Shown here in pieces: positions 1 through 64,000 of a DNA stretch of 64,000 nucleotides. Under the pieces are notes generated by a model, which worked only from the letters and a program-made list of their open reading frames with translations, was not told the origin of the DNA and searched no databases. Source of the DNA: Candidatus Hydrothermus pacificus (GTDB taxonomy: Bacteria; Hydrothermota; Hydrothermia; Hydrothermales; Hydrothermaceae); contig MTOH01000002.1 in assembly GCA_002011615.1 (NCBI GenBank), forward strand, positions 207,526 to 271,525. Direction: 5' to 3'. The first letter of the stretch is position 1, and each line of letters opens with the position of its first letter. The translations under genes were made by a program, and so were the position numbers.

Positions 1-3
1 GAG

Positions 4-894
4 ATGCTCTTTGAGGTTATTGAAGAACACGGCAGGTCAGGGGTTGATTTTATAACGGTTCATGTGGGTATAACTCTTGAGTCTATAAAAAGACTCAGAA
101 ATCAGAGAAGAACCACAGGGATAGTTTCAAGAGGTGGAGGCCTTTTAGCAGTATGGATGCTTCATCATGGCAGGGAAAACCCTCTTTATGAAGAGTTTGA
201 TAGACTTCTTGAAATAGCAAGAGAATACGATATGACTCTGAGTCTTGGAGATGCATTGAGACCAGGAAGCATTCTTGATGCAACGGATAGACCACAGATA
301 GAGGAGTTAATTCTTCTCGGTGAACTTGTTGAAAGGGCGAGAAAAGCAGGGGTTCAGGTAATGGTGGAAGGTCCGGGACATATTCCAATAAATGAGATAA
401 AGACAAATGTGGAAATGGAGAAAAAATTCTGTAAGAATGCACCCTTTTATGTTCTGGGTCCTTTACCCTGTGATACAGGGGCGGGTTTTGACCATATTGT
501 CGGGGCAATAGGTGGTGCCCTTTCTGCAAGTTACGGGGTTGATTTTCTATGTTATGTGACGCCAGCAGAACATCTGGGACTTCCCACACCCGAACATGTT
601 AAACAGGGAGTTATTGTCTCAAAAATTGCAGGTCATATCGGAGACCTTGCAAAGGGAATAAAATCAGCATGGGAGCAGAACAGAAAAATTTCAGAGGCAA
701 GATACAGGCTCGATTGGGACGAGCAATTTAGACACATGCTTTTTCCTGAAGAGGCAAGAAAATTGTATGAACAGAGAAGGTCAGAAACGAGTGCATGTTC
801 AATGTGTGGTCCTTTCTGTCCTATGAATTTATTTGAAAAATATGTAGAAGAAAAACTTGATGAAGTTATAAAAGTTAAAAGGGAGGGTGTATGA
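4..894 (+). CDS. thiC: Phosphomethylpyrimidine synthase ThiC, C-terminal part (5' end lies outside the window)
   Basis: Translation matches the ThiC C-terminal half, including the C-terminal CX2CX4C cluster (CSMCGPFC). No start codon in window; frame is open to the left edge. Confidence 0.9.
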   Translation: MLFEVIEEHGRSGVDFITVHVGITLESIKRLRNQRRTTGIVSRGGGLLAVWMLHHGRENPLYEEFDRLLEIAREYDMTLSLGDALRPGSILDATDRPQIEELILLGELVERARKAGVQVMVEGPGHIPINEIKTNVEMEKKFCKNAPFYVLGPLPCDTGAGFDHIVGAIGGALSASYGVDFLCYVTPAEHLGLPTPEHVKQGVIVSKIAGHIGDLAKGIKSAWEQNRKISEARYRLDWDEQFRHMLFPEEARKLYEQRRSETSACSMCGPFCPMNLFEKYVEEKLDEVIKVKREGV

Positions 895-1487
895 AACAGG
901 TCGAGATGCCTGAGTATAAAGTTTATGACAGGGTGGTGCTAAAGAAACAAGAAACTGCCCTTGTGATAGTTGATATGCAGAACGACTTTGCCCATCCTGA
1001 TGGGAGACTTTTTGTTGCGGGTTCAAGAAAGACAATCCCCTTTATACAGGAACTCCTCAAAAAAGCGAGACAGAAGGATATGAAGGTGTTCTTTACACAG
1101 GACTGGCATACAAAATATGACCCTGAATTCAAAATATGGGGAGAACATGCGGTTGCAGGGACATGGGGTTCTGAAATAATTGAGGACCTGAAACCTCTTG
1201 AAAACGAGTTTTCAATCAGGAAACTGAGATACGACGCCTTTTTTGGAACGCCATTTGACCTGTATCTTAGAGCCTTTAATATAAAGAACCTCATAATTAC
1301 CGGTACAGTTGCGAATATATGTGTTCTTCACACAGCCGGAAGCGCGGTTCTTCTGGGGTATGAGATAGTTGTTCCTGTTGACGCTGTTTCTGCTCTTACA
1401 GTATTTGATTGTGAATCTGCATTCAGACAGATAGATTTTCTTTATAAGGGAAAACTTGTAAAGACAGAGGGAATAGAGATAGAGTGA
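891..1487 (+). CDS. Isochorismatase-family cysteine hydrolase, embedded in the thiamine operon
   Basis: 198 aa with isochorismatase/nicotinamidase-like motifs (VDMQNDF, conserved Cys in TGTVANICV). ATGA overlap with thiC stop and GTGA overlap with thiD start. Confidence 0.75.
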   Translation: MKQVEMPEYKVYDRVVLKKQETALVIVDMQNDFAHPDGRLFVAGSRKTIPFIQELLKKARQKDMKVFFTQDWHTKYDPEFKIWGEHAVAGTWGSEIIEDLKPLENEFSIRKLRYDAFFGTPFDLYLRAFNIKNLIITGTVANICVLHTAGSAVLLGYEIVVPVDAVSALTVFDCESAFRQIDFLYKGKLVKTEGIEIE

Positions 1488-2275
1488 GAGTTGCAAAGGT
1501 TCTGGTAATTGCTGGTTCTGATTCGGGTGGTGGTGCCGGAATACAGGCTGATATAAAAACCCTTAATTCAATCGGTGTTTTCGCAATGACAGCGATAACA
1601 TCATTGACCGCTCAGAATACGCAGGGGGTTTCTGGAATACTTGATGTTCCGGGCAAATTCTTAAAAAAACAGATTCAAACTGTCATGGAAGATATAGGTG
1701 CTGATGCAGTGAAAACAGGAATGCTTTCAAACAGGGATATAATAGAAGTTGTGGTGGAGGGAGTTAAGAAATACAGGATAAAAAATCTTGTTGTTGACCC
1801 TGTGATGAAATCACAAACCGGATATGATTTAATAAAAACTGATGCAAAAAGAGTTCTGGTTGAAAGACTTTTACCTTTTGCTCTCATTGTGACACCCAAC
1901 AGGCTTGAGGCAGAAGAACTTGCCAGTATGGAAATTAGAAATAAAAGGGATATAAAAAAGGCAATGAAGAGGATAAAAGAAAAAGGGCCCGAATGGGTTT
2001 TGATTAAAGGCGGACATTTTAAAGATGATTATGCTGTTGATTATCTTTACGATGGAGATAAAATTTATAAAATAAAGTCAGAGAGGGTGGATACAGAAAA
2101 TACTCACGGTTCAGGGTGCACATATGCATCCGCAATTGCAGGCTATCTTGCAAAGGGTTTTGATGTTCTGACAGCGGTCAGAAAAGCAAAAAGATTTATT
2201 TATGGTGCAATAAAAAATTCCCTTTCCATAGGGAAGAGAAAAGGACCGGTTAATCATTTCTGGAAAGTGAGGTAA
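1484..2275 (+). CDS. thiD: Hydroxymethylpyrimidine/phosphomethylpyrimidine kinase ThiD
   Basis: 263 aa; N-terminal VLVIAGSDSGGGAGIQADIKT and C-terminal HGSGCTYASAIA motifs typical of ThiD. GTG start overlapping the upstream stop. Confidence 0.9.
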   Translation: MRVAKVLVIAGSDSGGGAGIQADIKTLNSIGVFAMTAITSLTAQNTQGVSGILDVPGKFLKKQIQTVMEDIGADAVKTGMLSNRDIIEVVVEGVKKYRIKNLVVDPVMKSQTGYDLIKTDAKRVLVERLLPFALIVTPNRLEAEELASMEIRNKRDIKKAMKRIKEKGPEWVLIKGGHFKDDYAVDYLYDGDKIYKIKSERVDTENTHGSGCTYASAIAGYLAKGFDVLTAVRKAKRFIYGAIKNSLSIGKRKGPVNHFWKVR

Positions 2276-2365
2276 AAAGGTGAAAACAAGGAACATAAAC
2301 CTTAAATTTTTAAAATTTTATGCAGTAAAATATCCCGAAAAACTCGGGAGGAAAGGAGAGTTAAA

Positions 2366-3172
2366 ATGAAATTTGCAAAAAAAGGAGAAAGTGAAGTTAC
2401 AAGGGCAATTGTTAGGGGTTTTTTACAAACCCTTGAAGGTGTGATTAAATCAGATGTGATCATCATAGGTGGTGGACCTGCCGGACTTACCTGTGCAAGG
2501 GAGCTTGCCAGAAAAAATGTTAATGTGCTTGTGGTGGAGAGGAATAACTATCTCGGAGGCGGTTTCTGGCTTGGTGGGTATTTCATGAATAAAGTTACTT
2601 TCAGAGCACCCTCTCAGGAATATCTTGATGAGATAGGAGTGAAGTATGAGAAAGTAGATGAAGGACTCTTTGCCTGTGATGGTGCACAGGCATGCTCGAA
2701 ACTTATTGCAGCAGCATCTGATGCAGGTGCAAAGTTTCTTCAACTTACAGATTTTGATGATGTGGTTATAAGAGAGGAAAATGGAAACTTAAAAGTTGCA
2801 GGTGTTGTTGTAAACTGGTCTGCAATAAAAGGGCTTCCAAGACAGATCACCTGTGTTGACCCTGTTGCACTTGAATCAAATTTTGTTGTGGATGCTACAG
2901 GACATGATGCCTTTGTGGTGAAGTCTCTTGAAAAAAGAGGATACATAAAGACCAAGGGTATGGGAGCAATGTGGGTTGAAGCTTCAGAAGATGCTATAGT
3001 TGAACATACAGGAGAGGTGTTTCCCGGGCTGATTGTTACAGGGATGTCTGTCTCAGAAACCTTTGGACTTCCCAGAATGGGACCCACTTTCGGAGCAATG
3101 CTACTTTCAGGCAAAAAAGCAGCAGAGATTATATTAGATAAGTTGCAGGAGAAAGTGAAAAGTAAAAAGTAA
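2366..3172 (+). CDS. thi4: Thi4-family thiazole synthase, apparently sulfide-dependent type
   Basis: 268 aa; FAD-binding GGGPAG motif and active-site VVDATGHDA (Thr where yeast THI4 has the sacrificial Cys, as in archaeal Thi4). SD GGAGAG upstream. Confidence 0.85.
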   Translation: MKFAKKGESEVTRAIVRGFLQTLEGVIKSDVIIIGGGPAGLTCARELARKNVNVLVVERNNYLGGGFWLGGYFMNKVTFRAPSQEYLDEIGVKYEKVDEGLFACDGAQACSKLIAAASDAGAKFLQLTDFDDVVIREENGNLKVAGVVVNWSAIKGLPRQITCVDPVALESNFVVDATGHDAFVVKSLEKRGYIKTKGMGAMWVEASEDAIVEHTGEVFPGLIVTGMSVSETFGLPRMGPTFGAMLLSGKKAAEIILDKLQEKVKSKK

Positions 3173-3294
3173 GAGCAAAAAATTCAGATTTTAGAATGCA
3201 GAATTGTCTTGCCTCTGGCTTTTTTCTCACTTTTTCGTTTGCTTATATTTATAAACGCAATAAGCCATAATCCATACGCCATAAGCTATACGCC

Positions 3295-3312
3295 AAGTCC
3301 CGAAGGGACTTC
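3295..3312. terminator. Candidate bidirectional stem-loop between convergent genes
   Basis: aagtccc-gaag-gggactt: perfect 7-bp stem with a GAAG tetraloop in the thi4 / 3337-3948 convergent gap. U-tract is weak on both strands. Confidence 0.3.
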
Positions 3313-3336
3313 TGCAATAATTTTGAGTTCTGTGAT

Positions 3337-3948
3337 TTATTTTTTTCTCAACATAAAGCCGTCTTCTGTTACATAGAGATAAAAGGGTTTATTGTCCGGA
3401 TACTGGAATATACCCTGTCCAAAAACCGCATCCACAAAAAATATTTTCTGCCCGTGTTTCATAATAAGTTGCGTTAAGAAGTCTTCTTCTGCCAGTTGAT
3501 ACGAGGTGGGTGAAACATTTTCAACAGAGGAGTATCTTCCTTTTAATCTTGTAATTTTATAGGCTGTATGGATTCCAAGAAATTCAAGGTATGTTTTCCA
3601 TTTTACAACAACCCCCTGTATTTCCCAGTTCTCTCCTATTATTACATAAAAAAAATTTTTAGAAGGCTCTCTGCTGTATTCCAGCGTAACCATCATTGTA
3701 TCCTTTGTAATCTCCTTAGCGTATATTTTTGCAACAAGGTCCTCTCTTGTGAGAATCTGATATGTTTTAAGACTTTGAAAGAAGAATAAAAGCATAAATG
3801 CCAGCATCAGAGAAATCAGAGAACTTAAAGAAAGCAGTATCCCCTTTACTATTTTTAGTTTTCTGAATTCTAAAAAGGCATATATAAGAAGTAATAAAAA
3901 TAAAAGGAACAGAAAAACTGAAATAAAAAGCAAAGGGTATACATTCAC
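3337..3948 (-). CDS. Hypothetical membrane-anchored protein
   Basis: 203 aa; two strongly hydrophobic N-terminal segments then a soluble domain with no motif I recognise. Confidence 0.5.
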   Translation of the reverse strand: MNVYPLLFISVFLFLLFLLLLIYAFLEFRKLKIVKGILLSLSSLISLMLAFMLLFFFQSLKTYQILTREDLVAKIYAKEITKDTMMVTLEYSREPSKNFFYVIIGENWEIQGVVVKWKTYLEFLGIHTAYKITRLKGRYSSVENVSPTSYQLAEEDFLTQLIMKHGQKIFFVDAVFGQGIFQYPDNKPFYLYVTEDGFMLRKK

Positions 3949-4001
3949 TTTTAAATTTTAAAGTAAAATTATCATAAAGATAAAATCAACCAGGGGAATT
4001 A

Positions 4002-5492
4002 TCATATCTTAATTCTTATGCCGATGTTATATGCTGCAGTTTTTAATGGATTTAATGAAAGCTTACCCTCTCCTCCTATTTCTTTTATAGATGATAAAAC
4101 TCCTGCTAATGGAGTAGTCCTTGCTCCAAGATATAAATCCAGAGGTCCTGCGCTTATATTTCCACCCATACCGACCGTAATTGTTGGTGGGGTGAATAAG
4201 AAAAAGTCTTCGTATTTTAAATATCTCCATGAGAATACGCTTCCTGTTCTTAAACCAACAGGTCCGAATCCAAATCCCATCATTGTTACAAAATAGGCTT
4301 TACCGAACGCGTATTTACCCGAGGGGATATCAATACCTCCCGAAAGGTTCAGGTTCATAAGCATGAGATTCAGGTTAACACCTGCTTTTAATCCTATGAT
4401 TCCGGGTAAGTTCAATGAACTTTTAAGTATTTCATGTTCTCTTTGAGAATAGACGAATTTAAGTGTATCTATGATTATATTTCCATCTATGGTTCTTAAA
4501 GATGTATCAACCGAAATTTGAGTTGTATCAAGCACATAATCTGAAACCCCTTCTATAAATCTATATGTTCCTGTTATTCCGCCACTTAATTTAAAGGGAA
4601 AAGAGTATTCAAGGGAAACTCCTGCTTTTAAAAGAGGTGTCTTTGCAAGAAAACCTGTTATAAACCCTATCTGTGTTCCTGAGAAGTTTCCCCTTATTAC
4701 ATCAGAAAATATCTCATTGTCAAAATTGCCGTTTGCATTAAGATTTATGCTCCAGTCTCTGCCCTGATTATCCTGTGCTGTTGTATCAAATTCAAGACTT
4801 AAATTATCGGTTCTGCCATTTATTGAGTATCTCAGATTTACATCACCACTGTATCTTTTTATGTTAAATCCAAATCCCAGTGCAACAGGCCCCAGACCTT
4901 TTGCAAGTCCAAAGAAAACAGGATAGGTTTTAGCATTTAATCCACCTGTCCCATCTACAGGGAAATCAATATTCCCGTTTAATTTAAAAGTTACAGGAAT
5001 GTATGTTCCTGCAGGAATATCAGGAATATCATCATGAGAAAGTGTATCTTTTACTTCAAAGGATATGTTCTGGTTTATTATTTCTGAAACCAGAAGGTCT
5101 GCCCCATATTCGTCGTCCCTTGAATAAGAAATTCCAGCATCAAAAACATATAGTTTTGCTTTTGCACCAATAAAATCAAAACCGCCTCTGTCTTCAAGGT
5201 TTAACTCAAAAGGAATTTTTATTTCAGGAATTTCTGTCCCTGCAATTGAGTCTATTCCAAAGGGTAAATCAAAATCTATTTTTGATCTGCCTGTTGTGCT
5301 ATAAAAACTCGCAAATTCGTATTTTGAACCAAAATGAAGTGCTGCAGGATTATAACTTGCTCCTATTATTCCATCTCCTTTTGAAACATCAAGAAACCCG
5401 GGATGGAGAAAGTAAAGAGCATTTAAAGGATTGGAATAATAAAAGGTGAAATTGGTCTGAGAAAAAAAATAAAGCATTAAAATTTTTACCAC
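4002..5492 (-). CDS. Putative outer-membrane beta-barrel protein
   Basis: 496 aa; N-terminal signal-like segment, Gly/aromatic-rich alternating beta-strand pattern throughout, no catalytic motif recognised. Confidence 0.5.
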   Translation of the reverse strand: MVKILMLYFFSQTNFTFYYSNPLNALYFLHPGFLDVSKGDGIIGASYNPAALHFGSKYEFASFYSTTGRSKIDFDLPFGIDSIAGTEIPEIKIPFELNLEDRGGFDFIGAKAKLYVFDAGISYSRDDEYGADLLVSEIINQNISFEVKDTLSHDDIPDIPAGTYIPVTFKLNGNIDFPVDGTGGLNAKTYPVFFGLAKGLGPVALGFGFNIKRYSGDVNLRYSINGRTDNLSLEFDTTAQDNQGRDWSINLNANGNFDNEIFSDVIRGNFSGTQIGFITGFLAKTPLLKAGVSLEYSFPFKLSGGITGTYRFIEGVSDYVLDTTQISVDTSLRTIDGNIIIDTLKFVYSQREHEILKSSLNLPGIIGLKAGVNLNLMLMNLNLSGGIDIPSGKYAFGKAYFVTMMGFGFGPVGLRTGSVFSWRYLKYEDFFLFTPPTITVGMGGNISAGPLDLYLGARTTPLAGVLSSIKEIGGEGKLSLNPLKTAAYNIGIRIKI

Positions 5493-5524
5493 CTTGGCCT
5501 CCTTTTTTGTTATTAATTATAAGG

Positions 5525-5989
5525 TTAAACGATTTCAGGGGTGAAAAACCACTTTATTTTGAAATTTACTTTTTCTTTTGAAATCGCAATACAGCATGAG
5601 TATCTGAATTTTGCGATTTCTATTTCAGGATTTTCTGTTAAAAGTAAAGATAAAAGTTTTGAAAGGTGAGGAAGGTGACCCACAAGCATCACGGATGTGT
5701 CTTCTTTTTTTAATTTATCTGCCCAGATTGTTGGGTTATCAAGAGGAGCAAGATTATCACCCTGTAGAACTCCTTTTTCTGGTTTTAAATATTCAGCATA
5801 TATTTCAGCAGTCTGTTTTGCCCTTGTTTTTCCGCTGTGAATTATTACATCGGGTTTTACCCCTTTTTCTGAAAGGTGATGGGCAACTTTTTTGCTTTCT
5901 TCTATCCCTTTTTCTGTAAGAGGCCTTTCAGGGTGTTCTTCTTTACTCTTTGCCTCTCCATGCTGGACAAGATAAAAGATTGTTTGCAT
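5525..5989 (-). CDS. sixA: Histidine phosphatase superfamily protein, SixA-like
   Basis: 154 aa; N-terminal LVQHGEA (RHG-type motif with Gln in place of Arg), conserved Arg in SGKTRAKQT and His in VGHLPH. Confidence 0.65.
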   Translation of the reverse strand: MQTIFYLVQHGEAKSKEEHPERPLTEKGIEESKKVAHHLSEKGVKPDVIIHSGKTRAKQTAEIYAEYLKPEKGVLQGDNLAPLDNPTIWADKLKKEDTSVMLVGHLPHLSKLLSLLLTENPEIEIAKFRYSCCIAISKEKVNFKIKWFFTPEIV

Positions 5990-6064
5990 AATTCACCTTT
6001 CTTTTAAAGTTTTAAAATTATCAAGAAATTGATTTTTAAATTCGTTTATTAGATGGTTTTATTT

Positions 6065-6529
6065 TTAAAACTCAAAGGTCATTCCACCTGAAACTGTTCC
6101 TCCGTATACCCATGCACCCTTTCCTTCGCCCATATCAGGAACAACATATTTGATTTCAAACCCGGCAGAGGCTTTCTCAAGGTCAAGTTTGAAACCTGCA
6201 AATACCTGATAACCAAGTGAAGATTTATTTACTCCACCACCTGTTAAAAGGTAATATCCAAGACCACCTCCGAGATAAGGAGCAAATTTACTTGTATATT
6301 TTAAGGGATAAAATAAAGCCTCAAAAGGAATATCAAACTGATTGACACCTCCATCCAGCCCTACCCACTCAATTCCTGTTCTTGCACCGAAGTATTCAAG
6401 ATAGTCATAATTAACATATACACCAGCAGATGGATAATTTTTCCCATTTGAGTGGTATAGCGAACCTTTTATCTCTACCCTCATTTTACCGGGACCCAGT
6501 GTCAGTAAAAGTGTTAAAATTACACTCAT
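6065..6529 (-). CDS. Small outer-membrane beta-barrel protein
   Basis: 154 aa; signal peptide, Gly/Tyr-rich beta-strand pattern, C-terminal aromatic (..MTFEF). Confidence 0.5.
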   Translation of the reverse strand: MSVILTLLLTLGPGKMRVEIKGSLYHSNGKNYPSAGVYVNYDYLEYFGARTGIEWVGLDGGVNQFDIPFEALFYPLKYTSKFAPYLGGGLGYYLLTGGGVNKSSLGYQVFAGFKLDLEKASAGFEIKYVVPDMGEGKGAWVYGGTVSGGMTFEF

Positions 6530-6560
6530 CTTTTAACCTCCCTTTTAAGTGTTATAGTAA

Positions 6561-7814
6561 TTATTCCCAGCGTTCTTTTTTATACTTTTCCAGAACATCT
6601 AAAACATAATCAATGTCATCAGGTGTATGGTCTGCATTCACCTGAAATCTTATTGTTTCATCTCCTTTTGGAACAACAGGGTAGTTTAACCCTGTTGCAA
6701 GAACACCGTTTTCTATTAAATACTCTACCAAATCTTTTGTCCTTTTTGTATCCCTTACAAGAACAGGGACAATGGGATGTTCGCTCACAATCGTTTCATA
6801 GCCAAGTTTTATAAGTCCATCCTTGAATCTCTTTGTTAAATTTCTTAAGTAATCAAGTCTTTTTCTGCCTTCATCAGAATTCAGAAACTCAACCACTTTT
6901 AGAGCACATGCTGCCTCCGCAGGTGTGATGGGATTTGAATAAACATAGGTAATCGCTGTTTCCCTTAAATATGTGGTAACTGTTCTGTCTGATACAACAT
7001 AACCTCCGTTCACACCAAATGCTTTTCCAAGTGTTCCTATGAGCAGGTCAACCTTTGTGCCTGTGTATTCTTCTGTTCCTCTTCCTGTTTTTCCAAATGC
7101 ACCTACCCCATGAGAATCATCCACAATGGTAACTATATTTTCTTCAAAATTTTCATCGTATTTATCTGCTATTTCCTGTATTTCCTTTAAAGGAGCATAA
7201 TCCCCTCTCATACTAAAAATACCGTCCGTGACTATTATAGCCCTTTTGCCTTTTCCGATTGAAATTTTTATTTTTTCTTCAAGGTCATTCATATCAAGAT
7301 GTTTGAATATGTGTTTTTCTTTTGGTCTTGAGAGTCTTATTGCGTTTATTATACAGTTGTGGTTAAGTTCGTCACTTATGACAATAGTGTCTTTTGTAAT
7401 AAGGGATGCAAGCACACCTATCACAGTGACATAGGCAGCACTGTAAATCATCGCATCTTCTCTTTCGTGAAATTCTGCAAGTTTTTTTTCAAGCTGGCGA
7501 TGAGGGTCAAAAGTTCCGCTTATAAACCTAACTGCACCGGGTCCAACACCAAACTTTCTTGCTGTTTCCTCTTCAATCTTTATTATGTCTTCCACAAGGG
7601 ACATTCCGAGATAGGAGTTTGAGTTCATTCTTACAAATTCTTTGCCTTCAAAACCTTTGAGGAAATATCTTGGACCTTTTCCATTGGTTGATTTTTTAAT
7701 TCCTGTTATTATGAATTCCTTTCCTTTGGCACGACCTTCATTCCTTAAATTTTCAAGTTCTCTATCAAGAGATTGAACAAGTTTTTTAAGACCCATTTTT
7801 AAACCTCCTTTCAA
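6561..7814 (-). CDS. PLP-dependent glycine C-acetyltransferase / 8-amino-7-oxononanoate synthase family enzyme (Kbl-like)
   Basis: 417 aa; motif-level similarity to E. coli Kbl (VRFISGT, DGIFSMRGD, DDSHGVG, GTLGKAFG with PLP lysine, YPVVPKG). Confidence 0.75.
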   Translation of the reverse strand: MKGGLKMGLKKLVQSLDRELENLRNEGRAKGKEFIITGIKKSTNGKGPRYFLKGFEGKEFVRMNSNSYLGMSLVEDIIKIEEETARKFGVGPGAVRFISGTFDPHRQLEKKLAEFHEREDAMIYSAAYVTVIGVLASLITKDTIVISDELNHNCIINAIRLSRPKEKHIFKHLDMNDLEEKIKISIGKGKRAIIVTDGIFSMRGDYAPLKEIQEIADKYDENFEENIVTIVDDSHGVGAFGKTGRGTEEYTGTKVDLLIGTLGKAFGVNGGYVVSDRTVTTYLRETAITYVYSNPITPAEAACALKVVEFLNSDEGRKRLDYLRNLTKRFKDGLIKLGYETIVSEHPIVPVLVRDTKRTKDLVEYLIENGVLATGLNYPVVPKGDETIRFQVNADHTPDDIDYVLDVLEKYKKERWE

Positions 7815-7832
7815 ATAAAAATGAGAAAAATT

Positions 7833-8120
7833 TTATTCTTTACATTCACAGGGAGATGCCCCGCATTTTGAGCATACACCGGGGTATTTCTTCAGGGTGC
7901 TTTTCTCAACATCTATGCCTGATAAATTTGCAATAGAACAGAGCCATGCAAATATGTCTGCTATCTCTTCCTCCATTTTCTTTCTATCTTCTTTCTTTAT
8001 TGCTCTTGCAAGTTCTCCGATTTCTTCAACCATCCACCTGAATGTGCCATCAATTCCTCTTTTCATATCTTTGTCATAAAAAACTTCTTTGATCATCTCC
8101 TGAAATTCTGAGATTTTCAT
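7833..8120 (-). CDS. MazG-like nucleotide pyrophosphohydrolase domain protein
   Basis: 95 aa; EEIGELA...EEIADIFAWL helical MazG-type motif plus a C-terminal Cys cluster (CSKCGASPCEC). Confidence 0.55.
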   Translation of the reverse strand: MKISEFQEMIKEVFYDKDMKRGIDGTFRWMVEEIGELARAIKKEDRKKMEEEIADIFAWLCSIANLSGIDVEKSTLKKYPGVCSKCGASPCECKE

Positions 8121-9388
8121 TCTATTATTTCTATTCCATTCATATAGGGTTTTAAGACATCGGGTATGTGAATTCTTCCCTTTTCATCCTGATAATTTTC
8201 AATAATTGCTATAAAGGTTCTGGGGAGAGCAAGCCCGGAACCATTCAGTGTGTGAACAAACTCAACTTTTTTGCCTTTTTTTCTTCTGAATCTTGTCATT
8301 GTTCTTCTTGCCTGAAAATCCTCGCAGTTAGAGACAGATGATACCTCAAGCCATCTTTTTACCCCGGGTGCCCATGCCTCTATGTCATATGTTTTAGAGG
8401 CAGCGAATCCCAGGTCCCCTGTGCAAAGGGCTATTATTCTGTATGGAATGTTTAATAGCTGAAGTGCCTTTTCGGCGTCGTTTAGCATTTTTTCAAGTTC
8501 TTCATAGGATTCTTCGGGTTTTGTGAATTTGAAAAGTTCCACCTTGTTGAACTGATGAATCCGTATCATTCCCCGCACGTCCTTACCATAACTTCCTGCT
8601 TCTCTTCTAAAACAGGGTGTCCAGGACACATATTTCAGAGGTAAAATGTCTTCCTCAAGTATTTCATTTCTATGCAGGTTGGCAAGTGCCATCTCAGCGG
8701 TTGGCAGCAAGTATAGATTTTCATCTTTTGTCTTATACATTTCTATGTCAAATTTTGGAAGATGACCGCTCCCAAAAGCACCTTCGGGCTTTAAAAGAAA
8801 AGGTGGTATTACTTCCCTGTAACCATGTTTCTCTGTATGCAGATTAAGAAAAAAATTGATTAATGCTCTTTCTAAAAGAGCTCCTTTTTCTTTATAGAGC
8901 AGAAATCTTGAGCCTGAAATTTCAGAGGCTTTTTTGAATTCAAGAATCCCGAGTTTTTCTCCCAGTTCCCAGTGGGGCTTTGGCTCAAAATCAAACTCTT
9001 TTTTATCTCCCCATTCTCTTATCAGGGTATTCTCGGTCTCATCTTTTCCATAAGGCACTGATTTATGAGGAATGTTCGGGAGTTCAAGAAGTTTTTGTTC
9101 AAGTAGCCTGTCCTTTTCAGAGTGTTCTTTTTCAAATTTTTCAATTTCCTGACTTATTTTTTTTCCCTGTTCAATTAAATCCTTTGCGTCTTCCCCCTTC
9201 CTTTTTCTTTCGCCCACCTCTTTTGCAATTTCATTTTTCCTGGACCTCAAATCATCAAGTTTCTTTTTCAATATTCTTGTCTGTTCATCAAGCTGAAAAA
9301 GGCTTTCTATATCAAATTTATAATTTCTTTTTTTAAGAGTGGAAATTAATATTTCTTTTTTTTCCCTTAAATATTCCTTTGAAATCAT
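8117..9388 (-). CDS. serS: Seryl-tRNA synthetase
   Basis: 423 aa; N-terminal coiled-coil arm and class II aaRS core motifs typical of SerS. Confidence 0.9.
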   Translation of the reverse strand: MISKEYLREKKEILISTLKKRNYKFDIESLFQLDEQTRILKKKLDDLRSRKNEIAKEVGERKRKGEDAKDLIEQGKKISQEIEKFEKEHSEKDRLLEQKLLELPNIPHKSVPYGKDETENTLIREWGDKKEFDFEPKPHWELGEKLGILEFKKASEISGSRFLLYKEKGALLERALINFFLNLHTEKHGYREVIPPFLLKPEGAFGSGHLPKFDIEMYKTKDENLYLLPTAEMALANLHRNEILEEDILPLKYVSWTPCFRREAGSYGKDVRGMIRIHQFNKVELFKFTKPEESYEELEKMLNDAEKALQLLNIPYRIIALCTGDLGFAASKTYDIEAWAPGVKRWLEVSSVSNCEDFQARRTMTRFRRKKGKKVEFVHTLNGSGLALPRTFIAIIENYQDEKGRIHIPDVLKPYMNGIEIIE

Positions 9389-9441
9389 GTGTTTAATTAT
9401 AAGATAAAAAAAGGTATATTCTGAAATGAATGGTTTAAAAA

Positions 9442-11472
9442 TTATCTATTTTCAAGCATACCTAATTGCCACATCAGAAATATGTAGTGGTCAGTTATTG
9501 ATTTTACTGCTTTTTTTAAAGGTTTACCTGCTCCGTGTCCTGCTTTTGGTTCCACATAGAGCAGAACAGGGTTCTGTTCACCTGCAATTTTCTGCATTTT
9601 TGCAGCCATTTTCATAGCATGCATCGGATGAACCCTTCCATCAAACTCTGATGTTTTAAAAAATACCGCAGGATATTTTTTGTATTTATTAATATGATGA
9701 TAGGGTGAGTAAGCATATAAGTATTTAAAGTCATCCGGGTTATCAGGGTTACCGTATTCAGGAGTCCATATATGAGCAACACCGAATTTATGGTATCTGA
9801 GCATGTCAAGGAGTGGAACCGCACAGTAAACAGCCCTGAAAAGTTCGGGTCTCTGTGTCATAACAGCTCCTACAAGTAGTCCTCCATTACTTGCACCGCT
9901 TATTGCCAGCTTTTCCGGATTTGTATATCTTTTTTCTATTAAATACTCCGCCGCACTTATAAAGTCATCAAACACGTTTTGTTTTTTTTCTCTCATACCC
10001 TGTCTATGCCATTTTTCTCCGTATTCATCACCGCCCCTTATGCCCGCGGTTGCAAATACACCACCTCTTTTAAGGAAGGGAATAACACCCTCTATAAAGT
10101 AAGGGGAAATCCCGCCACCAAATCCTCCGTAGCCCGTGAGAATCGCAGGATTTTTACTGTTTAATTTTATATCTTTTCTGTAAAGTATGTACATTGGGAT
10201 TTTTGTTCCATCTTTTGAACTGTAAAAAACAAACTCCTGTTTGTATTTTTCAGGGTTAAAGCTCAGTTTCTGACTGAATAGCACAGAATCTTTTAATGTT
10301 TTTACATTGAACTTATATGTGGAATAAGGATAGAAAAAGGATGTAAATATATAAAAGAATTCAGGGTCATCGTATTCTTTACTCTGTATCCATATACTTC
10401 CCTTTACAGGAGTTTTAATCTCGTGTTCTATCTCTCCCTGTGTACTTGATATAAAAGCTCTGTAGTATGTGTCTTCCTTTATGGTGAATACCAGTTTACC
10501 ACCTGCAAAAGTAAAACTTTTCAAAACACCCTTTCCTTCTGGTATTACTATCTCTGCCTCTTTTAGAGAAGGTTTATCTATTCTTACTCGTATAATTTTA
10601 AAATTAGGAGCCTGATAATTGGTTCTTATATAGATATAATCTCTGTAAATTTCTGCCTGAAATATTGCATCAAATCCAACTGCAATTGGTATCCACTCTT
10701 CATCATCAATTTTTCTGAAATACAGGTCGTTTTTATCCCATCCTCTTGAAACATCCATAAAGATATACCTGTTGTCTCTGGAAGCATAGATACCCGGAAG
10801 CTCGGTTTCTTTTAGTTCCCTTCCATAAATGTAGGTATCGTTTTCCCATTTTTCACCTGTTTTATGGAGATAAACTCTCGGCAAAAATTTATCGCCCCCT
10901 TCATTTCTTGTGTAATAGAATCCGGAATTATCCGGTAACCAGACCACACTTGACCATTTTGTGTGTGGAATTGTATCAGAAAGAACTTTTTTAACTTTAA
11001 CATCAAGTATATAGAGAGTGCTGTTTTCGCTTCCTCCTTTTGATTTTCCAAAGGCAATAAAACTTCCATCAGGAGAAGGGAAAAACCAGTCCATTGCGAT
11101 TGTTCCATCTGTACTGAATTTATTGGGGTCTATGATGACTTCTGCCTTTCCAGGGTCAAATTTACCCTCACTCATATAAAGCACAGCGTGATTCTGTTCA
11201 GCTTTTCTTTTAAAGAAAAAATATTTCCCTTTATAAAAATGAGGTATACCCACCCATTCTTTTGAAAGTATTTCGGTGTATTCATCTTCAATATTCTTTC
11301 TCATGGGGAGACTGTCAAGAATACTTCTTGCAATCTTATTCTGCTTCTCCACCCATTCTTTAACTTCCTCGTTGTCAACATTTTCAAGCCACCGGTAGGG
11401 ATCTTCTATTATTCTGCCAAAAAGAGTGTCTTTCACAGGTTTTTCCTCTGTCTCGGGATAAATTATTTTCAT
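9442..11472 (-). CDS. Prolyl oligopeptidase (S9A family serine peptidase)
   Basis: N-terminal beta-propeller region and C-terminal hydrolase domain with GASNGGLL nucleophile motif. Start placed at the second ATG (11472), which has an AAAGGGG SD; the first ATG (11517) has none. Confidence 0.85.
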   Translation of the reverse strand: MKIIYPETEEKPVKDTLFGRIIEDPYRWLENVDNEEVKEWVEKQNKIARSILDSLPMRKNIEDEYTEILSKEWVGIPHFYKGKYFFFKRKAEQNHAVLYMSEGKFDPGKAEVIIDPNKFSTDGTIAMDWFFPSPDGSFIAFGKSKGGSENSTLYILDVKVKKVLSDTIPHTKWSSVVWLPDNSGFYYTRNEGGDKFLPRVYLHKTGEKWENDTYIYGRELKETELPGIYASRDNRYIFMDVSRGWDKNDLYFRKIDDEEWIPIAVGFDAIFQAEIYRDYIYIRTNYQAPNFKIIRVRIDKPSLKEAEIVIPEGKGVLKSFTFAGGKLVFTIKEDTYYRAFISSTQGEIEHEIKTPVKGSIWIQSKEYDDPEFFYIFTSFFYPYSTYKFNVKTLKDSVLFSQKLSFNPEKYKQEFVFYSSKDGTKIPMYILYRKDIKLNSKNPAILTGYGGFGGGISPYFIEGVIPFLKRGGVFATAGIRGGDEYGEKWHRQGMREKKQNVFDDFISAAEYLIEKRYTNPEKLAISGASNGGLLVGAVMTQRPELFRAVYCAVPLLDMLRYHKFGVAHIWTPEYGNPDNPDDFKYLYAYSPYHHINKYKKYPAVFFKTSEFDGRVHPMHAMKMAAKMQKIAGEQNPVLLYVEPKAGHGAGKPLKKAVKSITDHYIFLMWQLGMLENR

Positions 11473-11610
11473 TTCACTTAGCCCCTTTACAATTAAAAAT
11501 ACAATTAAAATTCTCATAATTTAAATTATAAGTATCTGATTTTTGAAAGTCAAATCGGATATATACAATAAAGTTGAACCCATAAAAACGTTTATAAAAT
11601 TTCAATTCAT

Positions 11611-11639
11611 TTGACAAAGAAATTATTTTTCAGTATAAT
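11611..11639 (+). promoter_or_regulatory. Sigma70-type promoter (TTGACA-N17-TATAAT) for the SPOR lipoprotein gene
   Basis: Perfect consensus -35 (11611-11616) and -10 (11634-11639) hexamers with 17-nt spacer, about 70 nt upstream of the ATG at 11709. Confidence 0.6.
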
Positions 11640-11708
11640 TAAAATGTGTTTTTAAAGATTTGATGTGTTGATAGGTTATTTTTGACTGAGAAAAAGGAGG
11701 TGTATTTT

Positions 11709-12230
11709 ATGAAAAAATATCCTGTAATAGTTGTGGGATTATTTATAATATGGGCTTGTGCGCCGAGACCTGCACAGGCACCTGCAGAAACCCCGGAAGA
11801 AGAGGTTGTAATAATAGGGGAGGAAACACCTGCACCTGAAACCACAGAGGAGACACCTGCCCCTGTAACAGAAGAAATTGAAGAGGCACCTGTTACAGAA
11901 GAGGGTGAACTCACCCTTGAAGAAGCCACACCTGCTCCTGAGACTCCCACCCCTTCAGAAGAGGTTACAACACCTTCTGGTCCTGTTTATGGATACAGAG
12001 TTCAGATACTTGCAGCTTCTATGAAAGAAAATGCTGATAAATTTGCTGCAGAGGCACAGGCCAGATTCCCTGACCAGAAGGTTTATGTTGAATTTATACC
12101 TCCATACTATAAGGTCAGAATAGGGGATTTTCTTACAAGAGAGGAAGCAGAATCTTTTAAGGCAAAGGTAAGAAGTCTGGGATATTTTGACGCTTTTATA
12201 GTTGAAAGTCAGGTAAATCCGCCCAGGTAA
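11709..12230 (+). CDS. SPOR-domain lipoprotein with Pro/Glu/Thr-rich linker
   Basis: Lipoprotein-type signal (VVGLFIIWAC), PAPE/TEE repeat linker, C-terminal SPOR-like domain. Start set at the ATG with AAGGAGG SD rather than ORF-track start 11682. Confidence 0.75.
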   Translation: MKKYPVIVVGLFIIWACAPRPAQAPAETPEEEVVIIGEETPAPETTEETPAPVTEEIEEAPVTEEGELTLEEATPAPETPTPSEEVTTPSGPVYGYRVQILAASMKENADKFAAEAQARFPDQKVYVEFIPPYYKVRIGDFLTREEAESFKAKVRSLGYFDAFIVESQVNPPR

Positions 12231-12239
12231 GCATAGTTT

Positions 12240-12824
12240 TTGAAAATTGTTCTTGCATCTAAAAATAAAGGTAAAAGGCGGGAATTTGAAAATTTTCTTA
12301 AGGCTCTAAATATTAAAGTCATTCCCTTTGAAAAAGATATAGAGGAGCGGGGTTTAACCTTTTTTGAAAATGCCTGTTTGAAGGCAAAGATCTCCTTTGA
12401 AGAGACTAAAATTCCAAGTGCAGGAGAAGATTCAGGATTGGTTGTGGACTGTCTTTATGGTATGCCAGGGGTTTTCTCAAACAGGTTTCACGAGAAGGGT
12501 AATGATAGGAAAAATAGAAAGAGACTTCTTGACATTCTAAAAGGTAGACCCTTTAATGAAAGAAAGGCAAGGTTTGTTTCCTGTATAGTCCTTTTTACAT
12601 CCTCTGATAAATACTTTGTGTTTAATGGAGAGGTTGAAGGCTTTATAGATTTTGAAGAAAAGGGAACACAGGGGTTTGGATATGACCCGATTTTTTTATA
12701 TCCCCAGCTCGGGAAAACTTTTGGTCAGCTGCCTCTTGAAATCAAAAACAGAATAAGCCACAGAGCAAAAGCATTAATGGAATTAAAAAAATTTCTTATT
12801 AAAAATGAAAGCAGTTTTTCTTGA
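12240..12824 (+). CDS. rdgB: Non-canonical purine NTP pyrophosphatase (RdgB/Ham1 family)
   Basis: 194 aa; MKIVLASKNKGKRREF N-terminus and FGYDPIF motif. TTG start. Confidence 0.85.
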   Translation: MKIVLASKNKGKRREFENFLKALNIKVIPFEKDIEERGLTFFENACLKAKISFEETKIPSAGEDSGLVVDCLYGMPGVFSNRFHEKGNDRKNRKRLLDILKGRPFNERKARFVSCIVLFTSSDKYFVFNGEVEGFIDFEEKGTQGFGYDPIFLYPQLGKTFGQLPLEIKNRISHRAKALMELKKFLIKNESSFS

Positions 12825-13320
12825 CAGGGATGGGACTATTATAAAGAATGTTCCCTATCTGAATAACCCTGATGAGATAGAGTTTTTAACGGGTGTGATT
12901 GAAGGTTTAAAAATCCTTGTTAATAATGGATTTAGTCTTTTTGTGGTTACAAATCAATCGGGTGTTTCAAGAGGTTTTATAAAAATTCAGAAACTTGAAG
13001 AAATTCATACCAAGATTAAAAATATTTTAAGAGAAAACGGGATTGATATCAAAGAGATAGTTTACTGTCCCCATCATCCAGATGACAACTGTAATTGCAG
13101 AAAACCAAAGACAGGGATGATAGATAATATTTTAAAAAAATACAAAATTGATTTAAGAAATTCATATCTCATAGGAGATAAAGATGAGGACATAATTCTT
13201 GCAAAGAATACAGGAATAAAAAGTATCTCTGTTTCAAATGAAATTAAAACCTCCCCTGATTTTAAAGCAAAAAATTTTAAAGAGGCTGTTTCATGGATAA
13301 TAAAAGATTCATCCTTTTAA
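12805..13320 (+). CDS. gmhB: HAD-IIIA phosphatase, GmhB-like (D,D-heptose 1,7-bisphosphate phosphatase family)
   Basis: 171 aa; FLDRDGT motif I, VVTNQSG motif II, GDK.D motif, CxHxxxxxCxC zinc site. Confidence 0.75.
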   Translation: MKAVFLDRDGTIIKNVPYLNNPDEIEFLTGVIEGLKILVNNGFSLFVVTNQSGVSRGFIKIQKLEEIHTKIKNILRENGIDIKEIVYCPHHPDDNCNCRKPKTGMIDNILKKYKIDLRNSYLIGDKDEDIILAKNTGIKSISVSNEIKTSPDFKAKNFKEAVSWIIKDSSF

Positions 13321-13922
13321 TATTTTTAATATTTCTGAATTTCAGGCTTGCAAGAGTTAAATATTCAGGTGGAGGGGACTGGTATAATGACCCTGAGATA
13401 TTACCAAATCTTGCAAAAGCGGTTTCAGAGCGCACAAACCTTAAAGTAGAGCCTGTTCAGGATATTGTTGAGCCGGGTGATAAAAAAATATTCAATTACC
13501 CCTTTTTATTTTTAACAGGTCATGGAAAGGTGGATTTCTCGCCTGCAGAAGTCCAGAATCTCAGAGAGTATTTAAAAAAAGGTGGATTTTTATACATAGA
13601 TGATGATTATGGAATGGATGAATACATAAGAAAGGAAATAAAAAAGATATTTCCTGAGAAAGAACTTAAAGGAGTTCCCTACGAACATCCGATTTATCAT
13701 ATATTATATGAGTTTAAAAAAGGACCTCCCAAGATTCACGAACACCATCCTGGTCCTCCTGAGGGACTGGGTATATTTCTTGAAGGAAGACTCGTTATCT
13801 TTTATACCTATAATTCAAACATTTCAGATGGCTGGACAGACGCATATAATGACCCTCCTGAAAAGCAGGAAGAAGCAATAAAGATGGGGGTCAACATTGT
13901 TCTTTATTCAGTGCTTTACTGA
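13293..13922 (+). CDS. Secreted/anchored conserved hypothetical protein (DUF4159-like)
   Basis: 209 aa; N-terminal hydrophobic segment, conserved-looking YSGGGDW and FLTGHG motifs. Family assignment is from memory and tentative. Confidence 0.45.
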   Translation: MDNKRFILLIFLIFLNFRLARVKYSGGGDWYNDPEILPNLAKAVSERTNLKVEPVQDIVEPGDKKIFNYPFLFLTGHGKVDFSPAEVQNLREYLKKGGFLYIDDDYGMDEYIRKEIKKIFPEKELKGVPYEHPIYHILYEFKKGPPKIHEHHPGPPEGLGIFLEGRLVIFYTYNSNISDGWTDAYNDPPEKQEEAIKMGVNIVLYSVLY

Positions 13923-13976
13923 GGGAACCCTTTTTAGTATTTTTGAGTCTAAATAATTAAAAAGGAGGTTTTAAAA

Positions 13977-14429
13977 ATGAACAAACTTATCAAAACTCTG
14001 ATAGTTATATTTATGGCAGGTTCATTAAGAACTCTACCTGCTCAGGACCCACTTTCTTTACCTTATCAGGCTTTTATAGGAGAAACAAGGCTTTCAAAGG
14101 AACTCGGACTCACCCAGGAACAGAGAGAAAAAATAAAAGACATTGTTTTTGATATGGAAAAACAGGCAGAGAATATAAGAAGTCAGGTCAGGATAAAGGA
14201 AATAGAACTTAGAGAACTTCTTCTGGAAGAAAACCCTGACCTTAAAAAGGTTGAAAATAAAATAAGAGAGATAGGCAATATCAGCATTGAATTGAGAATT
14301 TTAAAAATAAGAGAATTTTTTAAAGTTAAAGAAATCCTGACCGATGAACAGTGGGATAGATTAAAACAAATCCTTGAAAAAAGACCATTTATAAAAGAAA
14401 GACTCAAAAAGAGATTCCACAAAGATTAA
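13977..14429 (+). CDS. Periplasmic Spy/CpxP-like LTXXQ-motif protein
   Basis: 150 aa; signal peptide, two LTxxQ motifs (LTQEQREKI, LTDEQWDRL), helical K/E-rich composition. Stop overlaps the ECF sigma start (TAATG). Confidence 0.7.
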   Translation: MNKLIKTLIVIFMAGSLRTLPAQDPLSLPYQAFIGETRLSKELGLTQEQREKIKDIVFDMEKQAENIRSQVRIKEIELRELLLEENPDLKKVENKIREIGNISIELRILKIREFFKVKEILTDEQWDRLKQILEKRPFIKERLKKRFHKD

Positions 14430-14938
14430 TGGATGAGTCAAAGAGAAGGCAAAAACTGGAAGAGTTTATGAACCTTTATTCAAGAAAGATATTCAATCTC
14501 TTTTATTACTCACTCTTTGATAGGGAAGAGGCAAAGGATCTTGTTCAGGATGTGTTTTTTAAAGTCTACAAAGGTCTTCCTAAATTTAAAGAGGAGTCTT
14601 CCCCATATACATGGATTTATAAAATAGCAATAAATACTTTGAGGACCTATATGAGAAAGCAAAAGATTAGAAAAATTTTGTCCTTTGATAGGATACCCGA
14701 GGAAACTCATCCCGGATATGACCCACCCAAAAAAGTTCCTTCCCTTTTGTATGATGCATTAAAAAAAATCCCTTATGATTTTAAAGAAGTTATTCTTCTT
14801 TATTATTACGATGAATACGGGGTGAAGGAAATTTCTGAAATTCTGGGGATCCCTGAGGGAACAGTTAAATCAAGATTATCAAGAGGTAGAGGATTTATAA
14901 AAGCCTATCTTGAAAAAAGGGGGTTTTATGGAATGTGA
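14429..14938 (+). CDS. ECF-subfamily RNA polymerase sigma factor
   Basis: 169 aa; sigma-70 region 2 (DLVQDVFFKVYK) and region 4 HTH (EISEILGIPEGTVKSRLSRGR). Confidence 0.85.
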   Translation: MDESKRRQKLEEFMNLYSRKIFNLFYYSLFDREEAKDLVQDVFFKVYKGLPKFKEESSPYTWIYKIAINTLRTYMRKQKIRKILSFDRIPEETHPGYDPPKKVPSLLYDALKKIPYDFKEVILLYYYDEYGVKEISEILGIPEGTVKSRLSRGRGFIKAYLEKRGFYGM

Positions 14939-15542
14939 AAAATATAAGGATTCTTTATGGGATTATGCAGAGGGTAGAGCAGTTGACAGAAATATCTTAG
15001 AGCACATCCAGAAATGCGAAAAATGCAGAACAGAAATTGAAAAAATAAAAAAGACACTGGGAGTCCTTGACATTCTGAAAGACGATTTTCCAGAGCCAGT
15101 TCGGATGAAAGAAAATGTCTTTGCCAGAATAGAAAACAGAGAAAAGTTAAAGAAAAACATCAAGAAGGCTTCTTTTATTTTAAGTCCTGTATTTGTTACT
15201 GCTGTCCTGATTTTTGCTTTTATTTTTCTTTATAAAAGAGAAAGAATTCAGATTATTTATCCTGAACAGACCCAGATTTTGACCCCTGAGGAAGTTTATT
15301 TTGCCTTCAAGGTTCCTGAAAAAAGTATTTTTATAGCCATAATTGATACCCAGGACATAACCCCTGACCTTAAATTTGTTGAGAATATTGCCTTTTATGA
15401 TGCAAAAAACTTTGAAGCAGACCCGGGATTTCACAATCTGGTGATCAAACTGCTTAACAAAGATGGAGAGGTTGTAAAAGAGATTAAAAGAACCTTTTAC
15501 CTTACCGATTACAAAGTTGCAGAGCTGTCTTCAGGATGGTAA
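14928..15542 (+). CDS. Anti-sigma factor, zf-HC2 type with one transmembrane segment
   Basis: HX3CX2C motif (HIQKCEKC), single TM helix, extracytoplasmic C-terminal domain. Start set at the ATG with AAAAGGGGG SD (ORF-track TTG is at 14910). Confidence 0.7.
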   Translation: MECEKYKDSLWDYAEGRAVDRNILEHIQKCEKCRTEIEKIKKTLGVLDILKDDFPEPVRMKENVFARIENREKLKKNIKKASFILSPVFVTAVLIFAFIFLYKRERIQIIYPEQTQILTPEEVYFAFKVPEKSIFIAIIDTQDITPDLKFVENIAFYDAKNFEADPGFHNLVIKLLNKDGEVVKEIKRTFYLTDYKVAELSSGW

Positions 15543-15624
15543 AGAAAGGTTACAGGATGCAGCATATAAACGGTTGCCAGGAAAACATTTTATAAAATAA
15601 GTCCTGATTTAAAAACTGCTAAAA

Positions 15625-17145
15625 TTATTTCAATATTAAAGTTTTTATTTTTTTATTCAAGGGTTTTATGATAAAGTAGATTCCCTTTTTATGCATTCTA
15701 TTCTTTAAATCAGAGTAATTTCCAATAGTTCTTCCTGTAACATCATAAACTTTCCACTTATACCAGCCATTGTTCCCTGTATCCTTGTTTTGGTTATTTT
15801 CTTCCACTGCGACCTGATACACCCAGGAAAGGTCAAGTCTTCCCCAGCCGTAATTATTGTTGGGATAAGGCTGTCCCTGTGGAGGATGGTAGGCGTAATC
15901 AGTCAAAATTTGATAAACTTGGTAAAAATCAAGGTTTGGGTTTTTCTGGTAGAGTATTGCAATTGCACCTGTTAGATGTGATGTTGACATGCTCGTCCCT
16001 GACCATGTTTGATAGCCACCACCTGGCACAGAGGACCTTATAGAAACGCCGGGTGCGGAAATATCAGGTTTTGTTAAATTCCAGTCCGGTCTTGTCCAGT
16101 ATTGGGGGTCATTCCAGGGAGGTTGATTTGGTGCAGGACCTCTTGAAGAAAAATTAGCAATGTTATCATTTGCGTCGGTTGCTCCAGCTCCCGTAACAAT
16201 GGGAAAATTGCCCGGTGTCGCTGTTGTTCCGGGGCTGGGTCCACTGCTACCTATGGAAAAAACAGGGATTATCCTGAGATTTTTCAAGTTCATACAGTCA
16301 TCCCAGAACTCGAGAGAGGTTGTATTGGAGCTTCCCCATGAATTATTCACAGCTTTTATGTCAACACCCTGTCCTTTCCATTCAGCAATTTTTTGGAATC
16401 CTGCGTGTAACCATGAGACCTGAGCAGAACCGCTTTGGTTAAATACTTTACAGACTGTAAACTGTGCATCCGGTGCAACTCCTATATCTTCTGTAAAAGG
16501 ACCCAGTCCATCACCACCGAGTATTATTCCCATAACATGTGTTCCGTGTCCATGGTCATCATAAGGAACTGGTTGACCATTTACTGCATCATACCAGTGT
16601 CCTTCAAATTTCCCCTGCAATGCTGGATGTGAAGTGTCAACTCCTGTATCCATTTCACCTATTATTATACCTTCTCCTGTATATCCATATATCCAGCAGG
16701 AATCTGCCTTTATCCGGGAAATGTTCCATTCAGGTGTTCTTATCTCAAAAGAAATTTCAGGCTTTTCTATTTTAACAACAAAATCTTCAATTATATAATT
16801 AATCTCTTCACTTTTTGCAAGATTTTCTATAACTTCTTTTGTTGCCTTTAAATAAAAGCCATTGAATATCCAGTAGGGTTTTATTTCTTTTATCTGGTTT
16901 ATAAAATTTTCATAAAGATAATTTAAAATATTCCTCTGGGAATTCTCAGAGAAATTCTTTAAAAATTCAACATAATCTTCTGCAGAAAGGTTTTTAATAA
17001 GTTCATAATCCGGCTTTTCCTTTAAATGAACTAAAACTGCAATTTTTTCATCTGGTTTTGTATTTTTTAAAATTTCCTTTAAAGAAGGCGCTATTTTTGA
17101 TACATTAAAAATAATACACACAACCACTATAACATACATGCACAC
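15625..17145 (-). CDS. Subtilisin-like serine protease (S8) with propeptide and T9SS-type C-terminal sorting domain
   Basis: 506 aa; catalytic Asp (GEMDTGVD), His (HGHGTHVMG), Ser (GTSMSTSHLTG); N-terminal hydrophobic segment and propeptide-like region; C-terminal VYDVTGR...KGIYFIIKP resembles Por-secretion tail domains. Confidence 0.85.
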   Translation of the reverse strand: MCMYVIVVVCIIFNVSKIAPSLKEILKNTKPDEKIAVLVHLKEKPDYELIKNLSAEDYVEFLKNFSENSQRNILNYLYENFINQIKEIKPYWIFNGFYLKATKEVIENLAKSEEINYIIEDFVVKIEKPEISFEIRTPEWNISRIKADSCWIYGYTGEGIIIGEMDTGVDTSHPALQGKFEGHWYDAVNGQPVPYDDHGHGTHVMGIILGGDGLGPFTEDIGVAPDAQFTVCKVFNQSGSAQVSWLHAGFQKIAEWKGQGVDIKAVNNSWGSSNTTSLEFWDDCMNLKNLRIIPVFSIGSSGPSPGTTATPGNFPIVTGAGATDANDNIANFSSRGPAPNQPPWNDPQYWTRPDWNLTKPDISAPGVSIRSSVPGGGYQTWSGTSMSTSHLTGAIAILYQKNPNLDFYQVYQILTDYAYHPPQGQPYPNNNYGWGRLDLSWVYQVAVEENNQNKDTGNNGWYKWKVYDVTGRTIGNYSDLKNRMHKKGIYFIIKPLNKKIKTLILK

Positions 17146-17213
17146 CTCCTTTTAATTCATTGCTTTTATGTTTCCATTTTAAAGCATAATTAACATGGTT
17201 TTCAATTCGAATA

Positions 17214-17243
17214 TTGACCAAAATATTCTGAAATCTTTATACT
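17214..17243 (+). promoter_or_regulatory. Candidate sigma70-type promoter (TTGACC-N18-TATACT) upstream of queG
   Basis: -35 at 17214-17219, -10 at 17238-17243, about 115 nt upstream of the queG GTG start. Confidence 0.4.
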
Positions 17244-17360
17244 GAAAATATGAGTCCTTCGGCAATAACCTATCAGTCATCTTGATGAATTAGGAATTAA
17301 TGAAACCAGCAAGAATAGTTTTATTTTGAAAAGAGCTTTCCTATCTTTTAAAATAAATCA

Positions 17361-18335
17361 GTGAAATTCAGAGAGTTTAAAGATATTCTATATTCTTTCA
17401 CAGATATTTATCCGTTAAAAGAACACTATGATTTTTATGTTAAATGGCTTGAAAAAGGGTTTCACGGAAAAATGAAGTATATGGAAAGGCGAAAAAAAAG
17501 AAAAAGCCTTGAAAATCTTTTTCCAGAGGCAAAATCATGTTTATCTATCGGAATACCCTATTACAATGAATTTGAGTTCAAAGAATACAGAATCTCAAAG
17601 TATGCTTTTTTCATAGATTACCACTTAACGATTAAAGAAAAATTAAAAGAGTTCCTTAAAAAGTACAATATTCAGGGCAAAATATACATTGATACAGGAG
17701 CAATTCTTGAAAGGTCATTCGCACAGAAAACAGGAATTGGCTTTACAGGAAAAAACACCAATTTTATATTTTTTAAAAGAGGTTCTTATTTTTTTCTTGC
17801 AGAAATAATATTGCCCTTTGAACCAAGAGGTCTGAAGAATGAAGGGAATAAAAACTTTTGTGGCAAGTGTAGAAAATGTATTGATAAATGCCCTACAGGT
17901 GCAATTAGAGAAGACTTTACGCTCGACGCACGTAAATGTATTTCTTATTTAACGATTGAATATAAGGGTATTATACCAGAGGACTTAAGAGAAAAGATGG
18001 GAAACTGGATATTTGGATGCGATGTATGTCAGGAAGTATGCCCCTGGAACAAGAATCCTCAGAGATATGAACCTGAATTTCTGAAACCGAACTATGAAAT
18101 TTTTAATTTCTCTCTTGAGGATTTTCTAAAATTAAAAGAAAATGAATTTAAAAAAGTTTCAAAAAAAACACCCTTTGAAAGAACGGGTTATATTAATTTT
18201 ATTAGAAACTGTATAATATGTGCGGGAAATACAGACCCTGATAAATATAAAAAAATTTTAAAAGAATTTGAAAACTCAGAAAATAAGGTATTAAAGATTC
18301 ATTCAAAATGGGCATTAAAAAGAAGTTCTCGTTGA
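17361..18335 (+). CDS. queG: Epoxyqueuosine reductase QueG
   Basis: 324 aa; two 4Fe-4S ferredoxin-type motifs (CGKCRKCIDKCP, FGCDVCQEVCPWN) and conserved DARKCISYLTIE. GTG start; an in-frame TAA at 17349-17351 precludes a longer N-terminus. Confidence 0.85.
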   Translation: MKFREFKDILYSFTDIYPLKEHYDFYVKWLEKGFHGKMKYMERRKKRKSLENLFPEAKSCLSIGIPYYNEFEFKEYRISKYAFFIDYHLTIKEKLKEFLKKYNIQGKIYIDTGAILERSFAQKTGIGFTGKNTNFIFFKRGSYFFLAEIILPFEPRGLKNEGNKNFCGKCRKCIDKCPTGAIREDFTLDARKCISYLTIEYKGIIPEDLREKMGNWIFGCDVCQEVCPWNKNPQRYEPEFLKPNYEIFNFSLEDFLKLKENEFKKVSKKTPFERTGYINFIRNCIICAGNTDPDKYKKILKEFENSENKVLKIHSKWALKRSSR

Positions 18336-18497
18336 AATACTTAACTTTCAAAAATAGCAGAAAAGAACATACTCCTTTTTTATAAGAATTAAAGATTAAA
18401 ATGGAGAATATGTGTGGCTGGCTATCTCAACACTATGAGAATCTTATTTCACTTTTTTGAATTTTAAGTTTCTGTTGCAATAAACTAAATAAACTCA

Positions 18498-19241
18498 ATG
18501 AGCCCGAATAACGCAGATAGCATAATTGTTCTTTCAGGTCCTGAATTTGAAGATGTTGATTATAGTGAATTAATAAAGTTTATTAAGAATTATGGATTTT
18601 CAATTGAAAGAGAGGGGGATTTGCTTGCAAAGCTGGATGCAGATTTATTTGCAGAAAGAATGGCTAAGATAAGAATTCTGGAACCTGATAAAAAACATCT
18701 GAATGAAAACCCGTTTCCTGTTGAAGTTGATTATGAAAAACGTAATTTAAAATCAATACCACGAAAAAAAGGTATTATTTACTCTGGCAATCACTTTTTG
18801 AAAATTCTTCAAGAACAACTTGATGATATTTTTGACTTGAGAAAAAACTGGCCTGTGTATCTTTCAGACCAATTGCTGGCAACATTTGAAGCCAGGTGGC
18901 ATATAAGAGTGATGATTTTTGGATTTCCTGTTATTATTTCTGTGCCCGGGATTGTTTATGGACCTGCCAGGTCAAGGGAATATTATATTTCAGCGCAGAT
19001 GGGTATTCCAGAAGCAGATGAAGACTATATAAAAGAAAAGGATGAAAGAAAGACAGAGGTATTAAAGGGTTATCTCTTCCAGGCAATCTATTTCTACAAA
19101 TGTCTTCTTGAAGGGAAAGAATTTAGATTCTGTGAAGATAAAAATTGTTCTCTTTATAACTCGCACTGGCAGAGGGAGATTCTTGATGCACAGTTAAAGC
19201 ACAGTCTTTGCGAAAAACACTTAAAAGAAATTAAAATATAA
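18498..19241 (+). CDS. Conserved hypothetical protein with C-terminal CX4C...CXXH metal-site-like motif
   Basis: 247 aa; C-terminal FCEDKNCSLYNSHWQREILDAQLKHSLCEKH. Spacing resembles the archaemetzincin zinc site but there is no HEXXH. Sits between queG and thiE. Confidence 0.5.
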   Translation: MSPNNADSIIVLSGPEFEDVDYSELIKFIKNYGFSIEREGDLLAKLDADLFAERMAKIRILEPDKKHLNENPFPVEVDYEKRNLKSIPRKKGIIYSGNHFLKILQEQLDDIFDLRKNWPVYLSDQLLATFEARWHIRVMIFGFPVIISVPGIVYGPARSREYYISAQMGIPEADEDYIKEKDERKTEVLKGYLFQAIYFYKCLLEGKEFRFCEDKNCSLYNSHWQREILDAQLKHSLCEKHLKEIKI

Positions 19242-19254
19242 ATATTATAAATTT

Positions 19255-19896
19255 ATGAAAAAAAAATTGAGACCCCTTTACGGGATAGCAGGGACTGGCT
19301 CCATCCCCCGGGGCAAGTTTTTACATAGAGTTGAAAGGGCTATCCTGGGAGGGGTCTCTGTTTTTCAATTAAGGGAAAAAAATAAAAGTAAAAAAGAGAT
19401 TATTGAAATTGCGAAGGAAGTAAAAAAAATATGTTCTGCTTATAATACAGTTTTTATAATAAATGATAACCCTTATATTGCAAAGGAAGTTGATGCTGAT
19501 GGAGTTCATCTTGGAAGAGATGATTTTGATGTAAAAACAGCAAGAGAAGTTCTGGGAGAGGACAGTATAATAGGGGTTTCCTGTTATGACAGTTTTGAGA
19601 GGGCAGAGGATGCTCAAAAAAATGGTGCTGATTATGTGTCTTTTTCCTCTCCTTTTAAATCACCCACAAAACCTTATAAACCTTTAACACCCTGGGATGT
19701 AATTGAAAAGGCTGTTGAAGACCTGGAAATACCTGTTTATGTGATAGGTGGTATAAATAGAGATAATATTGATGAAGTTTTAAAAAGAAAAGCTTTTGGT
19801 GTATGTGTAATATCCTGTATCTTCAATTCAGAAGACCCTTTTTTCCCTGCTTTTGAGTTAAAAGAGAAGATTCTAAAAAATAAGGGTAAAAATTAA
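19255..19896 (+). CDS. thiE: Thiamine-phosphate synthase ThiE
   Basis: 213 aa; TIM-barrel ThiE motifs (VFQLREK, GADYVSF, VIGGI). Confidence 0.85.
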   Translation: MKKKLRPLYGIAGTGSIPRGKFLHRVERAILGGVSVFQLREKNKSKKEIIEIAKEVKKICSAYNTVFIINDNPYIAKEVDADGVHLGRDDFDVKTAREVLGEDSIIGVSCYDSFERAEDAQKNGADYVSFSSPFKSPTKPYKPLTPWDVIEKAVEDLEIPVYVIGGINRDNIDEVLKRKAFGVCVISCIFNSEDPFFPAFELKEKILKNKGKN

Positions 19897-20030
19897 AATT
19901 AAATTAAAGCCATTCAATCTTTTTTTGAAAACTTTTAAAGATGTCCTGCATTGTTCAAAGAGGAAAATTGCTTGGAATGTATTGAAATAATAAATTTAAG
20001 TCTAGAATGTTAATGTATTCTGAAGCTCTT

Positions 20031-20060
20031 TTGACATCTTTTCTGCTTAAATTTTATAAT
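20031..20060 (+). promoter_or_regulatory. Sigma70-type promoter (TTGACA-N18-TATAAT) giving a near-leaderless transcript for the antiporter gene
   Basis: -35 at 20031-20036, -10 at 20055-20060; the ATG at 20071 is only 10 nt downstream of the -10, leaving no room for an SD. Confidence 0.45.
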
Positions 20061-20070
20061 TTCAGGACTT

Positions 20071-21225
20071 ATGGAACTTGTTTTTTCTTTTTTTCTCACA
20101 TTACCCTGGATTTTTTTTAAATTTTCAGGTGTTCATATCCCGCCTTATATTGTCGCACTTATAAGTGGTTTGTGTATTGCAGGAGGGGCATATATTTTGA
20201 CAGTGGCAACAGAGGGCGCTCAGATTGATTTTCCCAAGGCACTTGCCTTTGCATTTCTGGCATTCTTTGCTGTTCTTCCTGAATATATTGTTGATTTTTA
20301 TTTTGCATGGATGGCTCCGAAAAAAGCAGGTTATTCTTCCTATGCTCTTGCAAATATGACAGGTGCAAACAGACTTTTGATAGGGATAGGGTGGTCCCTT
20401 GTTATGTTTCTTTTTGCAATAAAGTTTAAAAAGAAAACCCTTCATCTTGAAAAAAGTTTGAATCTTGAATTGAGAGCACTTTTACTCGCAACGATTTATG
20501 CATTCATATTGCCTCTGAAAAATACGCTTACACTGCTGGATTCTTTTGTATTTCTGACTATTTTCTTTGTTTATATATGGAATGCTTCAAAATCTTATAA
20601 AGCGGAAATTGAAGAAGTAGGGTTCTTAAAAAAACTTATTTCTATGAAAAAATCGCTAAGGCTGTCACTGGTTTTAGTTTTATTCTTATACGCGGGTTTT
20701 TGTATTGTTATATCAGGAGAACCCTTTGCAGAGTCTCTTGTTGAAACAGGCAAGATTTTTGAAATAGAGGAGTTTCTACTTGTCCAGTGGGTTGCCCCAC
20801 TGGCATCAGAGTCACCAGAAATAATTGCGATGAGTATTTTTGTTTTAAAGGGTAGACCCTCTGCGGGTTTTAATACCCTTGTTTCTTCAAAAGTGAATCA
20901 GTGGACACTACTTGTCGGGACTTTGCCAGTGGTCTACGCTATATCCTCTTTCTCCCTTCATGGATTGCATATAGATTTGAGACAGAAAGAAGAAATATTT
21001 TTAACCGCTGCCCAGAGTTTGCTGGCAATTGTAGCTCTTGCTGATTTTGATTTCAATATATACGAGGCATTTATGCTCATTTTCTTATTTTTAATTCAAT
21101 TTGCGATTCCCCACCCAAAAGCACGAGTACTTCTGGGAATTGCATATATTGTAATAACAATTTTTTTCCTCCTTTCAAAGGGTAAAAGAAGGGGAATAAA
21201 AGATAACTTTTTTAAATTAAAATGA
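20071..21225 (+). CDS. Ca2+/cation antiporter (CaCA family) membrane protein
   Basis: 384 aa polytopic membrane protein with two alpha-repeat-like motifs containing the conserved PE (AVLPEYIV and ASESPEIIAMS). Confidence 0.65.
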   Translation: MELVFSFFLTLPWIFFKFSGVHIPPYIVALISGLCIAGGAYILTVATEGAQIDFPKALAFAFLAFFAVLPEYIVDFYFAWMAPKKAGYSSYALANMTGANRLLIGIGWSLVMFLFAIKFKKKTLHLEKSLNLELRALLLATIYAFILPLKNTLTLLDSFVFLTIFFVYIWNASKSYKAEIEEVGFLKKLISMKKSLRLSLVLVLFLYAGFCIVISGEPFAESLVETGKIFEIEEFLLVQWVAPLASESPEIIAMSIFVLKGRPSAGFNTLVSSKVNQWTLLVGTLPVVYAISSFSLHGLHIDLRQKEEIFLTAAQSLLAIVALADFDFNIYEAFMLIFLFLIQFAIPHPKARVLLGIAYIVITIFFLLSKGKRRGIKDNFFKLK

Positions 21226-22193
21226 TTTCTCCTTATGGAATGGGGTTTTTAATTTATAGATTTTTTTATTCAAGAATTCAAAAGAAGTTTCCCTATGCTT
21301 CTATATGCACGGGGAGTCTGTTGATGGGTGGTGCAGGAAAAACACCGCTCACAATCAAGATTATTGAAGAACTTATTTCAGCAAGAAAAAGACCTGCACT
21401 TATCATAAGAGGTTATAAAAGGAAGCTTAAAAAAGATTTAATAATAAAAGGCGGGGATTATTCTCCTTTTGATACAGGTGATGAAGCATACCTTTATCTG
21501 AAAAAATTCGGGGATAAAGTGATAATAGGAATTTCAAAAAAAAGAGAGAGGATTGCAAAACTGATTAAAGAAAGGTATGACCCTGATGTGTTTGTTCTTG
21601 ATGATGCTTATCAGTATTTAAAATACAGATTCTGGTTGAATATTTTGATTATGCCTTATGGAGCTGTTTTTAGAAAGGAAAAAATTTTTCCTTTTGGTAA
21701 GTTGAGAGAGGATTATAAGGGAATAAAAAGAGCCGACCTGTTTGTGATTAATGAAAAATTTAACCGGTTGGATCAGGGAGAAAGAAAAAAGATAAGAAAA
21801 ATCTTGAAAAAGATGGGGTTTATAAAAGAAATCATTTTTATGAAATATGTTTTGAAGAATTTTAAAAATTATGCCGGTAAAAAAATTACACTGAAAGAGT
21901 TGAGAGGTAAAAAACTGTTTGCCTTTTGCGGGATAGGGGAGCCTGAGAGTTTTTTCAAGCTTTTTAACAGGATAAATTTAAGTCTGGAGGAAGGTTTAAG
22001 GTTTCCTGACCATCATTTTTACCAGGACAGGGATTTAAAAGGAATTTTTTCAAAGAAATACGACTATTTTATAACAACAGAGAAAGATTTAATTAAGATA
22101 AAGAATCCCCCGGATAATCTAATTTATCCTGAATTTGATATTGAAATTGATGAGGGGTTTACGAAAAAATTAATTAAAGTATTAGAATCTTAG
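21222..22193 (+). CDS. lpxK: Tetraacyldisaccharide 4'-kinase LpxK
   Basis: 323 aa; P-loop GSLLMGGAGKTP at the position typical of LpxK. Confidence 0.8.
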   Translation: MISPYGMGFLIYRFFYSRIQKKFPYASICTGSLLMGGAGKTPLTIKIIEELISARKRPALIIRGYKRKLKKDLIIKGGDYSPFDTGDEAYLYLKKFGDKVIIGISKKRERIAKLIKERYDPDVFVLDDAYQYLKYRFWLNILIMPYGAVFRKEKIFPFGKLREDYKGIKRADLFVINEKFNRLDQGERKKIRKILKKMGFIKEIIFMKYVLKNFKNYAGKKITLKELRGKKLFAFCGIGEPESFFKLFNRINLSLEEGLRFPDHHFYQDRDLKGIFSKKYDYFITTEKDLIKIKNPPDNLIYPEFDIEIDEGFTKKLIKVLES

Positions 22194-22391
22194 AATTTAT
22201 TTTTGCTTTTAAAAGCTTATTTTTTCTTATTCTGTTTTTAAGGTTCCCATCTACCCGATTTAGTATATATATATTGAATCTACTATTATTTAATCTACTG
22301 ATTATATTTCCCTGCAAATCCTGATTGAGTTTGACCGCTGTTAAATTTGTCTATTTAAAATTCAAGTATAATAATCTGGATGTTCAGCGAT

Positions 22392-24647
22392 TTATTTTAT
22401 ATTTTTTGCTCCTATTATTATCTGACCTGGAGAGATTCCATTATCATTGGGGGGGATTCTCTGGTGAGTATAAACATTGAATTCCTTTGAAAGTTTCTTA
22501 TAAGTTTTCTCAGTTAAGATTCTGTTCTGGAAAACCCCTCCTGATAAAAATATTTTTTTTATTTTTATTTTTTTGACAATTCTGTAAATTACTTCTACCA
22601 GTGTGTTATGAAACTTTGATGAAATTATTTCTTTTTTTACTCCTTTTTTTAAATCCTCTATTATTTCTTTTATCATCTGTTCCCAGTCAAATATTAAAAC
22701 TCCGTCTTTTTCTTTTATTTCAAAATCGTAGAATTCATCAATTTTTTCATCTGCAATCCATTCAAGAAGCATAGCAGCCTGACCCTCATAGCTTATCTTT
22801 TGTTTTATTCCAATAATTGATGAAACTCCATCAAATAATCTTCCTGAAGATGTTGTCCAGAAGGCGTTTATATTTTTTTTGAACATTATTTTGAAATTTC
22901 TACTTTCTTTTTCATTTAAAGATTTTACAGGCTCTAAATCCATTTTAAATGCTTTTTCACCAAATATTTCATATAGAATTCCCATTGCACTTCTTCTGGG
23001 TTCCTTTATTGCCATATCTCCACCTATTAGCCTGAATTCTCTGAAAGTTCCAGCTCTTTCAAACTCCTTGTAATCACACATTAAAAATTCTCCTCCCCAT
23101 ATTTTCCCATCTTTTCCATATCCTGTCCCGTCCCATGAAATTCCCAGAACTTTTTCATCTATCTCATTGTCAATCATACAGGATACAATGTGAGCATGAT
23201 GATGATATACAGGTATTAAAGGTTTATCCATCTGTTTTGCATGTTTTGTTGAAAGATATTCAGGATGGGCATCGTGAGCAATATATTCAGGTTCAAATTC
23301 AAAAAGTTTTTTAAAGTCTTCAATTGTTTTTATAAAACCTTTATAACTTTCTTCTTTTTCTAAATCGCCTATATGCTGGGATACAAATATTTTTTTACCT
23401 TTTGAAATTGCGATTGTGTTTTTTAAATGTGCTCCCAGAGCAAGTATTGGAGGTAGTTTTTCTTTGAATATTAAAGCAGAAGGAGCATATCCCCTTGCTC
23501 TTCTTATTATGTATTCTTTTCCAAGAACAACCCTTACAACAGAATCATCGACATACCTTTTTATGGGTCTTGTATGGGTTAAGAAGTAGTCTGCAATATC
23601 TTTTAATTTTCTAAAGGCGGTTTCATCTTCAAATGCTATGGGTTCATCAGTTATATTTCCTGAGGTGCAGACAACAGGTGTTTTTAATTCCATCATTAAA
23701 ATGTGATGGAGGGGAGTATAGGGTATCATAACTCCGAGAAATGGGTTCATAGGAGCAACATAATGGGAAACTTTTTTATTTTTCTTTTTTAAGAGCAGGA
23801 TTGGTGATGCCGGTGATTTTAAAATTATTTCAGAAATTTGATCAACATAAACGTATTCTTTTAAAGACTCTATATCCGGAAACATTAAAGCAAAAGGTTT
23901 TTCTTCTCTTTTTTTTCTTTTTCTCAAACTTTTTACAGCATTGTCGTCAAGAGCATTGCATAAAAGCTGGTAACCCCCAAGTCCTTTTAATGCGATTATG
24001 TGCCCTTTTTTAATGAATTCAGCAGACTTTTGAATGGCATTAAAACCTTTTGCTATTATATTTTTATTTTCATCCCTTAGATAAACTTCTGGTCCACATA
24101 AAGGACATGCATTTGGTTGTGCGTGAAATCTTCTGTCTTCGGGGTTCTTATATTCTTTTTCACAGTCTTTACACATTTTGAATATTTTCATGGTTGTGTT
24201 TTTTCTGTCATAGGGCACTTTTTCTATTATTGAGAATCTGGGACCACAGTTTGTGCAGTTTGTGAATGCATACAGATATCTTCTATCTTTTTTCTCAAAG
24301 ATTTCTCTTAGACAGTCATAACAGGTAGCAATATCGGGCAGAACAGATGATGCCATTTCTCCTTTTTCATCGGATTTTAAAATTTCAAATTTTTCAAAAC
24401 CCTCGGGGTCAAGAAAGTAAAAGTGGAGAAAGTGATAACTTGCTAAAGGAGGTTTTTGTTCCTTTAATTTTTTTAAAAAACTTTCCAGATTTTTTCTTTC
24501 ACCTTCAACCTCAATTAAAACACCTTTTGTTGTATTTCTTACAAATCCTTTGAGATTTAAAGATTTTGCAAGCCTGTAAACAAAAGGTCTGAAACCCACC
24601 CCCTGAACGTTTCCCTCTACTTCTACTTTAAGCTTTTGAATATTCAA
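22392..24647 (-). CDS. hypF: [NiFe]-hydrogenase maturation carbamoyltransferase HypF
   Basis: 751 aa; N-terminal acylphosphatase domain (VQGVGFRPFV), two CxxC...CxxC zinc-finger motifs, YrdC-like and Kae1/carbamoyltransferase-like C-terminal domains. Confidence 0.9.
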   Translation of the reverse strand: MNIQKLKVEVEGNVQGVGFRPFVYRLAKSLNLKGFVRNTTKGVLIEVEGERKNLESFLKKLKEQKPPLASYHFLHFYFLDPEGFEKFEILKSDEKGEMASSVLPDIATCYDCLREIFEKKDRRYLYAFTNCTNCGPRFSIIEKVPYDRKNTTMKIFKMCKDCEKEYKNPEDRRFHAQPNACPLCGPEVYLRDENKNIIAKGFNAIQKSAEFIKKGHIIALKGLGGYQLLCNALDDNAVKSLRKRKKREEKPFALMFPDIESLKEYVYVDQISEIILKSPASPILLLKKKNKKVSHYVAPMNPFLGVMIPYTPLHHILMMELKTPVVCTSGNITDEPIAFEDETAFRKLKDIADYFLTHTRPIKRYVDDSVVRVVLGKEYIIRRARGYAPSALIFKEKLPPILALGAHLKNTIAISKGKKIFVSQHIGDLEKEESYKGFIKTIEDFKKLFEFEPEYIAHDAHPEYLSTKHAKQMDKPLIPVYHHHAHIVSCMIDNEIDEKVLGISWDGTGYGKDGKIWGGEFLMCDYKEFERAGTFREFRLIGGDMAIKEPRRSAMGILYEIFGEKAFKMDLEPVKSLNEKESRNFKIMFKKNINAFWTTSSGRLFDGVSSIIGIKQKISYEGQAAMLLEWIADEKIDEFYDFEIKEKDGVLIFDWEQMIKEIIEDLKKGVKKEIISSKFHNTLVEVIYRIVKKIKIKKIFLSGGVFQNRILTEKTYKKLSKEFNVYTHQRIPPNDNGISPGQIIIGAKNIK

Positions 24648-24648
24648 G

Positions 24649-25314
24649 TTACTCTCTTATCCACTTCTCTCTTTCTTTTTTTACGAAGTCTGCAAGATGA
24701 CCTATCCCCTGATTTTTCAGGGCAGAAATCTCAAATATTCTAATCTCAGGGTTTATCTCCTTTGCTTCTTGTTTTACTTTTTCAATATCAAAAGGAAGAT
24801 GTGGGAGTAAATCTGTTTTTGTTATTATAAGAGCATGGGATGTTAAAAAAGTTTTTGGATATTTTTTGGGTTTGTCATCTCCTTCAGGGGTTGAAAGTAA
24901 TGTGAATCTTAAATTTTCTCCGAGATTGTAGACAGCAGGGCAGACAAGATTTCCGACATTTTCTATAAAAATTAAATCGTATCTTTCATTTAATTTATTT
25001 GTAATCTGTTCAATCATCACAGCTTCAAGATGGCAGGCACCACCGGTTATTATCTGAATTGAATCAAATCCCGCTTCTTTTATTCTCTTTGCATCTCTTT
25101 CTGTTTCAACATCACCCACAAGAACAATTGTTTTTAAATTTTCAATGCAGGGGAGTAATTTTTCCAGAAGAGTTGTTTTTCCTGCACCCGGTGAAGAGAG
25201 TATGTTTACAACAAATGTTTTTTGTTTATCCCACCTCTCGCGTAAATTCTTTGCAATTGCTTCATTTGCCTTTAAAAGAGGTATTGAGAAGTTTTCTGAT
25301 TTTATCTCGCCCAT
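24649..25314 (-). CDS. hypB: Hydrogenase nickel-incorporation GTPase HypB
   Basis: 221 aa; G3E-family P-loop (SSPGAGKTTLLEKL) and CH metal-binding motif (GGACHLE). Confidence 0.9.
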   Translation of the reverse strand: MGEIKSENFSIPLLKANEAIAKNLRERWDKQKTFVVNILSSPGAGKTTLLEKLLPCIENLKTIVLVGDVETERDAKRIKEAGFDSIQIITGGACHLEAVMIEQITNKLNERYDLIFIENVGNLVCPAVYNLGENLRFTLLSTPEGDDKPKKYPKTFLTSHALIITKTDLLPHLPFDIEKVKQEAKEINPEIRIFEISALKNQGIGHLADFVKKEREKWIRE

Positions 25315-25662
25315 TTAAATCTCCATTTCTATTTTTTCTATGACTATGTCCGAACCTTTTACCATATCGGTGAATGGGTTTCCACATTCAGGACATATAA
25401 ATGGAAAATCATCGGATTTAAAGATTCCATCACAGTTCCTGCATTTCATCTCCGGGTTTTCAATGTCTATTTCAAGAACCGTATTTTTAAACCACTCCTT
25501 TTCTTTTTTTAAAATTTCAAAAGAGTGAGAAAGTAAAATTGGCTCAACTCCTGAAAATTTCCCTACCTTTAAAACAATTCTCTCTATTTTGCTTGCATTT
25601 CTTTTTAATCCCTCCCCCTCCACAGTTTCAATAAGACTTAAAGCCAGAGAGTATTCATGCAT
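25315..25662 (-). CDS. hypA: Hydrogenase nickel-insertion protein HypA
   Basis: 115 aa; MHEYSLA N-terminus (Ni site) and CxxC...CxxC zinc site (CRNCDG...CPECG). Confidence 0.9.
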   Translation of the reverse strand: MHEYSLALSLIETVEGEGLKRNASKIERIVLKVGKFSGVEPILLSHSFEILKKEKEWFKNTVLEIDIENPEMKCRNCDGIFKSDDFPFICPECGNPFTDMVKGSDIVIEKIEMEI

Positions 25663-25663
25663 T

Positions 25664-27334
25664 TTAAAAGAGCCCCGTGATAGTTCCGTCCTCTTTTAAA
25701 TCAACTTTCAATGCAGCTGGTTCTTTTGGCAGTCCGGGCATCTCCATAATGTCTCCTGCGAGAGGGACGATGAAGTTTGCTCCTGCTTTCACTCTAACAT
25801 CGTCAATCTGGACTCTGAAACCTTTTGGTCTTCCTATAAGTTTTGAGTTATCTGAAAGTGAAGCCTGAGTCTTTGCAAGACATATAAAGGCATTCTTGAA
25901 TCCTATTTCTTCAAGTCTTTTAAGAATTCTGTTTGCTGAGGGTGAATAGTCCACTCCATCAGCTCCGTAAACTCTTGTTGCTACTTTTTCTATTTTTTCT
26001 TTCAAGGGGGTCTCAGGAGTGTAAAGAGGAGAATAATTTTTTGGCAGGTCAAACGCAGATACCGCTTTTTGAGCTAATTCTATTGCACCTTCTCCACCTT
26101 TTGACCATACCTCGCAAAAAGCATACTCAACACCTTCTGCTTCTAATAATTCTTTAACTTTTGCCTTTTCATTATCAGTGTCATGAGGGAAAACATTTAA
26201 TGCAACAACAGGAGGTATTCCAAAGTTATCCCTTATATTCTCTATATGTGCCTTCAGATTTTCAAAACCCTTTTCAATTGCAGATACATTCTCGTTTGTT
26301 AATTCTTTCTTTTTAACTCCTCCATGATATTTCATTGCTCTTATAGTGCCAACTATTACAGTAGCATCCGGAGAAAATCCTCCAATCTGACATACTATAT
26401 TCAGAAATTTTTCTGCTCCCAGGTCAGAACCAAACCCCGCCTCCACTACCGCAATTTCAGATAATTTTAAAGACAGAAGGATTGATGTTAGGGAACATGT
26501 TCCATGAGCTATGTTGCCGAAAGGTCCTGTATGAATTAATGCAGGTGTATTTTCAATAGTCTGGACAAGATTTGGCAACAATGCCTCTTTTAAAAGAGCG
26601 GCCATTGCTCCGTTTGCTCCAATATCTCTTGCAAATATGGGTTCTTTTGTTCTTTTAAATCCTATTAAGATATTTCCGAGTCTTTCCTTTAAGTCTTTAT
26701 AATCTCTTGATAGTCCAAGAATTGCCATTATCTCTGAGGCAGGAGTTATTACAAATCCATCCTCTCTGGGTGGACCGTTTGTCCTCCCCCCCAGACCTAC
26801 AACAACCTTTCTCAACGCTCTGTCATTCATATCCATTGACCTTGGCCACTGTATCTGTCTTGTGTCAAGTCCTACCGCATTTCCATGATGAACATGGGCG
26901 TCTATCATTGCTGATAAGAGATTATGGGCTGAGTCAACTGCATGGAAATCACCCGTGAAGTGGAGGTTAATATCTTCCATTGGAACCACCTGTGAGTAAC
27001 CTCCTCCTGTAGCGCCTCCTTTTATTCCGAATACAGGTCCCAGTGATGGTTCTCTCAGGGCAACCATTGATTTATGACCTATTCTCCAGAACGCCTGAGT
27101 GAGTCCTATACTTACAGTGGTTTTTCCTTCTCCATAGGGGGTTGGTGTCATTGCGGTCACCAGGACAAGTTTTCCATTTGTCCTGTCTTTTAATCTTTCC
27201 ATGAGACTCAATGAGACCTTGGCTTTATATTTACCATAGGGGATGAGCTCTTTTTCTTCTATACCTGCTTTTTCTGCGATTTTATATATTGACAACATTT
27301 TTGCTTTTTGAGCAATTTCAATATCTGTGAGCAT
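25664..27334 (-). CDS. fhs: Formate--tetrahydrofolate ligase (formyltetrahydrofolate synthetase)
   Basis: FTHFS motifs (PTPYGEGKTT, GGGYSQVVPME). Start set at the internal ATG (27334) with AAGGAGG SD, matching the usual ..SDIEIAQ N-terminus; ORF-track start is 27376. Confidence 0.9.
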   Translation of the reverse strand: MLTDIEIAQKAKMLSIYKIAEKAGIEEKELIPYGKYKAKVSLSLMERLKDRTNGKLVLVTAMTPTPYGEGKTTVSIGLTQAFWRIGHKSMVALREPSLGPVFGIKGGATGGGYSQVVPMEDINLHFTGDFHAVDSAHNLLSAMIDAHVHHGNAVGLDTRQIQWPRSMDMNDRALRKVVVGLGGRTNGPPREDGFVITPASEIMAILGLSRDYKDLKERLGNILIGFKRTKEPIFARDIGANGAMAALLKEALLPNLVQTIENTPALIHTGPFGNIAHGTCSLTSILLSLKLSEIAVVEAGFGSDLGAEKFLNIVCQIGGFSPDATVIVGTIRAMKYHGGVKKKELTNENVSAIEKGFENLKAHIENIRDNFGIPPVVALNVFPHDTDNEKAKVKELLEAEGVEYAFCEVWSKGGEGAIELAQKAVSAFDLPKNYSPLYTPETPLKEKIEKVATRVYGADGVDYSPSANRILKRLEEIGFKNAFICLAKTQASLSDNSKLIGRPKGFRVQIDDVRVKAGANFIVPLAGDIMEMPGLPKEPAALKVDLKEDGTITGLF

Positions 27335-27408
27335 GAAGACCTCCTTTTTTAAGAGTTTAATTATAAAGGGTTTCAAAAAATTTTAACAAAGAAATTATAA
27401 CAGGCTAT

Positions 27409-27687
27409 CTACCAGTTTATGACAAATTCGGTATATTCGTTGCCTTTTGAAATTCTTTTTGTGATTTCTATCTGAGTTTTGACATTAAATAATTTAAATG
27501 CCCCTTCTATCCATCCTGAGGCTCTTTCCTCAAAATACTCGTCAATATCTTTAATCTCTATTAATCTAACTATTGCTTTGCCAGGGGTATTTCTGACAAC
27601 AGTGAGCTTTCCAAAATTATAATAATATGAGTAAAAGAAATGGCCTTTACTGAGTAGCCAGTTTACATCTTTAATTTCATGAAACAT
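27409..27687 (-). CDS. Hypothetical protein, distal half of a frame interrupted by an in-frame TAA
   Basis: 92 aa; ATG immediately follows the TAA of the upstream ORF in the same frame, with no SD. Confidence 0.4.
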   Translation of the reverse strand: MFHEIKDVNWLLSKGHFFYSYYYNFGKLTVVRNTPGKAIVRLIEIKDIDEYFEERASGWIEGAFKLFNVKTQIEITKRISKGNEYTEFVINW

Positions 27688-27966
27688 TTAAAAAAAAGTT
27701 TTAAATCCATATTTTGCGCTATATTTTCCTATTTCCCTTGCAAAGACAGGGGCTTTCTGACCGAATAAATCACAGATTAATTTTGTAATTGTGAATAAAA
27801 TTTCATAATCATAGAAAGCCAATCCAATCATCTGTTTTAATAATTTAATTGTTCGCTCTGACAAATGCTTATAAAGATTCTCAAGTCCTTTTTTTCCGTA
27901 AGTTTCTTTAACAAAATTTAAAGTTGCCTCTATTGTTTCGCCTCTTACTTTTCCAGTTGTTTTCAT
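27688..27966 (-). CDS. Hypothetical protein, proximal half of the interrupted frame
   Basis: 92 aa; ends GFKTFF-TAA, then ATG in the same frame; the TAA sits inside an 8-nt homopolymer. Confidence 0.4.
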   Translation of the reverse strand: MKTTGKVRGETIEATLNFVKETYGKKGLENLYKHLSERTIKLLKQMIGLAFYDYEILFTITKLICDLFGQKAPVFAREIGKYSAKYGFKTFF

Positions 27967-28050
27967 TACTCCTTATATCAGTTTGAACTTGTTTTAAAAT
28001 TATAAAGGAATTTAAATTGATTGTCAATTAAATGATAACAGGAAGTTAAG

Positions 28051-29442
28051 TTAACTGTTTTTTTCCAGTTTTTTGAGTATTAATTTCCCCACTTGTTTGG
28101 GGTCAGCCCTGCCCTTTAATTTTTTCATTGTTTGACCTATTAAAAACCCCAGGACACCTTTTTTCCCCTTTATATATTTCTCAACAACATCTGGATTTTC
28201 TTCTATAACTTCTTTCACTGCGCTCTCAATTATATCATCGCCTTTTATTATGGATTTTTCTTCTTTTTTGATTAATTCCGAAATTGGTATTTTTTCTGAG
28301 ATGCTTCTTTTTAAAATTTCTTTTCCAATATTCCTGGTTATTTTATTTTCATTAACGCTTTTTACAAGTTGTGCAATTTCTGATGCTGAAAGCCCGAGTT
28401 TTCTTGTATTTTCAGGTTCTGTATAAGCAAGTAGTTCTGTTATGACCCAGCTGGAAACATCCTCTGGGTTTTTATAAAATTTAAGTATCTCTTCAAAGTA
28501 ATCTGCGAGTTCCTTTTCAGAAACGAGAATTTCTGCATCTTTCTCATCAAGAAAATATAGTTTGACAAATCTTTGTTTTTTCTGGTAAGGAAGTTCCGGT
28601 ATTTCCTTTTTTATTTTCTCAATTAGTTCAGTAGATAGTTCCAGAGGAGGCAAGTCGGGTTCAGGAAAATACCTGTAATCAAGTTCTTCTTCCTTTACCC
28701 TCATAACTCTTGTCTCTTTTTTAAACTCATCCCATAGTCTTGTTTCTCTTCTTATTTTCTCACCCTTTTCAATAACTTCTTTTTGCCTTTTTATCTCATA
28801 CAAAAGACCTTCATAAACAGCTTTTAAAGAGTTCAGGTTTTTAAGTTCTGCTCTGCCTTCTTTTGATACAGACACATTAGAATCAACTCTGAACATACCC
28901 TTTTCCATATCGCATTCAGATACACCAAGATATCTTATTATTCTTCTTAATTCTTTTAAAAATTCCACTGCCTCTTCAGGAGATTTTATACATGGGAGTG
29001 TTACTATTTCAAGTAGGGGTATTCCACATCTATTGAAATCAAGCAATACTTCACCGTTTTCTGTGTAGATTGATTTTGCGGTTTCCTCTTCAATGTTAAT
29101 TCTTTCGAGGTACACACTGCCACTTTTTATATTCACTGAACCGCCTTCTGCAATTGATGTTCCATATTGAGTTATCTGATAGCCTTTTGGTAAATCAGGA
29201 TAGAAATAATTTTTTCTTGTGAAGATTGAGAACCTGTTTATTTTTGAATTCAGGGCGATTCCCACTTTTACAGCTTTTTTAACAGCTTCAAAGTTGGGGG
29301 AGGGGAGTATTCCCGGTTCACCCATGCATACAGGGCAAATTCTCGTATTTGGTTCCCCTCCATACTCATTTTTACAGGGACAGAACATTTTAGTTTCTGT
29401 AGAAAGTTCCACATGTATTTCAAGACCTATCTTAGTTTCCAT
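28051..29442 (-). CDS. gatB: Asp-tRNA(Asn)/Glu-tRNA(Gln) amidotransferase subunit B
   Basis: GatB N-terminus METKIGLEIHVEL and C-terminal GatB/YqeY domain. Start set at the internal ATG (29442) by homology to known GatB N-termini; ORF-track start is 29499. Confidence 0.9.
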   Translation of the reverse strand: METKIGLEIHVELSTETKMFCPCKNEYGGEPNTRICPVCMGEPGILPSPNFEAVKKAVKVGIALNSKINRFSIFTRKNYFYPDLPKGYQITQYGTSIAEGGSVNIKSGSVYLERINIEEETAKSIYTENGEVLLDFNRCGIPLLEIVTLPCIKSPEEAVEFLKELRRIIRYLGVSECDMEKGMFRVDSNVSVSKEGRAELKNLNSLKAVYEGLLYEIKRQKEVIEKGEKIRRETRLWDEFKKETRVMRVKEEELDYRYFPEPDLPPLELSTELIEKIKKEIPELPYQKKQRFVKLYFLDEKDAEILVSEKELADYFEEILKFYKNPEDVSSWVITELLAYTEPENTRKLGLSASEIAQLVKSVNENKITRNIGKEILKRSISEKIPISELIKKEEKSIIKGDDIIESAVKEVIEENPDVVEKYIKGKKGVLGFLIGQTMKKLKGRADPKQVGKLILKKLEKNS

Positions 29443-30871
29443 ATCTCTGTTTGATGAAGTCTTCAAGTTGAAGAGAGAGTTTGAACAATCTTCCTTCATC
29501 CAGAGGTTTTGCCATAATCTGCATCCCTATGGGTAACCCTTCTCCTGTTTTTCCACAGGGTATTGAAATTGCAGGGATTCCTGAAAGATTTGCTGAAACT
29601 GTAAAAATATCGGATAGATAAAGTTTTATCGGGTCTTCTACTTTTTCGCCTATTTTAAAAGCAGGGAAGGGAGAAGTTGGAGTTATTATAAAATCCACTT
29701 TTTCAAAATTATCCATGAATTCTTCGAGAATCATTGACCTTGCTTTCTGTGCCTTAATGTAGTATTCTTCATAATATCCACTTCTCAAAGCAAACCCTCC
29801 CATTATTATTCTTCTCAGAACTTCTTCTCCAAAACCATATCCTCTTGTTTTTTTATAAACCTCTTCTAAATATTTTCCTTCAAGTCTTAAACCGTATCTT
29901 ATTCCATCAAATCTTGCAAGGTTTGAGGATGCTTCTGCTCCTGTTATTATATGATAAACGGGTATTGCATATCTGAAACTTCGCATCTCAATGTTTTTTA
30001 ATTCATAGTTTTTTGATTTTACAAACTCTCTCAAAATTTCATCGAGTCTTGCTTTTATCTCTTCTTCCACACCCTGTTCAAGAAGTTTCTCGGGGAAACC
30101 GATTCTAAATTTTATCTCTTCTTCAGGAATTTCAGGAGCAGGAACATCAAAAGTTGTTTTATCTTTTTCGTCAAAACCCGCTATTATTCTGAAGATTGTC
30201 CAGGAATCCATTACATTTATGGTTATTGGACCTATCTGGTCACAGGAAGATGCAAATGCAACAAGGCCGTATCTGGAAACTCTTCCATAGGTGGGTTTAA
30301 ATCCCACAACACCACAGAAAGCTGCTGGTTGTCTCACAGAACCGCCCGTGTCAGAACCAAGAGCACAGGTTGCGAAGCCTGCAGCAATCGCGGCAGCACT
30401 TCCTCCTGATGAACCTCCTGGAACGTATCCTTTCTTTAAAGGATTATGAACAGGACCAGAGGACGAAAATTCATTGCTCGAACCCATCCCGAATTCATCC
30501 ATGTTAGTTTTTCCTATTATTATTGCGTCCTCTAATAGTAGTTTTTCCACCACTGTTGCATTATAGGTTGCAATATAACCTTTCAGTATCTTTGAAGCAC
30601 ATGTTGTTTCAGCGTCTTTTACGAGTATGTTATCTTTGATAGCCACAGGAACCCCGAAGAGAGAGCCTGTTTTTTCTTTATTCTTGATTTTTTTATCAAG
30701 AATTTTTGCCCGTTCTATTGCCTGATTCTCAAATACTTTTATAAAGGAGTTTATGTGTTTATCCTTTTCTTTTATTTTTTTTATTAAACTTTCAATTAAT
30801 TGACTTGGAAGAAAATCGCCTTTTTTATATTTTTCTATGAGAAGATGAACCGGAAGATTCAGTTCTTTCAC
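29432..30871 (-). CDS. gatA: Glutamyl-tRNA(Gln) amidotransferase subunit A
   Basis: 479 aa; amidase signature GGSSGGSAAAIAAG and catalytic Ser/Lys context. Confidence 0.9.
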   Translation of the reverse strand: MKELNLPVHLLIEKYKKGDFLPSQLIESLIKKIKEKDKHINSFIKVFENQAIERAKILDKKIKNKEKTGSLFGVPVAIKDNILVKDAETTCASKILKGYIATYNATVVEKLLLEDAIIIGKTNMDEFGMGSSNEFSSSGPVHNPLKKGYVPGGSSGGSAAAIAAGFATCALGSDTGGSVRQPAAFCGVVGFKPTYGRVSRYGLVAFASSCDQIGPITINVMDSWTIFRIIAGFDEKDKTTFDVPAPEIPEEEIKFRIGFPEKLLEQGVEEEIKARLDEILREFVKSKNYELKNIEMRSFRYAIPVYHIITGAEASSNLARFDGIRYGLRLEGKYLEEVYKKTRGYGFGEEVLRRIIMGGFALRSGYYEEYYIKAQKARSMILEEFMDNFEKVDFIITPTSPFPAFKIGEKVEDPIKLYLSDIFTVSANLSGIPAISIPCGKTGEGLPIGMQIMAKPLDEGRLFKLSLQLEDFIKQRYGN

Positions 30872-31167
30872 CTTTTTTTGGATTCTTTAATTGGAGAAAA
30901 AGCCTTTAAGAACCTGTCTATTTTTTCAGGGAAATTTTTTATAATTTTATTCTCTTCTTTAAATTGTAATATTTTATCCTCTCTTAAAAGTAATTTATGA
31001 AAACCCGAGTGTATAAATGGTTTATAATCTTTAAGGTCAATCTCGTCCAGAACTTTAAACCAATCGAGCATTTTTTTTAAATGCTCTACATACTTTAATC
31101 TATCCTGCACTTCAATTCTCAGAAGAGAGCAGAGAGTATCTATCTCTTTTTTATAATCAAGTTTCAA
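30868..31167 (-). CDS. gatC: Glu-tRNA(Gln) amidotransferase subunit C
   Basis: 99 aa, directly upstream of and overlapping gatA in gatCAB order; size and position fit GatC. Confidence 0.7.
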   Translation of the reverse strand: MKLDYKKEIDTLCSLLRIEVQDRLKYVEHLKKMLDWFKVLDEIDLKDYKPFIHSGFHKLLLREDKILQFKEENKIIKNFPEKIDRFLKAFSPIKESKKR

Positions 31168-31483
31168 GAATTTCTTTGATTTTTTCTTCTATATGATGCT
31201 TGGGAACCGCCCCTATTATTCTACCTGCTTCTTTACCATTTTTAAAGAACAGAAGAGTGGGGATGCTCATTACAGAGAATCTGGAAGGCGTTTGTGGGTT
31301 TTCATCAACATTGAGTTTATATATTTTTATTTTATCGGAATATTTTTCTGCAAGTTCCTTTACATGAGGTTCTATCATTTTACAGGGATGACACCATTCT
31401 GCCCACAGATCTATAACTACCGGTGTGGTTGCTTTTACCACTTTTTCTTCAAATTCACCGTCTGTCAGACTTTCAAGAGCCAT
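31157..31483 (-). CDS. trx: Thioredoxin
   Basis: Thioredoxin fold with WCHPC active site. Start set at ATG 31483 (MALESL..) because the longer ORF would run into the tRNA. Confidence 0.85.
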   Translation of the reverse strand: MALESLTDGEFEEKVVKATTPVVIDLWAEWCHPCKMIEPHVKELAEKYSDKIKIYKLNVDENPQTPSRFSVMSIPTLLFFKNGKEAGRIIGAVPKHHIEEKIKEILET

Positions 31484-31498
31484 GGCTATTAATAAAAA

Positions 31499-31572
<74 letters not shown>

Positions 31573-31621
31573 ATAAATAAAAGTGTATAAATGATAAGGT
31601 AAGAGATAAAGCTATGTCAAG

Positions 31622-31651
31622 TTGACAAATCTGTGATAAATCGATTAAAAT
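31622..31651 (+). promoter_or_regulatory. Candidate sigma70-type promoter (TTGACA-N18-TAAAAT) for the rpsL-rpsG-fusA-tuf ribosomal operon
   Basis: -35 at 31622-31627 and -10-like TAAAAT at 31646-31651; strong SD AAAGGGGTGG precedes rpsL. Confidence 0.45.
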
Positions 31652-31713
31652 TAAAACACTTTAAAAATTTAAGAAGATAAAATTGAGTTTTTAAAAGATA
31701 AAAGGGGTGGATT

Positions 31714-32094
31714 ATGCCAACAATTAATCAATTAGTTAAACATGGCAGAAAGCCAAAGATAAAAAAGTCTAAATCACCTGCTCTGGATTCCTGCCCTCAG
31801 AAAAGAGGGGTTTGTATAAGAGTGTATACAACCACTCCGAAAAAACCTAACTCCGCTCTTAGAAAAGTTTCCAAAGTCAGACTATCCAATGGAAGAGAGG
31901 TTATTGCCTATATTCCTGGCGAAGGACACAATTTACAGGAACACTCTGTAGTTCTTGTCAGAGGAGGCAGGGTTAAGGACCTTCCTGGTGTTAAGTATCA
32001 TGTGGTTAGAGGTAAATTTGATTGTGCGGGTGTTGAAGGCAGAAAACAGAGCAGGAGCAAGTACGGAACAAAGAGGACAAAAAAGGGAGGTTGA
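31714..32094 (+). CDS. rpsL: 30S ribosomal protein S12
   Basis: 126 aa; MPTINQL N-terminus and conserved PKKPNSA region. Confidence 0.95.
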
Positions 32095-32564
32095 TAATGC
32101 GAAGAAGAAAGGCACCTGTTAGAACGGTTTCTCCTGACCCGAAATACAATTCCACTATAGCGATGAAGTTTATAAACGACCTCATGCAGGATGGAAAAAA
32201 AAGTCTTTCTATGACTATATTTTACGGGGCCCTTGATAAGATAAAAGAAATTACAGGTGAAGATGGTTTTAAAGTTTTTGAAAAGGCAATAGAAAATGTT
32301 AAACCAAAACTTGAAGTGCGTCCCAGAAGAGTAGGTGGTGCGACCTATCAGGTTCCTGTTGAGGTCAGGCCGAGAAGACAACTGTCCCTTGCTATAAAAT
32401 GGTTGATAAAAGCGGCAAGAGAAAGATCTGAGAAAACAATGGTGGAAAGACTCGCAAAAGAATTTATTGACGCCTCAAAAAATGAGGGTAAGGCTATAAA
32501 AATTAGAGAAAATACCCACAGAATGGCTGAAGCGAACAGGGCTTTTGCTCACTTTAGATGGTGA
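32091..32564 (+). CDS. rpsG: 30S ribosomal protein S7
   Basis: 157 aa; conserved S7 motifs ([31 protein letters not shown]). Confidence 0.95.
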
Positions 32565-32568
32565 TTAA

Positions 32569-34602
32569 ATGAATAAGGAGAAAATAAGAAATATAGGATT
32601 GGCAGCTCATATAGATGCAGGTAAAACTACAACGACAGAAAGGATACTTTTTTATACGGGTAGAATTCATAGAATAGGTGAGGTAGATGAGGGAACAGCG
32701 ACCATGGATTGGTTGCAGCAGGAAAAGGAACGAGGTATTACAATATGGTCTGCTGCAACTACCTGTTACTGGAAGGAATACAGGATAAATATAATAGATA
32801 CTCCTGGACATGTTGATTTTACTGCAGAAGTTGAGAGGTCTTTAAGAATTCTTGATGGGCTCGTGGTTATCTTTTGTGCAGTAGGTGGGGTTGAACCTCA
32901 GTCCGAAACAGTATGGAGACAGGCAGATAAATTTGATGTGCCGAGAATAGTATTTATAAATAAGATGGATAGAATAGGAGCCGACTGTTTCAGGGTTTTG
33001 AAGGAGATTGAGAAGAAATTTGCGGTTAATACTGTTCTAATGCAGTTGCCTCTCGGAGCCGAGGAAGAGTTTAAAGGGGTAATTGACCTTTTGAGAGGGA
33101 AGAAACTTATATGGGATGTAGACGAAATCGGGGAAAGATATAGAGAAGAGGAAGCCAGTGAAGAAGAGATGGGTAACTGGAGAGAAGAGCTTTTCCTTTG
33201 CCTGGGCGAGCTTGACGATGAACTTGCAGAGAGATATATTGAGAAAAAAGATATAGAGCTTAAAAAAGTTAAGAGTATAATAAGAAAAGGGGTTATTGAA
33301 GGCAGAATAGTTCCTGTTTTTATCGGATCTGCGTTAAAAAATAAGGGGATTCAATGTCTGATTGATGCGATATGTGACTATCTTCCCTCACCGCTTGATA
33401 AAAGAGGTGTAATGGGTAAGATTCCTGGCAAAGAGGAAATAATTGAAAGAAAGCCTTCAGATGAAGAACCTTTTAGTAGTGTTGTCTTTAAAATTCAAAT
33501 AGATAAAAAACTTGGCAAACTCTCCTATACAAGAGTTTATTCTGGTAAAATCAAACCGGGACAGAAGATAATGAATTCTGCAAATGGAGAAATATTCAGA
33601 ATCCAGAGACTTTATCTGTTGCATGCTAATAGAAGAAACTCTCTTCAAGAAGCTGCGGCAGGTGAGATAGTTGGAATAGTGGGCGCAAAAAGGGTTAAAA
33701 CAGGAGATACTTTTTGTGATATTGATAATCCTGTTATTTATGAGGAAATGCTTTTTCCAGAGCCTGTTGTATCAATTGCGATAGAACCAAAGAGTATAAG
33801 AGAACTCCCAAAACTTGAGGAGTGCCTTGCTTTCATGCTTGAGGAAGACCCGACATTCAGGGTGAAAAGGGATGAAGAAACAGGGCAGTTCGTGCTCAGC
33901 GGTATGGGAGAACTTCAGCTTGACATATTGCTCGACAGGCTTAAAAGGGACTTTGGTCTGGAAGTCAGGTCTGGTAAACCGCAGGTTGCTTATAGAGAAA
34001 CAATTTCTGTTTCAGCAAGTGGGTATCATAAGTTTTCAAAAACAATAGGAGATGCTCATCATTTTGGTGAAGCCAACCTGAGCGTGCATCCTAATCCTCA
34101 GAAAGGTAATTACATAGAAATACCTGTGGATATCCCGGATGACTTTAAAGAAGTGGTGCGTGAATCTGTAAATACGATTCTTCTATTTGGTCCTCTTGCT
34201 GGTTATCCGGTAACTGACGTAAAAGTTGAATTTCACAAACTCTCAAAAGGCAGTAATGTAACTCCCCTTGGTCTTGGTAACGCGATTCAGGAAGCTTTGA
34301 GAGAAGCTCTTATAAAGGGAGACCCTATTCTTCTTGAACCTGTGGTTAAAATAGAGATTACAGTTCCCTCAGAGTTTGTGGGTAATGTTGTTGGTGACCT
34401 TGGAACAAGGAATGCCTCTTTGAAAAAAATTACAAAGGTGTCGGACTTTATTCAGAGGGTTTCAGCAGAAATACCTCTGAGGGAAATTTTTGGTTATGCA
34501 ACTACTTTGAGGTCATTAACTCAGGGAAGGGGTAACTTCTGGATGGAAATATCCCACTTTGCTCCTGTCCCTGAAGAGATAAAGAAGAAAATAATGATTT
34601 AA
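32569..34602 (+). CDS. fusA: Elongation factor G
   Basis: 677 aa; GTPase G1-G4 motifs ([21 protein letters not shown]) and EF-G domains II-V. Confidence 0.95.
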
Positions 34603-34614
34603 GGAGGTGTAAAG

Positions 34615-35829
34615 ATGGCAAAACAAAAATTTGAAAGAACAAAACCCCATGTCAATGTGGGGACTATAGGACATATAGACCACGGGAAAACAACCCTCAC
34701 GTCTGCCATTACAAAGGTTCTTTCTACCAAAGGACTCGCACAGGAAAGATCCTATGATGAAGTTGCAAAAGCTGATGCAAAGCTCTTCAGAAGAGATGAA
34801 ACCAAAATTTTGACTGTTAACCTTGCGCATATTGAATATGAGACCGAAAAAAGGCATTACGCTCATATTGACTGCCCGGGACACCATGATTATGTTAAGA
34901 ATATGATTACAGGTGCCGCACAGATGGATGGCTCAATACTGGTAGTTGCTGCTACTGATAGTGTTATGCCCCAGACAAGAGAGCATACACTTCTCGCAAG
35001 ACAGGTTAATGTTCCTTATATACTTGTATTTGTTAACAAAACAGATGCAGTTGATGACCCTGAACTTGTTGAACTGGTTGAAATGGAAGTAAGAGACCTT
35101 TTGAATAAATATGAATTTCCCGGTGATGATGTCCCTGTTATAAAAGGTAGTGCTTTGAAAGCTCTTCAGTGTGGTTGTGGAAAGAAAGAATGTGAGAATT
35201 GTGGGTCTATATGGCAACTCCTTGATGCAATGGATAGTTATATTCCCGAACCAAAAAGAGAAATTGATAAGCCTTTCCTGCTTGCAATAGAAGATATTTT
35301 CTCAATAACCGGTAGAGGAACTGTAGTTACAGGTAGAGTGGAAAGGGGAAAGATTACTCCCGGTGCTGAAGTTGAGATAGTTGGTTTTGGACCCACAAGG
35401 AAAACAGTGGTTACAAGTCTTGAGATGTTTAGAAAAACACTTGATGAAGCTATTGCAGGAGACAATGTGGGGCTTCTTTTAAGAGGAATTGGCAAAGATG
35501 AGGTGGAAAGAGGAATGGTTATTTCTACACCCGGTTCAATCACACCCCATACTAAATTTAAAGCAGAAGTTTATGTTCTTACAAAAGAAGAAGGTGGAAG
35601 ACATACTCCCTTTTTCAATGGTTACAGACCACAGTTCTATTTCAGAACGACTGATGTTACGGGTTCTATTAAACTTCCTGAAGGTAGAGAAATGGTTATG
35701 CCTGGTGACCATGTGAATCTGGATGTAGAACTCATGTATCCTGTGGCTCTTGAAAAAGAATTGAGGTTTGCGATAAGAGAGGGTGGTAGGACTGTTGGTG
35801 CTGGTGTGGTTACTGAAATAGTGGAATAA
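34615..35829 (+). CDS. tuf: Elongation factor Tu, with a Cys4 insertion in domain I
   Basis: 404 aa; canonical EF-Tu motifs ([21 protein letters not shown]). Carries [13 protein letters not shown] where E. coli has the GDAEWEAKILE loop. Confidence 0.95.
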
Positions 35830-36138
35830 ATGGAACAGAAGATAAGAATAAAATTGCAGGCTTTTGATCCGAGACTCCTGGATAAATCTGCAAGAAGAGT
35901 GGCTATGACTGCCCGGATGACAGGAGCGAGAGTATCAGGACCCATTCCTCTGCCGACAAGAAGAACATTGATTACAGTGATCAGATCCCCACATATTGAC
36001 AAGAGGTCACGAGAGCAGTTTGAATTGAAAATTCACAAAAGGTTGATAGAGATAAAAAGTCCCACGCCTGACACAATTGATAAATTATCAAGAGTGGAAA
36101 TACCTGCAGGAGTTGATGTGGTTATAAAGGTGGTATAG
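35830..36138 (+). CDS. rpsJ: 30S ribosomal protein S10
   Basis: 102 aa; [11 protein letters not shown]-terminus and conserved S10 core. Confidence 0.95.
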
Positions 36139-36140
36139 AG

Positions 36141-36788
36141 ATGACAGGGTTGATTGCGAAAAAACTTGGGATGACACAGATTTTTGATGATAGAGGAAAT
36201 GTTGTGCCTGTTACAGTTCTGGATTTTTCAGAATGTTATGTTCTGGACCTCAGAGAAGAAGAAAATGATGGTTATAACGCTGTTAGACTCTGCTACGGAA
36301 ATGTAAAAGCAAAAAGATTGAACAGACCTATACTTGGAGTCTTCAAGAAGATTTTTGGAGATAAGGATTTTTATCCAGCAAGATTTGTCCTGGAATTAAG
36401 AACTAAGGGTTCTGTTGATTTTAAGCCCGGTGAAAAAGTTGATGCTGAAAAGCTTTTCCAGATAGGAGAGAAGGTTGATGTGATTGGTAAAACCAAAGGC
36501 AGAGGGTTTACTGGTGTTATGAAGAGATGGAATTTTTCGGGTGGACCTTCTTCTCATGGCTCAATGTTCAAAAGAAGACCCGGTTCAATAGGTCAGACCA
36601 CAGACCCTGGAAGAGTCTGGAAGGGCAAGAAAATGGCGGGACATTATGGTAACGAGAGGGTTACCATTCACAATCTGGAGGTGATGAAAATAGACAAAGA
36701 TAGAGAAGTTATTCTGCTCAAGGGGTCTGTCCCGGGACCTGCTGGTTCATTTGTTGTGATACGGAAAGCAAAAAGGAGGAAACTGTAA
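36141..36788 (+). CDS. rplC: 50S ribosomal protein L3
   Basis: 215 aa; GLIAKKLGMTQIF N-terminus and GKTKGRGFTGVMKRWNF motif. Confidence 0.95.
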   Translation: MTGLIAKKLGMTQIFDDRGNVVPVTVLDFSECYVLDLREEENDGYNAVRLCYGNVKAKRLNRPILGVFKKIFGDKDFYPARFVLELRTKGSVDFKPGEKVDAEKLFQIGEKVDVIGKTKGRGFTGVMKRWNFSGGPSSHGSMFKRRPGSIGQTTDPGRVWKGKKMAGHYGNERVTIHNLEVMKIDKDREVILLKGSVPGPAGSFVVIRKAKRRKL

Positions 36789-36791
36789 GAG

Positions 36792-37430
36792 ATGGCAATA
36801 AAGGCACCTTTATATAATTTACAGGGAGAAAAAATAGGAGAAATAGATTTGAAGGAAGATATTTTCGGTCACGAACCGAACGTGCATCTTTTATGGGAAT
36901 ATGTTAGAATGTATCTTGCGAATCAAAGAGCGGGCACAGCGTCCACCAAGACAAGGGCAGAAGTAAGAGGTGGTGGAAGAAAACCATGGCCTCAAAAACA
37001 TACCGGGAGAGCAAGACATGGGTCTATAAGGTCTCCGATATGGAGAAAAGGAGGAGTTGCTTTTGGTCCAAAACCCAGAAACCACCATTATCATATTCCC
37101 AGAAAGGCAAGAAGACTCGCAACAAAACAGGCAATTTCTGACAGGGCAAAGGAAGGCAGAATAATGGTTCTTGAGGACATTAAGTTTGAAAATGGAAAAA
37201 CAAAAGAAGCTATTAGTCTTTTTAAGAAAATAGGGATTTATGGCAAGAAGATTCTCATTGCCACTCATAGCATGGATAAATCTGCAATTTCACCCTTGAG
37301 AAATCTTGATAAGACAAGAATTATACTGGGTAAAGATTTAAATGCTTATGAAGTCTTGAATTCTCAATATGTTCTTTTTACAAAAGAAGGGCTTGAACAG
37401 TACATAAAAATTCAGGGGAGTAAAAAATGA
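36792..37430 (+). CDS. rplD: 50S ribosomal protein L4
   Basis: 212 aa; conserved L4 region (KPWPQKHTGRARHGSIRSPIWRKGG). Confidence 0.95.
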   Translation: MAIKAPLYNLQGEKIGEIDLKEDIFGHEPNVHLLWEYVRMYLANQRAGTASTKTRAEVRGGGRKPWPQKHTGRARHGSIRSPIWRKGGVAFGPKPRNHHYHIPRKARRLATKQAISDRAKEGRIMVLEDIKFENGKTKEAISLFKKIGIYGKKILIATHSMDKSAISPLRNLDKTRIILGKDLNAYEVLNSQYVLFTKEGLEQYIKIQGSKK

Positions 37431-37720
37431 AAGACCCCAGAGATATAATTATTGAACCAATAGTTACAGAAAAAAGTGTGCATCTTAGAGATACACATAA
37501 TCAGTATGCATTTAAAGTCGCCATAAATGCTACTAAACCTGAGATAAGGAAAGCTGTAGAAGACCTGTTTAAGGTTAAAGTAGCCGATGTTAAAGTTATA
37601 AATGTAAAACCAAAAAAGAGAAGGCTCAGAACAAGGAAGTTTGGTTATACTTCTTCATGGAAAAAAGCTTATGTAAGATTAAAAGAAGGTGATAGAATAC
37701 CAATCTTTGAAGGAGCGTAA
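37427..37720 (+). CDS. rplW: 50S ribosomal protein L23
   Basis: 97 aa; position between L4 and L2 and L23-like sequence. Confidence 0.9.
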
Positions 37721-37721
37721 A

Positions 37722-38540
37722 ATGGGAATTAAAAAGTACAAACCTGTTACACCATCAAGAAGGTTTATGAGTTCTATTGATTTTTCAGAGCTTACCAAAA
37801 AAGAACCCGAGAAATCACTTGTGGTTCCTCTTAAAAAAACAGGTGGTAGAAACAATCAGGGCAGGACTACAGTAAGATTCAGAGGAGGAGGGCACAAAAG
37901 ACTGTACAGAATAATAGACTTCAAGAGAAATAAGGATGGAATTCCTGCAAAGGTTGTGAGTATAGAGTATGACCCGAATAGAACTGCGTGGATTGCTTTG
38001 CTGCAATATCGTGATGGAGAAAAACGATATATAATTGCGCCTCATGGTTTAAAAGTTGGAGATGAAGTTCTTTCAGGATCAGGTGCTCCTTTAAAGACCG
38101 GTAACACATTAACTCTCGCAGATATTCCAGAAGGAATTGAAATCCATAATATAGAGTTGATTCCTGGGAGAGGCGGTCAGCTTGTCCGTGCTGCAGGTGC
38201 GTCAGCCCTTATACTTTCCAAAGAAGGTGGTTATGCTCATGTTCAGATGCCTTCAGGTGAAATAAGAATGATTAATGTGAAGTGTAAAGCAACTATTGGT
38301 AGAGTCAGCAATGTAGACAACGAAGTTGTTGTTACAGGTAAAGCGGGAAGAACACGGTGGCTCGGTAAAAAGCCCCATGTAAGAGGGGTTGCAATGAACC
38401 CTGTAGACCATCCTCATGGAGGAGGAGAAGGAAGAACAAAAGGCAAGATTCCCAAAAGTCCCTGGGGCTGGTACACAAGAGGGAGAAAAACCAGGAAGAA
38501 AAAATCATCAAACAGGTTTATAATCAAAAAGAGAAAATAA
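37722..38540 (+). CDS. rplB: 50S ribosomal protein L2
   Basis: L2 N-terminus [14 protein letters not shown] and C-terminal [10 protein letters not shown] motif. Start set at the internal ATG (ORF-track start 37689 overlaps rplW). Confidence 0.95.
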
Positions 38541-38638
38541 AACTTTCTACAAATTCTTTTAATTATCATCTGCCAAAAAGTTTAATTGCTCAATACCCTC
38601 TAAAAAAGAGAGATGAGGCAAAATTACTTGTTGCGAAT

Positions 38639-39553
38639 TTGTGTAACGATTCTGTAGAGCATACTAAATTTAAATTTATCTACAGGTACATGAAAAAAGG
38701 TGACGTGCTTATCTTGAATAATACAAAGGTCATACCTGCCAGAATAATTGCGAGAAAAGAGACAGGAGGTAAAGTTGAAATGCTATTTATTGAACAGCTG
38801 AACAAAAATAAATTCACAGCTCTTGTAAAGGGTAAAAACCCTGAGGGCAAAAAACTGTATGTTAAAGACTATATCTTAAAATGTTTTAAAGAAAAAGGAC
38901 AATATGTGTTTGAGATTCAGAATTCAGATTGTAAAAATTTTCTTGATACTGTGGGGTTACCCCCTTTACCTCCTTATATAAGGAGAGCACCCGATGATAT
39001 TGACAGATACTATTATCAGACTGTTTTTGCTCAGAAAGACGGTTCTATTGCGGCTCCTACCGCAAGTTTGCATTTTACAGAAGAGCTTTTAAAGAAAATA
39101 AAAAAAGAAGGTATCAAAATAAAATACATAAATTTAAAGGTGGGAGTGGGAACATTTAATCCTGTAAAAGAAAAATATATAAGTATGCATAAAATGGATG
39201 AGGAATATTATGAAATACCCGATGATACCATTTCTGAAATTATAAAAGCGAGAAAAGATAATAATAAAATTTTTGTTTGTGGAACTACATGCGTTAGAGC
39301 AATTGAATCATACGCTTTAACAGGTAAAAAATCAGGTTTTACAGATCTTTTTATTTATCCTCCTTTTGAATTTAAATTTGTAGATACTATTATTACAAAT
39401 TTTCATCTACCCAGATCTACACCACTTGCACTTGTCTGTGCTTTTGGAGGTAGAGAAAAAATTTTAAAACTTTATGAGCTTGCCAAGAGAACAGGATACA
39501 GGTTCCTAAGTTATGGTGATGCTATGATGCTTCTTAAAAATAATGAGAATTGA
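38639..39553 (+). CDS. queA: S-adenosylmethionine:tRNA ribosyltransferase-isomerase QueA (start uncertain; conserved N-terminus extends upstream to about 38540)
   Basis: QueA motifs (NNTKVIPAR, LPPLPPYI, APTASLHFT, GTTCVRAIES, HLPRSTPLALV). The in-frame region 38540-38638 encodes FNYHLPKSLIAQYP, matching the E. coli QueA N-terminus, but holds no ATG/GTG/TTG. Confidence 0.85.
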   Translation: MCNDSVEHTKFKFIYRYMKKGDVLILNNTKVIPARIIARKETGGKVEMLFIEQLNKNKFTALVKGKNPEGKKLYVKDYILKCFKEKGQYVFEIQNSDCKNFLDTVGLPPLPPYIRRAPDDIDRYYYQTVFAQKDGSIAAPTASLHFTEELLKKIKKEGIKIKYINLKVGVGTFNPVKEKYISMHKMDEEYYEIPDDTISEIIKARKDNNKIFVCGTTCVRAIESYALTGKKSGFTDLFIYPPFEFKFVDTIITNFHLPRSTPLALVCAFGGREKILKLYELAKRTGYRFLSYGDAMMLLKNNEN

Positions 39554-39578
39554 CTTATTTGTTTAAATCTCTTATAAT
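39550..39578 (+). promoter_or_regulatory. Sigma70-type promoter (TTGACT-N17-TATAAT) for the TrkA-like gene; -35 overlaps the queA stop
   Basis: -35 at 39550-39555, -10 at 39573-39578; ATG at 39594 leaves a leader of roughly 9 nt with no SD. Confidence 0.45.
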
Positions 39579-39593
39579 GAAAGTTCTTAAAAA

Positions 39594-40277
39594 ATGATTT
39601 TTTTTGTTATAGGATTGGGTAGATTTGGTAGCACGCTGGCAAGAAGTCTTCATGAAAAAGGTGTTGAAGTGATTGCAATAGATAAAGATAGCGCGAGAAT
39701 TGAGGAAATAGAGGATTTTGTGTCTAAAGCCTATGTGATGGATGCCACAAATGAAAAGGCTTTGAGTTCAGTCGGTGTTAAAGACGCGGATGGAATAGTG
39801 GTTTGCATTACAAGTGACATAGAGGCAAGTATTATGACATGTATGATATTAAAAGATAAGGGTGTAAGAAAGATTATGGCAAAAGCAGGAAGTGAATTGC
39901 ATGCAAAAATTCTTAGAAAAGTGGGAGTGGATAGGGTTATTTTCCCTGAACAGGAGATGGCACACAGGCTGGCAGAGAGTATATATTCACCTCATATATT
40001 TGAAGTGATAGACCTTTCACCCGAATATTCAATTCTTGAAAGGATTACCCCTAAATTTATGGAAGGTAAAGTCATAAGAGATACTAAATTAAGGACAAAA
40101 TATGGAGTTTATATAATTGCTATTAAAAGAAAATTTCCCATAGTGAAAGAAGATGGAAAAACCTCAGTAGAAGAGAAGATTTTTATTGCTCCTTCTGCTG
40201 ATGAGGAAATTTTAAAGGGTGATGTTCTTGTTCTTCTTGGCAAAAAAGAAAACATAGATAAATTTAGAGACCAATGA
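39594..40277 (+). CDS. TrkA/KtrA-type potassium transport regulatory protein (TrkA-N plus TrkA-C)
   Basis: 227 aa; Rossmann GxGxxG (VIGLGRFG) and a C-terminal TrkA-C-like domain. Confidence 0.8.
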   Translation: MIFFVIGLGRFGSTLARSLHEKGVEVIAIDKDSARIEEIEDFVSKAYVMDATNEKALSSVGVKDADGIVVCITSDIEASIMTCMILKDKGVRKIMAKAGSELHAKILRKVGVDRVIFPEQEMAHRLAESIYSPHIFEVIDLSPEYSILERITPKFMEGKVIRDTKLRTKYGVYIIAIKRKFPIVKEDGKTSVEEKIFIAPSADEEILKGDVLVLLGKKENIDKFRDQ

Positions 40278-40543
40278 ATGTGAAAGAAAACATAGAGGAG
40301 CTGATTGATCAGGCAAAGATTCTTTTGTTTTCCCAGAATTATAAAGAAGCAGAAAAAATTTTAAAAAAGATTTTAAAGTTGGATAAAGACAATGTGGATG
40401 CCCTTTATCATCTTGGAATTCTTTATGAGACAGTAAATGAGCATGAAAAAGCAGAGGAAATTTATTTGAAAATCCTTGAAAAAGACCCTGATAATAAAGA
40501 AACAAAAGAAAGGATGGAAAGGTTAAAAAATGAAAAATTTTAG
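40274..40543 (+). CDS. Small TPR-repeat protein
   Basis: 89 aa; two TPR-like helical repeats (AEKILKKILKLDKDNVDALYHLGILYE...AEEIYLKILEKDP). Overlaps neighbours at both ends. Confidence 0.55.
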   Translation: MNVKENIEELIDQAKILLFSQNYKEAEKILKKILKLDKDNVDALYHLGILYETVNEHEKAEEIYLKILEKDPDNKETKERMERLKNEKF

Positions 40544-43500
40544 TAACTTTCCTTTGCTTTTAATTGAAGGTATTCCCAGGCCACTTGTGATTTTCAACTC
40601 TGATGGTATGCTGATATATGCGAATGAAAAGGGTAACAATTTTATAAAGGAATTTTTTAGTGATAACGATGACAGGATTAAAGAATTTCTTACTTCTCTT
40701 TACCAGTCAGAAGAAACAACAGACATTAAAAATCTTAATAAAAGATTAGATTACAAAATTTTAAATCTTATGGATGATACCAAAGTTCTATTTATAGAAA
40801 GAGAAAAAAGTATTATCTCCCCTCATGACCTGATGCAATTCTTTGCTGAAATTTCTCAGATTTCAGATATAAATGCGATATTAAACAAAGTTTCAGATTT
40901 CATTTTACATCAGATGGGGGCAGGTAAAGTTACTATATTCCTCTATAGTGAGAGGGAAAGAGTTTACAGACGAATGGCACTCAGTGTGAGACCGCCTTTT
41001 CGCAAAGAAGATTTTAAAAAGGATATGTTTAACTCAGGGGAAGGTTTGACTGGTAAAGTGATACAGCTGGGGACAACCTTCTATGCCCCGGATGTAGAAA
41101 AAGCCGAACACTATTACAGGTCATCTCCCCATGAGAAATCCGAATTAGTAATTCCTATAAAGGATGACCGTATGGTTTACGGGACCATAGGCGTGGGGTC
41201 TGAAAAAGAGAATGCATTTAGTAAAGAAGACATAAAAACAGTTGAAAAGATAAGCAAGTGGCTGTTGTTTATAGTTAAAAACCTTTATGTTTATCAGGAC
41301 GTTTTGAGAGAGAAAAAGGCGATTGAAATTATTGGCAGGATTTCTGAGATATTTAAGAATAAAAATATCAAACAAGAATACAAAGAATTCATTAATCTCT
41401 TGATAAGAGAATATGGATTTTCCGGAGGCGGAATAGATTGTGAAAATATAAATTTCTGGGTAGGAGAAGGAGAACAGGATTTTGGAAATCTACTTAAAGA
41501 AAAATCTGAAAAGCTCTTAAGTGGTTGTTTTTCAACTGAAAAATTTAATTTTTATGTATTCCCCCTGGAGAACCTGGGAGGATTTTTTGCTTTTTCATCA
41601 AAGAGTTTTTATTCTAACCAGGAGATTGAACATATAGAGGATGTGCTGTCATTCTTGGAAAGTTTCCTCGTAAGGGAAATTAGAAAAGAGATTGGTTCAA
41701 TTCACAGGAAAATCTTTGGGACCTTTATAAAGGGAATTCACGATAACAGAAAAGCCAGCGAGATATACGAAGATTTGTGTAAAGTTTTAAATGAAATTTT
41801 TGATAGTGAAAAAAGTTTTATTATTTATGAAAAGGGTAAGAAATGGAATATGGTTGCTTCTTTTCCCAAGGAGATAGAAATTGATTATTCTTTTCTGGAC
41901 CTGAACATAAAGGATGAGTTTTCAGAAGAAAGGATTACAATGTTTTTTGAAAGAAAAGAAGGTTCTGTGGTTATATCTGTGCTCAAACCACGAAATCTCC
42001 ATTCCATTCGACTGGTTAAAGACACCCTTGGTGATTACCTGGACATGATTTTAAAACTTGAGAGATTCCAGAGAAATTCTGAATTACTTTCAACTTTGCA
42101 GAAACTACTGCAGGCTGAAGTGAGTTCTTTTTCCCTAGTAGAATATCTTGACGAAATATCTAAATTGATAAAAGAAAATCTTGGTTACGCCTTTGTGGGT
42201 ATACTCCTTAGAGAAGGCGACTATTTAAAATTGATTTCTGCATGGGGGTCAGAGAAATATAAAGATTTAAATGTAGACTTAAAAATAGGAGAAGAAGGAA
42301 TTTCAGGTGTTGCCTACAAAAAAGGAGAAACTGTTTACTCTCCTGATGTTAGCAAAGACCCATTTTATGTAAAGGTGTCCGATGAAATAAGTTCAGAAAT
42401 TTCTGTTCCCTTAAAGAGCCCAAAAGGACTTCTTGGAACACTCGTGATTTCATCGTCAAAACCTTATGCATTCTCTGATGAGGATATTGCTTTCCTTGAG
42501 ACTCTCGCTGAGCAGATTTCACTCTTTATCCAAGAAAGGCTTGATAAAGAGGAAAAAGAAGAAATTATCTCTTTTCTGGAAGAAGAATCAAAGTTTAACG
42601 AAATGATAATCAGAAATTTGCCTATAGGTATTGTCGTGATTGATAATGATTTAAAAATTAAAAGAGTTAATGAGGGAATGGTACTGCTTCTTAAAAGAAA
42701 TGTGAAGGAGATGTTAGGGAGTAAGATATGTGAGATTTTATGCAGTCATGAGGAAGAGGGTTATTGCAAAATAAAAGATTCCTTTCTTAATAGAAAAATC
42801 CTTTTTAAAGAAAAGTTTATTATTGATGTTGAAGGGGAAAGTGTGCCCATGGCTGTTACTTCCAGTTTTATTTATACATCTTATAATGTGATAAGTGGAA
42901 TCATACTCATGGTGGAAGATATAAGAGAGGTTGCCAAACTTGAGGAACAACTCAGAAGAAGTGAAAGACTTTCTGCAATAGGTAAAATCGCAGCCTACAT
43001 GGCTCACGAAATTAAGAACCCACTTGCAAGTATTTCCACGGGCATAGAATTCGTGAGTGAAAAATTACCACCTGATGAGAGTGTAAGGGGTTATATGAAT
43101 ATGATTTTAAAGGAGATATACAGGCTTGACAGACTTATAAAAAATCTTCTCAGCTTTGCAAGTAGAAAGCCTTTAAATAAAGTTTCTGTTAATGTTTTTG
43201 AAATACTTAATGAGTGCATAACTCTTTTAACTCCAGAGATAATAGGTAAGGATATAAAGTTAAAGACTGATTTTAAAGAAAAAGAATTGATGGTACACCT
43301 TGACCCTGATCAATTCAAAGAAGTTGTCCTGAATCTTGTTAGAAACGCGATAGATGCCATAGACAAAGATGGAGAGGTAGAACTTGGATTTGAAAAAGTG
43401 GGAAGCAGAGTTGTTTTCTGGTGTAAAGATAACGGTAAGGGAATAAGAGAGGAATATGTTCATAATATATTTGAGCCATTTTTCTCCACTAAAAAAGGTG

Positions 43501-43616
43501 GTTCGGGTCTGGGGCTTGCAATTGTTCATAAGATTGTTGAGGACCATGGTGGTAAGATAGAAGTTGAGTCTGATTATGGTAAAGGAACTATTTTTAAAGT
43601 TTACCTTCCTCTTTGA
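40530..43616 (+). CDS. Cytoplasmic multi-domain sensor histidine kinase (GAF and PAS domains, HisKA, HATPase_c)
   Basis: 1028 aa, no TM segment; GAF-like regions, a PAS-like region, H-box (AAYMAHEIKNPLASI), N box (NLVRNAIDA), G1 (DNGKGI), G2 (GGSGLGLAI). Confidence 0.85.
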   Translation: MKNFSNFPLLLIEGIPRPLVIFNSDGMLIYANEKGNNFIKEFFSDNDDRIKEFLTSLYQSEETTDIKNLNKRLDYKILNLMDDTKVLFIEREKSIISPHDLMQFFAEISQISDINAILNKVSDFILHQMGAGKVTIFLYSERERVYRRMALSVRPPFRKEDFKKDMFNSGEGLTGKVIQLGTTFYAPDVEKAEHYYRSSPHEKSELVIPIKDDRMVYGTIGVGSEKENAFSKEDIKTVEKISKWLLFIVKNLYVYQDVLREKKAIEIIGRISEIFKNKNIKQEYKEFINLLIREYGFSGGGIDCENINFWVGEGEQDFGNLLKEKSEKLLSGCFSTEKFNFYVFPLENLGGFFAFSSKSFYSNQEIEHIEDVLSFLESFLVREIRKEIGSIHRKIFGTFIKGIHDNRKASEIYEDLCKVLNEIFDSEKSFIIYEKGKKWNMVASFPKEIEIDYSFLDLNIKDEFSEERITMFFERKEGSVVISVLKPRNLHSIRLVKDTLGDYLDMILKLERFQRNSELLSTLQKLLQAEVSSFSLVEYLDEISKLIKENLGYAFVGILLREGDYLKLISAWGSEKYKDLNVDLKIGEEGISGVAYKKGETVYSPDVSKDPFYVKVSDEISSEISVPLKSPKGLLGTLVISSSKPYAFSDEDIAFLETLAEQISLFIQERLDKEEKEEIISFLEEESKFNEMIIRNLPIGIVVIDNDLKIKRVNEGMVLLLKRNVKEMLGSKICEILCSHEEEGYCKIKDSFLNRKILFKEKFIIDVEGESVPMAVTSSFIYTSYNVISGIILMVEDIREVAKLEEQLRRSERLSAIGKIAAYMAHEIKNPLASISTGIEFVSEKLPPDESVRGYMNMILKEIYRLDRLIKNLLSFASRKPLNKVSVNVFEILNECITLLTPEIIGKDIKLKTDFKEKELMVHLDPDQFKEVVLNLVRNAIDAIDKDGEVELGFEKVGSRVVFWCKDNGKGIREEYVHNIFEPFFSTKKGGSGLGLAIVHKIVEDHGGKIEVESDYGKGTIFKVYLPL

Positions 43617-43654
43617 GTTTTTTGAGTTGAAATTTTTATAATAAATATATAAAA

Positions 43655-45181
43655 ATGGAAGAAAAATATAAAATTTTAATAGTAGATGACGAGGAGGCGC
43701 TTGTTCTTTTCCTTGCCAAGCTCCTCTCGCAGGAATCTCCTGATTATGAAATAAGAACAGCTTATAATGGTGAAGATGCTATAAAGATGCTGGAAGGGTT
43801 TAGCCCGGATTGCATATTGCAGGATATAAAGCTTCCCGATATTTCAGGAATAGAAGTTCTTAAGGCAGCCAAAGCCCTTGATGAAGATGTTCAGGTGATT
43901 ATGATGACTGCATTTGCCTCTATTGAGACGTCTATAGATGCAGTGAAGATGGGAGCCTATGACTACATTCTCAAACCTTTTAAGGCAGAACAGATTAAAA
44001 TGGTGGTGAAAAATGCTCTGACAAAAAGGCGACTTCTAAGGGAAAACAAGAGATTACTTGAAGATTTAAAACGGGCAAATAAAGAATTACAAATTGCTCA
44101 TGAAAAACTTAAAATAGCTAAAGCCGAGGTTGATAAGGAACTTGAAGAAAAACTGAAGATACTCTCAGAGCTTCATAAAATTAGTGACTCCCTGAATGAA
44201 GAACTTGATTTTGAGAAAATCTGTGGAGGAGTTATTGAGGGTGCTCAAAAAATATTTTCTGTACAGGATGTTGCTCTTCTTTTTAATCAGGAAGAGTCGC
44301 CTGATAATCTGGTTGTGAAGTATCTAAATGGTTTTGATGGTCTTATGGAAAGTGGGATGAACCTGGATTTTTATCATCCCTTTTTCAACAAATTAAAGGA
44401 CCAGAGAACCCCTCAGATTATCGAGTATCAGGAGGGGGAGATTAAAGAAATATGTATCGGTCTTTTACAGACAAGTAAGATGGAACCCTTTGGGACATTT
44501 ATGATAGGGAACAGGAATAATACGGAATCTTTTGCAAAAAAAATGGAACTTTTTGATACCTATTTGAATACAATCTCAATTGCTCTCCAGAATTCCATAC
44601 TTTTAGATACTCTTGAAAGAAGCTATGTGGACAGCCTACTTGCCCTTGTAAAAGCCCAGGAGGCGAAAGACAGGAGTATAAAAGGACATTCATCAAGAAT
44701 CGCAAGAATGAGTCATGTTATGGGTAGAAGACTTGGACTTTCTGAAAAAGAATTGAAAATTCTGAGATATGCTGCACTTCTTCATGATATAGGTAAAATA
44801 GGAATAAGAGAGTATATTCTTGAAAAACCCGCTGAACTTAATAAGGAAGAATACGAAAAGATAAAAGAGCACATAGATATAGGTATAGAAATAATAAAAC
44901 CCTTAAAATTTTTACGGGAAGCCATCCCGATTATAAGACATCACCATGAGAATTATGATGGGACCGGATATCCTGATGGACTTTCAGGTGAAGATATACC
45001 TCTGGGTGCAAGGATTCTCGCAATATGTGATGTATATGATTCTATAACCAATGAAAGAGTTTATTCTAATAAACTCACAAAAGAAGAAGCAATAAATTTT
45101 CTAAAAAAATATTCAGGAACAAAATTTGACCCTTTTATTCTGGAAAAATTTATAAAGGTGATAGGTCATGAAGGAGCCTAA
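43655..45181 (+). CDS. Response regulator with receiver domain and HD-GYP phosphodiesterase domain
   Basis: 508 aa; receiver motifs (ILIVDDE, phospho-acceptor Asp in LQDIKLPD), coiled-coil linker, HD domain (LHDIGKIG) and GYP motif (HHENYDGTGYPDGL). Confidence 0.85.
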   Translation: MEEKYKILIVDDEEALVLFLAKLLSQESPDYEIRTAYNGEDAIKMLEGFSPDCILQDIKLPDISGIEVLKAAKALDEDVQVIMMTAFASIETSIDAVKMGAYDYILKPFKAEQIKMVVKNALTKRRLLRENKRLLEDLKRANKELQIAHEKLKIAKAEVDKELEEKLKILSELHKISDSLNEELDFEKICGGVIEGAQKIFSVQDVALLFNQEESPDNLVVKYLNGFDGLMESGMNLDFYHPFFNKLKDQRTPQIIEYQEGEIKEICIGLLQTSKMEPFGTFMIGNRNNTESFAKKMELFDTYLNTISIALQNSILLDTLERSYVDSLLALVKAQEAKDRSIKGHSSRIARMSHVMGRRLGLSEKELKILRYAALLHDIGKIGIREYILEKPAELNKEEYEKIKEHIDIGIEIIKPLKFLREAIPIIRHHHENYDGTGYPDGLSGEDIPLGARILAICDVYDSITNERVYSNKLTKEEAINFLKKYSGTKFDPFILEKFIKVIGHEGA

Positions 45182-45539
45182 AAAAAGAATTTTATTTGTT
45201 GAAGATGAGGCGCCTCTTGCTTTTTTTGTAAGTCAAATTCTCGGTAGTGATTATGAAGTTGAGAGTGTGAGAACAGCAGAAGACGCATTAGAAAAGTGGA
45301 AAGAAAATCCTTATGAACTCCTTGTAACAGATATAAGACTTCCTGGCATGTCGGGCCTTGAACTTGTTGCACATCTGCAAAGAGAATATCCTGATATTAA
45401 ATTTATAATTGTAACGGCTTATGACTCATTTGATATAAGAGATAAAGTGAAAAAACTGGATGGTCTAAAAGGCTTTTTCCCGAAGCCATTCTCTATAGAA
45501 GAGTTAAGGAATCGAATAAAAGAAATACTCGAGAAATAA
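45168..45539 (+). CDS. Stand-alone CheY-like response regulator receiver protein
   Basis: 123 aa; receiver motifs (ILFVEDE, LLVTDIRLPGMSG, conserved Lys in GFFPKP). Confidence 0.8.
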   Translation: MKEPKKRILFVEDEAPLAFFVSQILGSDYEVESVRTAEDALEKWKENPYELLVTDIRLPGMSGLELVAHLQREYPDIKFIIVTAYDSFDIRDKVKKLDGLKGFFPKPFSIEELRNRIKEILEK

Positions 45540-45543
45540 AAAA

Positions 45544-45616
45544 TGGGCCCGGCAGGACTCGAACCTGCAACCAACGGATTATGAGTCCGCTGCTCTGCCA
45601 GTTGAGCTACGGGCCC
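45544..45616 (-). tRNA. tRNA with CAT anticodon (elongator tRNA-Met, or tRNA-Ile2 if C34 is lysidinylated)
   Basis: Cloverleaf with CUCAUAA anticodon loop and TTCGAGT T-loop; lacks the initiator hallmarks seen in the 31499-31572 tRNA. Confidence 0.8.
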
Positions 45617-45663
45617 GATAAAAAGGTTTATAATTATACTCCAAACTTTTTTTAAAAGTCAAG

Positions 45664-46515
45664 ATGGCGAGGGTTAGAGTAAAAGATGGATATCTTTTAT
45701 TTAGAGAGACACCTCTTATAATGGGGATTCTGAATATAACTCCTGATTCTTTTTATGACGGTGGTAGATATATCAACTTTGAAAAGGCTTTTGCAAGGGC
45801 TTTTGAAATTATTGAACAGGGCGCTGATTTAATAGACATAGGTGGTGAATCTACCAGACCAGGAGCAGAACCTGTCACACTGGAGGAAGAAGAGAGGAGA
45901 GTTATTCCTGTGATAAAAGAAATAAGGAAAAAAAGTGATATACCGATATCCATAGATACATATAAGTCAGAAATTGCTGAGAAAGCTTTGATAGCAGGTG
46001 CAAATATTGTGAATGATATTTCAGGAATGAAATTTGATGAGAAGATGCCTTTTGTAATTAAAAGATATGTTTCCGGTGTTATACTGATGCATATAAGAGG
46101 AACTCCCAGAGATATGCAGAAAAATCCTTATTATGAAAATACTGTGCAGGAAATAAAAAATGAGATTCAAGAAAGAGTGGAGTATGCAAAAAGCTTTGAC
46201 ATAGAAGATGAACAGATAATAATTGACCCTGGAATAGGTTTTGCTAAAAGGGTTTATGACAATCTTATAATACTTAGAGATCTGGAAGAATTTAAGAAAA
46301 TAGGGTATCCTTTATTAATAGGTCATTCCAGAAAATCATTTATCGGGAAAGTGCTGGGTATAGAAGACCCTGAATACAGGAAAGAGGGAACACTTGCGGT
46401 TTCATCCTATTTAATTTTGAAAAAAGCTGATATACTTAGAGTTCACGATGTAAAAGAAACATTTGAATTAAGGAAAATGCTGAAAGCGATTGAAGACCCT
46501 CAAATTTATACCTGA
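45664..46515 (+). CDS. folP: Dihydropteroate synthase
   Basis: 283 aa; pterin-binding motifs (GILNITPDSFYDGG, DIGGESTRPG, DPGIGFAK). Confidence 0.85.
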   Translation: MARVRVKDGYLLFRETPLIMGILNITPDSFYDGGRYINFEKAFARAFEIIEQGADLIDIGGESTRPGAEPVTLEEEERRVIPVIKEIRKKSDIPISIDTYKSEIAEKALIAGANIVNDISGMKFDEKMPFVIKRYVSGVILMHIRGTPRDMQKNPYYENTVQEIKNEIQERVEYAKSFDIEDEQIIIDPGIGFAKRVYDNLIILRDLEEFKKIGYPLLIGHSRKSFIGKVLGIEDPEYRKEGTLAVSSYLILKKADILRVHDVKETFELRKMLKAIEDPQIYT

Positions 46516-47864
46516 ATATATCCTTTTAATATCTTTTCTACATAATCTGTTGTATATGTGGCATTTTTGAACTCTTCTTTTTCAATCAAGAACTTGTAAA
46601 AATCTAAGGTTGTCTCAATCCCCTCTATAATAAATTCATCAATACATCTTTTCAACCTTCTAAGTGTTTCATCTCTTGTTCTTGCATGAACAATAAGTTT
46701 TGCAATTAATGAGTCATAAAAAGATGGAACAGTGTAACCATGATAGATATAGGAGTCTATTCTCACTCCGGGACCGGTTGGGAAATGAAGTTTTTCTATT
46801 CTTCCAGGTGAGGGTAGAAATCCTTTCTTAGGGTCTTCTGCATTTATTCGTAGTTCTATTGAATGGCCATTGATTTTTATCTCATCCTGGTCTATGTTCA
46901 GAGGCTCATTTTCTGCAATCTTGATTTGAAGTTTAATAAGGTCAAAGCCAGTTATGAATTCTGTTACAGGATGTTCCACCTGGATTCGTGTGTTCATTTC
47001 TATAAAATAAAAATTTTTATCTTCGTCCATAATAAACTCCATTGTTCCCACACTGTTATAATTTAAAGCCTTTATCCCTCTTACTGCCATTTCGGTAAGC
47101 TTTTTCCTCTGTTCATCATTTATTGAAGGACTTGGTGCTTCCTCAATCAGTTTTTGATGTCTTCTCTGAGTTGAACATTCTCTCTCAAAAAAGTGGAGGT
47201 ATAAATCTTTTCCGTTTCCTGCAACCTGAACTTCTATGTGTTTTGGTTTTTTAATAAATTTTTCTATATAGACCCTATCATCTTTAAAAGCTGAAAGAGC
47301 CTCTGCTTTTGCAGTCCTGAAATTTATTTCAAAATCTTTTTCATTCCTTGCAACTCTCATACCTCTGCCTCCACCTCCACCTGCTGCCTTTATAAGCACG
47401 GGAAAACCTATCTCTTTTGCAATATCCATCCCATCTTTAAAATCATTTATGGGCTCATCACATCCAGGCACAACACTCACACCTGCCTTTTTCATAAAAT
47501 TTTTGGCATATATTTTATCTCCCATTTTCTGAATTATATCTGGTGATGGCCCAATAAATTTAAAGTCCGAGGTTTCCACTATTTCAGCAAAGTCAGGATT
47601 TTCAGCGAACATACCATACCCGGGATGTATCGCATCACAACCTGTTATTTCAGCTGCCCCGATTATTCTTGATGGATTCAGATAACTCTCCATAAGTGCC
47701 GGAGGACCGATACAAACTGCCTGGTCTGCAAGATATACATGTAAAGAATCTTTATCCGCTTCTGAGTATACAGCGACTGTCTCAATCCCCAGTTCTTTGC
47801 AGGCATTTATAATTCTTACAGCTATTTCTCCCCTGTTTGCGATTAGAATTCTTTTAAATCTCAT
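46506..47864 (-). CDS. accC: Biotin carboxylase (acetyl-CoA carboxylase or pyruvate carboxylase biotin carboxylase subunit)
   Basis: 452 aa; ATP-grasp biotin carboxylase motifs (ILIANRGEIAVRI, GGGGRGMRV, EMNTRIQVEHPVTE). Confidence 0.85.
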   Translation of the reverse strand: MRFKRILIANRGEIAVRIINACKELGIETVAVYSEADKDSLHVYLADQAVCIGPPALMESYLNPSRIIGAAEITGCDAIHPGYGMFAENPDFAEIVETSDFKFIGPSPDIIQKMGDKIYAKNFMKKAGVSVVPGCDEPINDFKDGMDIAKEIGFPVLIKAAGGGGGRGMRVARNEKDFEINFRTAKAEALSAFKDDRVYIEKFIKKPKHIEVQVAGNGKDLYLHFFERECSTQRRHQKLIEEAPSPSINDEQRKKLTEMAVRGIKALNYNSVGTMEFIMDEDKNFYFIEMNTRIQVEHPVTEFITGFDLIKLQIKIAENEPLNIDQDEIKINGHSIELRINAEDPKKGFLPSPGRIEKLHFPTGPGVRIDSYIYHGYTVPSFYDSLIAKLIVHARTRDETLRRLKRCIDEFIIEGIETTLDFYKFLIEKEEFKNATYTTDYVEKILKGYIQV

Positions 47865-47865
47865 T

Positions 47866-50466
47866 CTATTTTATAACTGAAAACTTATAATAGGATGTGT
47901 TAAAGGACGTTTTCATGACTGCTATGTAAGTTCCGGGGTCCACAGGTTTGCCATTTTTATCTTTCAAATCCCACTTGTATTCATATCTTCCCACAGGTTG
48001 AAAATTAAAATTCTTCTCAAATACAATTTTACCTGCCACGTTGTAAATTTTTAAATCCACCGGGGTTTCTCCCTCTGTAACAACATAAACTATTTTTACA
48101 TAACCGTATTTTGTTGGATTTGGATAAAGGAGTATAATCCTGTCTTCAAGTGGCTCAGGTTCAATCACTGGAATTTCAGGAGTTTCAATAAAAAGTAATT
48201 TTTCAGCATCAGGATATCCCCAGCCTGATATGTTATCCACGCTATCCCCGAGCAGATTTGAGGTTTCTTTTAAATACTGCATCAATTCTCTTGCACTCCA
48301 TGAAGGGTGTGCTGACCAGGCAAGTGCACATATACCTGTGACAATTGCACTTGAATAGGATGTGCCTTCGCTGTGAGCATATCCTATTATTGTATCACCA
48401 TTTTGATCAATATAAGTCATTGCAGTTTTTGCACTCCAGGGAGCTACAACATCTGGTTTTTTTCTGCCATCAGCAGAAGGACCGTAACAGGATTTTGGAT
48501 GGACCTCTATAACACTGTCAATAGTTATTCCGCCTACACTTATGATTGAATCTGCATCTGAAGGTGCATGGAGGGTTGTGTCAGGAACACCTATCTGCTG
48601 ATGGAACTCATTATCACCCAGATTACCTATGGCATTAACTAAAAGCACATCTTTTTTTATTGCCTTTGAGGCGGCAACAGAAGATGGAGCTGTCTTACCA
48701 TCAAGGTCATTTTTGTTCCACCATAGAATATAGCCGAGAGAACTATTTATTATTTTTGCACCCTTTGATATTGCCCATTCTAATCCTTCAACCCAGAAAT
48801 CTTCTTCTATTATGTTTTCAAAATCTTCTCCTGATAGATTGGTTGTTCTTTCTGTCCTTGCCAGTATAAATTTTGAACCCGGTGAGACACCTGTAAGTTC
48901 TCCTGGAGATACACCAGCTATTACACTCAAAACTCTTGCTCCGTGAGTGAAACTGTTGAAATCATAATCCTCCTGTTCTTCAAAAGTGACTGTCGTATCC
49001 CCTCTTCTTCTCAGAAGAATTGTTGCGCTATCAACACCAATAAGGTCTGTATAAAAATAGTCCACTGTATCAGGTGCAGGTGAGTTAACAGAAGATGCAA
49101 ATAAACTCCCATATTTTGAGTAGATGATTTTTAGTTCGTTACCTTCGTAATAGAATGCAGGCGAATAAATAAAAATTCCTGTATCAATTAATTGGGTTTG
49201 AATCTGGGTTAAAGAAGAATCAAATATAGAGAACCATAGATTTTGATAATCAAAGTAACAGATTTTTATTGTGTCGTTTTTTATTACCAGGTCTGCTGAT
49301 GGACTTTCTGATATGCTTTTAAGAGAAATAAGATTGTAGATAGAATCTACTCTGAATATCAAAAGACTTTCACTTTCCCATGGATTTCCTTTGATTAAAA
49401 ACCCTGAAAATCCATTTGATGATTTTTTTATCTCATAGTCACTGAAATTCCCCTGAACAATCAGACTTTCATTCCATGTGTTTCCTGAATCCTGAGAAAA
49501 TAGAACTTTAAGACCATTTGTATCCAGAAAAAAAACACCTAACCTGTTAAATATATTCAATATGCTGGGTTTTATTATTTTTGCTGAATAATAAATTACC
49601 GTGTCTTTTACAATGTTGAAGCTATCTGGATTTTCAAGTAATGAAAAATTCAATTCAAATAGAACCCTTTTTGTTTTATAAACAAGAAATATATTGTTGC
49701 CTGTGATTTCAAAGGATGGTTTTATGGCAAAGCTGTCTCTTTTTATCAATTTTGGTGAGAGTGTAAACTCACCCAGTTCATTGACCTTACACACAAATAT
49801 TTTCCAGAAATTTCTGGGTGATATCCCCTGGACTGCATACAGAATTGAGTCATGACTGTAACTATAAAATACAATTGTTTCGTTACCCATGTTTTTTAAA
49901 TCAAAGCTATTCACATATCCAGCACCTGTCTGATTGTAGCTTATTTCTCTGAAATTAGTTGTCGGGAACTTAATAAAAAGATGGTCTCCTGAATTAAAAT
50001 CATGGGTTGCAACTATCCTTTTATATTCGGGGTTTATAAGATGTTTAAGGGCAGGGTGATTAAAATCAAATCCTGCATCAAGAATCCCTATTCTTACATT
50101 ATCACCAAGAACACCTCTTTTATGAACTTCAGGAATTTTAAGGATTTCAAGATAACTTTCATAGGTGAATTCTGAAACATCAAAAGGTGTCAAATTTTTT
50201 GTAAATTTCGTAAACCTTGCAATTTCTCTTGTTTTCTTGCTCACAGAGTTTATTCTCATCATATCTTTTTCAGGCACAAAGGCTGAAAAGGAACCGAGTA
50301 ATTTTGATATTGTTCTTGCCCTTCCTCCTCTTTCTTCTACCCATTTTAACACTGATGATGATGTTTTTATGTCCTGTGGAAATATCCAGTAAGGTTTTAA
50401 GCTTGCGTACAGAGTTGAAAACATCCCGATTATCACCAAAATTTTTGCACATCTGCTCATATACAA
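47866..50466 (-). CDS. Large subtilisin-like protease (S8) with about 370-aa insertion carrying a BNR/Asp-box-like motif and a T9SS-type C-terminal sorting domain
   Basis: 866 aa; signal peptide; Asp (GILDAGFD), His (FTHGARV) and Ser (GTSYSSAIVTG) are separated by a long insertion containing SQDSGNTW; C-terminal LYPNPT...KIYNVAGKIV...GTYIAVMKT matches Por-secretion tail pattern. Confidence 0.85.
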   Translation of the reverse strand: MYMSRCAKILVIIGMFSTLYASLKPYWIFPQDIKTSSSVLKWVEERGGRARTISKLLGSFSAFVPEKDMMRINSVSKKTREIARFTKFTKNLTPFDVSEFTYESYLEILKIPEVHKRGVLGDNVRIGILDAGFDFNHPALKHLINPEYKRIVATHDFNSGDHLFIKFPTTNFREISYNQTGAGYVNSFDLKNMGNETIVFYSYSHDSILYAVQGISPRNFWKIFVCKVNELGEFTLSPKLIKRDSFAIKPSFEITGNNIFLVYKTKRVLFELNFSLLENPDSFNIVKDTVIYYSAKIIKPSILNIFNRLGVFFLDTNGLKVLFSQDSGNTWNESLIVQGNFSDYEIKKSSNGFSGFLIKGNPWESESLLIFRVDSIYNLISLKSISESPSADLVIKNDTIKICYFDYQNLWFSIFDSSLTQIQTQLIDTGIFIYSPAFYYEGNELKIIYSKYGSLFASSVNSPAPDTVDYFYTDLIGVDSATILLRRRGDTTVTFEEQEDYDFNSFTHGARVLSVIAGVSPGELTGVSPGSKFILARTERTTNLSGEDFENIIEEDFWVEGLEWAISKGAKIINSSLGYILWWNKNDLDGKTAPSSVAASKAIKKDVLLVNAIGNLGDNEFHQQIGVPDTTLHAPSDADSIISVGGITIDSVIEVHPKSCYGPSADGRKKPDVVAPWSAKTAMTYIDQNGDTIIGYAHSEGTSYSSAIVTGICALAWSAHPSWSARELMQYLKETSNLLGDSVDNISGWGYPDAEKLLFIETPEIPVIEPEPLEDRIILLYPNPTKYGYVKIVYVVTEGETPVDLKIYNVAGKIVFEKNFNFQPVGRYEYKWDLKDKNGKPVDPGTYIAVMKTSFNTSYYKFSVIK

Positions 50467-50497
50467 CCCCTTTAAAATTTATTTATTATTATAAGGT

Positions 50498-50527
50498 TTG
50501 ATAAATAAAAATTTCATTCTTTATAAT
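50498..50527 (+). promoter_or_regulatory. Sigma70-type promoter (TTGATA-N18-TATAAT) for the porGDAB operon
   Basis: -35 at 50498-50503, -10 at 50522-50527; SD AAAGGAG at about 50544-50550 before the ATG at 50559. Confidence 0.5.
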
Positions 50528-50558
50528 TAAAACCTCTTTTAAAAAAGGAGTTTTTATA

Positions 50559-51122
50559 ATGATTAAAAGAATTGATATCAGATGGCATGGTAGAGGAGGA
50601 ATGGGGGCAAAAACAGCGGCACTCCTTTTGGGTGAAGCGATGATGCATGAAGGTAAGTATGTTCAGGCTTTCCCTGAGTATGGTCCGGAAAGACGAGGAG
50701 CTCCGGTGGTTGCTTTTACCAGAATCAGTGATAGTGAAATAAGAGGACACTATGGAGTGACCTCTCCTGATGTGGTAGTCGTTCTTGACCCAACTCTCCT
50801 TGCATCTCCCAAGGTTAAGGAGGGAATCAAAAAAGATACTGTGGTAGTTGTGAATACTTCTTTATCTCCAGAAGAAGTTAGGAAAAAACTTGGTGTTGAT
50901 TGTGAAGTTAAAGTTGCTGATGCTTCAACAATTTCCAGAGAGATTCTTGGAAGGAATTTGCCAAATACCCCGATGCTCGGGGCTCTCATGAAGGCTATAA
51001 ATCTTCTTCCTTTTGAGAATTTCCTTAAAGCGGTGGAAGAAAGATTAAAAATGAAGTTCAAAGAAGATATTGTGAGAAAAAATATCTCAGCAATTAAAAA
51101 AGCATATGAGGAGGTAAAATGA
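50559..51122 (+). CDS. porG: Pyruvate (2-oxoacid):ferredoxin oxidoreductase, gamma subunit
   Basis: 187 aa; RWHGRGGMGAKTAA N-terminal motif; first gene of a four-gene POR-type operon with overlapping junctions. Confidence 0.85.
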   Translation: MIKRIDIRWHGRGGMGAKTAALLLGEAMMHEGKYVQAFPEYGPERRGAPVVAFTRISDSEIRGHYGVTSPDVVVVLDPTLLASPKVKEGIKKDTVVVVNTSLSPEEVRKKLGVDCEVKVADASTISREILGRNLPNTPMLGALMKAINLLPFENFLKAVEERLKMKFKEDIVRKNISAIKKAYEEVK

Positions 51123-51400
51123 AATTTAAATCATGGAAAGATTTGCCAGAAGGAGCCATTGTAAGAGATGTTCCCACATCTCCTGAGTTTAAAACTGGTG
51201 ACTGGAAATCAAGAACTCCCAAATATATACCTGAAAAATGCACTCATGACCTTTTGTGCTGGCTTTATTGCCCGGATTCTGCAATTCATGTTAAAGATGG
51301 TAAAATTGAAAAATTTGATCTTGATTACTGTAAAGGATGTGGTATATGTGCAAGTATATGTCCCCAGGATGCAATTGAAATGGTGGAGGAAGAGGTATGA
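51119..51400 (+). CDS. porD: Pyruvate:ferredoxin oxidoreductase, delta subunit (2x[4Fe-4S] ferredoxin)
   Basis: 93 aa; two Cys clusters (CTHDLLCWLYCP and CKGCGICASICP). Confidence 0.85.
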   Translation: MKFKSWKDLPEGAIVRDVPTSPEFKTGDWKSRTPKYIPEKCTHDLLCWLYCPDSAIHVKDGKIEKFDLDYCKGCGICASICPQDAIEMVEEEV

Positions 51401-52584
51401 AGACAAAAGCATTTATAAAACATGCTTTGACAGGGAATGAAGCAGCAGCCTATGCGATGAAGCAAATAAATCCTGATGTTGTTGCTGCATATCCCATTAC
51501 TCCTGCAACTGAGATTGTTCAGATATTCTCAAAGTATGTTTCCAATGGTGAGGTTACCACAGAATTTGTTCCTGTTGAATCTGAACACTCCGCGATGTCT
51601 GTGTGTGTGGGGGCTTCTGCGTCTGGTGCAAGGGTAATGACTGCAACCGCTTCTCAGGGACTTGCACTCATGCATGAAATCCTGTATATAGCTGCTTCAT
51701 TAAGATTGCCAATTGTTATGGTAGTGGGTAACAGAGCACTTTCAGGTCCTATAAATATACATTGCGACCATTCCGATGCAATGGGTTCAAGAGATTCAGG
51801 GTGGATACAGATGTTTTGTGAAAATGCAAATGAAGTTTATCATACGGTGATAATGGCAGTAAAGATAGCAGAAAAAGTGAATCTACCATGTATGGTTGGC
51901 ATGGACGGGTTTATAATCACGCATGGGATGGAAGTTATTGAGACTATTGACGATGAGGAAGTGAAAAGATTTATCAGTAAAAGGACTCCTCTTTATTCTG
52001 TTCTTGATATAGAAAAACCAATAACAATAGGACCTCTTGACCTTTTTGACTGGTATTTTGAGCACAAAAGATCTCAACTTGAAGGGATGCTTCAAGCAAA
52101 GAAAGTGATTCCAGAAGTTGTTGAGGAATACAATCAGAGATTTGGGACAAACTTTCCCGCTTTTCTGGAAACATACAGAATGGATGATGCAGAGTTTGCA
52201 ATAATATCAATGTCTTCTGCTGCAGGGACAATGAAAGAAGCTATTGACATAAAAAGAGAGGAAGGATTAAAGGTAGGGCTTCTCAGAATTAAGACCACAA
52301 GGCCATTTCCTTACGAAATTTTGAGAGAGAAAACTAAAGGACTCAAAGCAATAGGAATAATGGACAGAGCAGAATCATGGAGCACAATGGGTGGTCCTCT
52401 TTCTATTGAAGTTAAATCAGCTCTTTATCCTCTTGATAAAAGACCCTTTGCAATAGATTTTGTTTTTGGCCTGGGTGGAAGAGAATTCCCCATTGAGGAT
52501 GCCTTTAAAATAATTGATATAACAAGAAAATTATCAGAAGGGGAAGAATTCCCTGAATTTGTTCACATAGGCTTAAAAGAGTAA
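51397..52584 (+). CDS. porA: Pyruvate:ferredoxin oxidoreductase, alpha subunit
   Basis: 395 aa; N-terminal GNEAAAYAMKQINPDVVAAYPITPATEI typical of POR/KOR alpha subunits. Confidence 0.85.
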   Translation: MKTKAFIKHALTGNEAAAYAMKQINPDVVAAYPITPATEIVQIFSKYVSNGEVTTEFVPVESEHSAMSVCVGASASGARVMTATASQGLALMHEILYIAASLRLPIVMVVGNRALSGPINIHCDHSDAMGSRDSGWIQMFCENANEVYHTVIMAVKIAEKVNLPCMVGMDGFIITHGMEVIETIDDEEVKRFISKRTPLYSVLDIEKPITIGPLDLFDWYFEHKRSQLEGMLQAKKVIPEVVEEYNQRFGTNFPAFLETYRMDDAEFAIISMSSAAGTMKEAIDIKREEGLKVGLLRIKTTRPFPYEILREKTKGLKAIGIMDRAESWSTMGGPLSIEVKSALYPLDKRPFAIDFVFGLGGREFPIEDAFKIIDITRKLSEGEEFPEFVHIGLKE

Positions 52585-52596
52585 AGGAGAAAAAAA

Positions 52597-53541
52597 ATGA
52601 AAAAGAAAATTCTTTCCTTAAAGGAACTTTCTGAGAGAACTTATGGACTGGCATCAGGACACAGGGCCTGTGCAGGTTGTCCGTTTCCGTCAATTGTAAA
52701 AATGATTTTAGGGTCTTCTGATTATCCTGTTGTGGTTGCAAATGCAACCGGGTGCCTGGAAGTTGTAACCACAATTTTTCCCTATACCGCATGGCCTGTC
52801 CCATGGATTCATTCTGCCTTTGAAAATGTTGCAGCTACAATTTCAGGGGTTGAAACTGCTTTTAAAGCACTTCAGAATAAAGGAGTTATGCCCGCAGATA
52901 GGAAAGTCAATTTTGTGGCTTTTGGAGGTGATGGAGGAACATATGATATAGGTCTTCAATCTCTGTCCGGTGCTATGGAAAGAAGGCACAATTTTCTCTA
53001 TGTCCTTTATGATAATCAGGCTTACATGAATACAGGGATTCAAAGGTCCTCTGCAACTCCTTTTGGTGCTCACACCACAACTTCTCCTGCGGGCAAAGTT
53101 ATTCCAGGCAAAGTTCAGCACAGAAAAGATATAACAGAAATAGTGGCTGCCCATGATATTCCCTATGCAGCCCAGGCTTCACCTTCTCACTGGGGAGACC
53201 TGATAAGAAAGGCAAGAAGAGCTTTTGAAATTGAAGGACCCAAATTTATTGCTGTTATCTCACCCTGTGTTCCCGGATGGGGATATGATGAGAGCGAATC
53301 CATAGAACTTGCGAGACTTGCTGTTGAGACCTGTTTCTGGCCTCTTTATGAAATAGATAATGGAATTTATAAGCTAAATTATAAACCTAAGAATAAATTG
53401 CCCGTTAAAGTATGGCTTGAAAAACAGGCAAGATTTAAACATCTTTTAGATAAACCTGAACTGATAGATGAAATTCAAAACAAAATTGATGAGAAGTGGA
53501 AAAAACTTCTCTGGCTTGATGGTAAAAAAGTAGAGGATTAG
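52597..53541 (+). CDS. porB: Pyruvate:ferredoxin oxidoreductase, beta subunit (TPP-binding)
   Basis: 314 aa; Cys ligands (CAGCP...C) and TPP-binding GDGG motif (FGGDGGTYDIG). Confidence 0.85.
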   Translation: MKKKILSLKELSERTYGLASGHRACAGCPFPSIVKMILGSSDYPVVVANATGCLEVVTTIFPYTAWPVPWIHSAFENVAATISGVETAFKALQNKGVMPADRKVNFVAFGGDGGTYDIGLQSLSGAMERRHNFLYVLYDNQAYMNTGIQRSSATPFGAHTTTSPAGKVIPGKVQHRKDITEIVAAHDIPYAAQASPSHWGDLIRKARRAFEIEGPKFIAVISPCVPGWGYDESESIELARLAVETCFWPLYEIDNGIYKLNYKPKNKLPVKVWLEKQARFKHLLDKPELIDEIQNKIDEKWKKLLWLDGKKVED

Positions 53542-53658
53542 ACGCTATTTTTTCAACAGATGGAAAGTATAGTGTGAAAGGGGTAAACCCAGAGTAAATC
53601 TGTTCCTGCCTTTTTCATGCAGAACAAATGCTGAGAACCCGATTGTATTAAAAATGTT

Positions 53659-53687
53659 TTGTAATTTAAATTTTTCTACCTTATAAT
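53659..53687 (+). promoter_or_regulatory. Candidate sigma70-type promoter (TTGTAA-N17-TATAAT) for tRNA-Lys
   Basis: -35 at 53659-53664, -10 at 53682-53687; tRNA 5' end at 53707. Confidence 0.4.
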
Positions 53688-53706
53688 TATAATCTCATAT
53701 TTAAAC

Positions 53707-53779
53707 GGGCCGTTAGCTCAGGTGGCAGAGCACCGGATTTTTAATCCGGGGGTCGGAGGTTCAAATCCTCCACGGCCCA
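53707..53779 (+). tRNA. tRNA-Lys (anticodon TTT)
   Basis: 73-nt cloverleaf; anticodon loop TTTTTAA, T-loop TTCAAAT, 7-bp acceptor stem. Confidence 0.85.
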
Positions 53780-53816
53780 TTGTTTATATTTTTGAACCTG
53801 TGAACTTTTACAGCAA

Positions 53817-54923
53817 ATGTCTTTTAAAGTGAGATATCTGGATGTTATTCCTTATAAAGATAAATTTCTTGTTAAAGACCCTCTTGGTATTTCAAAAGAG
53901 ATGCTTCTCAATAGGGAGTCTCTTTTGCTTCTTTCTCTGCTCGATGGCGGGAATTCTATTCAGGATATAAAAACAATGTTTTTGAGAAACACCGGGATAA
54001 TTTTATCTGACTCAGAAATACTGAATTTTGTTCAGGAAATGGATAAAAATTATATTTTATACAACGATAATTTTATTAAAAGGATGGAATTTGAAAAAGA
54101 AAAAATTTTATCAGCTCCTTATAAAGAAATAAATTTTCAACTTGATTTTGAGAAATTAAAAAGAGAAATAGAAAAATATAAAGCTTTGAATGAACAGGAT
54201 ATAAAAGCCATTATTGTTCCCCATATTGATATAAATATCGGTTTAAAAACATATATGAAAACATTCTCCTGTGTTAAAAACCTGAATAAAAAAATATTCT
54301 TTATTTTTGGTGTGCCTCATTCTTATTCAGAAAGCTGTTTTTCTATATTCCCGAAGAACTATAAGATAGGAGAAAATATAGTAGAAATACAAAAGGAAAT
54401 AATAGAAGGAATAAAGAACAAAATTAATTTTGATATTTTCTCAGATGTGCTGGCTTATAAAAACGAGCATTCTGTTGAATTTCCCATAGTATTTTTAAGT
54501 TTAATAGAAAAGGATTTTTATGTGATTCCCTCTCTTGTTTCAAAATCAGATATTTCCTTGCTTAAAAGTCTGGCAGAAAATATATTTGAAGTTATAGCTC
54601 CTTTTAAAGATGAAATTTTACTAATATCAAGTATTGACTTAAGCCATGTGGGAAGAAAATTTGGAGATGAGAAGAGTTTTAATACTGAAGAGATAGACAG
54701 GAAATACATTGAATATCTAAAAAATATGGAAAATGAAATGGCTTTTGATTTTATTGAAAGTAAGAACAATTTCACCAGGATAGATGGACTTTATACAAAT
54801 TTTGTATTTCTTGAAATTCTTAGACTTATGAAAGCAGGTAAATCTGAAGTCCTTGACTATGAAGTGTATTACGAAGATATCACTGACTCGATTGTTAGTT
54901 ACGCTTCTTTAATCTTTAAATAG
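53817..54923 (+). CDS. Memo-family (AmmeMemoRadiSam protein B-like) protein with N-terminal PqqD-like RRE domain
   Basis: 368 aa; residues ~130-368 carry Memo motifs (IIVPHID, FGVPHSYSES, EHSVEFP, SSIDLSHVG); residues ~20-105 resemble PqqD/RRE (LLNRESLLLLSLLDGGNSIQDI ... SEILNFVQEMDKNYIL). Confidence 0.7.
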   Translation: MSFKVRYLDVIPYKDKFLVKDPLGISKEMLLNRESLLLLSLLDGGNSIQDIKTMFLRNTGIILSDSEILNFVQEMDKNYILYNDNFIKRMEFEKEKILSAPYKEINFQLDFEKLKREIEKYKALNEQDIKAIIVPHIDINIGLKTYMKTFSCVKNLNKKIFFIFGVPHSYSESCFSIFPKNYKIGENIVEIQKEIIEGIKNKINFDIFSDVLAYKNEHSVEFPIVFLSLIEKDFYVIPSLVSKSDISLLKSLAENIFEVIAPFKDEILLISSIDLSHVGRKFGDEKSFNTEEIDRKYIEYLKNMENEMAFDFIESKNNFTRIDGLYTNFVFLEILRLMKAGKSEVLDYEVYYEDITDSIVSYASLIFK

Positions 54924-54931
54924 GAGGGAAC

Positions 54932-55177
54932 ATGAAAGGCAGATTGTATGTTACCGAGTTGAAAAGGAGAAAACACAGGAGAAAAAAAATTAAAAAATTG
55001 AGAGAAAAATATCTCAAAGCAGAGACCGAAGAGGAGAAAAAACAAATAATTGAAAAGGCTTTGAGAGTCAATCCCTACCTCACAGAGGGGATGTTCCTTG
55101 AACCTATAAAGAGCAAACTTGGCAAAGCAGGCAAAAGGGAAGGTTTAAAGGAAGAGCAGAAAAAAGAGGAAGAATAG
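54932..55177 (+). CDS. Small lysine/glutamate-rich protein coupled to the Memo-RRE gene (possible partner or substrate)
   Basis: 81 aa; strong SD (AGGAGGG) 6 nt before the ATG, 8 nt after the upstream stop. Highly basic N-terminus, VNPYLTEGMFLEP core, acidic tail. Confidence 0.5.
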   Translation: MKGRLYVTELKRRKHRRKKIKKLREKYLKAETEEEKKQIIEKALRVNPYLTEGMFLEPIKSKLGKAGKREGLKEEQKKEEE

Positions 55178-55184
55178 ACTTTAA

Positions 55185-55472
55185 TTATTCAACCCAGATT
55201 CTTTTATAAAAATAAGATGTGGACTGTGAGCTTCTTTGATGATACACATGTTTTTTTAAACTGTAAATCTTTTCTACATCATTGGTTCTAAAAATCATCC
55301 CGGTCCCTTCAGGTATTCTGATTGTGACTCTGCATGAAGCAATAAGTGTTTTTGCACATGGTTTTCCTGTTAATACTTTTTTTGAAGAAATCCCTCTTCC
55401 CCCTCCCCAAAGGGGGGTGCTAAGAGATATTATAATGAAAGTAATAATTGTCTTTTTTATTAATTCTTTCAT
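55185..55472 (-). CDS. Small hypothetical secreted protein
   Basis: 95 aa; N-terminal hydrophobic signal-like segment, two Cys; no recognisable SD, so coding status is uncertain. Confidence 0.3.
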   Translation of the reverse strand: MKELIKKTIITFIIISLSTPLWGGGRGISSKKVLTGKPCAKTLIASCRVTIRIPEGTGMIFRTNDVEKIYSLKKHVYHQRSSQSTSYFYKRIWVE

Positions 55473-55588
55473 AGCGTCTAAAAAATAATAGCAGAGTGTT
55501 AATCAAAAATAAAGATTCTGTTAAGAAATAGTTAAGAAAATAACCGGGTGGATTTCTGTAATCATATATTAAGAGTTTCTCGTTTTGT

Positions 55589-55618
55589 TTGCTAAATGCT
55601 TTAGAAAAAGTTTATAAT
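55589..55618 (+). promoter_or_regulatory. Candidate sigma70-type promoter (TTGCTA-N18-TATAAT) for tRNA-Arg
   Basis: -35 at 55589-55594, -10 at 55613-55618; tRNA 5' end at 55629. Confidence 0.4.
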
Positions 55619-55628
55619 TTTAAAAATT

Positions 55629-55702
55629 GCGCCCGTAGCTCAACTGGAAAGAGTGCAGGGTTGCGGACCCTGAGGCTGTGGGTTCAAATCCCACCGGGCG
55701 CA
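55629..55702 (+). tRNA. tRNA-Arg with apparent GCG anticodon
   Basis: 74-nt cloverleaf; anticodon stem CAGGG/CCCTG with loop TTGCGGA (anticodon GCG), 5-nt variable loop, T-loop TTCAAAT, perfect 7-bp acceptor stem. Confidence 0.75.
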
Positions 55703-55806
55703 TTCCTGTTTATTCATTCCATTAATTTTGTTTGAAAAGGTGAGAGAAGATTTGCTTTTATTTATCGCTTATAAATTGCAATTTGCTAATTGTTCATTTT
55801 TACTCT

Positions 55807-56637
55807 TCATAATTTCTCATATACTTTTTTAATCAAAATGGCATCTTTTTCAAGAATCGGACTTTCACATATTAAAAAGCCCTGCACATTATAGTCTTTC
55901 AACGCCTTAATACAATCTCTGTATTTAAATTTACTTTCTTTAAATTCTAAATGTTTGATTTCTCCGTTCTCTCCATATTTCATACCCGAGATGTGAATCT
56001 GCATTCTTTCAAGTGCCTTTTTGCCCAGAGCTTGCTCATATTTTTCAATAATTTCGCAGAATCTGTCATAGTTGTTAATTTCTCCGAGACTCCTTGCATA
56101 AAGATGAGCAAAATCAACAGTGGGTTCAATTCCTTCAATTTCCTGAGAAAGTAAAATAAGCTCTTCAAAAGAACCAAACTGAGAATGTTTACCCATTGTT
56201 TCAGGTCTTAAAATAACATCAATCTGTAAGTTTTCAATCTCTTTTTTTATTGAGATAATCTCCTTTTTAACCTTTTTATATACCTTTTTAGGGTCATTTT
56301 TTTGATAATATGCAGGATGAAAGCATATATCTCTTGCCCCGCATATACTTCCTATGATTGCTGAATTTATTATGTACATTTTTGAATTTTTTAAAACCCT
56401 TTTGTCCTGTGAATTTAAATTTATCCAGTAAGGTGCATGAACGGTGAGTTTTACACTGTGTTTCTCTGCAATCTCTCTTACTTTTCTGGCGGTTTGCTCT
56501 GACATTTTAACTCCTTTTACAAATTCTATTTCCATGCAATCAAGCTTTAACTCACGGATTCTTTCAATTCCTGCCTCAGTGGTTTTTCTCTTTGCTGAAT
56601 CAGGAATTCCCGCTGTCCCGAATAAAAGTTTTTTCAT
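55807..56637 (-). CDS. Xylose-isomerase-like TIM-barrel protein (AP endonuclease family 2 / sugar-phosphate isomerase-like)
   Basis: 276 aa; LLFGTAGIP N-terminus and spaced His/Glu/Asp pattern (HAPYWINL, FHPA, DFAHL) resembling endonuclease IV-like TIM barrels. Exact function not resolved. Confidence 0.5.
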   Translation of the reverse strand: MKKLLFGTAGIPDSAKRKTTEAGIERIRELKLDCMEIEFVKGVKMSEQTARKVREIAEKHSVKLTVHAPYWINLNSQDKRVLKNSKMYIINSAIIGSICGARDICFHPAYYQKNDPKKVYKKVKKEIISIKKEIENLQIDVILRPETMGKHSQFGSFEELILLSQEIEGIEPTVDFAHLYARSLGEINNYDRFCEIIEKYEQALGKKALERMQIHISGMKYGENGEIKHLEFKESKFKYRDCIKALKDYNVQGFLICESPILEKDAILIKKVYEKL

Positions 56638-56726
56638 ATATATACCTAATTATAAATAAATTTTTGTGATATTTTCAATATCATTTGATATTTTGATTTT
56701 TTATTCTTTATAATTTTTTTCCTTTA

Positions 56727-58004
56727 ATGGAAAATAATATAGTTGAAATTGTTCTTCATCTTGTTCTCCAGCTTACTTTTATTTTATTTGTAGCAAAAAT
56801 ATTTGCGGAAGTATTTGAAAGGTATTTGAAGCAGCCACCTGTTCTTGGAGAATTAATAGCGGGAATAATAATAGGTCCTTATTTAATAGGTCAGTTTATA
56901 AGCATTCCCGGTTTTGGTCCTGTTTTCCCTCATATTCAGCATTCAAATATTCCTGTCTCTCCTGAGCTTTATTCTATTGCCCAGATTGCAGTAGTAATTC
57001 TTCTCTTTATTTCAGGTCTTGAGACTGACCTTTCTCTCTTCGTAAAGTTTGCAGGCCCTTCTTTTGTAGTAGCAATAGCAGGTATTGTTCTGCCTTTTGT
57101 TCTGGGAGACCTGTGCACAGTATGGTTTGGATTTGCTGATAGTTTTATGTCTCCGACCGCTCTTTTTATGGGAGCAGCATTAACTGCAACTTCCGTGGGT
57201 ATAACAGCGAGAATATTATCTGATATGAAAAGACTGAATACACCTGAGGGAATCACCATTTTAGCATCTGCTGTTGTTGATGATGTTCTTGGTATTCTTG
57301 TTCTGACAATAGTTATAGGTATCACAGAGGGAGGGAATTTAAACGCAGGGCAGATAGGAATTGTTGCCTTAAAAGCAATAGGGATATGGATAGCAATTCT
57401 GATGATAGGACTTTTGATATCAAAGCCTTTTACAAAACTTATTAAAAAGTTCAAAACCGATGGTGCCTGGATTGCCTTTTCCCTTTCTCTTTGTTTTCTC
57501 GGTTCTTTTATTGCAGAGTATTTTGGACTTGCAATGATTATAGGAGCATATGCCATAGGTCTTGCACTTTCAGGGACAGAAATAAAACACGAGCTTATGG
57601 AATCTCTTAGAGGAGTGTATCATTTCCTTGTCCCTGTATTTTTTGTTGTAATGGGTATGATGGTGGATTTAAAAAGCATGTTACCTGTGCTTGTGTTTGG
57701 AGGTGTTTTATCTGTTATTGCTATAATAACCAAGGTATTTGGATGTGGGTTTTCTGCGTTACCGGTGGGATTTAACTTTTTGGGTGGTATGAGAGTGGGT
57801 GTTGGCATGCTTCCGAGGGGAGAAGTCGCCCTTATAATAGCAGGTGTTGCAATAGCGAGAGGAGCGATAGAACCTGATATGTATGGTGTTGCGGTTATGA
57901 TGACCGCAATCACAACTTTGCTTGCACCTATTCTTTTGGTTCCTCTGTTAAAAATAAAAAAAGAAGGAGTTAGAAAAAAACATGGAACGGGAGATAAAGA
58001 TTGA
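56727..58004 (+). CDS. Monovalent cation:proton antiporter (CPA2 family, KefB/NapA-like) membrane domain
   Basis: 425 aa, about 12 TM segments; N-terminal PVLGELIAGIIIGPYLIGQ motif typical of CPA2 antiporters; no KTN domain. Confidence 0.8.
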   Translation: MENNIVEIVLHLVLQLTFILFVAKIFAEVFERYLKQPPVLGELIAGIIIGPYLIGQFISIPGFGPVFPHIQHSNIPVSPELYSIAQIAVVILLFISGLETDLSLFVKFAGPSFVVAIAGIVLPFVLGDLCTVWFGFADSFMSPTALFMGAALTATSVGITARILSDMKRLNTPEGITILASAVVDDVLGILVLTIVIGITEGGNLNAGQIGIVALKAIGIWIAILMIGLLISKPFTKLIKKFKTDGAWIAFSLSLCFLGSFIAEYFGLAMIIGAYAIGLALSGTEIKHELMESLRGVYHFLVPVFFVVMGMMVDLKSMLPVLVFGGVLSVIAIITKVFGCGFSALPVGFNFLGGMRVGVGMLPRGEVALIIAGVAIARGAIEPDMYGVAVMMTAITTLLAPILLVPLLKIKKEGVRKKHGTGDKD

Positions 58005-58347
58005 TTGGGAAACTTCTTTTCTTGAAAAGATAATAGAGAAAATTGAAGAAGTTTCCCAGAAGAAAGGGTTTGTTAAAAGGCTTGACATAGAGCCTCAGGC
58101 AGACAGAAGAATACTGGAATTTCAAAAAGGAAGGACCAACTTTTCTGTTTCACTGGACTTTTACGAGACCAACAGGTCTTATTTTGTTTTGAAAGGAAAG
58201 CCAGAATGTGTGGATATATTTTTCGAGGCTTTGCATCTTTTTATAAAGGAAATCCTGAAAACGATTAAAAAGTCTTTGAGGAGTAAAAAAGACCGCACCA
58301 GATTTAAAGAGATTTTAAAGATTTTGACAGATACTTTTATAAAATAA
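57982..58347 (+). CDS. Hypothetical protein
   Basis: 121 aa; overlaps the antiporter C-terminus by 23 nt; no recognisable motif. Confidence 0.4.
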   Translation: MEREIKIDWETSFLEKIIEKIEEVSQKKGFVKRLDIEPQADRRILEFQKGRTNFSVSLDFYETNRSYFVLKGKPECVDIFFEALHLFIKEILKTIKKSLRSKKDRTRFKEILKILTDTFIK

Positions 58348-58364
58348 AAAATAAAGGAGGCAAG

Positions 58365-59291
58365 ATGGCCAGGATTAAAGAAGGAAAATATATATGGATG
58401 AACGGGGAATTAATCCCCTGGCAGGATGCCAAAATTCATGTTCTTACTCATGCTTTGCATTACTCATCTGCTGTTTTTGAGGGTATAAGATGTTACAAAA
58501 CAGAAAAAGGACCAATGATTTTTAGATTGAAAGAACATATGGAAAGATTGCTTAACTCTGCCAAGATTTACAGAATGGATGTTCCTTATTCTATTGATGA
58601 CCTTATGAAGGCGAGTATAGAAATTATCAAGGCAAATGAGATTGAGGAATGCTACATAAGGCCTTTAATTTACAGAGGTTATTATAATCTGGGAGTGAAC
58701 CCCTTTGAATGCCCTGTTGAGGTCGCAATAGCAGTGTGGGAATGGGGTAAATACCTTGGAGCTGAGGCAATAGAAAAGGGTGTTGATGTTATGTTTTCAT
58801 CATGGACAAGGATTGCGCCCAATACCCTTCCTCCAATGGCAAAGGCTGCCGGTAATTATGCCAATTCCCAGTTAATAAAGATGGAAGCTGCGATGTATGG
58901 TTTTGTAGAAGGAATAGCACTTGATGCACAGGGTTTTGTTTCAGAAGGTTCAGGTGAGAATCTTTTTGCTGTGAAAGATGGAGTTATTTATACACCTTTT
59001 CTTGATGCCTGTATTCTTCCAGGAATTACAAGAGATACAGTTATAAAAATAGCAAAGGATGAGGGAATAGAAGTAAGAGAAGTTCTTATACCCAGGGAGT
59101 TTCTCTACATAGCTGATGAGGTCTTTTTTACAGGGACAGCCGCTGAAATAACTCCCATAAAAACCATTGATAAAATACCTGTAGGCAGGGGAGAGAGAGG
59201 ACCTGTAACAAAAAGATTGCAGGAAATCTTTTTTGGCTATGTGAAGGGGAAAATACCTGATAAGTATAACTGGCTTACTCCTGTTAAATGA
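58365..59291 (+). CDS. ilvE: Branched-chain amino acid aminotransferase
   Basis: 308 aa; fold-type IV PLP motifs (HALHYSSAVFEGIRCY, EGSGENLF, GITR). Confidence 0.85.
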   Translation: MARIKEGKYIWMNGELIPWQDAKIHVLTHALHYSSAVFEGIRCYKTEKGPMIFRLKEHMERLLNSAKIYRMDVPYSIDDLMKASIEIIKANEIEECYIRPLIYRGYYNLGVNPFECPVEVAIAVWEWGKYLGAEAIEKGVDVMFSSWTRIAPNTLPPMAKAAGNYANSQLIKMEAAMYGFVEGIALDAQGFVSEGSGENLFAVKDGVIYTPFLDACILPGITRDTVIKIAKDEGIEVREVLIPREFLYIADEVFFTGTAAEITPIKTIDKIPVGRGERGPVTKRLQEIFFGYVKGKIPDKYNWLTPVK

Positions 59292-59758
59292 AGGGAATGA
59301 GAATAGCATTAGGTGCTGACCATAGAGGTTTTAATTTAAAGATGTTTTTAAAAAACAGGCTGGAGGGGGAGGGTCTTATAATTCTGGATTTTGGATGTGA
59401 TACAGACAGGGAACCTTCTGATTACCCTGATTTTTCAATAAAAGTAGCAAATTCTGTTGCAAAAAAGGAAAGTGATTATGGAATACTCGTATGTATGACA
59501 GGAATAGGAATGACTATAGCAGCTAATAAGGTCAGAGGTGCGAGAGCAGCTTTATGTCGAAGCTCTGAAGATGCTTATTTTTCAAGAGCTCATAATAATG
59601 CAAATATCCTGTGTCTTGCAGCAAAAGATTTTGAAGATAGCCCTGAATATGCTTTTGAGATTGTTAAAAAGTTTATCAGCACGTCCTTTGAAGGAGGGAG
59701 ACACAAAAGAAGAGTGGATAAAGTTATTTTTTATGAAGATAAAAATTCTTGCGAGTGA
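59288..59758 (+). CDS. rpiB: Ribose-5-phosphate isomerase B (RpiB/LacAB family)
   Basis: 156 aa; MRIALGADHRGF N-terminus and GILVCMTGIGMTIAANK catalytic region. Confidence 0.85.
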   Translation: MKGMRIALGADHRGFNLKMFLKNRLEGEGLIILDFGCDTDREPSDYPDFSIKVANSVAKKESDYGILVCMTGIGMTIAANKVRGARAALCRSSEDAYFSRAHNNANILCLAAKDFEDSPEYAFEIVKKFISTSFEGGRHKRRVDKVIFYEDKNSCE

Positions 59759-60617
59759 TTCAATGGGGGTTCGTTCAATGTGCACATTAATTGAAACAGT
59801 TGACCTTTCTGTTCTGATTGACCCCTCATGTGCACTCGGTCCTCTGAGAAATAAACTTTACCCTCATTGTGTAGAAATAGAAAACCTGATCAGAAGATGG
59901 AATATCATAAAAAGTTATATAAAAAAAAGTGAAATCCTTATTTTCACCCATTATCATTATGACCATCACAATCCAAGAGAAGTTGAACTTTATGCGGGAA
60001 AGAATGTTTTTTTAAAAGCAAAAGAAGGCCTCAATAAAAGGCAGAGATTGAGAGCAGAAAGATTTTTTGAACTCTTATCAGAGAGAAATATAAATGTAAA
60101 AAATGCTGATGGAAGAGTTTTAAAAAATGGTGCTGTTGAGCTCTTTTTTTCTGAACCTTTACCACATGGTAAAGGTGGGAGACAGGGTAAAGTTATAGGA
60201 GTTGGTGTAAAGCATGGAAATGATGTTTTTCTTTATACTTCAGATGTGCAGGGTTTTATAAACGATGGTTTAAAAAATTTCATTTATAAAGTTCTTCCCC
60301 GTGTTATTTTTATGGATGGACCATGCTTTTATATGCTTTCAAAAGAGCAGAGTGAAGAATACATAGACAATATGGTTAAAGAAATTCTTGAGATTAAGAA
60401 GAGTACAGGGTATCCAGAAGTTCTTATACTTGACCACCATTCTATGCGGGGAAAGGACTGGGAAGATATATATCCACTTTTAAGGGGTAAGTTCAAAAAA
60501 ATGGAGATAGAATTTATGTGTTCTGCTGAATATGAGAATACTGATGTGTTTGATTATGAGGCAAAAAGGAGGAAAATTTATGAAAAAAATTCATTCTCTT
60601 GCAAAAAAATGTCTTGA
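59733..60617 (+). CDS. MBL-fold metallo-hydrolase-like protein (resembles the UPF0282 family)
   Basis: N-terminus MKIKILASDSMGVRS and HYHYDHH (HxHxDH) motif. Start set at internal ATG 59733 (alternative 59763); the ORF-track start 59538 would lie inside rpiB. Confidence 0.6.
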   Translation: MKIKILASDSMGVRSMCTLIETVDLSVLIDPSCALGPLRNKLYPHCVEIENLIRRWNIIKSYIKKSEILIFTHYHYDHHNPREVELYAGKNVFLKAKEGLNKRQRLRAERFFELLSERNINVKNADGRVLKNGAVELFFSEPLPHGKGGRQGKVIGVGVKHGNDVFLYTSDVQGFINDGLKNFIYKVLPRVIFMDGPCFYMLSKEQSEEYIDNMVKEILEIKKSTGYPEVLILDHHSMRGKDWEDIYPLLRGKFKKMEIEFMCSAEYENTDVFDYEAKRRKIYEKNSFSCKKMS

Positions 60618-61686
60618 AAAAGTTAGCCCTTATAAGCCTGGCAAACCCGTAGAGGAACTTGCCAGAGAGATGGGGATTGATTTTGAAATTATAAAGATGG
60701 CTTCCAATGAAAATGTTCTGGGACCGTCTAAAAGGGCTCTTAAGATTTTAAGAAAAAAGTTAAAGGATATAAATTTTTATCCTGATGATAACTGTTTTTA
60801 TCTTAGAAAAAAACTTGCCGAGATACACGGTGTATCAATGGACGAAATATTTATAGGGAATGGTTCTGTTGAAATTATTTATCTTCTCGGGTTTGCCTTT
60901 GTTTCTGAAAAGGATTCGGTTGCTTATTGCATCGGTTCTTTTCCAATGTATAAAATAATTACAGATATAATGGGCGCAGAAAGTGTGGCTCCACCTCTTA
61001 AAAAAGAAAATAAGGCAGTGGACCCTGTTGCACTTTTTAATTCTATTAAGAAAAACACCAAAATTGTTTATATGAGTAACCCAAACAACCCCACAGGCAC
61101 ACATTTTACTCATGAGGAGGCAAAATATCTCGTTGAAAATGCCCCTTCTGATGTTCTTCTCGTTTTTGATGAAGCTTACAATGATTTTGTTGATGCAGAA
61201 GACTTTCCTGATACCTTTTCTTTTTATAAAAAATATCCCAATGTATGTATCCTCAGAACTTTTTCCAAGGTTTTTGGCCTTGCAGGACTCAGAATAGGAT
61301 ATTTGATCGCAAGAGAAGATGTGGTTGCCACGCTCCATAGAGTGAGATACCCCTTTAATGTCAATTCCCTTGCCCAGTATGCTGCTTTTTACGCTCTTGA
61401 AGATAGAGAATTTATTGAAAAAACTGTTAAACTCATTAATAAAGAGAAAAAATTCCTTTACAGAGAGCTCAAAAAAATTGGACTGTTTTTCTTGCCTTCT
61501 CAGACAAACTTTATTTATGTAGAATTTCCCGAAGAATCAAAATTGATTTATGATAAGCTTTTAAGGAAAGGAATTATAACAAGACCCCTTGGAAATCTTT
61601 TCCCCAATGCTTTGAGAATTACAGTGGGCAACAGGAAACAAAATAAATATTTGATACAATGCCTAAGGGAAGTTCTAAAAATGTAA
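60580..61686 (+). CDS. hisC: Histidinol-phosphate aminotransferase family (class II aminotransferase)
   Basis: HisC-like motifs (MASNENVLGPS, YPD, SNPNNPTG, PLP-lysine context TFSKVFGLAGLRIGY). Start set at ATG 60580 with AAAGGAGG SD. Confidence 0.8.
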   Translation: MKKIHSLAKKCLEKVSPYKPGKPVEELAREMGIDFEIIKMASNENVLGPSKRALKILRKKLKDINFYPDDNCFYLRKKLAEIHGVSMDEIFIGNGSVEIIYLLGFAFVSEKDSVAYCIGSFPMYKIITDIMGAESVAPPLKKENKAVDPVALFNSIKKNTKIVYMSNPNNPTGTHFTHEEAKYLVENAPSDVLLVFDEAYNDFVDAEDFPDTFSFYKKYPNVCILRTFSKVFGLAGLRIGYLIAREDVVATLHRVRYPFNVNSLAQYAAFYALEDREFIEKTVKLINKEKKFLYRELKKIGLFFLPSQTNFIYVEFPEESKLIYDKLLRKGIITRPLGNLFPNALRITVGNRKQNKYLIQCLREVLKM

Positions 61687-62087
61687 AAATTCCAGATGAC
61701 TGGAAAATCCTTCTTGAAGTTTTTTATCGCTTTGAGCTGTTGGGTGATGAACCCCAGGATGTTTTCCAGGAAATAGTTAAAAGAAAAAAATTAAAAGAGA
61801 ATTTGATTAAAAATCTAAAAAAGTTTATAATTAAATTAAAAAATTCCATTTCCACTATTGACAAAATGATTGAGGAGAGTGTAATTAACTGGGATAAGGA
61901 GAGAATTTTGAAAATAGACCTTACACTTTTAAGAATAGGAATAGGTATGTTTATGTTCAATGAAGAAAATCCCAAGAAAATTATAAATGATATTCTTGAC
62001 ATATCCAGGGTTTATTCGGCTGAAGATTCCTATAGATTTTTGAATGGAATACTTGATAAGGTTGCAAAAAGGTTGGGTAAACTGTGA
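61659..62087 (+). CDS. nusB: Transcription antitermination factor NusB
   Basis: 142 aa; NusB-like helical motifs (ILRIGIGMFMF, INDILDISRVY, DSYRFLNGILDKVA). Confidence 0.7.
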   Translation: MPKGSSKNVKIPDDWKILLEVFYRFELLGDEPQDVFQEIVKRKKLKENLIKNLKKFIIKLKNSISTIDKMIEESVINWDKERILKIDLTLLRIGIGMFMFNEENPKKIINDILDISRVYSAEDSYRFLNGILDKVAKRLGKL

Positions 62088-62827
62088 AAATTCTGATTCT
62101 TTCGGATATTCATTCGAACTATGATGCTCTTAAGGAGCTGGAATTAAATCTTGTTAACATGGAATATGGCGAAATATGGTGTCTTGGAGATGTGGTTGGT
62201 TATGGAGCAGAACCTGAAAAATGTATAGAGTGGGTGAGAAATAACTGTAAATATGTTCTTATGGGTAATCATGATTATGCATCTTTCGAAGCCAGTCAGA
62301 AATTTTTATTTAATGAATATGCAAAAAGAGCGATAGAATGGACAGTGGAAAGACTGTCTGATGTGGATAAAGCATTTCTTGAAAATCTTAAAATGAGTTT
62401 GCATATAGAAGGGGTATGTCTTTTTCATTCTTCACCCTCTTCTCCTGAAAAATGGGAGTATATATTTTCAGCTGATGAAGCCCTTTTTAATTTGAAGTTT
62501 TTTGAAGAAAAAATATGTTTTATAGGACATACCCATATTCCTATCATATTTGAATTTAAGGAGGAGAAACTGAAAATAATTTCTCCGGAATACAGAATGG
62601 GTAAATTTGTTTACAGACTTGATAGAGGTGCAAAATATATAATAAATCCCGGAAGTGTAGGTCAACCAAGAGATGGAGACCCGAGACTTTCTTTTTGTAT
62701 TTTTGATATGGAATATTATATTATAGAATTTTTTAGAATGGAGTATCCTGTGGAAAAAGCTGCAGAGAAAATATTTAAAAGTGATTTGCCTGATTTTTTG
62801 GGTGACCGACTTTTCATAGGAAGATGA
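62084..62827 (+). CDS. Metallophosphoesterase (calcineurin-like, YfcE/MJ0936-type)
   Basis: 247 aa; motifs DIHSN, GDVVGYG, GNHD, GHTH. GTG start overlapping the nusB stop. Confidence 0.8.
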   Translation: MKILILSDIHSNYDALKELELNLVNMEYGEIWCLGDVVGYGAEPEKCIEWVRNNCKYVLMGNHDYASFEASQKFLFNEYAKRAIEWTVERLSDVDKAFLENLKMSLHIEGVCLFHSSPSSPEKWEYIFSADEALFNLKFFEEKICFIGHTHIPIIFEFKEEKLKIISPEYRMGKFVYRLDRGAKYIINPGSVGQPRDGDPRLSFCIFDMEYYIIEFFRMEYPVEKAAEKIFKSDLPDFLGDRLFIGR

Positions 62828-63336
62828 TAAAATTATTACTTATTGTCTGGTTTTCATATAATTTAGATTATAATATTAATTCATTTTTTGAGAAAAACAG
62901 AACTGAAAATGGTGAAAAGATAATGAATTATATATCAAAGAGTTCGGAGAAAGAAAGTTTTTTGCTTTCAATGAATCTCTATTTAGTGTTAAATGAAAAA
63001 CCAGAAGCTTTATATATTACAGGAACATCTCTTATTGCCACTCATGTAGTGGTATATCTTTTGAAAGGCACAACAGGTAGAGGTAGACCTTCAGGAAAAA
63101 CAAAGAGATGGAATTCTTCCTTTCCTTCGGGACATACAGCAGGGGCATTTGCATTTGCAAATTCTTTCTCAAAAATAGAAAAGAATTATAAGGTCCCACT
63201 TGTTTTATGGGCATTTTCAGTTGCTTTTTCAAGAATGTATCTGGGCAGACACTGGTTTACTGACTGTGTTGCAGGTGCAGGAATAGGTGTTTTAATTTCA
63301 GAATTAATTTGCAGAAAATTCTGGAGTAAAAAATGA
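62824..63336 (+). CDS. PAP2-family membrane phosphatase
   Basis: 170 aa; PAP2 motifs (KxxxxxxRP-like GRGRPSGK, PSGHTA, SRMYLGRHWFTD). Confidence 0.8.
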   Translation: MIKLLLIVWFSYNLDYNINSFFEKNRTENGEKIMNYISKSSEKESFLLSMNLYLVLNEKPEALYITGTSLIATHVVVYLLKGTTGRGRPSGKTKRWNSSFPSGHTAGAFAFANSFSKIEKNYKVPLVLWAFSVAFSRMYLGRHWFTDCVAGAGIGVLISELICRKFWSKK

Positions 63337-64000
63337 GTGTGCCTTTTGATTTCAGGATGCAACTGATACTTTCCCTTTCCAGGGAAATTTCTGCCAGCGT
63401 GGACCTTTCCAGAATTTTAAGGTTTTTAAGAGCTTCCATCTCAACATTTATGCCTCATGTGATATGGATGAACATCTTTGAAGTCCATGAGAGGGGTATA
63501 AAACCTGTGGATAGTATGAAAGAAGATTATATTGAGAGTAATAAAGAATTTCTTGAAGTAATAAAATCCAGAAAAGAATACACTTATATAGAAGATATAG
63601 AAGATAATGAACTCCATTATCATCCCTTTATTGAGGATGCAAAAAGTGTTTTGTGGATTCCTGTTAAAAAGTGGGACAGAGTCGAGGGATTATGGGTTAT
63701 AGAATCAAAAGTTTCACGAGGTTTTAAACTTGAGGATATAATATTTTCCCGGATAATTGCAGATTTTGTAGGAGTCTCCATTTCAAATATCCGATTGCTT
63801 AGAGAAAACGAGGAAAGAAAGAGGGACTTTCAGAGCGCTTATGAGATTTCCCTGCAGATTAATAGACCCCTGAAGAAAAGAGAACTTATAAAGCTATTCC
63901 TCAAACTCATCGCAGAAAGGCTGGAAAGTGTATATGCCTCATTCTTTGAAAAGAAAAAGGATGTGCTTTATTTAATTGAATATTATTCACCCTATGAAAA
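63333..64000 (+). CDS. GAF-domain-like protein, 3'-partial (runs off the window end)
   Basis: Open frame from ATG 63333 to position 64000 with no stop (absent from the ORF track for that reason). Mixed-charge helical profile; GAF assignment is tentative. Confidence 0.5.
   Translation, partial: MSVPFDFRMQLILSLSREISASVDLSRILRFLRASISTFMPHVIWMNIFEVHERGIKPVDSMKEDYIESNKEFLEVIKSRKEYTYIEDIEDNELHYHPFIEDAKSVLWIPVKKWDRVEGLWVIESKVSRGFKLEDIIFSRIIADFVGVSISNIRLLRENEERKRDFQSAYEISLQINRPLKKRELIKLFLKLIAERLESVYASFFEKKKDVLYLIEYYSPYE

Follow-up and report, generated by a model that had tools for sequence, protein, structure and literature searches.

A Memo-family protein with a predicted RRE-like N-terminal domain beside a DUF6800 gene in Candidatus Hydrothermus pacificus

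The tRNA-Lys/Memo/DUF6800 locus

The window analysed here, by which we mean the whole stretch of 64,000 nucleotides from contig MTOH01000002.1, carries on its forward strand a gene for a 368-aa protein of the Memo family and, directly downstream, a small ORF for a basic protein of 81 aa, with a tRNA gene on either side of the pair. The features of the locus are as follows.

53659..53693, + strand: sigma-70-like promoter match 5' of tRNA-Lys (TTGTAA-17-TATAAT and TTTAAA-17-TATAAT, 10/12 matches)
53707..53779, + strand: tRNA-Lys, anticodon UUU (ARAGORN; Rfam 73 bits), 37 nt 5' of the Memo start codon
53817..54923, + strand: Memo gene, 368 aa
53817..54050, + strand: RRE-like winged-helix domain, residues 1-78 (strands 9-13, 16-20 and 29-31; helices 33-41, 48-59 and 65-77)
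54066..54113, + strand: long helix that links the RRE-like and Memo domains, residues 84-99, with near-invariant F86
54147..54920, + strand: Memo/LigB-type catalytic domain, residues 111-368 (invariant H136, D138, H168, E217, H218, D274 and H277)
54922-54927, + strand: Shine-Dalgarno sequence AGGAGG, read from the sequence, overlapping the Memo stop codon and ending 4 nt before the DUF6800 ATG
54932..55177, + strand: gene for a DUF6800 small basic protein (PF20607), 81 aa; an autonomous gene, adjacent to Memo in this clade only
55628-55703: tRNA-Arg (GCG), on the far side of the Memo/DUF6800 pair

The TAG stop codon of the Memo gene (54921-54923) is separated by 8 nt from the ATG of the DUF6800 gene. 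An earlier sequence-only reading of this DNA had given the outer coordinates of the ORF pair, both protein sizes and this gap exactly, and had noted a strong Shine-Dalgarno sequence. It had also suggested that the flanking tRNA genes could indicate a variable locus, and here it was mistaken, the tRNA-Lys being part of a conserved block with the Memo and DUF6800 genes. Four related loci (L008, L010, L012 and L014) retain a gap of 8-11 nt between the two genes, and the same tRNA-Lys lies directly 5' of the Memo gene in these four and in L013. We considered a tRNA integration hotspot and rejected it, since five lineages share the synteny of tRNA-Lys with the gene pair, and genes for an integrase or a mobile element are absent from the surroundings. 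The promoter match 5' of tRNA-Lys is a possible start of a tRNA-Lys/Memo/DUF6800 transcript, judged from the sequence, and is weak evidence as the count of promoter-like sites in the region was not above shuffle expectation. No promoter-like site was found in the 37 nt between tRNA-Lys and the Memo ATG, and a terminator scan downstream of the DUF6800 gene found none. In the whole window Rfam matched four tRNAs and nothing else, and PHROGs returned nothing meaningful for any of three ORFs.

The Memo domain and its N-terminal extension

Pfam Memo (PF01875) matched residues 111-365 of the 368-aa protein with 143.5 bits against a cutoff of 27 (E 9.4e-42), and TIGR04336 matched residues 112-367 with 87.4 bits against a cutoff of 26. 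The family motifs named in the sequence-only reading were found as PH at H136, GVPH at H168, EHS at E217-H218 and SIDLSH at D274/H277, and all four align with the corresponding motifs of human MEMO1. The two models and the motifs together bore out the Memo-family identity proposed from the letters. The domain has the Memo/LigB-type fold. With the full protein as query, phmmer matched nothing in the PDB, and only a profile reached MEMO1. The domain retains the His/His/Glu-His/Asp...His active-site motifs. The metal ligands of MEMO1-type proteins are taken to be His49, His81 and Cys244; both His positions are invariant (H136 and H168), while the Cys244 position is occupied by Ser276 and is Ser in at least 90% of the family. 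The invariant D274 and H277 might stand in for the missing Cys ligand. Furthermore, the HAGxxYP motif, which opens the Memo domain elsewhere, is lost in this WOR-3 clade.

The Memo model does not reach the N-terminal ~100 residues, an extension that is carried and conserved by each of the 67 close homologues found. The sequence-only reading had proposed a PqqD-type RRE for this extension, and that proposal stood for the fold and failed for the sequence. In the AlphaFold model (pLDDT 95.6) the strands and helices follow strictly the order of an RRE, and the RRE fold was seen in two template-free AlphaFold models. In two independent structure searches the best matches were for the most part structures of RRE domains, determined either with a leader peptide or without one, which makes solved RREs the closest structural neighbours of the domain, at Foldseek E-values of 0.02-0.2 only. 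At the level of sequence, PqqD/RRE PF05402 matched neither the query nor any of 26 family N-domains. Pfam and NCBIfam searches of the N-terminal 125 residues and Pfam searches of these 26 N-domains gave no PqqD/RRE model and only weak winged-helix matches (MCM_C and PKMT_2nd; in Pfam, weak MCM_C only for the query itself), and a profile of the N-domain against PDB sequences found nothing significant, with PaaA at E 0.14. Because no PqqD/RRE sequence model matches the extension, the claim is refuted as a claim about sequence; the RRE-Memo architecture is supported by the modelled fold and not by sequence, and it is structure alone that rescues the RRE assignment. Matches to EF-hand proteins (troponin C, E about 0.01) trace to a 'DG..s..ei' pattern and were rejected as spurious.

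A number of polar positions in the N-domain do not vary between phyla. The invariant R6, D21-P22 and T59 lie off beta3/alpha3, and beta3 itself is variable; these residues may mediate interdomain contact instead. Helix alpha3 carries conserved acidic residues, with E67 present in 88% of the sequences and position 76 acidic in 100%.

Family spread, gene neighbourhoods and the DUF6800 gene

The profile of the N-domain retrieved 1,530 cluster representatives at E <= 1e-3 and 649 at E <= 1e-10. Among the 150 matches listed, about 60% had lengths of 345-445 aa and most others were shorter, resembling gene fragments. When ten representatives of atypical length were checked, seven had the N-domain with Memo, while the others gave nothing, TPR repeats and a repeat artefact, one each. 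Judged by sequence, the N-domain is found almost exclusively in company with Memo. A relative occurs in 336 species genomes, and Aquifex aeolicus aq_1336, which is in UniProt, belongs to the family. Such long-form Memo proteins (about 370-440 aa) occur in WOR-3/Hydrothermia, Aquificota, Calescibacterium, Binataceae, Sumerlaeota, Ignavibacteria and other groups; identity among the relatives drops with taxonomic distance, and the family looks mostly vertically inherited and housekeeping-like. The architecture, which the sequence-only reading had not known to be described, has been catalogued: Memo-like PF01875 fusions are named in Bregman et al., mSystems 2025 (PMC12710340), and the RRE-Finder update (2025) described there includes a model RREFam044, 'Memo_RRE', which the paper covers in a single sentence and a single HMM entry, naming neither a substrate nor a function and analysing no gene context. 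The 368-aa gene is an ordinary member of a large family that is already catalogued and uncharacterised, and its architecture is not new.

The neighbours of the Memo gene are lineage-specific housekeeping genes such as pyruvate:ferredoxin oxidoreductase (PFOR), gyrB, asd, Phosphodiest and FAA hydrolase. In Aquificaceae the order is tig-clpP-clpX-memo with a 4-nt overlap, a ClpC-like ATPase gene lies divergently beside the Memo gene in L010, L012 and L014, and Prok-JAB is found directly 5' of it in the Hydrogenobacter group. Only in L064 and L097 is the Memo gene preceded by a LanKC-like (lanthipeptide-synthetase-like) gene and a precursor-like ORF, the latter for a 95-aa peptide with the sequence ...SSLLSVTCC...; these two loci are the exception in a family whose lineages mostly have neither a RiPP gene-cluster context nor a neighbouring precursor. 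The clpX, clpC, JAB and LanKC contexts hint at a protein/peptide-processing theme for RRE-Memo. No small ORF was found conserved beside the Memo gene across all lineages. It may be noted that several apparent small ORFs near Memo genes are translated tRNA genes.

The N-domain could be read as a generic winged helix serving dimerisation, regulation, nucleic-acid binding or the capping of an active site, with Memo acting on a small molecule and no peptide delivered to it. Such a reading would be consistent with the failure of Pfam, NCBIfam and the PDB profile to detect an RRE sequence signal, with invariant residues that lie outside the canonical cleft, with no precursor conserved nearby and with tRNA genes that immediately adjoin the Memo gene in several lineages; the catalytic domain folds like LigB-type extradiol dioxygenases, whose substrates are small aromatics, and isoprenoids, nucleotide bases and aromatic compounds would be the candidates. 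However, with either of the two methods the best-matching structures were mostly peptide-binding RREs and not DNA-binding winged helices, the order of secondary-structure elements is strictly that of RREs, the fusion class has been accepted as RRE by the RRE-Finder curators (PMC12710340), and the contexts that point to protein or peptide processing are several and independent. We consider a generic winged helix somewhat unlikely on this evidence, though a serious alternative.

The 81-aa protein matched PF20607 in Pfam at residues 9-48 with 41.3 bits against a cutoff of 25. In the family alignment the mean column identity of DUF6800 is 69%, with residues 1-60 uniformly and highly conserved, and as enzyme identity between the same lineages is about 50%, the small protein is more conserved than the enzyme. 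Its profile gave no significant match in the PDB, hence no tie to ribosomal or other known small proteins, and we found nothing mechanistic in the literature on DUF6800 and AmmeMemoRadiSam. Adjacency of the DUF6800 and Memo genes is confined to relatives at >=58% identity (L006-L010 and L012-L014). In sister WOR-3/Hydrothermales genomes the DUF6800 gene is present (68-75% identity) and located away from the Memo gene, either with a PBP1 or Na/H-exchanger gene ahead of it and isochorismatase-thiD following, or within a methylmalonyl-CoA mutase cluster.

The sequence-only reading had offered the 81-aa protein as a candidate substrate or partner of the enzyme. As the cognate substrate or partner, the DUF6800 protein would dock on the RRE-like domain and Memo would modify or hold it, making the pair a minimal RiPP-like or protein-modification cassette. 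The 8-11 nt spacing and the stop-overlapping Shine-Dalgarno sequence are indeed kept in all relatives at >=58% identity, though the outer flanks differ, the tRNA-Lys/Memo/DUF6800 block moves as one unit, and the acidic alpha3 residues might be a fit for the strongly basic N-terminus of DUF6800. Beyond this narrow clade the joint conservation of fusion and small ORF breaks down: DUF6800 was absent within 8 kb of Memo in all of more than 80 loci from more distant relatives, it lies elsewhere in the sister genomes, and in GCA_039630575.1 the two genes are on separate contigs (L017 and L092). The DUF6800 matches with a source name, in a search limited by its word index, included none from Aquificota or other RRE-Memo phyla. 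Furthermore, a substrate of RiPP type would show co-localisation across lineages and a conserved leader with a variable core, neither of which we observed, and a small protein more conserved than its enzyme is the reverse of typical RiPP precursors. A cognate pair is therefore improbable, and a RiPP precursor role for the DUF6800 protein is unlikely. Still less do we expect the combined form, in which a housekeeping RRE-Memo modifies proteins and, in the WOR-3 clade, the basic DUF6800 protein would be a substrate or partner docked on the acidic alpha3 face. The small lysine-rich gene is probably merely a local neighbour of the Memo gene, and the near-coupled tRNA-Lys/Memo/DUF6800 block of the WOR-3 subclade most likely stands for genes that are expressed together, not for an enzyme and its substrate.

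From 38.6 to 62.8 kb of the window, Pfam detected neither an AMMECR1 nor a radical-SAM domain, and the motifs RGCIG and CxxxCxxC were found in none of its 69 selected ORFs; in 91 related loci RGCIG was likewise absent and CxxxCxxC occurred in 8 scattered ORFs. The expectation from sequence that this would be no canonical AmmeMemoRadiSam cassette thus held within about 15 kb. A dispersed AmmeMemoRadiSam system, with this protein as its B component and with AMMECR1-like and radical-SAM partners elsewhere in the genome, would agree with the TIGR04336 score that earned it its NCBI name and with a window of 64 kb in a contig of at least 410 kb, which leaves room for unlinked partners, but in view of these negative scans and of an N-domain outside the TIGR04336 match and foreign to a canonical B protein of about 270 aa, we regard it as very doubtful.

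Possible role and comparison with known systems

Our preferred reading, to which we give about even chances, is that the 368-aa protein is a vertically inherited, peptide- or protein-directed Memo enzyme whose substrate is encoded elsewhere. The RRE-like domain would capture an extended peptide or protein segment by beta-strand addition at the beta3/alpha3 edge, and a residue of the captured substrate would then be offered to the metal-binding Memo pocket. The substrate would most likely be a conserved cellular protein or peptide encoded elsewhere and not a local RiPP precursor, because the family looks housekeeping and its N-domain keeps several polar residues unchanged from phylum to phylum. 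A phosphotyrosine peptide reportedly binds in an active-site-like pocket of human MEMO1, which adds to the hints of a peptide theme. Memo contexts are also said to be tied to nucleotide-base and isoprenoid modification, that is, to small molecules, and this counts against a peptide. We also counted against the preferred reading the failure of PqqD/RRE sequence models, the modest Foldseek E-values, the position of the invariant residues off the cleft, the want of a lineage-wide adjacent substrate candidate, the loss of HAGxxYP in the WOR-3 clade and the Ser at the MEMO1 Cys-ligand position.

To our knowledge, the biochemical reaction of the Memo family has been established neither for human MEMO1 nor for prokaryotes. 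The built-in domain of peptide-recognition type in this large bacterial Memo branch suggests that the substrate is a peptide or protein, and thermophilic members of the branch (Aquifex aq_1336 and the Hydrogenobacter homologues) are tractable for pull-downs and structures. An RRE-type fold in a vertically inherited, non-cluster setting would also matter for genome-mining tools that treat RREs as RiPP markers. Should DUF6800 turn out to be the cognate substrate or partner, the pair would offer a defined enzyme and substrate for assigning a Memo reaction, and an instance of RRE-type recognition outside natural-product biosynthesis.

Among known systems, the protein is likened by fold to the RRE-Memo fusions of RREFam044 (PMC12710340), a class recognised, as here, by structure rather than by sequence; that source gives no context analysis, and the neighbourhoods we observed are mostly housekeeping and non-RiPP. 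In comparison with PqqD, the lasso-peptide B1 proteins TfuB1/TbiB1, LynD, NisB and TigE, the N-domain shows 6-18% identity and no PF05402 match, and unlike discrete or fused RREs, most RRE-Memo lineages have neither RiPP cluster context nor a neighbouring precursor. Strict invariance of residues across phyla, as in the RRE-Memo N-domain, is, we believe, unusual for RREs. Human MEMO1 (3bcz, 7kq8) is without the N-terminal RRE-like domain, has 19% identity to the 368-aa protein and carries Cys244 where Ser276 stands here, and the WOR-3 clade lacks HAGxxY(P) at the start of the domain. The protein passes the cutoff for AmmeMemoRadiSam protein B (TIGR04336) and carries that name at NCBI; with about 100 extra N-terminal residues and no AMMECR1 or radical-SAM neighbour, the name 'AmmeMemoRadiSam system protein B' overstates what the gene context supports. 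The winged-helix domain of this fold is shared by the ribosomal oxygenases MINA53, NO66 and YcfD and by Rickettsia PKMT1/2, all of them protein-modifying enzymes, although they have other catalytic folds, JmjC cupin and methyltransferase, and carry the winged helix at the C-terminus.

The protein joins an RRE-type fold to a Memo domain

In the 368-aa protein an N-terminal extension of RRE-type fold precedes a Memo domain (PF01875) which carries the invariant His, Asp and Glu residues of its family. The residues P135, H136, D138, G165, H168, E217, H218, D274, H277 and G279 were invariant in the family alignment, and in a profile alignment they fall on the PHAGY, GPSHH, EHSIE and SSDFCHWG motifs of MEMO1, which bears out the motifs named in the sequence-only reading. 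The PqqD-like character proposed there for the extension held at the level of fold, but not at that of sequence. Neither the query nor any of 26 family N-domains matched PqqD (PF05402) or another RRE model, and only sub-threshold winged-helix matches were obtained (MCM_C, E 0.002; PKMT_2nd). Nothing significant was found when the N-domain profile was compared with PDB sequences; the best matches, EF-hands, were spurious, and the RRE-containing PaaA appeared at a non-significant E of 0.14. A template-free prediction for the isolated N-domain (residues 1-98), made from an alignment of 26 sequences, had a pLDDT of 95.6 and ran from strands 9-13, 16-20 and 29-31 through helices 33-41, 48-59 and 65-77 into a long linker helix. 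The structures matching this model are listed here with their scores.

Structure matches to the predicted N-domain
TfuB1, lasso-peptide B1 protein solved with its leader peptide: 9.8
TigE, radical-SAM enzyme: 9.5
TbiB1: 9.0
LynD: 7.4
PqqD, two entries: 7.0 and 6.0
ThcOx, PbtF, MibB, TbtB, MccB, MadB, NisB, TglI, McbB: 5.0-6.9

An independent Foldseek search placed TbiB1, LynD, TruD, McbB, ThcOx, MadB and TigE in the top ranks, TbiB1 with probability 1.00 and TM 0.62-0.70, the E-values of these matches being just 0.02-0.2. The full-length model retrieved the same matches through its N-terminal region.

Distribution and gene contexts of the family

RRE-Memo proteins form a coherent family across many phyla. 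All 67 homologues from an indexed search (WOR-3, Hydrothermales and Aquificae) had the extension, among them Aquifex aeolicus aq_1336, named 'MEMO1 family protein' in UniProt. A profile of the N-domain only, scanned against 1.84 billion cluster representatives, matched 1,530 proteins with E <= 1e-3, of which 649 reached E <= 1e-10. Of 150 listed matches, about 60% were 345-445 aa long and the rest were mostly shorter, resembling gene fragments; ten representatives of atypical length gave N-domain plus Memo in seven, and nothing, TPR repeats and a repeat artefact in one each. The TPR protein (P0196, 986 aa; N-domain at residues 4-103, then the repeats, and no Pfam Memo match) was the sole non-Memo architecture among the representatives checked. 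With each species represented by a single genome, relatives turned up in 336 genomes, also from Calescibacterium, Binataceae, Sumerlaeota, Ignavibacteria, Syntrophales and Polyangiaceae.

Clustering of all ORFs neighbouring the Memo loci gave no universal partner gene, and the contexts were lineage-specific.

Gene contexts by lineage (L numbers denote related loci)
Aquificaceae: tig-clpP-clpX-memo, memo last, 4-nt clpX/memo overlap (L001 4766-7125 and about 19 other loci)
Hydrogenobacter group: asd-ProkJAB-memo, then DUF503
One WOR-3 group: gyrB-memo
Another WOR-3 group: Phosphodiest-memo
Binataceae: divergent FAA hydrolase gene by memo
Calescibacterium and a low-GC lineage: memo, then two uncharacterised membrane-associated genes, stop and start codons overlapping (L058 8001-11235; L060 7986-11229; L063 3819-7275; L097 8001-11462)
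Low-GC lineage, LanKC-like region: L097 4718-9296; L064 4679-9248

The two genes after memo encode a 422-426-aa protein and a 280-285-aa protein with an N-terminal TM segment, both lacking a Pfam match, and the overlapping codons in the Calescibacterium loci suggest a conserved operon. In L064 and L097 the 431-aa RRE-Memo homologue lies 130 nt 3' of a gene for a 919-922-aa RamC_N/Pkinase/LANC_like protein; 5' of that gene comes a conserved ORF of 95 aa, which ends in ...GPLSSLLSVTCCEN(Q/P)AE and has an S-xx-S-xx-C motif. This may be a class III lanthipeptide-like cluster adjoining the Memo gene. Since the related L063 lacks the arrangement, these genes look like a secondary insertion.

Among the Hydrogenobacter-type loci (L033-L054), a Prok-JAB deubiquitinase-like gene (138 aa) stood directly 5' of Memo in seven, and the convergent DUF503 gene 3' of it in most. 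Three gyrB loci (L018, L019, L022) have a 68-72-aa ORF between gyrB and Memo which runs 30-39 nt past the Memo start and encodes a hydrophobic C-terminal helix, the L019 and L022 versions being alike.

Taken together, the contexts are those of a gene which behaves like a housekeeping gene, and the independent neighbours ClpX, ClpC, JAB and LanKC carry a protein/peptide theme that is suggestive, not statistically established. MEMO1 shows peptide-binding behaviour. Because of this, the fold and the gene contexts, we infer that a stretch of extended peptide would bind along the beta3/alpha3 edge of the N-domain and be presented to the Memo pocket. The substrate would come from a gene elsewhere and be a conserved protein or peptide of the cell. 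Helix alpha3 has a conserved E67, and position 76 is acidic in all members. It counts against such presentation that the invariant R6, D21-P22 and T59 lie off the canonical cleft and that beta3 is variable. A serious rival, which we regard as rather unlikely, is that the N-domain is a winged helix with a purely structural or regulatory role, attached to a small-molecule enzyme.

The Memo/DUF6800 block

Features of the locus in the window
53659-53693: promoter-like match 5' of tRNA-Lys (consensus match, weak evidence)
53707-53779: tRNA-Lys(UUU), its end 37 nt from the Memo ATG
53817-54923 (+): Memo ORF, 368 aa, stop codon TAG at 54921-54923
54922-54927: AGGAGG, overlapping this stop, 4 nt 5' of the small-ORF ATG
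54932-55177 (+): small ORF, 81 aa, DUF6800 (PF20607)
55628-55703: tRNA-Arg(GCG)

The strong Shine-Dalgarno sequence and 8-nt gap reported for the small ORF were confirmed. A consensus scan, itself weak evidence, showed no promoter-like site between tRNA-Lys and the Memo ATG and no terminator-like site 3' of the small ORF. GC was 0.27-0.30 over the Memo gene (53500-55000) against 0.35-0.40 in adjoining genes; no mobile-element genes are close by, and relatives keep the gene in synteny. Converging on DUF6800 is an ORF of 95 aa (55185-55472, -) whose N-terminus resembles a signal peptide; it is kept in L008, an 86%-identity relative, and matched neither Pfam nor PHROG.

The small ORF matches DUF6800 at 41 bits (cutoff 25). 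With an HMM built from its relatives and searched in Memo loci with 8-kb flanks, we found it immediately after Memo wherever Memo identity was at least 58% (L006-L010 and L012-L014, about five lineages) and in the flanks of no other Memo locus. The gap was 8-11 nt across this clade, and the outer flanks differ: PFOR genes lie upstream in the window and L008, while L010, L012 and L014 have a divergent ClpC-like ATPase gene (800 aa) upstream and gatB downstream. As tRNA-Lys, Memo and DUF6800 stay linked in L008, L010, L012, L013 and L014 despite these differences, the block (53707-55177) is a real, conserved local unit. Both proteins are lysine-rich.

As to the proposal that the small protein is substrate or partner of the enzyme, the linkage of the two genes holds within the clade and is lost outside it. 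Sister WOR-3/Hydrothermales carry a DUF6800 gene, 68-75% identical, after a PBP1 or Na/H-exchanger gene and before isochorismatase-thiD; other WOR-3 lineages have it in a methylmalonyl-CoA mutase cluster, between the B12 subunit and a metallo-beta-lactamase gene; and in GCA_039630575.1 Memo and DUF6800 are on separate contigs (L017, L092). DUF6800 is also the more conserved, with a mean column identity of 69% and 26 invariant columns, against about 50% identity of the Memo enzyme between the same lineages. As a small basic protein that is autonomous and under strong constraint, it does not resemble a RiPP precursor, and a role as Memo substrate or partner is quite improbable. The earlier observation is confirmed and its interpretation supported in part. 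A survey of L092-L096 showed at least three distinct conserved genomic homes for DUF6800 in WOR-3/Hydrothermales, and it bears the name 'Phage protein' in one UniRef entry.

Comparison with known Memo systems

Pfam annotation of 38.6 to 62.8 kb of the window gave queA, a TrkA-like gene, a GAF-PAS histidine kinase, two response regulators (one fused to an HD domain), folP, biotin carboxylase, an S8 peptidase, four PFOR subunits, the Memo/DUF6800 pair, an AP-endonuclease-2 family protein, a Na/H exchanger, two aminotransferases and a metallophosphoesterase, with no AMMECR1 or radical SAM among them. In a motif screen, cruder than an HMM, selected ORFs of the 64-kb window had neither RGCIG nor CxxxCxxC, and across 91 related loci RGCIG was absent and CxxxCxxC occurred in just eight scattered ORFs. 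The locus is not a canonical AmmeMemoRadiSam cassette, as had been stated, and as far as linked genes show it lacks the system context that defines TIGR04336. The signalling genes form a cluster (40530-45539: 1028-aa kinase, HD_5-fused regulator, stand-alone receiver), with tRNA-Met coming next on the other strand.

The view that an RRE-Memo architecture was undescribed was reasonable when stated and is no longer correct. Bregman et al. (mSystems, November 2025, PMC12710340) count 'Memo-like proteins (PF01875)' among high-confidence RRE fusions 'unprecedented in RiPPs', and their updated RRE-Finder includes the model RREFam044 'Memo_RRE'; the paper gives no analysis of function, substrate or context for it. 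The gene is of a kind already catalogued and functionally uncharacterised.

Compared with MEMO1, the Cys of 'DFCH' is replaced by Ser276, and no less than 90% of the family has Ser there. At the start of the Memo domain, MEMO1, the Aquificota members and several more distant ones have an HAGxxYP motif; a short deletion (54110-54150, residues ~99-112; family alignment A1, columns ~140-150) removes it in the whole WOR-3/Hydrothermia branch, including the 368-aa protein, and this loss could mean a changed substrate pocket.
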